NCBI GenBank assembly: GCA_964372185.1 | Contig: CAYJPZ010000087.1 | Coordinates: 1-16,231, forward strand | Reading direction: 5' to 3' | Length of the DNA stretch: 16,231 nt | DNA from: an uncultured candidatus Brocadiaceae bacterium | GTDB lineage: Bacteria; Planctomycetota; Brocadiia; Brocadiales; Brocadiaceae | Shown here: positions 1 to 16,231 of the stretch, in pieces | Layout: each line of letters begins with the position of its first letter | Numbering within the stretch: the first letter of the stretch is position 1 | The notes under the pieces: generated by a model | Seen by the model: only the letters and a program-made list of their open reading frames with translations | Told to the model about the DNA's origin: nothing | Database searches by the model: none | Program-made: the position numbers and the translations under genes

Positions 1-224
1 CAATATATGCCACAACTCCATCCCATATCTCCCCGTCTTTTTCTTCCCCCTCATTTTCTTATCGAATGTCCTTTGGCTTTTGGGTTAATGAATCGAATTT
101 CAGGACTCTTTCCACCGGGATTCCCTTTATTTTCGCTTATTTTACCATTTTCAACGAAAATATTCAATCTCTTTACCCCACTATTTCCACCTGCTTTGCC
201 TTGTTTTACGCGGCTTTGGAGTGT

Positions 225-743
225 TTACGTCCAGACACTAAATCGATCATTAAGCTCAGGTGATAAACTTTCTCTGAACCTTTCTCTTCGCGAATTAATC
301 GGCTCAGTGTACTGGATGAGCGCATCAGCAACATTCCAAATAGTAAGGCAGAACTGACGTTCTATCCATATTCTTAAATAATGCTTCTGGAAATCTGCAA
401 ATGTAATATCTTTAATATTTGTATTCTGGAGATAATTCCTTGCACCTTTCTGGAGACCTTTTTGGGAAATTATATAGCCCATATTTGCGCCGACTTCGTG
501 CATTACTGTAGTAAACGCGTGGACAACGCTCTGTGGAATTGTATTTTTCCAATTCTTACATTCGACAACATATTGAATTGAATCAACACTGCCTGGATCC
601 ACCGCGAAAACATCAAGTGATATTGACCCTCTTGGAGTCGTGACTAATTTATTCTCTTCTGCGTGAAGCCCAATTTCTTTGAATATCTTACAAACACCAG
701 CTTGAAGAGTTTTCCAGTTTTTCGGTTCAGGATTTTCGATCAT
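225..743 (-). CDS. Mrr-like PD-(D/E)xK restriction endonuclease domain protein (integron cassette ORF)
   Basis: 172-aa ORF. Its central part reads SISLDVFAVD-x12-YVVECKNWKNTIPQSVVHAFTTVMHEVGANMGYIISQKGLQKGA. This is the D...(D/E)xK core plus the following elements of Mrr_cat-type (PF04471-like) nucleases. The C-terminal ~55 aa are unrecognised. The ATG lies 13 nt downstream (minus sense) of the attC-like site at 757-847. Confidence 0.6.
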   Translation of the reverse strand: MIENPEPKNWKTLQAGVCKIFKEIGLHAEENKLVTTPRGSISLDVFAVDPGSVDSIQYVVECKNWKNTIPQSVVHAFTTVMHEVGANMGYIISQKGLQKGARNYLQNTNIKDITFADFQKHYLRIWIERQFCLTIWNVADALIQYTEPINSRRERFRESLSPELNDRFSVWT

Positions 744-756
744 ATTATTTTGCTAT

Positions 757-847
757 GCCCAACAACTCGGCTAACCTGCCGCGCCAAGGCGCTTGTTGCG
801 GTAGCGACCACGAGCTTCTCGCGGTCAGGTTGAGCCGATTGTTATGC
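757..847 (-). repeat. integron attC-like recombination site (imperfect palindrome)
   Basis: On the plus strand, GCCCAAC (757-763) fits RYYYAAC and GTTATGC (841-847) fits GTTRRRY with one deviation. On the minus strand the 3' box is GTTGGGC, a perfect GTTRRRY. The arms AACAACTCGGCTAACCTG (761-778) and CAGGTTGAGCCGATTGTT (826-843) pair with one bulged base on each arm. The centre is GC-rich and variable, with small internal stems (GCGCCAAGGCGC). The stop codon of ORF 842-1456 lies inside the outer box. Confidence 0.6.
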
Positions 848-1456
848 GGCCTTTTCAATGCGTTTCAAATATTCATTGTAGTTTTTTCTGAGATTGGTCA
901 ATGAATTATGAACATCATCATCGAAGCCTGCTGGCCACCCGATACCTTTAATTTCGTCAGAAGATATCCCCTTGTCTCGCCATAAACTATGAAGACACTC
1001 AAATTGCGCTTGGTGCATCAAAAACATTCTGAAACTTTCAGGAAGTTCATCTTCTGAAATCAGGTATATTTTTGTTCGTATTAAATCAGCCATTTGTTTA
1101 TTAATAGGAAGAAAATAATTCTCGATAAAATAACGCCAGGTCTCTCCTTCTTCATCTGTAATTTTGTCTTTTGGTTTATCGCTAATATGCGGGAGTTTAC
1201 GTTTAGAAACATCGAATACAATTTTTGATTGCGCAATCAGGCCAAGCAAGGGGCTGTATAATTCTTCAATCTGACGTTGAATGTGATTTAGTGTAGTTTG
1301 ATCACGCAACGTCTCAAATTCTTTACGTAATGCTTGCTCGCCTTTGAATTTTTCTAATAATTTGCTTAAAAAATAACCGGCAACAGCAATCAACAGGCCG
1401 ATAATAATCTTATCGATTACCAAGATAAGCAATTCCTGAGAAAATGTCTTCGGCAT
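842..1456 (-). CDS. hypothetical membrane-anchored protein (integron cassette ORF)
   Basis: 204-aa ORF with a good SD (AGAGGAAAA, 8 nt before the ATG). It has a single N-terminal hydrophobic helix (LLILVIDKIIIGLLIAVAGYFL) followed by a soluble, partly coiled-coil domain with no motif I recognise. It is bracketed by the two attC-like sites. Confidence 0.55.
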   Translation of the reverse strand: MPKTFSQELLILVIDKIIIGLLIAVAGYFLSKLLEKFKGEQALRKEFETLRDQTTLNHIQRQIEELYSPLLGLIAQSKIVFDVSKRKLPHISDKPKDKITDEEGETWRYFIENYFLPINKQMADLIRTKIYLISEDELPESFRMFLMHQAQFECLHSLWRDKGISSDEIKGIGWPAGFDDDVHNSLTNLRKNYNEYLKRIEKAA

Positions 1457-1504
1457 GTTAGAAATTTTCCTCTACATATTGAATACTGACAGATGGATGC
1501 GTAC

Positions 1505-1595
1505 GCATAACGGTTGGCTTCACCCGCCGCGCGGGTGCGGGAACCCGCCCTCGCTACGAGACCTCCTGAAAGCGGGTGGGGCCGCCGATTTGTGC
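1505..1595 (-). repeat. second attC-like imperfect palindrome, abutting the truncated intI
   Basis: GCATAACGGTTGGCTTCACCCGC (1505-1527) pairs with GCGGGTGGGGCCGCCGATTTGTGC (1572-1595) at about 18 of 23 positions, with bulges. It shares two motifs with the 757-847 site: C[TC]GCCGCGC just inside the left arm and GCCGATT(T)GT in the right arm. Its boxes are less canonical than those of the first site. Confidence 0.45.
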
Positions 1596-2180
1596 GTGCG
1601 GAGCGCGATCGAGTGCGCCGGGCATTTGAACGTGTCCCCAGCCTTCGGCCAGGTCTTTCTCATGGATCGCCTTGCCTTTCTTGAGACACGCCTGAAGCGG
1701 TGCCTTGAGCGATTCCGGAAGCATGGTGATCCGGTCTTTCGCTCCCTTACCGTCGCGAATGAGTATCTCGTTCCGCGCAAAGTCAATATCCTGAACCCGC
1801 AGGCGCAGGCATTCCATTGGGCGCAGCCCCGCGCCGTACATAAGCGAGGCCATCAGCCGCTTGTCGTCCGAAAGGTTCGACAATACGGCTTTTACTTCAT
1901 CGCGGGTCATAACCACGGGCAGGCGTGTTGGCTTTCGGGCACGGATGATGTTACTGAGATCGCCGACTTCGCGACCAATCACGTGGCGATAGAGGAACAG
2001 TAAGGCTGAAAGTGCTTCACGAAGACGGTCCAGTAGTTTCGGCTTGTGACCCGTCTTTGAGGTATCTGCCGGACGTTCGTTAACACTGTCCGGGCTTGTT
2101 TTTATGGAGCGAGTTTGTTGCACAGGATACCCTCCTCTGCTGGCAAAGTCGAAGATTAGAGGATAGAAAATTACTTGCAT
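1554..2180 (-). pseudogene. intI: integron integrase (IntI-type tyrosine recombinase) remnant
   Basis: The translation contains ALSALLFLYRHVIG...RLPVVMTRDEVKAVL...RLMASLMYGAGLRPMECLRLRVQDIDFARNEILIRDGKGAKDRITMLPESLKAPLQ...LAEGWGHVQMPGALDR.P.A. This matches IntI1-like proteins through box I and into the start of the IntI-specific insertion (ALERKYPNA region). The C-terminal catalytic half (HxxR...Y) is absent. About 60 aa expected between LLDRLRE and ALSALLFLY are also missing. Confidence 0.7.
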
Positions 2181-2337
2181 TTTCCCTTAATGCTGTGCGA
2201 TAGTGAAACAAAAAACGAAAAAAATTGCAAGTATTTTTATTTTATCAGCCCTATTGAATACCCGGGAAAAGAGGAAGTGGATTGGGTGGATGAAACCTGA
2301 TTACTGACAACGTGTCCCTTCAAAAAAACGGGGAAAA

Positions 2338-4371
2338 CTACTTCTTCTCCACCTCGTCGGCTGCTATCGCTTCCAGCTCTGCGTGGATATCTTCCCACTC
2401 TTTATAGAGGGTGTTTAGTTCTTGTGTGACGGACTGGTACTGCTTGTTGACTTCAACGGCTTTCTCCTTATTGCTGTAAAGGGTGGTATCCAGGAGGACG
2501 TTGTCCAGTTCCTTTTTTTCGGCTTCCAGTGAAACGGTTCTTTCCTCGATGTTTTGCGCCTCTTTTGTGAGTTTTCGCTTGCGGGCGTTTTGGTCTTTTT
2601 TTTGAAGGTAAAGTTGCTTTTGCGAGAGGGATTCGTCTGTCTTTGCCGCTGGTGATACGATGTTCGGGGTGGTATTATCCCTGACGGACCTGGGTGTACC
2701 CGGCGTCCGTACGCCGGCAGGCTGGCTTGCCGCGCCTTTGTTGCTTCTCGTTTCGAGAGACATGCTTGCCGTTTTCGCGTCGAGGAATTCCCTGAAGCCA
2801 CTCAGGTGAACGTGGAGCCGATTGTCTTTTAGTTCGAAAACCTTTGTTACCAGGCCGTCAAGAAAGTCCCTGTCGTGCGATACAATCAGCAGGCTTCCTG
2901 CATAGTCCAGCAAGGCGGCCTTTAAAATCTTTTTCGTGGCAATGTCGATGTGATTGGTCGGTTCGTCGAGGAGGAGGAAATTGGTCGGTTTTAAGAGTAT
3001 CTTGGCAAGTGAGAGGCGCGACTTCTCGCCGCCGCTCAGAACGCTAACGGCCTTGAAGACGTCGTCTCCGCTGAACAAAAATGCGCCCAGGATGTGCCTT
3101 ACCTGCGGGATCATGGAAAATGGCGCGACTGACTCTACTTCCTGCAGCACGGTGTTGTTGTTATTAAGTTTTTCCGCATGTTCCTGCGCAAAATAGTCAA
3201 AAAGGACGTTATGCCCCAATTTGAGGGTACCTGAGCAGGGTTGTTCCAAACCGGCCAGGATGCGTGATAAGGTGGATTTCCCGGACCCATTTTGTCCTAC
3301 AAGGGCAATCTTTTCTCCCCGTTCAATCGAGAAGCATACGTTCCGGAAGATGAATCTGCCGTCGTATTGATGGGCAACGTCTTTAACGTCCAGGACGGTT
3401 ACGCCGCTTTGCTTCGATTCGCGAAACCTGAATTTTACCTGGGATTCGTCATTTTCAGGGAGTTCCTCCTTCTCCATTTTTTCAAGCATGTGGATGCGGC
3501 TTTGCACCTGCGATGCCTTTGTGTTCTTCGCCCTGAACCGCTCAATAAAGCGCTCCACTTCTTTAATCTTTTTCTGCTGGTTGGTGTAACGCGCCGTCTG
3601 GAGTTCTTTCCGGTTCTCCTTTTCAATTTCATAAAAGGAATAGTTTCCACTGTATTCAGTGACATTCCCCCTTTCCAATTCCCATATCTTGGTGACGTTC
3701 CGGTCGAGAAATGCCCTGTCGTGGGATATGAGGATCAGCCCCCCTTTGAATTCCTTGAGGTACGACTCGAGCCAGAGGATGGAATCAATATCAAGGTGGT
3801 TTGTCGGTTCATCTAAAAGGAGTAGATTCGGTTCCTGAAGGAGCAGCCGGGAAAGGGCAACGCGCATCTGCCAGCCTCCGCTCAATTCGCCGATGGCTTT
3901 TGTAAAGTCGGAGTCCCTGAATCCCATGCCCTTTAGCACCTTGCTCGTCTCCGCATCGACTTTGGAGCCGTTGACAACGTCCAGTTGATGCTGCAGGTGG
4001 GCATAGCGGTCCAGGAACAACTGGTGTTCTTCTTCGTCCAGTGACGGGTCTTCAAGTCGGGCGTGAATGGTATCGATTTGGCATTTAAGGTTAATAATGT
4101 CTTCAAAAGCAGAACGGGCTTCTTCAAAAACCGTCTTGTTTTTAAAGACAAAGCCTTCTTGCGGGAGATAGCCGACGTTGGTATCTTTTGCGGAGATAAT
4201 ACTGCCGCTATTCGGCTCGATACCTTTGCAAAGGAGTTTAAAAAGGGTTGATTTACCCGCGCCATTCTTGCCGATGAGGCCAATCCGGTCGCTTCTTCGA
4301 ATGTGCAGGGAGACGTCGTCGAATATGACGTCGCTGCCAAACGACAAGCAAATACTATTCAGACGAATCAT
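2338..4371 (-). CDS. ABC-F family ATPase (Uup/YheS-like, two ABC domains plus C-terminal coiled-coil tail)
   Basis: 677 aa. First cassette: GKNGAGKST, LSGGWQMRVALSRLL, LLLLDEPTNHLD. Second cassette: GQNGSGKST, LSGGEKSRLSLAKIL, FLLLDEPTNHID. There are no TM segments. The ~140-aa C-terminal tail is low-complexity and Lys/Glu-rich coiled coil. Confidence 0.9.
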   Translation of the reverse strand: MIRLNSICLSFGSDVIFDDVSLHIRRSDRIGLIGKNGAGKSTLFKLLCKGIEPNSGSIISAKDTNVGYLPQEGFVFKNKTVFEEARSAFEDIINLKCQIDTIHARLEDPSLDEEEHQLFLDRYAHLQHQLDVVNGSKVDAETSKVLKGMGFRDSDFTKAIGELSGGWQMRVALSRLLLQEPNLLLLDEPTNHLDIDSILWLESYLKEFKGGLILISHDRAFLDRNVTKIWELERGNVTEYSGNYSFYEIEKENRKELQTARYTNQQKKIKEVERFIERFRAKNTKASQVQSRIHMLEKMEKEELPENDESQVKFRFRESKQSGVTVLDVKDVAHQYDGRFIFRNVCFSIERGEKIALVGQNGSGKSTLSRILAGLEQPCSGTLKLGHNVLFDYFAQEHAEKLNNNNTVLQEVESVAPFSMIPQVRHILGAFLFSGDDVFKAVSVLSGGEKSRLSLAKILLKPTNFLLLDEPTNHIDIATKKILKAALLDYAGSLLIVSHDRDFLDGLVTKVFELKDNRLHVHLSGFREFLDAKTASMSLETRSNKGAASQPAGVRTPGTPRSVRDNTTPNIVSPAAKTDESLSQKQLYLQKKDQNARKRKLTKEAQNIEERTVSLEAEKKELDNVLLDTTLYSNKEKAVEVNKQYQSVTQELNTLYKEWEDIHAELEAIAADEVEKK

Positions 4372-4522
4372 GTTGTTCTACCGTAGTCAGTCTCACAGCA
4401 TTCATTTCAAAACACACTTTACACAATTCAGAGGCACAAGCCACTTCTCCCTGGGGTTTGACACAATATAACCTAACGCGGCACAGCCGCAACCAAACTT
4501 CCTCCTCCACATACATACGGTG

Positions 4523-4759
4523 CTAGGGATTGTTTGACTGCCACTTCCGCGCTATTTTTATGAGTTCATCCTTCGACATTGCAACTGCTTTTCTGTTTTG
4601 TTCCTGTATTTTTTCAAAGATTTCTTCCCGATGCACCTTGACTTCCTTTGGCGCTACAATGCCGAGCTTAACTTGTTTATTCTGGCATTCAAGGATGGTA
4701 ATCTTTATTTCATTCCCAATAGTTATGCTTTCTCCCTGTTTTCTGGTCAATATCAGCAT
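4523..4759 (-). CDS. csrA: carbon storage regulator CsrA (RNA-binding translational regulator)
   Basis: 78 aa starting [51 protein letters not shown], the canonical CsrA fold sequence with a C-terminal extension. The SD is AAAGGAAGACC-ATG. It lies directly downstream of the fliW genes, as in FliW-type CsrA loci. Confidence 0.9.
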
Positions 4760-4930
4760 GGTCTTCCTTTAAAAAAACAACGATTCCGCCGCATTTAAGT
4801 AAGTCCTGAAACACAACCCCTCTGTCCCCATTTTCTAAAAGGAAGTATTAACGTTCTTTTTAAAAAATGAGGGTTCAGGGGGATGTTATCGGCCATTGCC
4901 TATACAACGCAAACTGTCACAATAAAGCGA

Positions 4931-5884
4931 TTACTTCTTAACGGACTTCTTAACAAATGGATGGTTTAGTGTATACTGTTTCCCTTCCAACACATATTGT
5001 TTTCCTACCCTGCTTTGCTGATTAATAAGGATCGGACCCTTCAAATTCACTGTGGCATTTTCCGGCTTATTGCCCAACGTAACGGTACAAAGTGTCTCCA
5101 CGCTTTTTTTGTCTTTTGCCCCTATCGCGGAAATATCTTGTATCTGTTGTGCCGGGTTGTAATCCGCAAAAAACGGCGTCGGGTTAACTATGGGGAACGT
5201 GACGTCCGGATTTTCCACAGAAACCAGCCATTCAAAAGGACGCCATTCTTCGATATTGAGGATGACAAACTCTCGTAACTCTTCAAATCCCATCAAACCG
5301 TCTTTAAAGGTGATAATGTTTTCTTTTTTAACGAGGAGTTCTCCCAGTTTGGAGCTGGATATCTTTACGCTGTCGCTCCCGCAACTGCTTTTTCCGCCGG
5401 ACGTTTTAACAAATGGATGGCTGAGCGAAAATACCCCTTCCAATACGTATTGTTTTCCTGTCTTGTTTTGCGTGTTGATAAGAATAGGCCCCTTCAGGTT
5501 CACCGTGGCGTTTTCCGGATTTACGCCTAAGGTTACGGTACAAAAGGTCTCAACGCCTTTCTTGTCTTTTGCCCCTATGGCAGAAAAATCTTCTATCTGT
5601 TGCATCGGGCTGTAGTCATTAAAAAACGGCGTCGGGTTGACTATGGGGAACGTAACGTCCGGATTTTCCACAGAAACCAGCCATTCAAAAGGATGCCATT
5701 CTTCGATGTTGAGGATGACAAACTCTCGTAAGTCTTCAAATCCCAATAGGCCGTCTTTAAAGGTGATAATGTTTTCTTTTTTAATGAGGACTTCACCTAA
5801 TTTAGGGGCTGATAGATTTGACCCTCCACTTCCACAACCTGCTTTTCCTTTTCCTGCCGGTTGACACGATCCCATTCCTGTCAT
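4931..5884 (-). CDS. fliW: tandem FliW-FliW fusion protein (two flagellar assembly factor FliW / CsrA-antagonist domains)
   Basis: 317 aa. Two near-identical halves, offset by 151 codons (453 nt), each read KLGE.L.KKENIITFKDGL.GFE.LREFVILNIEEW.PFEWLVSVENPDVTFPIVNPTPFF...ATVNLKGPILIN...GKQYVLEG...HPFVK. These are FliW-family hallmarks. The SD is AAAGAGGTGGATT-ATG. Confidence 0.85.
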   Translation of the reverse strand: MTGMGSCQPAGKGKAGCGSGGSNLSAPKLGEVLIKKENIITFKDGLLGFEDLREFVILNIEEWHPFEWLVSVENPDVTFPIVNPTPFFNDYSPMQQIEDFSAIGAKDKKGVETFCTVTLGVNPENATVNLKGPILINTQNKTGKQYVLEGVFSLSHPFVKTSGGKSSCGSDSVKISSSKLGELLVKKENIITFKDGLMGFEELREFVILNIEEWRPFEWLVSVENPDVTFPIVNPTPFFADYNPAQQIQDISAIGAKDKKSVETLCTVTLGNKPENATVNLKGPILINQQSRVGKQYVLEGKQYTLNHPFVKKSVKK

Positions 5885-6222
5885 AATCCACCTCTTTCTT
5901 TAAAAGGTTCAATGCCGCTGGATATAAATTACACGGGGCTAAGCGCACCAAGTGCAAACAATGAAAACACTCGGTATCGAACGATTGCTCTATTATTCCA
6001 TTCCGCGTTGATAACAGTTTACCTGGTATACCTTTTTTAAAAAAACGCAAAACAGTATATCGTTTTTCTCGTATATTTACAAACTTATTGTTATTGAGAA
6101 CGGTAATAATCTTTTCGACGCCGAAGGCCTTTCGTTACCCCATTCTTCTCAATAACGCGCTACCTGAAAATCCTTTTCCGAAACGCTGTTATACTCGCCG
6201 GTGTCCGCATGATATCAGTCGA

Positions 6223-6702
6223 CTACTTCTTAACAAGCGGGTGATTTAGGCTGTAATAGTCCTCCAGCAACACGAATTGCTTTCCTAATTTATTTTGCGT
6301 GTTAATAAGGATAGGCCCCTTGAGGTTTACCGTGGCATTTTCCGGCTTGTCGCCTAACGTGACGATGCAAAACGTTTCAATACATTTGGGGTCTTTTGTT
6401 TCTAATGCGGCAAGGTCTTCGATTTGCTGCATCGGCTGGTAATCCGTAAAAAAGGGTATTGGATTAATAACGGGGAAGGTAATTTCGGGGTTTTCCACGG
6501 AGACTAACCATTCAAAGGGGCGGCACTCTTCGATGTTAATAATGACAAACTCTTTTAAATTTTCAAATCCAAACAGCCCCTCTTTAAAAATAATAATATT
6601 TTCTTTATTAATGAATAAGTCGCCTAATTTTTGGGTTGATATATTCAGGCTGCTGCTTCCACAACCTTTTTCTTCCGGTTGACATGATCCCTTACCTGTC
6701 AT
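6223..6702 (-). CDS. fliW: FliW family protein (third, more divergent FliW paralog)
   Basis: 159 aa with the same architecture as each half of 4931-5884 (KLGDLFINKENIIIFKEGLFGFENLKEFVIINIEECRPFEWLVSVENPEITFPVINPIPFF...ATVNLKGPILINTQNKLGKQFVL). It has the same N-terminal MTGKGSCQP..GCGS extension. The SD is AAAGAGGTACACC-ATG. Confidence 0.85.
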   Translation of the reverse strand: MTGKGSCQPEEKGCGSSSLNISTQKLGDLFINKENIIIFKEGLFGFENLKEFVIINIEECRPFEWLVSVENPEITFPVINPIPFFTDYQPMQQIEDLAALETKDPKCIETFCIVTLGDKPENATVNLKGPILINTQNKLGKQFVLLEDYYSLNHPLVKK

Positions 6703-6903
6703 GGTGTACCTCTTTCTTTGAAAGGTTTGATACTGTCGGATAAAAATTACACGTGGGCAAAACGCACCCGACGCCGAATGTGGTGAGAATGGTAAGTTTT
6801 GAGCTTATGAACAGACCCTGTTTGTTCCTGCAACCCCTAAATCCGCTCAAACACAATTGTTTTGCTAAAAAATGTCATAGCAGTTAATGAGACAATAAGA
6901 TGT

Positions 6904-6930
6904 ATATCGGATGTTTCTTTCAAAAAGTTA
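6904..6930 (-). promoter_or_regulatory. candidate sigma-28 (FliA/SigD)-type promoter upstream of fliW paralog 3
   Basis: The minus strand reads TAAC-N15-TCCGATAT, against the SigD/FliA consensus TAAA-N15-GCCGATAT/AA (3/4 and 7/8 matches, exact spacing). It lies ~200 nt upstream of the 6702 start. Confidence 0.3.
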
Positions 6931-6953
6931 AATTGATGTTCTGTAATAAATCA

Positions 6954-7011
6954 GGCCTTTCGGCGCCTTTTTTATATTCACACGTAGGGACACGGCGCGC
7001 CGTGTCCCTAC
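6954..7011 (-). terminator. hairpin pair downstream of the M20 gene (perfect 28-nt palindrome plus small GC hairpin with U-rich tail)
   Basis: 6984-7011 is GTAGGGACACGGCGCGCCGTGTCCCTAC, a perfect 14+14 palindrome. On the minus strand, 6954-6969 reads AGGCGCCGAAAGGCCT followed by GATTTATTA. On the plus strand the same small hairpin is followed by TTTTTT. Confidence 0.4.
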
Positions 7012-7050
7012 TTTGAATTTCCTATACGTTTAAATTACCTCTAACCTGCA

Positions 7051-8232
7051 CTATGGACTGCACGCAATGTAAGCAAATAAAGCCGGTCCGTTGCACAGGA
7101 TATCCTCATCAAGAAGAAACCGCGGACTGTGCAAAGGATGCTGGGTGCCTTTCTCCAGGCATCCGGAACCTAAAAATATATATGCCCCCTTTATTTTTTC
7201 AAGGTAGTAGGAGAAGTCCTCCCCGCCCATTTTGGGATCGATCTTTTCAACTGCATTGCCGCCAAAAAGCTCAACAATTTTGTCCTGAATAAACTGCAAC
7301 TGAGGCTGAGGATTATTAAGGGGTGGATGACCCCTAAGATATTCAAATTGGTACGACGCATTATTGAGGGAGGTGATTCCTTTGATCGTGTCTTCAAGCA
7401 GGAGCGGCATCCGGTGGCGTAATTCCTTAGAAAGCGTCCTTACCGTACCCGTTATTTTTACCGTGTCGGGGATTACGTTAAAGGTTGTCCCCCCTGCAAT
7501 CTGGCATAACGACACGACGCAAGGAGATAAAGGGTTTATCCGCCGCGAGACGATGGTCTGTATCGCCAATATTACCTCAGCGGCAATAACGATGGGATCA
7601 ACACACAGATGTGGGGTGGAGGCATGGCCTCCTTTTCCTGTAATAGTAATAATGATGCGGTCCGTTGCCGCCATGGTTGGTCCGTGCCGCAATCCAAAAA
7701 CGCCTGATGCGATGCAGGGATCGATATGCATGCCGTAGATCTCGTCAACACCGCTCAAAACCCCTTCGTCAACCATCATTTTGGCGCCACCGGGGTGTTG
7801 TTCCTCACAGGGTTGGAAGATGAATTTCACCTGCCGTTTGAGCCTGCCTTGCATCATGGTCATGAGCTTTGCCGCGCCCAGCAGCATTGCCATGTTGGCG
7901 TCGTGGCCGCAGGCATGTGAAACACCCTCGTTCTGCGATTTAAACTCCAGGCAGTTTTCTTCCGTTATGGGCAATGCGTCCATGTCCGCCCGAAAGGCAA
8001 CCGTCTTTTTGGCGTTTGGAATGGGAAGCGCGCCGACGATGCCGGTTTTAGCGATATTTGTTTGCGCGCTAATGCCCATCCGTTGTAACTCTTCAGCAAT
8101 AACGCCCGACGTGCGGGTTTCAAGAAAACCCGTTTCCGGGTATTTGTGGAATTCTCTCCTCATTTGGACGACGTAATCATGGACGTCTTTGGCGCGAGCG
8201 AGTATTTCCTGAGCAAGTTCTTGATTCTGCAT
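7051..8232 (-). CDS. M20D family amidohydrolase (N-acyl-L-amino acid amidohydrolase / hippurate hydrolase-like)
   Basis: 393 aa with ...FHKYPETGFLETRTS...VAFRADMDALPI...SHACGHDANMAMLLGAAK...FIFQPCEEQHPGGAKMMV...ITGKGGHASTPH... These are the typical metal ligands and order of the M20D/AmhX/YxeP family. The SD is AGAGGAA. Confidence 0.9.
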   Translation of the reverse strand: MQNQELAQEILARAKDVHDYVVQMRREFHKYPETGFLETRTSGVIAEELQRMGISAQTNIAKTGIVGALPIPNAKKTVAFRADMDALPITEENCLEFKSQNEGVSHACGHDANMAMLLGAAKLMTMMQGRLKRQVKFIFQPCEEQHPGGAKMMVDEGVLSGVDEIYGMHIDPCIASGVFGLRHGPTMAATDRIIITITGKGGHASTPHLCVDPIVIAAEVILAIQTIVSRRINPLSPCVVSLCQIAGGTTFNVIPDTVKITGTVRTLSKELRHRMPLLLEDTIKGITSLNNASYQFEYLRGHPPLNNPQPQLQFIQDKIVELFGGNAVEKIDPKMGGEDFSYYLEKIKGAYIFLGSGCLEKGTQHPLHSPRFLLDEDILCNGPALFAYIACSP

Positions 8233-8333
8233 GAATAATTCCTCTTTTTAAAAGTGCGCCTATAAAGCGTACTGGCGCTACGAACGGATGTCAAGATTGT
8301 TTCGAAGGTGATGCGCAAAACCTTTTAAAATTC

Positions 8334-8362
8334 TTGACAAGGGCATAACGGCATTATTTTAT
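8334..8362 (+). promoter_or_regulatory. candidate sigma-70-type promoter facing the GGDEF locus
   Basis: TTGACA (8334-8339), 17 nt, then TTTTAT (8357-8362). A divergent TTGACA sits on the minus strand at 8289-8294 and probably serves the M20 gene. Confidence 0.3.
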
Positions 8363-8649
8363 CAAACACGGGGTCAGATTACAAACCTGATAATCATATA
8401 GAAGTCCCCTTCAGGCGCGCCCACCATAGTGAAATGGATGACACCTTGAAAGATGGTTGGTAAATTATAACAAAGTAAGACTGAGGCGAGCAATGGGATA
8501 TTTTGTAGGAGTAGATTTACATGGTGACGATGATTATGGTTCATCTCCCTATCGAGTGGGTAAAAAAGAGAGAAAAAAGTCTTAGTAATAAAGTTCACCC
8601 GACAGGGGGAAAAACCGTACAGATAAAAAACTGGTTGAGGGATTGAGGA

Positions 8650-8910
8650 ATGGAGATAAACAAACGTTCCTCACAAGCACCCCGGTCAGTTTTGTTTTTG
8701 GGCTTCACTGATTACGTTCAGCCCAACCAACCCGGCTCTATTACAATTGTAAGTCAATAAGTCTTTTTAAGAGTATATCTTCAATGTTTTGACGTGAATC
8801 CAATATTGATAAAACGTATACGCTTTTCCCCCATATTCTGTAAGATTACTCTCCATGGAGATATTATCAATTTACCCTTTTACTTTTAACTAAATTAATA
8901 CTGCTCTGTT
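8650..8910 (+). pseudogene. decayed receiver (REC) domain portion of an ancestral REC-GGDEF gene
   Basis: An ATG at 8650 has an upstream SD (GAGGG, 8 nt) and is in the same reading frame as the GGDEF ORF at 8911. That frame is broken by three TAA codons (8758, 8887, 8896). The frame still shows faint REC-like strings (SVLFLGFTD; ITLHGDIINLP) and then runs into the clear REC C-terminus ..DKIVRLELGADEYIPKPFEPLEVLARV. An intact 8650-9636 gene would encode ~328 aa, a normal REC-GGDEF size. Confidence 0.45.
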
Positions 8911-9636
8911 TTGTGGATACTTCAAGACCTTATCATCACTCGTTACCTCAAAAGAAAGACCCATTACTGCATCGGGTTAAATGACAAGATTGTCAGATTG
9001 GAATTAGGGGCTGATGAATACATACCAAAGCCCTTTGAGCCCCTGGAAGTGCTGGCGCGCGTAAAAACAGGCGAGCGTATTATAAAATTACAAAACACGC
9101 TTGAGAACAGCGCAAGATATTATGAAACGCTTGCGTTTACTGACGAGCTGACAAAACTTTATAACCGCAGGTTTTTCAATGAAGTTTTAAGGAAAGAATT
9201 TGCAATGGCAAAGAGGTATCAGCGCCCCCTTTCAATAATCCTGCTTGATATAGATCGTTTTAAACTATTTAATGATAAATACGGACATCCCACAGGAGAC
9301 GTTGTTTTACAAACAGTTGCCGCCGTTTTAAAAAAAACTGTAAGGGAGAGCGATATTGCAGCCAGGTACGGAGGCGAAGAGTTTTCTATCTTATTGATAA
9401 ATACACAAAAAGACCCTTCCGTTGAAATGGCGGAAAGGGTTAGAATAGCGGTAGAAGACACAAAAGCAGACACCGATCACGGCAGGCTTTCAGTTACCAT
9501 TAGCCTGGGGATAGGCATAAGGGAAAATACCGCAGCGGACGTGAATTCTCCTGATGAACTATTTGATCAGGCAGACGCGGCGCTCCTTATGGCAAAGCAA
9601 ACAGGCAGAAACAAGGTCTGCTGCAACACTCCATAG
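8911..9636 (+). CDS. GGDEF-domain diguanylate cyclase (retains only the last ~35 aa of a receiver domain)
   Basis: 241-aa ORF opening with TTG. It has a coiled-coil linker, then FTDELTKLYNRRFF...ILLDIDRFKLFNDKYGHPTGDVVL...RESDIAARYGGEEFSILL. The GGEEF active site (nt 9370-9384) is intact. An RxxD I-site (RESD) sits 5 residues upstream of it. Confidence 0.8.
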   Translation: MWILQDLIITRYLKRKTHYCIGLNDKIVRLELGADEYIPKPFEPLEVLARVKTGERIIKLQNTLENSARYYETLAFTDELTKLYNRRFFNEVLRKEFAMAKRYQRPLSIILLDIDRFKLFNDKYGHPTGDVVLQTVAAVLKKTVRESDIAARYGGEEFSILLINTQKDPSVEMAERVRIAVEDTKADTDHGRLSVTISLGIGIRENTAADVNSPDELFDQADAALLMAKQTGRNKVCCNTP

Positions 9637-9675
9637 ACTAAAAACTGGTAATTCTACAAAACCGATAAACCCTTG

Positions 9676-10260
9676 CTACTGCAACCGGGGGTCAAAAGGC
9701 CCAAGCGCCTTGCCTGCAACCCGAAACTCCTCTTCCAGCAGCCATTTTTTTATAGCCAACCCCGATGCGTAACCGGTCAACCGTCCGTCCGCACCAATAA
9801 CCCTGTGGCAAGGAATTATGGGGGGGAGGGGATTGTTGTGATTGGCGGAACCTACGGCCCTGGATGCCCCGGGACTCCCGATCTGCTCCGCCACCCATTG
9901 GTAAGACCGGCATTCTCCGTAGGGAATCTCCTGCAGTTTCTTCCATACCTTCGTCTGAAACGGGGTTCCACTGCTTATATCCAGGGAGAAATCGAAGGTT
10001 ACTTGTTTACCGGAGAAGTATGTCCTTAGAGCGGCAATTTCATACTGTAGGGATACGTCGTTTCTTTCGATGGGTGTTGCGGCTTTTTTGAAAAAGGCGT
10101 GCAGGAAACCGTTTTCCGTGTCGTGGGGAAAAGAAATCCGACAAACCCCGCGCGCATTTTTTGCTACGAAGACCAGCCCTACAGGGGTGGAAAGACTGCT
10201 GAAGTAAATCACACCGGAATTACTTTCTTGCACTTTTGTTTGCAGCACCCTTATTTCCAT
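9676..10260 (-). CDS. ogt: methylated-DNA--protein-cysteine methyltransferase (Ogt/MGMT)
   Basis: The C-terminal domain reads TPFQTKVWKKLQEIPYGECRSYQWVAEQIGSPGASRAVGSANHNNPLPPIIPCHRVIGADGRLTGY, with the PCHRV active site. I place the start at the internal ATG at 10260 (MEIRVLQ...). The track ORF extends to 10347 but that part overlaps the upstream gene. Confidence 0.8.
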   Translation of the reverse strand: MEIRVLQTKVQESNSGVIYFSSLSTPVGLVFVAKNARGVCRISFPHDTENGFLHAFFKKAATPIERNDVSLQYEIAALRTYFSGKQVTFDFSLDISSGTPFQTKVWKKLQEIPYGECRSYQWVAEQIGSPGASRAVGSANHNNPLPPIIPCHRVIGADGRLTGYASGLAIKKWLLEEEFRVAGKALGPFDPRLQ

Positions 10261-11050
10261 CGCCGTCGCCCTTGCCCTTTGAGCCTTTACCCGCGCCGGA
10301 ACCTTTACGTCCAATAGTGCTGCGATATCCCGCAACAATCCCCACAAGAACTAGGGTTGAAGAAAACAAAAAGACCAGAGCGCAGAGGGACAGGACGGTT
10401 ATTGCCCATAAATCATGGATGCAAAAACGCCACCACGAATATTTCAACAGGCGCACGCCGAATCTTTCCAGACAGAAAAAGGTTAGCGCCAGGACAAAAA
10501 ATCCAAGTAGTAAATACTTAATATCCTCTTTTTTGGGCGCCATAGAAAAAGAAAAAACAAGGACGGTCAACAAAAAGAAGATATGGCATATATTGGTGAT
10601 ATGAAACTGCCGATGGAAGGTGTAGAACGTTGTCACAACGGCAATATAGAGATACTTTATGATATTGAATAACCCATAAAGTGAAAAGTGAAACTCGTAA
10701 TTAATAGATTGCGTGAAGCGGATGGGGTTACCAAGTATTGTTGATATAAAAAAGATAAAAAAGGCGCATCCGAAAATGGGGGCAACGGCGACCAGGAAGT
10801 CAAACACCACCGGAATCTTCGGCTTGTCATACTTAATTTCCGAATCATTGAGCGCAAATAAGTTCAATTCTTTAATGGTTGTTCCCGTTATGAGGCATAC
10901 GAGCGCGTGGCTAAGGTCGTGAACGATGCTGCCCGGCAAAAGGAACACCTTGATTATTTTTGCATCGGTGTATTTTCCCCATAATCCGGAAGTCGCAGAG
11001 CTGAGGATGGCAACCAGGATAAGACCAAGACCAAGTAGTAAGTATATCAT
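10220..11050 (-). CDS. polytopic integral membrane protein with Gly/Lys-rich C-terminal tail, function unknown
   Basis: 276 aa with about 7-8 hydrophobic segments. It carries an HDLSH (HxxxH-like) string in LPGSIVHDLSHALVCLITG. The tail is GRKGSGAGKGSKGKGDGDGNKGAANKSARK. I do not recognise a confident family. Confidence 0.55.
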   Translation of the reverse strand: MIYLLLGLGLILVAILSSATSGLWGKYTDAKIIKVFLLPGSIVHDLSHALVCLITGTTIKELNLFALNDSEIKYDKPKIPVVFDFLVAVAPIFGCAFFIFFISTILGNPIRFTQSINYEFHFSLYGLFNIIKYLYIAVVTTFYTFHRQFHITNICHIFFLLTVLVFSFSMAPKKEDIKYLLLGFFVLALTFFCLERFGVRLLKYSWWRFCIHDLWAITVLSLCALVFLFSSTLVLVGIVAGYRSTIGRKGSGAGKGSKGKGDGDGNKGAANKSARK

Positions 11051-11230
11051 AATCTAATAGAAAAAAACTCCGTAATGATTGAAACACAATAACCCGAAAT
11101 TTGCGAAACCGGTTTTTATCGGTTCGAGGCTTCACTTCACTAATCATGGACAGTATATTCAGAGAGTATAGATTAGCAAAGCGTCAGGCGGTATGTCAAA
11201 CAGAAAGTGTTAGGAAAGCAAATATTTGTT

Positions 11231-11258
11231 TTGCAATTTGGCGTGAGAAATATATAAT
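11231..11258 (+). promoter_or_regulatory. candidate sigma-70 promoter for tRNA-Ala (and possibly acpS cluster)
   Basis: TTGCAA (11231-11236), 16 nt, then TATAAT (11253-11258). It lies ~65 nt upstream of the tRNA 5' end. Confidence 0.5.
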
Positions 11259-11323
11259 TTATACGTTGTAGGAACTTTCTGCCGAATAGCAACTACTTAT
11301 TAGCTCATAAAGAATACTTGAGT

Positions 11324-11399
11324 GGGGACGTAGCTCAGCCGGGAGAGCGTCTCGTTCGCAATGAGAAGGTCAGGGGTTCGATTCCCCTCGTCTCCACCA
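11324..11399 (+). tRNA. tRNA-Ala (anticodon CGC), CCA encoded
   Basis: Hand-folded cloverleaf. The acceptor stem GGGGACG/CGTCTCC carries the G3:U70 alanine identity pair. The D stem is GCTC/GAGC. The anticodon stem is TCTCG/TGAGA with loop TTCGCAA (anticodon CGC). The variable loop is AGGTC. The T arm is AGGGG-TTCGATT-CCCCT. It ends with discriminator A and CCA. Confidence 0.95.
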
Positions 11400-11510
11400 T
11401 TTATGTTTTCATGGGTCAAGGCCTTGTTAAGCTTCAAAGCCTTTCCTCAGACTTTATGAAGACATATTCAACGGTAACCAAGCCTATTCAAAACCAAGAC
11501 CATTTGCTTT

Positions 11511-11888
11511 ATGTATGTTGGCATTGATATTATTGAGATAAAACGCATAGAAAGATTGTTTTCTGCAAATGAAGGTTTTTTAAAGAAAATCTACACGGAA
11601 AATGAGGTCGCCTACTGCAACGGAAGAAAAAATAAATACCAGCACTTTGCCGCCCGCTTTGCCGCAAAAGAGGCCATGTTCAAGGCGCTGGGAACGGGTT
11701 GGAGGGGTACCATGAAGTGGACGGACATCGAGACGCTCAATGACGAAACGGGCAGGCCATATCTCAATTTGTACGGAAGCGTAAAAGAACTGGCGGACAA
11801 GAAAAAGATCCATTCTATCGCCGTGTCACTATCACACTGCCAGGATTATGCTATAGCAGAGGTGCTTTTGGTGGTAGGAATGGCGTAG
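11511..11888 (+). CDS. acpS: holo-[acyl-carrier-protein] synthase (4'-phosphopantetheinyl transferase, AcpS type)
   Basis: 125 aa: MYVGIDIIEIKRIERL...YCNGRKNKYQHFAARFAAKEAMFKALGTG...WTDIE...GRPYLNLYG...IHSIAVSLSHCQDYAIAEVLL. This is the canonical AcpS pattern and size. Confidence 0.9.
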   Translation: MYVGIDIIEIKRIERLFSANEGFLKKIYTENEVAYCNGRKNKYQHFAARFAAKEAMFKALGTGWRGTMKWTDIETLNDETGRPYLNLYGSVKELADKKKIHSIAVSLSHCQDYAIAEVLLVVGMA

Positions 11889-11973
11889 CCTCCGTTAAAC
11901 GCCAATTGGTCGCGTAACAACTGGCAGAGTACGATTGACATACTAATCGGAGTAAAATAGGGGGATTTGTGTA

Positions 11974-12205
11974 ATGGCACACACGGTAATTTTTGATACG
12001 CTGGCATATGCAAAAGAAACATAAGGAAGCCGGAGTTCCTGATGCGCAGGCAGAAGTGCATGCAGAGGCTATTGCAGAATTAATTGATGAACGTTTAGCA
12101 ACAAAACAGGCTTTGAAAGAACTGGAATTACGCCTGACCATTCGCCTGGGGGCTATGATGGCCGCCAGTATTGCAATTATAGCCGCGTTGGTTAAGTTGC
12201 TGTAG
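11974..12205 (+). pseudogene. DUF1640-like small tail-anchored coiled-coil protein, interrupted by a 1-nt frameshift
   Basis: The ATG at 11974 has a strong SD (GGGGGA, 8 nt) and gives MAHTVIFDTLAYAKET*, stopping at 12022. The rest of the family-typical sequence (KKHKEAGVPDAQAEVHAEAIAELIDERLATKQALKELELRLTIRLGAMMAASIAIIAALVKLL) is in the +1 frame (track ORF 11993-12205, TTG-opened). The switch falls in CAAAAGAAA (12011-12019). Confidence 0.6.
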
Positions 12206-12229
12206 AAGGAATGCAAGAGAGGAATATTC

Positions 12230-13711
12230 ATGAAAAAACTGGTGTTGATTAATCCTCACCCAATCGGAAACGTAGGGGAGGAAAACGTATCCGTATTAAA
12301 CCAAATGCCGGTAAACCTCGGCTATCTCAAGGTGTTAACCCCAAAAAACTGGGACGTCGATATCATTGATGAAACCCAGGAACACGCCGTAGATGAAGTT
12401 ACCGGCGACATTACCTTTGGCGGGGCTGACCTGGTGGGCGTCACCGCCGTCAGTTACCAGGCACAGCGGGCGTATCAGATTGCGGCTGCGTGCAGGAAGC
12501 GGGGCATACCCGTCATTATGGGTGGTATCCATGCCACCAGCTATCCGGAAGAGGCTGCAAAACACGTTGACTGCGTGGTAACCAGGGAGGCCGTTACTAC
12601 CTGGGAAAAGATTATCCGTGATTTTGAGAAGGGACAGCTCCAAAGGCGGTACGACGGTGTGCTGACACCCATGGAGCTTTATCACGGACTGCGCCCCGAC
12701 AGAAAATTTCTGCAAGACAAATACAAGTACCGCTATTCAGGGATTATTACCACTGCCGGATGTCCGTTTAGCTGTGAGTTTTGCTCCGTCCCCCAATTCC
12801 AGGGAAAGAAATACCGGGAAAGGCCGATAGAGGACGTGCTGGATGAATTTGAGTCCATCAAGGGGCAATTCCGCGGCCTGATCCTGACGGATGAAAACTT
12901 CTACGGCCACAGCAAGAAGTCGAACGAGCGGGTACTGGAGCTTTTCAAAGGGATGGTGGATAGGGGTATTTACCAAAACTGGTTTGGTTTTACCTCGCTC
13001 AATATCTATAAAGACGACGAGACCCTTGAGTATATGAAGAAGAGCGGATGCGTCGGAGTGCTTATCGGGATCGAATCCATCAACGAGGAAGCCCTGAAGA
13101 CGATGAACAAGAACGTAAACCTGCGCATATCCATAGAAAACTACTTCGAGGCCATTGCCAACATCCGCAAGCACGGCCTGGCAGTATGGGGAACGATGGT
13201 CTTCGGGAACGACGCCGACACCCCGGACACCTTTAAACAGGTCGCCGATTTTGTCCTTGATTCCCACGTAGATATTATGACCTGCGGCATCCTGTGCCCA
13301 TTCATTAATACGCCGCTGTATCACCGTTTGAACAACGATGGCAGGCTTTTCAGGACGAATTTCCCGGCGGATTGGAAGTATTATACGTCACACCACCTCA
13401 CCTATATCCTCAAAAACATGTCTCTCCAGGAACTTATCGACGGCTTCCAGTATCTGTACGACAAGATTTACGACACCGGCGTGCTGCGGAAGAGGTTTCA
13501 AAATGCCAAAGAGGTACTTGCGGACAACATGAATGCCGCCATGTTCGCGTTCCGGGTAAACCTGGACTGGCAAAGCGTCTACCAGCACTTGATACAGAAT
13601 TTGAAAGACTTACAGACAACGGGGTTTTATGAAGAGATGCTGAAAAGACATAACCAGGCAAAGAAACAGGGGAAGATATCGGAATTAGCATCGGTTGGGA
13701 TTACGCCGTAG
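12230..13711 (+). CDS. B12-binding domain-containing radical SAM protein (class B rSAM)
   Basis: 493 aa with SD GAGGA. The N-terminal region is cobalamin-binding-like (GADLVGVTAVSYQAQRAYQIAAACRKRGIPVIMGGIHAT). The motif TTAGCPFSCEFCSV is CxxxCxxC at residues 178/182/185 (nt 12761-12784). A TIM-barrel region follows (LILTDENF...VGVLIGIESINEE...WGTMVFG), then a long C-terminal helical extension. Confidence 0.9.
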   Translation: MKKLVLINPHPIGNVGEENVSVLNQMPVNLGYLKVLTPKNWDVDIIDETQEHAVDEVTGDITFGGADLVGVTAVSYQAQRAYQIAAACRKRGIPVIMGGIHATSYPEEAAKHVDCVVTREAVTTWEKIIRDFEKGQLQRRYDGVLTPMELYHGLRPDRKFLQDKYKYRYSGIITTAGCPFSCEFCSVPQFQGKKYRERPIEDVLDEFESIKGQFRGLILTDENFYGHSKKSNERVLELFKGMVDRGIYQNWFGFTSLNIYKDDETLEYMKKSGCVGVLIGIESINEEALKTMNKNVNLRISIENYFEAIANIRKHGLAVWGTMVFGNDADTPDTFKQVADFVLDSHVDIMTCGILCPFINTPLYHRLNNDGRLFRTNFPADWKYYTSHHLTYILKNMSLQELIDGFQYLYDKIYDTGVLRKRFQNAKEVLADNMNAAMFAFRVNLDWQSVYQHLIQNLKDLQTTGFYEEMLKRHNQAKKQGKISELASVGITP

Positions 13712-13828
13712 GATAGCATACCGTTTCAGACCATTAATAATACGTTCGAGAATATTAATTTAGGATTCATGTTACAAACGTAAATCCACCGTAGGTGGTA
13801 ACAATCAAATCCTTAGGGGAGCATTATC

Positions 13829-14128
13829 ATGGCAGTGATAACGGTACCCAGGGTGCTGCGGGAAAAACGAGGGGAAGACGGCGCTGATTCTTTGGTAGAA
13901 TTAATGAACAAAACAGACGTCGTGGTAAAAGAGGACGTGCTGGTATTTGTAGAGGAAAAGTTTGAAAGGCGACGGGCTGAAGAATTAGCAAAAGTTAACG
14001 AAGTAATTGCCCAAACGAATGTAAAAATTGCTGAAACAAAATCAGAAATAGTTTGCTGGATGTTTATATTTTGGGCAGGCCAAATAGGGGTGATGATCGG
14101 TATCTTATTCGCCTTTTTTAGAAAATAA
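13829..14128 (+). CDS. small coiled-coil protein with C-terminal transmembrane anchor, function unknown
   Basis: 99 aa with a good SD (GGGGAG, 7 nt). It reads VPRVLREKRGEDGADSLVELMNK...FERRRAEELAKVNEVIAQTNVKIAETKSEIVCWMFIFWAGQIGVMIGILFAFFRK. The charged helical region followed by a WMFIFW..Q hydrophobic tail resembles a widespread family of small tail-anchored proteins. Confidence 0.65.
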   Translation: MAVITVPRVLREKRGEDGADSLVELMNKTDVVVKEDVLVFVEEKFERRRAEELAKVNEVIAQTNVKIAETKSEIVCWMFIFWAGQIGVMIGILFAFFRK

Positions 14129-14163
14129 GTTATTATTGGAGGTTGTTCAAAGAACATACGGCT

Positions 14164-15375
14164 ATGCCAAAGGTAGTCATCACCGGTTTAGGATTAGTTA
14201 CACCCGTCGGTACCGGCATAAAAAAAAGCTGGGAGTCGTTCCTCCGGGGCAGGAGCGGCGCAAACGAGATGAAGTCCTTTGACACCTCGAAATACAAGGT
14301 ACACCGCTCCTGTGAGGTAAAAGACTTTGCCCTGGACGTCGAACTGGACAACCAGATAAAAGAAAACACCATCCACAAATACGTCTATTACGCCGCACGT
14401 GAAGCACTCCTGGAAAGCGGCCTGCCGGACGAAAAGCATTGTGACCGTGAACGGTTCGGCGTCGCCATTGGAACACTGGCCGCAGAACTAACCCCTTTTG
14501 AGCGATTGCTGAGAGTAGACACCTCGAAAAAAGACAACGGTTTTGACAAAATCGTTGCAGCCGTCTATCCGCCCAACTCCATCACCAACGTCCTTGCCCG
14601 ATATTTCGGCTTTGAAGGTCCGACGATGATCTCGCTGAATGCCTGCTCTTCCGGCAACCACGCTATCGCCTGGGCGTATGACCGCCTGATGGAAGACAAG
14701 GTTGACGTGGTAATGGTCGGCGGAGGAGATATGATCCCTCAAACGGAGTTCACCCACTTCCACAACCTCAAGTCCCTTGCGCCGGAACGGTGCCAGCCCT
14801 TCGACAAAAATCGTCAGGGTCTCATGATTGGCGAGGGCGCCGGCATCCTCATCATGGAACGCTATGAATTTGCGAAAAAACGCGGTGCGAAGATTATTGC
14901 CGAAATGGCCGGATACGGGCTAAGCTGCGATGGATTCCACATGACCGCGCCCCATCCGGAAGGTAATGGCGCCGTGAAATGCATGAGCGATGCGCTGAAG
15001 ATGGCAGGGCTTTCGTCCGCCGATATCGACTACATCAATGCGCATGGCACAGGCACCCCGCACAACGACAAATCGGAGACCATCGCCATAAAGCGGGTAT
15101 TCCAGGACCGCGCTTACAAGATACCGTGCAGTTCCACAAAATCAATGATTGGCCATCTTATGGGCGCCGCCAGCGCCGTTGAATCGGTCATCTGCTGCCT
15201 GGCATTGCGGCACGGGATGCTGCCCCCAACGATTAACTACGAAACACCCGATCCCGAATGCGATCTCGACTATATACCGAATACCGCACGAGAATGGAAG
15301 GTAAGGCACGTCCTAAACAACTCCTTCGCATTCGGCGGGAATAATGCAACGACGATATTTAGCCGGGTAGATTAA
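14164..15375 (+). CDS. fabF: beta-ketoacyl-[ACP] synthase II-like condensing enzyme (FabF/KAS family, Cys-His-His)
   Basis: MPKVVITGLGLVTPVG...ISLNACSSGNHAI (active Cys)...DGFHMTAPHP (His)...YINAHGTGTPHND (His)...STKSMIGHLMGAAS...NSFAFGGNNAT. The track ORF opens at a TTG at 14143. I prefer the ATG at 14164 because it gives the family-typical N-terminus, but the start is uncertain. Confidence 0.9.
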   Translation: MPKVVITGLGLVTPVGTGIKKSWESFLRGRSGANEMKSFDTSKYKVHRSCEVKDFALDVELDNQIKENTIHKYVYYAAREALLESGLPDEKHCDRERFGVAIGTLAAELTPFERLLRVDTSKKDNGFDKIVAAVYPPNSITNVLARYFGFEGPTMISLNACSSGNHAIAWAYDRLMEDKVDVVMVGGGDMIPQTEFTHFHNLKSLAPERCQPFDKNRQGLMIGEGAGILIMERYEFAKKRGAKIIAEMAGYGLSCDGFHMTAPHPEGNGAVKCMSDALKMAGLSSADIDYINAHGTGTPHNDKSETIAIKRVFQDRAYKIPCSSTKSMIGHLMGAASAVESVICCLALRHGMLPPTINYETPDPECDLDYIPNTAREWKVRHVLNNSFAFGGNNATTIFSRVD

Positions 15376-15418
15376 GCGAATTAATCGTTAAACCGGCTGG
15401 GCTGGGCGGCATGGACAA

Positions 15419-15535
15419 ACCCCGTTTATCCGCGCCTGTTTGTGACCCACAACATTCCTTTGTTAAAAAATTAAGCAGCGTATTTTTTGCAAAGGGTTTT
15501 TGGCACCCTGTGTCGTCAATGGCAAGAAGCCCGTC
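15419..15535 (-). mobile_element. short relic of an IS701-family (DDE) transposase
   Basis: The minus-strand frame reads DGLLAIDDTGCQKPFAKNTLLNFLTKECCGSQTGADKRG. This resembles the conserved DG.L..D.TGF.KKG..SVGV.RQYCG..GK..N block of IS701-type transposases. Only ~40 codons are present, with no ends or inverted repeats identified. Confidence 0.35.
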
Positions 15536-15586
15536 TTTTGTGGATACAGTGGTTCTTCGTTTTTGAATAATTTCCAGTGACTGGAA

Positions 15587-16231
15587 ATGAAGATGGTAAA
15601 GAGCAGAGAGAATAGCATAAAAGAAGAACCGATTGAAAAACAGCTTTGGAAGGCGGCAGACAAGCTCCGTAAGAATATTGATGCCGCAGAATACAAGCAC
15701 ATTGTCCTCGGTTTGATCTTCCTGAGATACATTTCCGACGCCTTTGAAGCCTTGCATACCAGGCTGAAAAACGGCACGGGTGAATACGCCGGGGCAGACC
15801 CCGAAGATAAGGACGAATACAAGGCGGAAAATGTCTTCTTTGTCCCCGAAATTGCCCGCTGGTCATATCTGCAATCCAAAGCAAAGCTTCCTACCATCGG
15901 CAAAGAAGTTGATAATGCGATGGACGCCATCGAGAAGGATAATCCATCGCTCAAAGACGTACTGCCGAAGGTCTTTGCGCGCGGAAACCTTGACCCCACC
16001 AGCCTTGGATGTTTAATAGACCTTGTTGGGAACATTGCCCTTGTCGATGCAAAAGCCCGCAGCGCCGACGTGCTCGGCCATGTGTTTGAATACTTCCTCG
16101 GTGAATTTGCCCTTGCCGAAGGAAAGAAGGGCGGGCAGTTCTATACGCCGCGAAGCGTTGTTGAGCTTTTGGTAGAGATGCTTGAACCGCATAAAGGCCG
16201 GGTGTTTGACCCCTGTTGCGGTTCGGGTGGT
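15587..16231 (+). CDS. hsdM: type I restriction-modification system methyltransferase subunit HsdM (5' partial, runs off window)
   Basis: Hand translation gives 215 codons with no stop: [54 protein letters not shown]...[20 protein letters not shown]...[53 protein letters not shown]. This is the HsdM N-terminal domain followed by the AdoMet motif I. It is absent from the ORF track only because it lacks a stop in the window. Confidence 0.9.

Follow-up and report, generated by a model that had tools for sequence, protein, structure and literature searches.

CsrA is among the most widespread post-transcriptional regulators of bacteria, and outside the gamma-proteobacteria FliW is, to our knowledge, the one protein antagonist of CsrA that is well understood. 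In the canonical system FliW is a flagellin-binding assembly factor, and fliW-csrA is normally embedded among late flagellar genes. All of the mechanistic work known to us presumes a monomeric FliW that associates 2:2 with the CsrA dimer. Anammox bacteria do not grow in pure culture. In the described complex two FliW molecules sit on opposite sides of a CsrA dimer in a 2:2 arrangement, and roles in RNA or FliW binding have been assigned to R44, I/V51, N55 and the C-terminal helix of CsrA (PMC7829508, PMC11905337). Brocadia-type anammox genomes encode complete flagella, and some anammox genera (Jettenia) have none (PMC8851195). Our literature search turned up nothing published on tandem FliW, nor any account of FliW from Planctomycetes or anammox bacteria.

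Here we analyze a 16,231-nt stretch of DNA (the window) from an uncultured member of the Brocadiaceae, an anammox family. A first-pass annotation, made by reading the sequence, had proposed that a csrA gene in the window is preceded by three FliW modules, two of them covalently fused, with no flagellar genes nearby. The three open reading frames (csrA, the fused fliW and the free fliW) were found where this annotation had placed them, on the minus strand (Table 1). The locus is a conserved, previously undescribed form of the FliW-CsrA partner switch and not a new kind of system.

Composition of the fliW-csrA cassette

Table 1. Features of the cassette and its ABC-F neighbor, in window coordinates.
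Feature	Position	Strand	Basis
ABC-F ATPase gene, 677 aa	2338..4371	-	NF000355, 466 bits (cut-off 380); synteny
csrA, 78 aa	4523..4759	-	PF02599, 7e-26; NCBIfam equivalogs above cut-off
fliW-csrA intergenic leader	4760..4930	-	sequence comparison with L007, L008 and L011
Fused fliW, module B (aa 174-317 and stop codon)	4931..5365	-	PF02623, 6e-36 on its own
Inter-domain spacer TSGGKSSCGSDSV (aa 161-173)	5366..5404	-	alignments to N-terminal extension; AlphaFold2
Fused fliW, module A (aa 22-160)	5405..5821	-	PF02623, 4e-33 on its own
Lineage-specific N-terminal extension MTGMGSCQPAGKGKAGCGSGG of fused gene	5822..5884	-	alignment; AlphaFold2 (disordered)
Leader and putative promoter of fused gene	5885..5975	-	92-nt repeat; conservation in six lineages
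Free-standing fliW (module S), 159 aa	6223..6702	-	PF02623, 3.7e-36; NF009793
Leader and putative promoter of free fliW	6703..6790	-	paralogous copy of the 5885-5975 leader

The first-pass annotation had suggested that each half of the fused protein be searched separately, and in such searches every module was recognized as FliW by Pfam PF02623 (cut-off 25 bits), with 124 bits for the free-standing module S, 114 for half A and 123 for half B. NCBIfam NF009793 (cut-off 130 bits) gave 132 bits for S and 250 for the fusion. The presence of two Pfam FliW stretches in the single 317-aa ORF at 4931-5884 (minus strand) establishes the covalent FliW-FliW fusion. AlphaFold2 modeled the fused protein as two FliW domains with a disordered linker between them; both domains were predicted with confidence (pLDDT 85-96, module B about 85-96), with pLDDT below 50 at residues 1-26 and 162-184 and a pTM of 0.50 for the chain. 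In Foldseek the predicted domains, which have the beta-barrel-like FliW fold, matched 5DMB_A, 5DMD and 2AJ7 (E about 1e-11, target TM 0.81-0.93), module B aligning to residues 3-143 of 5DMB_A. The motifs GL.GFE, PF.W, NL.(G/A)P...N and GKQ do not vary among S, A, B and canonical Brocadiaceae FliW, and the same columns are invariant across 42 family members. Module S keeps "EEC.PFEW" and "EDYYSLN", like the operon-resident FliW of other Brocadiaceae, and its identity to the nearest canonical FliW is 66-69%, compared with 54-60% for the fused modules, which have "EEW" for "EEC" and a C-terminal motif changed from the canonical one. As judged from sequence, S is the most canonical-like of the modules.

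The csrA product, likewise identified correctly in the first-pass annotation, scored 90 bits against PF02599 (cut-off 27), 91 against TIGR00202 (cut-off 70) and 93 against NF002469 (cut-off 73). It aligns without gaps with 5dmb_D over residues 2-69, its I51 and N55 falling on I52 and N56 of that chain, and it retains R44 (RNA binding), I51 and N55 (FliW docking) and the C-terminal helix. FliW-regulated CsrA proteins are distinguished by an extension past about residue 61 together with I/V51 and N55 (PMC7829508); with 78 aa, I51 and N55, the cassette protein is of this type. The extra K/E-rich tail seen in canonical Brocadiaceae CsrA is absent from it.

The junction between the fused modules is the same in every ortholog: "...HPFVK(K)" is joined to "P(A/G)GKGK..C(C)GS..", and exactly "MTGMGSCQ" is missing. 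Each fusion thereby deleted the stop codon, the leader and eight codons from the beginning of the downstream gene, which agrees with the earlier proposal of an in-frame loss of stop, leader and start. The linker was also correctly matched to the distal part of the N-terminal extension, and the alignment indicates that the spacer is derived from this part of a once separate gene. The description of the extension as absent from canonical FliW proved right for its lineage-specific part and wrong for the other half, in which "KLG[DE]L" is the canonical first FliW beta-strand, aligned from residue 3 of Geobacillus FliW 5DMB_A. This leaves a lineage-specific extension of only about 20 aa and, judged by homology, a true spacer of only about 13 aa; in the AlphaFold2 model 23 residues there have low confidence. 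Canonical Brocadiaceae FliW also bears a short N-terminal tail, which lacks Cys. In the cassette, each module has a Cys-bearing "GSC...C(C)GS" segment ahead of it; all 12 of the N-termini compared contain "GSC", and several orthologs (the L007 triple, P0048 and the free-standing S of both L008 and L011) do without the second Cys and the CGSGG segment.

Conservation and origin of the fusion

The exact fused protein was present in at least nine independent assemblies, and diverged orthologs with 78-89% identity share the fusion architecture, so that the mis-assembly considered in the first-pass annotation can be set aside. Sister strains encode a three-module chain, X-A-B, of 457-469 aa, and the fusion occurs in two GTDB species representatives, as a double in L030 and a triple in L031. 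Modules cluster by position rather than by genome: S, X, A and B form separate conserved clades, with A orthologous to the middle module of the triples and B to the last module of all doubles and triples. Comparison of P0050 with P0054 shows that the two- and three-module forms differ in the way expected of homologous recombination between X and A. Ortholog comparisons gave a dS of 0.3-1.0 and a dN/dS of 0.03-0.12 for every module and csrA (0.03-0.09 for S, 0.12 for A and B), ratios that indicate purifying selection on all modules.

A 300-nt core is repeated at the 453-nt spacing reported earlier, with 85% identity between the two copies and 71% identity to the free gene. Tandem Repeats Finder reported no repeat at the fliW copies because they are too diverged. 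The near-identity claimed for the two halves holds for the tract 5192-5330 versus 5645-5783, where 131 of 139 nt agree, and does not extend to the remainder, which is 73-86% identical. This tract lies in the 5' third of module A, is shared with module B and is a product of local gene conversion between the two. The duplication itself is not recent, as had been supposed: A and B are each orthologous across lineages, and dS between them is 0.54 in the window and 1.29 in L007.

Tandem FliW-FliW proteins were also found elsewhere (P0134/L015, P0136/L016, P0139/L017, P0149, P0183 and the P0148/P0153/P0160/P0268 family). None exceeds 37% identity with the window protein, and public databases annotate them simply as "flagellar assembly factor FliW". 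Genomic context was readable for three of these lineages (L015, L016 and L017), and in each the tandem gene is directly upstream of csrA in a flagellar context. In P0134, P0136, P0149 and P0183 the two halves resemble one another more than they resemble other lineages, and linker length varies between about 0 and about 35 aa, with almost no linker in P0139 and the P0148 family. These are separate duplications, tandem FliW having arisen independently in several unrelated lineages.

Genomic setting and leader regions

A single fliW-csrA pair lies within flgK-flgL-fliW-csrA-TPR in 21/21 other Brocadiaceae species representatives, and the order flgL-fliW-csrA-TPR was found in 23 of the 24 JGI metagenome flgL loci that reach past fliW. 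These gene orders show the ancestral state, one fliW and one csrA ending the late flagellar operon flgK-flgL-fliW-csrA-TPR. In the clade described here, csrA lies beside an ABC-F gene and behind a free fliW and a two- or three-module fliW gene. The ABC-F gene is the invariant neighbor downstream of csrA in six of six cassette lineages (spacer of 8 nt in L011 and 21 nt in L008); its product contains two ABC domains and an inter-domain linker, exceeds the NF000355 cut-off and falls below the EttA, Uup and resistance-subfamily cut-offs of NCBIfam. No flagellar genes were found in the 16-kb window, the 21-kb locus L001 or five orthologous loci, nor within at least 10 kb across the six cassette loci. 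The first-pass statement that none lie nearby is thus accurate locally, while it lacks the context that fliW-csrA of the nearest relatives sits in a flagellar operon. An Rfam scan returned tRNA only. An integrase fragment adjoins the cassette; a mobile-element origin, prompted by this fragment, was ruled out because csrA-abcF synteny is conserved, as is the M20 gene upstream of the cassette in three lineages.

In the scan of species representatives, no genome carried both a flagellar-operon and a cassette fliW-csrA locus, and the two cassette-bearing representatives yielded neither a second fliW locus nor a flagellar locus with scan patterns that do match the FliW0 of L080. The JGI locus L080 is a flagellar operon with an intact fliW that is unique in having no csrA, and it comes from the same sample as the cassette contig L009. 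Its link to the cassette is one of sample co-occurrence and composition only: GC3 is 0.45 for L080 codons, 0.44 for its fliW0 and 0.46-0.47 for cassette genes, compared with 0.40 or less for other flagellar loci. A tetranucleotide correlation was discarded in favor of GC3 because shared flagellar gene content confounds it. The L080 fliW leader has a AACCUUUUAAA..AGAGG motif in common with the cassette, and no csrA remnant was detected in the L080 spacer. By NCBI accession ranges, MAGs with the flagellar operon and MAGs with the cassette do not overlap, and the FlgL clusters P0334, P0330, P0379 and P0412 have contexts that are either too short or canonical, every one of them from another sample. 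The first-pass annotation had raised the possibility of non-flagellin partners. Since fliW-csrA of the relatives is in the flagellar operon and Brocadia-type genomes are flagellated (PMC8851195), such a partner is not indicated, and the titrating partner of the FliW modules is most likely still flagellin.

The fliW leaders are conserved in six lineages. That of the fused gene (5885..5975) contains a conserved CGTGTAATTTATATCC box and an anti-SD/SD stem (ACCUUU...AGAGGU) and shares with the free gene's leader a 92-nt repeat of 80% identity. The stem pairs in 92% of alignment cells and includes a single compensatory change, a result matched by 56 of 500 shuffles; covariation support for this putative stem is weak. 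The fliW-csrA leader is conserved in the window, L007 and L008 and is deleted in L011, leaving a 17-nt spacer. A weak hairpin with a U-run at 4777-4792 directly precedes the csrA Shine-Dalgarno sequence AAGGAAG. This terminator-like signal is not above chance for the region, and a scan of 4300-7200 for promoters and terminators returned counts equal to the shuffled expectation. A start-codon hairpin (UGACA-loop, GGA-UGUCA) was considered as a CsrA site and rejected, as L007_T, L008_S and L008_T do not preserve its stem and L007_S and L030_S have lost the GGA.

A proposed multivalent FliW antagonist, its alternatives and known systems

We consider it probable that the locus is the FliW-CsrA partner switch of an uncultured Brocadiaceae clade, relocated and amplified, with a multivalent FliW antagonist that is titrated by flagellin. 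CsrA would repress translation as a dimer that offers FliW two docking sites, on opposing faces, and each FliW module could dock at one site and so take CsrA off its mRNA targets. From the domain content we infer multivalent antagonism of CsrA, in which a single-chain FliW would have high avidity and either chelate one dimer or cross-link several. The clamp on both sites of one dimer suggested in the first-pass annotation would be one of several possible geometries, because the spacer is short and other tandem FliWs are nearly linkerless; given that short spacer and FliW sites on opposite CsrA faces, chelating one dimer may be sterically impossible. Release of CsrA would require simultaneous titration of several modules, making the switch sharper than with monomeric FliW, and module S probably retains the ancestral 1:1 role. 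At equal expression, three to four FliW modules per csrA would leave CsrA permanently antagonized unless the partner is abundant.

It is unlikely that the cassette has been decoupled from the flagellum, with a non-flagellin partner or a signal through the Cys/Gly-rich extension titrating FliW and CsrA serving as a general regulator of, for example, an aggregated/planktonic switch. The setting of the cassette favors such a reading, as all six lineages are without a flagellar gene near it and keep csrA in close linkage with an ABC-F gene of the translation type, and so do the divergence of the fused modules from canonical FliW and the Cys-bearing segment ahead of every module. The two cassette-bearing species representatives have no detected flagellar locus, and Jettenia shows that an anammox genus can lack flagella (PMC8851195); MAG incompleteness, however, can account for missing flagellar loci, and L080, the flagellar operon without csrA, shares a sample with a cassette contig. 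Moreover, every module retains all family-invariant FliW residues, the second Cys and CGSGG are dispensable in several orthologs, and every other tandem FliW examined has a flagellar context. We would give little credence to the broader proposal that recurrent single-chain multi-FliW proteins are cooperative avidity clamps or cross-linkers and that this one is uncoupled from the flagellum, with the Cys segments as redox or metal input to a global regulator CsrA that answers to a non-flagellin signal.

A division of labor, in which CsrA is antagonized by S only, or by a single module only, while the fused modules mainly form a multi-site flagellin chaperone or sink, perhaps with one module per flagellin paralog, seems decidedly unlikely. 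It would fit the separate, individually conserved clades of S, X, A and B, the position of S as the most canonical-like and most constrained module, and the binding of flagellin by canonical FliW as an assembly factor, and there is precedent in the unequal roles of the two H. pylori FliW paralogs (PMC11905337). Against it, the sequences show no difference between CsrA-binding and flagellin-binding competence, and the motifs GL.GFE, NLKGPILIN and GKQ are identical across modules. Lastly, the view that the fusion is an assembly or gene-calling artifact, or a decaying pseudogene array left by neutral tandem duplication, is effectively refuted. Repeats of about 450 nt can collapse or form chimeras in short-read assemblies and close strains do differ in copy number, but these repeats are only 85% identical and therefore easy to assemble, the ORF is identical in its separate assemblies, the copy-number difference bears the X/A recombination signature, and frame and junction are kept in orthologs at dS up to about 1 with dN/dS of about 0.1.

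Chains of two or three FliW domains, fixed independently in several lineages and, in this cassette, under long-standing purifying selection, offer a ready-made test of valency and avidity tuning, and valency could tune the switch through its threshold, its cooperativity or higher-order assemblies. The locus also marks an anammox clade in which CsrA regulation is physically apart from the flagellar operon, a separation of possible consequence for whether cells are motile or aggregated, which is relevant in reactors. The claim is a modest one, as both protein families are known and the function is deduced.

The cassette resembles the Hag-FliW-CsrA switch of Bacillus subtilis, Geobacillus thermodenitrificans (5DMB), Campylobacter jejuni and Helicobacter pylori in having both families with csrA immediately after fliW, in the CsrA C-terminal extension with I/V51 and N55, and in its FliW fold, which matches 5DMB_A with a TM of 0.87. 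The ancestral Brocadiaceae position after flgK-flgL is also as in Bacillus. Unlike that switch, the cassette has three to four FliW modules per csrA rather than one, two or three of them fused, with a Cys/Gly/Lys-rich disordered segment before each module, and it lies outside the flagellar operon beside an ABC-F gene with a conserved leader for each fliW gene. Like H. pylori FliW1/FliW2, it provides more than one FliW per single CsrA, and the H. pylori paralogs are likewise unequally conserved and separately transcribed; those proteins are, however, unlinked, monomeric and 39.5% identical (PMC11905337), whereas the cassette copies are adjacent, 65-85% identical, partly fused and variable in number among strains. 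The tandem FliWs of other lineages lack the extra free fliW, the Cys-rich segments and the three-module forms. The closest sequence relatives are found in the canonical Brocadiaceae operon (for example that of Ca. Brocadia pituitae AP021856 or B. sapporoensis; FliW 54-69% and CsrA 65-76% identical), which differs from the cassette in its flagellar setting, its single FliW of 152-155 aa and its longer CsrA (83-110 aa), which ends in an additional C-terminal tail.

Domain content and conservation of the fused gene

Profile scans place the free fliW, the fused fliW and csrA on the minus strand in that order (Table), and the two halves of the 317-aa product score 4e-33 and 6e-36 when scanned separately. 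The first-pass annotation, which had read these genes as FliW modules, a CsrA and a covalent fusion, is thereby confirmed. A 300-nt core of the fused gene is repeated at 453-nt spacing with 85% identity, compared with 71% identity to the free fliW.

The exact 317-aa sequence is present in at least nine contigs, each from a separate ENA assembly, and two-module orthologs at 89%, 79% and 78% identity keep its length (316-321 aa), making it extremely improbable that the fusion is an artefact. Relatives in the same 90% identity cluster (P0001, P0045, P0054) encode a three-module chain of 457-469 aa. In all these loci the same cassette recurs: a free fliW, a fused fliW encoding two or three modules, the 78-aa csrA and a 677-aa ABC-F gene. 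The locus is a real, conserved and previously undescribed variant of the known FliW-CsrA system.

Features of the window and of related loci
Feature	Coordinates	Strand	Details
Mrr-type restriction endonuclease domain gene	225-743		
Integron-type integrase, truncated	1554-2180	-	208 aa; positions 65-203 of 315-position TIGR02249, below cut-off
ABC-F ATPase	2338-4371	-	after csrA in all cassette lineages
csrA, 78 aa	4523-4759	-	Pfam 7e-26; two NCBIfam equivalogs above cut-offs
FliW-FliW fusion, 317 aa	4931-5884	-	two FliW stretches
Paralogous fliW leaders	5885-5975 and 6703-6790	-	conserved 'CGTGTAATTT(A/T)TATCC' box and anti-SD/SD stem (ACCUUU / AGAGGU)
Free fliW, 159 aa	6223-6702	-	FliW, 3.7e-36
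Hairpin GTAGGGACACGG CGCG CCGTGTCCCTAC	6984-7011		perfect 12-bp GC-rich palindrome between M20 amidohydrolase gene and free fliW
GGDEF diguanylate cyclase	8911-9636	+	TTG start; PleD positions 243-454
tRNA-Ala (CGC)	11324-11399	+	
Holo-ACP synthase, B12-binding radical SAM enzyme, FabF-like ketoacyl synthase cluster	11511-15375	+	
Three-FliW chain	L007:1167-2540		
Three-FliW chain	L031:1733-3145		
Tandem FliW	L015:8001-8981		flgM-N-K-L context
Tandem FliW	L016:1151-2029		motB context
Tandem FliW	L017:8001-8867		flgM-N-K-L, Firmicute-like contig
Flagellar operon (Ga0315281_10000482)	L080:5001-7907		flgI-N-K-L-fliW-TPR; fliW intact, 155 aa

An N-terminal extension foreign to canonical FliW had been described, and this holds for a lineage-specific part of ~20 aa (MTGMGSCQP..GK..GCGSGG). 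Its 'KLGEL' part is canonical beta1, because the alignment to Geobacillus FliW (5DMB_A) already begins at 'KISSSKLGELLV', chain residue 3. The first Cys ('GSC') is found in all 12 of the N-termini read; several orthologs lack the second Cys and the CGSGG segment. The true inter-domain spacer is ~13 aa (TSGGKSSCGSDSV). At every junction, '...HPFVK(K)' runs directly into 'P(A/G)GKGK..C(C)GS..' with 'MTGMGSCQ' missing, which supports the earlier proposal that the fusion arose by in-frame deletion. The AlphaFold2 model of the fused protein, built from a 42-sequence alignment, has two confident domains (mean pLDDT 80), with residues 1-26 and 162-184 disordered; its pTM of 0.50 indicates that the two domains are flexibly tethered, with no fixed mutual packing. 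Foldseek matched this model to FliW structures only (target TM 0.81-0.93).

The cassette CsrA possesses R44, I51 and N55 as well as the helix after N55, and aligns without gaps to 5dmb_D, placing I51 and N55 on I52 and N56 of that structure; the equivalents of I51 and N55 contact FliW (PMC7829508). The CsrA of the window was compared with those of loci L018, L033 and L042. Canonical Brocadiaceae CsrAs carry 5-30 further K/E-rich residues, whereas cassette CsrAs end at 78 aa without that tail. A cassette-specific E54Q lies beside the docking residue N55.

Age of the fusion and turnover of modules

When every protein was cut into its FliW modules, the resulting tree held four clades, corresponding to the free protein (S), the first module of three-module chains (X) and the two halves of the fusion (A and B); grouping follows position, not genome. 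Ortholog pairs gave dN/dS values of 0.03-0.09 for S, 0.12 for A, 0.12 for B and 0.07 for csrA, with dS at 0.3-1.0 across all pairs. Between A and B, dS is 0.54 in the window, 1.29 in L007 and 0.15 in L011. The near-identical stretch to which the first-pass annotation pointed is present (131 of 139 positions identical), and in the window A and B are 93-97% identical across the core's 5' third and 73-86% identical in the remainder; no such high-identity tract is found in L007. The near-identity is best read as a local gene-conversion tract. Because modules group by position, with these dN/dS and dS values, and the tract is absent from L007, the sequences indicate that the fusion is old and maintained by selection, and the suggestion of a recent duplication is not borne out.

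The three-FliW chains at L007 and L031 come from sister strains and one GTDB species representative; with the free fliW, such a chain amounts to four FliW modules per csrA. The double protein P0050 takes its N-terminus from module X and the rest from module A of a P0054-like triple, a signature of recombination between adjacent modules, and looks like an X/A recombinant. Module copy number does change.

Neighboring genes and the ancestral flagellar operon

Both fliW genes are preceded by copies of a 92-nt leader segment that are 80% identical. The anti-SD/SD stem of this leader shows one compensatory change, C-G to A-U, in L008, with weak statistical support. The csrA-ABC-F spacer measures 8 nt in L011, 21 nt in L008 and 151 nt in the window, and the short spacers suggest that csrA, a translational repressor, is co-transcribed with the gene of a ribosome-associated ATPase. 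The sole ABC-F profile whose cut-off the gene passes is the generic 'ribosomal protection-like ABC-F' one; it stays below those of EttA and Uup. The hairpin is probably a terminator or insulator between the cassette and the upstream gene.

Downstream of abcF, a GC spike (0.60 at 1501-2000) overlaps the integrase fragment, beyond which come a hypothetical gene and the Mrr-type gene; the continuation in L001 contains DUF1828/1829, DUF2326 and HerA-SIR2 genes, and L011 has a different set (HNH, antitoxin, integrase fragment). The region looks like a variable defence island. Elsewhere in the window, the GGDEF ORF begins within sequence that aligns with the final part of a receiver domain, and its receiver part appears missing or truncated. 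The B12-binding radical SAM enzyme is at least 90% identical to a Brocadia sinica and B. sapporoensis protein; radical SAM and fab clusters have been proposed to function in ladderane lipid synthesis in anammox bacteria.

Members of the protein cluster are named 'Candidatus Brocadiaceae bacterium' or 'Planctomycetota bacterium' at NCBI, and the nearest outgroup FliW proteins belong to Ca. Brocadia sapporoensis and related Brocadia spp., where they lie within flgE...flgK-flgL-fliW-csrA-TPR. GTDB species representatives were scanned with a FliW alignment, which gave 23 Brocadiaceae loci. Two have the cassette, JACVXV B4_bin.26 (double) and CAYHFB (triple); the other 21, among them the complete Ca. 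Brocadia pituitae genome, have the canonical flgK-flgL-fliW-csrA-TPR operon. No genome prefix occurs twice among the 23, so the cassette and the canonical fliW-csrA pair look mutually exclusive, with MAG incompleteness as a caveat. The closest canonical FliW proteins (L032, L033) are 66-69% identical to S and 54-60% to the fused modules, and the corresponding CsrA identity is 73-75%.

A scan of JGI metagenomes with FlgL identified 28 Brocadiaceae flgL loci, 24 of which reach past fliW. In 23 of the 24, fliW is followed by csrA and a TPR gene, the sole exception being L080, which has no csrA remnant in the ~225 nt of non-coding DNA between fliW and the TPR gene; csrA occupies that place in the 44 other Brocadiaceae flagellar operons that were examined and reach beyond fliW. 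The sample that yielded L080 (Ga0315281) is also the source of cassette contig L009. GC3 is intermediate in L080 (0.45, and 0.44 for its fliW), close to cassette genes (0.46-0.47); cassette loci have 0.51-0.58 and other flagellar loci at most 0.40. The L080 fliW leader shares AACCUUUUAAA..AGAGG with cassette leaders, a motif absent from canonical ones. These data fit a departure of csrA and duplicated fliW copies from the operon, with one fliW staying behind. We lean toward a link between L080 and the cassette lineage, and L080 may represent the emptied ancestral csrA site.

Proposed mechanism and comparison with known systems

In the known complex, CsrA2-FliW2 is a heterotetramer with FliW on opposite sides of the CsrA dimer (PMC7829508). 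The fused chain would antagonize the CsrA dimer in a multivalent manner and may chelate a single dimer or bridge several, and S would retain the ancestral role; a clamp on one dimer, the idea in the first-pass annotation, would be one plausible geometry. That annotation also hinted at non-flagellin partners. Genomes of Ca. Brocadia contain complete sets of flagellar and chemotaxis genes, which Ca. Jettenia lacks (PMC8851195), and a full flagellar set is also present in a sediment anammox genome (PMC7768721). Given the Brocadia sets and the ancestral flagellar context, titration by something other than flagellin is not favoured and seems unlikely, and a division of labor among the FliW modules is slightly less probable again than such a partner. 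Multivalent antagonism is our preferred reading.

When 1.84 billion representatives were searched exhaustively with phmmer, 3527 FliW matches were returned. Among the best 150 of these, eleven other proteins, 260-437 aa long, have alignments that cover both halves or fall into two stretches, and their sequences contain two FliW modules joined by linkers of ~0 to ~35 aa. In all three whose context was read (L015, L016 and L017, from unrelated lineages), the tandem gene is annotated just as 'FliW' and has csrA as its immediate downstream neighbor in a flagellar setting. Several of these proteins have halves that resemble one another more than they resemble other lineages, which argues for multiple origins of tandem FliW. 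Our literature search found no paper describing tandem FliW proteins; the nearest published case is FliW1/FliW2 of H. pylori, a pair that differs from the chains reported here in being unlinked.

Follow-up and report, generated by a model that had tools for sequence, protein, structure and literature searches.

An incomplete copy of the kuste2802-2805-type candidate ladderane cluster in an uncultured Brocadiaceae bacterium

The stretch of DNA analysed here (the window; 16,231 nucleotides) carries a partly broken, incomplete copy of a candidate ladderane cluster comprising acpS, a B12-binding radical SAM enzyme (rSAM) and a FabF-like ketosynthase (KAS1). The three genes are orthologs of Kuenenia stuttgartiensis kuste2802, kuste2803 and kuste2804, respectively, and share 66% (acpS), 81% (rSAM) and 83% (KAS1) identity with the Kuenenia-type locus L098. 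As Rattray et al. 2009 (PMC2649909) listed kuste2802-2805 among their four candidate ladderane clusters, the locus is an already-named candidate, and its detection is a rediscovery rather than the description of a new system. It appears reasonably probable that the cluster, conserved in relatives and incomplete here, combines KS/CLF-like elongation with rSAM functionalisation in the formation of anammox-specific, probably ladderane, lipids. All five ORFs are located on the + strand:

11324..11399, + strand: tRNA-Ala(CGC), upstream of the cluster (ARAGORN; Rfam RF00005, 66.9 bits)
11511..11888, + strand: acpS, holo-ACP synthase (4'-phosphopantetheinyl transferase), ortholog of kuste2802
11974..12205, + strand: orf70, DUF1640-like and C-terminally membrane-anchored, a probable frameshifted remnant in two frames
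12230..13711, + strand: class B (B12-binding domain) radical SAM enzyme, ortholog of Kuste2803
13829..14128, + strand: orf99, small LA_3696/DUF1640-like protein (NF047472, 47.7 bits, above the cutoff of 32)
14164..15375, + strand: KAS1, FabF-like ketosynthase with intact Cys-His-His, ortholog of kuste2804 and paralog of the Cluster I amxFabF2
15376..16231, + strand: 3' boundary, a 211-nt spacer followed by hsdM, which starts at 15587 and runs off the window

Domain searches confirmed the three enzymes where a preliminary description, made from the DNA sequence, had placed them. AcpS matches PF01648 (78 bits) and TIGR00516 (98.6 bits, cutoff 59.8), and is 59-94% identical to its counterparts at anammox loci other than the Kuenenia-type one. 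The rSAM has PF02310, PF04055 and DUF4070 domains, and its CxxxCxxC motif (C178-x3-C182-x2-C185) is invariant in an alignment of 20 sequences, in agreement with the earlier assignment to class B. It lies one 90%-cluster step from CAJ73554.1, which we take to be kuste2803, as it shares 81% identity with P0032, whose 90%-identity cluster includes that entry. KAS1 consists of PF00109 and PF02801, and both the catalytic triad and the active-site context (LNACSSG) were found as described. Its start at the ATG at 14164 yields 403 aa, matching the 402-404 aa of relatives; an alternative TTG is present at 14143.

Judged from its sequence, KAS1 is not a canonical FabF. It passes the subfamily model PRK07314 (416.3 versus 387) and falls below the cutoff of TIGR03150 (421.5 versus 493.75). 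While it is 83% and 86% identical to KAS1 of the Kuenenia-type and Wujingus loci, identity amounts to 46% with amxFabF2 and 38% with E. coli FabF. Similarly, the top PDB match is 9s5h_B (414 bits), which is amxFabF2 and the closest solved relative of KAS1; canonical FabFs reach at most 311 bits.

The order acpS, rSAM, active KAS, dead KAS (KAS2) is found at L008, L010, L012, L013, L014, L015 and L098, which span Kuenenia-type, Brocadia, Wujingus, another Brocadiaceae, Scalindua, Subterrananammoxibius and Hypogeohydataceae loci, even though the families that keep it share only about 59-75% protein identity. With at least seven anammox lineages sharing it, the acpS-rSAM-KAS adjacency is far beyond chance. 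In relatives KAS2 is catalytically dead (Cys to Phe, His to Asn/Gly, His to Glu), with the same substitutions as published for kuste2805 (PMC2649909). Downstream of the cluster, several relatives additionally encode a FadH/OYE-type ene-reductase, a crotonase, a FabG (TIGR01830, 320.8 above 297.75) and an MIase-like protein.

The window has the same order of acpS, B12-rSAM and active FabF-like KAS as kuste2802-2805 (Rattray et al. 2009, PMC2649909; Javidpour et al. 2016, PMC4790861) but lacks a kuste2805-type dead KAS and differs in two extra small intergenic ORFs, one of them frameshifted, and in a type I R-M/defence island that begins 211 nt after KAS1. The island occupies the place of the dead KAS2 of relatives: hsdM (HsdM_N, 93 bits, and N6_Mtase) is followed on contig L001 by Methylase_S, MC3, LmuB_C and HsdR. 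DNA homology to five relatives ends with the stop codon of KAS1. Within 8.3 kb, remnants of KAS2, FadH, ECH, SDR or MIase were not found. In this organism, the operon is broken: as the island abuts KAS1, KAS2 and the reductive genes are missing at this locus and must either act from elsewhere or have been lost. In accordance with the preliminary description, none of acpP, fabG, fabZ and fabD occurs among the genes called within 10 kb on each side. In the nearest relative, L097, the rSAM is followed by mutS and by neither KAS. Together with the absence of KAS2 in the window, this indicates that tight linkage is dispensable. An assembly artefact as the source of the arrangement was rejected, as it recurs on contigs from four samples at 99.9-100% identity and the KAS-hsdM junction is common to two independent contigs, being identical in L001 and L002.

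The two small ORFs between the enzymes are incidental insertions and not conserved components of the cluster. The span of orf70, described earlier as a DUF1640-like gene, does match PF07798, if weakly (18 bits, cutoff 33.5) and only upon frame-joining, but is not an intact gene. As its 232 nt cannot be divided into whole codons and its intact pieces (11974-12024, reading MAHTVIFDTLAYAKET* from 11974, and 11993/12008-12205) occupy different frames, orf70 is probably a frameshifted remnant. In L097 its body is deleted between a retained 5' flank and the final ~10 nt, and it is absent from the loci of all other relatives examined. The 99-aa tail-anchored protein reported previously corresponds to orf99, which has an LA_3696 N-terminal domain and a hydrophobic C-terminal anchor. 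Its 145 homologs, many with PF07798 and often several per contig, include members from Deltaproteobacteria, Tectimicrobiota and Marinimicrobia, and it is absent from the clusters of all relatives examined, L097 included. Orf99 is, accordingly, a lineage-specific insertion between rSAM and KAS1 from a DUF1640-like family that occurs sporadically in unrelated phyla. The proposal that these membrane-anchored small proteins serve as scaffolds is not supported, as they are absent from the cluster of every relative.

A second anammox cluster has paralogous components. Cluster I (kuste3603-3608) encodes amxACP, amxFabZ, amxFabF2, amxFabFmut, a PDH-like desaturase and a B12-rSAM (PMC10139942; bioRxiv 10.64898/2026.05.19.726425; PDB 9s5h/9s5i), and the window rSAM is a ~52% paralog of its rSAM (kuste3608 type), which sits within ACP-FabZ-FabF2-FabFmut-PDH-rSAM arrays. 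In relatives, KAS2 has its best match in the amxFabFmut chain (9s5h_C, 308 bits versus at most 247), so that KAS1 and KAS2 match the two different chains of the solved KS/CLF-like heterodimer, the biochemistry of which has been shown experimentally for the amxFabF2 pair (bioRxiv 10.64898/2026.05.19.726425). By these matches, the KAS pair is paralogous to amxFabF2/amxFabFmut. Both clusters follow the logic of an active plus a dead KS (the latter in relatives, not in the window). In contrast to Cluster I, the window-type cluster has acpS in place of ACP, FabZ and desaturase, its rSAM precedes the KS pair, and the catalytic Cys of the dead KS is replaced by Phe instead of Val. An active KS beside a homolog without catalytic Cys and His also characterises type II PKS KS/CLF heterodimers such as that of actinorhodin (1tqy); however, KAS1 is FabF-like and not PKS-like (1tqy_A, 240 bits, versus 414 for amxFabF2), the KAS1-KAS2 heterodimer is putative, and the KAS2 partner is missing from the window.

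On the reading that we favour, AcpS would phosphopantetheinylate carrier proteins. KAS1 would extend a specialised chain carried on ACP, most likely paired with the dead, chain-length-factor-like KAS2 in a heterodimer, and FabG, crotonase and ene-reductase would finish each round. The rSAM would functionalise an unactivated carbon of the ACP-bound chain by means of a 5'-deoxyadenosyl radical and cobalamin, and the module would act together with Cluster I as the second half of the synthesis of anammox-specific, probably ladderane, lipids. Cyclobutane formation has been put forward as a potential role of Kuste2803 (PMC9204698). When kuste2802-2805 were expressed in E. coli in 2016, the proteins were largely insoluble and new fatty acids did not appear (PMC4790861); the literature contains neither an in vitro synthesis of ladderanes nor a biochemical or genetic link of these genes to them.

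The first alternative, which we regard as unlikely, is that the rSAM is an ordinary cobalamin-dependent C-methyltransferase which anaerobically methyl-branches ACP- or lipid-bound fatty acids, the KS/CLF pair merely supplying the chain without a cyclobutane role. Methyl-branched acids such as 10-methylhexadecanoate are present in anammox bacteria, and mid-chain methylated lipids are abundant in Acidobacteriota. Methyltransferases make up most of the characterised class B enzymes, which counts against our main reading, and most of the near structural matches (MgmA, TsrM, TokK, CysS); UniProt labels Kuste2803 a putative bacteriochlorophyllide C-8(2)-methyltransferase, and homologs of 54-62% identity occur in non-anammox organisms. 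However, wherever a methylase model matches, the score lies 5-10 fold under its cutoff. By profile scores, neither the window rSAM nor that of Cluster I belongs to a characterised class B family. For the window rSAM, all NCBIfam class B models, among them BchE, HpnJ, HpnR and PhpK, score far below cutoff. The two rSAMs likewise score 81.8 and 88.9 bits against TIGR04072 (cutoff 360), the 'lipid biosynthesis B12-binding/radical SAM protein' (rSAM_ladder_B12), which shares the class B architecture and whose annotation ties it to unusual lipid clusters, and are hence assigned to another family. The structures nearest to the AF2 model of the rSAM (pLDDT 89) are AprD4, MgmA, TsrM, TokK and OxsB at 12-18% identity, and the top match, AprD4 (6fd2; TM 0.67-0.73), is not a methylase. 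Together with OxsB (5ul2), BchE and HpnJ, it shares the three-domain fold and provides class B precedents in which radical chemistry leads to rearrangement, cyclisation or a new C-C bond and not to methyl transfer, although these enzymes are as distant (12-18% identity, NCBIfam scores 5-10 fold below cutoff) and act on unrelated substrates (aminoglycoside, nucleoside, porphyrin, hopanoid). Moreover, the whole KS/CLF/rSAM module is duplicated within the anammox lineage, suggesting a dedicated chain-building pathway over a single tailoring step.

Less likely still is that the module yields a specialised non-ladderane lipid or polyketide-like product that anammox bacteria have in common with some Acidobacteriota or other phyla, its tie to ladderanes being guilt by association with an anammox genome. 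Homologous KS/dead-KS/rSAM modules do occur outside anammox bacteria. In a Blastocatellia-labelled MAG (L096), an active and a dead KS fall in the KAS1 and KAS2 clades, respectively, and the rSAM is represented by both paralog types, at 58% and 63% identity. A contig of 64.6% GC (L094) unites counterparts of the two clusters in one array (ACP-FabZ-KS-KS-3 rSAM-KS-KS-MIase-ECH-FabG-ACP-FabH-acpS), a linkage that also speaks for our main reading. The groups of these carriers are not known ladderane makers, which counts against that reading, and, judging by paper titles, an antiSMASH-style 'ladderane' label is widely reported for non-anammox taxa. On the other hand, the taxonomy of L096 is its MAG label alone and L094 is assigned to no taxon, and anammox bacteria reportedly acquired kuste2805 and the Cluster I genes at their origin. 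Identity is at least 68% within the anammox clade and drops to 54-62% in L094/L096 and at most 39% elsewhere; thus, function may have diverged.

Finally, a mere historical neighbourhood of a general PPTase, a general elongating FabF and an rSAM unrelated to lipids is very improbable and already disfavoured: acpS is single-copy in Kuenenia, KAS1 has a full triad and passes a FabF-subfamily model, and mutS follows the rSAM in L097, but Kuenenia has a separate canonical fabF (kustd1386) beside acpP, fabD and fabH (PMC2649909), KAS1 stays below the FabF equivalog cutoff, being nearer to amxFabF2 than to any canonical FabF, the four-gene order persists across divergent families, and the rSAM/KS/dead-KS trio recurs in unrelated genomes. 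As the kuste2802-type acpS is given as the sole acpS and PPTase of K. stuttgartiensis (PMC2649909), its presence at the locus may reflect housekeeping co-regulation.

Taken as a whole, the preliminary interpretation is partly supported. The proposed candidate ladderane locus is the ortholog of a published one, and the adjacency is conserved among anammox relatives, KAS1 is non-canonical and the rSAM is in no characterised family, so that neither a housekeeping KAS in an unconserved setting nor an rSAM of a known non-lipid family, the two outcomes held to speak against it, was found. The absence of the conserved dead-KAS partner from this copy, the defence-island end and the cluster's naming in the literature had escaped that description. 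On the 5' side, the tRNA-Ala(CGC), 111 nt upstream of acpS, is a flanking gene outside the lipid cluster which is kept in L097, where a synteny block matches positions 9655-11907 of the window.

The acpS, radical SAM and ketosynthase genes of the window, which the preliminary description had linked to the candidate ladderane clusters of anammox bacteria, belong to a cluster that is already known; it is a rediscovery of one described in 2009 and no new candidate. The features of the locus are as follows.

Features of the window locus (all protein-coding features on the plus strand)
tRNA-Ala(CGC): 111 nt upstream of acpS
11511-11888, +: acpS, AcpS-type PPTase, single domain of about 125 aa (PF01648, 78.2 against a cutoff of 25; TIGR00516, 98.6 against 59.8)
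11974-12205, +: orf70, probable DUF1640-like remnant, 232 nt in two frames
12230-13711, +: rSAM, 493 aa, with B12-binding (PF02310), Radical_SAM (PF04055) and DUF4070 domains
13829-14128, +: orf99, 99 aa, above the cutoff of the LA_3696 N-terminal model, with a hydrophobic segment at its end
14164-15375 (alternative TTG start at 14143), +: KAS1, both ketoacyl-synthase domains, Cys-His-His, context LNACSSG
from 15587, +: hsdM, occupying the place after KAS1

The five co-directional ORFs were confirmed at the positions initially assigned to them, with one correction. An ORF region is indeed present at 11974-12205, but it is not the single intact DUF1640-like gene it had been taken for: the first 16 codons (MAHTVIFDTLAYAKET*) lie in a different frame than the remainder, and against PF07798 the sequence reaches 18 bits when frame-joined (cutoff 33.5) and has no match as it stands. 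This probable remnant sits in the 341-nt gap between acpS and the rSAM gene, which measures about 10-60 nt or is an overlap in relatives, while the 452-nt gap between the rSAM gene and KAS1 holds orf99. A promoter and terminator scan of 11050-15700 stayed at chance level (7 vs 5.7 and 4 vs 5.6, respectively) and is uninformative on operon structure, and an ORF at 15463-16035 on the minus strand was dropped as a gene because it overlaps the N-terminus of hsdM on the plus strand. The usual fab partners are missing, as had been noted, with no acpP, fabD, fabG or fabZ among the genes called up to 10 kb away in both directions. At 99.9-100% identity, the locus recurs on contigs from four ENA samples, and two of these have the junction downstream of the KAS in common; thus, the locus is not an assembly artefact.

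The window rSAM is 81% identical to a homolog (P0032) which resides in one 90% cluster with CAJ73554.1/Q1Q0N1 of K. stuttgartiensis. Since kuste2805 is listed as CAJ73556 by Rattray et al. (PMC2649909), CAJ73554 corresponds to kuste2803. In a Kuenenia-type locus (L098) the order is acpS-rSAM-KAS(403)-KAS(411). Protein identity to the window is 66% for acpS, 81% for the rSAM and 83% for the first KAS; accordingly, the window carries orthologs of kuste2802-2804, and the link to the candidate ladderane clusters was right. Clustering of 120 homologs placed the window rSAM in the Kuste2803 ortholog clade. Among the matches listed, all homologs at 68-90% identity stem from Brocadiales (Ca. Wujingus, Brocadia, Kuenenia, Scalindua, Hypogeohydataceae), and identity outside the family of the enzyme does not exceed 39%. 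Kuenenia and Brocadia matches at ~50-52% identity were rejected as orthologs, as they are placed in Cluster I and the true Kuenenia ortholog stands at 81%. No hzs or hdh gene lies within the window; an anammox Brocadiales host is suggested by three proteins that are 81-90% identical to Kuenenia, Brocadia and Wujingus orthologs, and HZS and HDH have been reported in Wujingus MAGs (bioRxiv 10.1101/2023.04.27.538623). The kuste2802-2805 genes form one of four candidate ladderane clusters proposed in 2009 (PMC2649909). In 2016, Javidpour and coworkers synthesised them anew for expression in E. coli, where no new fatty acids appeared and the protein was mostly insoluble (PMC4790861), and a review of cobalamin-dependent rSAM enzymes names Kuste2803 as a potential cyclobutane-forming catalyst (PMC9204698).

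The comparison with Kuenenia, Brocadia and Scalindua that had been proposed revealed that the adjacency is kept, with the same order in the loci of seven relatives, in which KAS1 is followed by a second, catalytically dead ketosynthase of the kuste2805 type (KAS2).

Relatives' loci with the order acpS-rSAM-KAS1-KAS2
L008: Scalindua rubra
L010: Ca. Wujingus
L012: Brocadiaceae MAG
L013: Hypogeohydataceae
L014: Brocadia species representative
L015: Ca. Subterrananammoxibius
L098: Kuenenia-type locus

In several lineages the cluster is then equipped with its own FabG, crotonase and ene-reductase. Directly after the KAS pair or a few genes on, L008, L012 and L013 encode a 675-aa FadH/OYE-type Fe-S flavoenzyme, an SDR above the FabG equivalog cutoff (320.8 > 297.75) and a small MIase-like protein, joined in L008 and L012 by a crotonase which L013 lacks. 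L010 shows the flavoenzyme and the crotonase up to the end of the stretch covered, and L015 the flavoenzyme.

On one strand, the window retains acpS immediately ahead of the rSAM gene and an active FabF-like KAS behind it, with the gaps widened by the small ORFs, and its copy is truncated. DNA homology with five relatives ends at the KAS1 stop codon. No KAS2 was found in the window or in 8.3 kb downstream on L001, a contig sharing the KAS1-hsdM junction, even at a tblastn E-value of up to 10; hsdM is located there instead, and the same 8.3 kb past KAS1 hold no remnant of the flavoenzyme, crotonase, SDR or MIase-like genes of the relatives. A search for a KAS2 of the window organism, with the Brocadia KAS2 as query, gave no match on an 85,703-bp contig among the 120 matches listed, a list which reaches down to 76% identity. 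In the island on L001 (14142-21482), hsdM, hsdS and a 1222-aa hsdR constitute a type I restriction-modification system, with MC3 and LmuB_C (Lamassu-like) genes interspersed. The closest relative of the window (L097; ENA ERZ1286166 contig_5414, 9343-12319), at 90-92% DNA identity, is syntenic from the MGMT gene through the rSAM gene; synteny stops 12 nt past the rSAM stop codon, followed by mutS and no KAS. Its rSAM was called in two pieces, and many genes on this contig are split, which is typical of an uncorrected long-read assembly. In L098, PIN, DUF4325, AIPR and methylase genes directly follow KAS2. With an hsdM island in the window, mutS in L097 and PIN/AIPR/methylase genes in L098, the 3' edge of the cluster looks like a site of recurrent rearrangement and defence-island insertion. 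The cluster is being dismantled in the lineage of the window, and as the operon is broken in both the window and L097, linkage of its genes is not essential.

The two small membrane-anchored proteins had been proposed to serve as scaffolds, for which nothing was found in support: neither orf70 nor orf99 is present in the cluster of any relative, and both look like sporadic accessory genes. In L097 the body of orf70 is gone, whereas its 5' flank and final ~10 nt remain, indicating that the common ancestor possessed orf70, which was then lost by deletion in one descendant and frameshifted in the other. The orf99 product scores above the cutoff of the LA_3696_Nterm model (NF047472, 47.7 > 32) and has no Pfam match, PF07798 being carried by many of its homologs. 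The 145 homologs detected belong to Deltaproteobacteria, Tectimicrobiota, Marinimicrobia and unclassified metagenome contigs, and several copies frequently share one contig. BLASTP gave no alignment between frame-joined orf70 and orf99, and around both small-ORF insertions no target-site duplications or terminal repeats emerged beyond short matches at chance level. A 182-aa CCDC90-like/DUF1640 gene also lies in L098 at 7934-8482 on the minus strand, 1 kb upstream of and opposite to acpS. Small anchored proteins of this type seem to recur near the cluster without belonging to it.

The ketosynthase, whose phylogenetic placement had been suggested as a check, is no canonical FabF. KAS1 remains below the FabF equivalog cutoff (TIGR03150, 421.5 < 493.75), passes the subfamily model PRK07314 (416.3 > 387), has an intact Cys-His-His triad and shows 46% identity to amxFabF2 compared with 38% to E. 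coli FabF. Its best solved relative is chain B of 9s5h, the amxFabF2/amxFabFmut heterodimer, with 414 bits compared to at most 311 for canonical FabFs; chain B was confirmed as amxFabF2 by its 860-bit match to the B. sinica protein. The best match of the Wujingus KAS2 is the dead subunit, chain C (308 bits vs at most 247). KAS2 occurs in all seven relatives' loci, and its catalytic residues are always substituted Cys->Phe, His->Asn/Gly and His->Glu, the published substitutions of kuste2805 being the same Cys->Phe, His->Asn and His->Glu (PMC2649909). In a neighbour-joining tree the KAS1 proteins group together, as do the KAS2 proteins, with amxFabFmut as sister to the KAS2 clade. An obligate KS/CLF-like heterodimer of amxFabF2 and amxFabFmut, with a preference for short chains, has been reported in a study in which kuste2804/2805 go unmentioned (bioRxiv 10.64898/2026.05.19.726425). 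Based on paralogy, we infer that KAS1 and KAS2 may constitute a second KS/CLF-like pair. A charge-asymmetry test of the heterodimer interface, on segments 110-140 and 196-206, did not reproduce the published negative/positive asymmetry even for the Cluster I control pair and is thus uninformative.

A domain search recovered the B12-binding, Radical_SAM and DUF4070 domains expected of the rSAM (PF02310, 44.3 > 32.1; PF04055, 79.2 > 29.5), and the CxxxCxxC cysteines C178, C182 and C185 are invariant. The AF2 model (pLDDT 89, pTM 0.87) predicts the standard three-domain class B fold, with AprD4, MgmA, TsrM, TokK, CysS and OxsB as the nearest structures at 12-18% identity. Sequence and predicted fold establish the enzyme as a class B radical SAM protein, an assignment of class and not of reaction. 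A role of the rSAM as a plain C-methyltransferase in making branched fatty acids is possible but unlikely; its closest structural match, AprD4, acts as a diol dehydratase and is no methyltransferase. AprD4 has the class B fold and is not known to use cobalamin, so that the fold alone leaves cobalamin use by the window rSAM unsettled. Membership in TIGR04072 (rSAM_ladder_B12), BchE, HpnJ, HpnR or PhpK was rejected on score. For TIGR04072, the window enzyme reaches 81.8 bits and the Cluster I rSAM 88.9 (cutoff 360); the other models gave the following values.

Window rSAM against NCBIfam equivalog models (score/cutoff)
PhpK: 96.7/600
HpnJ: 82.9/578
BchE: 82.2/481
HpnR: 67.5/650
MJ_0865: 66/360
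AprD4: 55.4/500

The Cluster I loci L005, L006, L016 and L017 contain another rSAM paralog which is 50-52% identical to the window rSAM. The Kuenenia and Brocadia matches at this level end the series ACP-FabZ-FabF2-FabFmut-PDH-rSAM (Cluster I, kuste3603-3608), and this placement makes the window and Cluster I enzymes the closest anammox paralogs of each other. Unlike Cluster I, the window cluster has no amxACP, amxFabZ or PDH-like desaturase next to the rSAM gene, and none of these, nor FabF2/FabFmut, was found in the window or L001. In kuste2802-2805 the core of Cluster I (rSAM, active KS and dead KS) is duplicated in paralogous form, which fits models with two chain segments built by separate modules.

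To our knowledge, ladderane synthesis has been an open question since 2002, with neither an in vitro reconstitution nor a genetic system at hand. The reading we favour, and consider probable by some distance short of certainty, is that the locus is a dedicated ACP-dependent elongation module whose chain is functionalised by a class B rSAM and which works with Cluster I in the synthesis of lipids specific to anammox bacteria, probably ladderanes. The KS/CLF pair would elongate an ACP-bound chain, together with FabG, crotonase and ene-reductase where present, the rSAM would functionalise this chain by radical chemistry, and the module would operate alongside Cluster I; acpS would be co-located as the single PPTase.

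Related modules occur outside anammox bacteria, where a clade of rSAMs shares 54-62% identity with the window enzyme. In L096 (GCA_035652355.1, 7466-13800; NCBI label Blastocatellia; 50% GC, with a CarboxypepD_reg outer-membrane protein as neighbour), an active KS of the KAS1 clade and a dead KS (Phe/Glu) of the KAS2 clade are accompanied by a DUF374 gene and two rSAMs, one sharing 58% identity with the window type and the other 63% with the Cluster I type; the module is thus present in a MAG labelled Acidobacteriota. L094 (GCA_037446155.1, JBBIJE010000001.1, 1-21449 of a 506-kb contig), with 64.6% GC compared to 37-52% in all anammox loci, harbours the co-directional array ACP-FabZ-KS-degenerate KS-three tandem B12-rSAMs-KS-dead KS-MIase-ECH-FabG-ACP-FabH-acpS-KS. 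Its ACP is 53% identical to amxACP, its FabZ shows 49% identity, the first KS is 57% identical to amxFabF2 and the KS after the rSAMs 46% to KAS1; the best matches of the three rSAMs are 56% to Cluster I, one intermediate and 54% to the window type. This array argues that both anammox clusters belong to one pathway, and it shows that the pathway family is not unique to anammox bacteria. With such carriers in other phyla, the module might make a non-ladderane product shared with them, an explanation we regard as quite improbable. That the grouping is a housekeeping coincidence is hardly credible beside the order kept in seven relatives.

It might be speculated, though we doubt it, that the KS/dead-KS/twin-rSAM module is not an anammox invention but an older, horizontally shared lipid-tailoring system, with the L094 array as the undivided pathway and Cluster I and kuste2802-2805 as its two separated halves. 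If so, the carriers of L096 and L094 might make ladderane-like or otherwise radical-cyclised lipids and could offer anammox research the culturable or expressible system it is lacking. Close homologs of the module outside anammox may in any case be easier to study, and the leads arising here are the module duplication, the predicted second KS/CLF pair, and the non-anammox homologs with the merged L094 array.

Two further rSAM contexts were observed. A third rSAM clade is represented in L095 (GCA_051388875.1, 10001-11425), which shares 58% identity with the Cluster I type and 54% with the window type; this gene stands alone without KAS or ACP neighbours, flanked by futalosine-pathway-like genes (VitK2_biosynth, CofH-like) on one side and an Mla lipid-transport operon on the other. 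In uncultured Geobacter MAGs (L020, 6949-14934; L022, 10001-16617), the best non-anammox, non-module matches (33-35% identity) lie in arrays where two or three B12-rSAMs precede an SDR and two KAS genes, a layout that recalls the deltaproteobacterial synteny noted by Rattray in 2009 (PMC2649909).

Elsewhere in the window, an Mrr-type restriction endonuclease domain protein and a tyrosine recombinase fragment (Phage_integrase, profile positions 2-88 of 172) are encoded at 225-743 and 1554-2180 on the minus strand, suggesting another mobile or defence remnant at the 5' end. The GGDEF diguanylate cyclase ORF at 8911-9636 on the plus strand has a TTG start and begins with what resembles the last part of a receiver domain, and the 500 nt upstream are full of stop codons; thus, it may be an N-terminally truncated response regulator. 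At 4523-6702 on the minus strand, csrA is followed by two fliW genes, one of which encodes two fused FliW domains in 317 aa, with 82.6% DNA identity between its halves. L002 (1291-3017), the other contig sharing the KAS1-hsdM junction, has a single-domain FliW of 166 aa at the position of the fused gene, consistent with recombination between the repeats.
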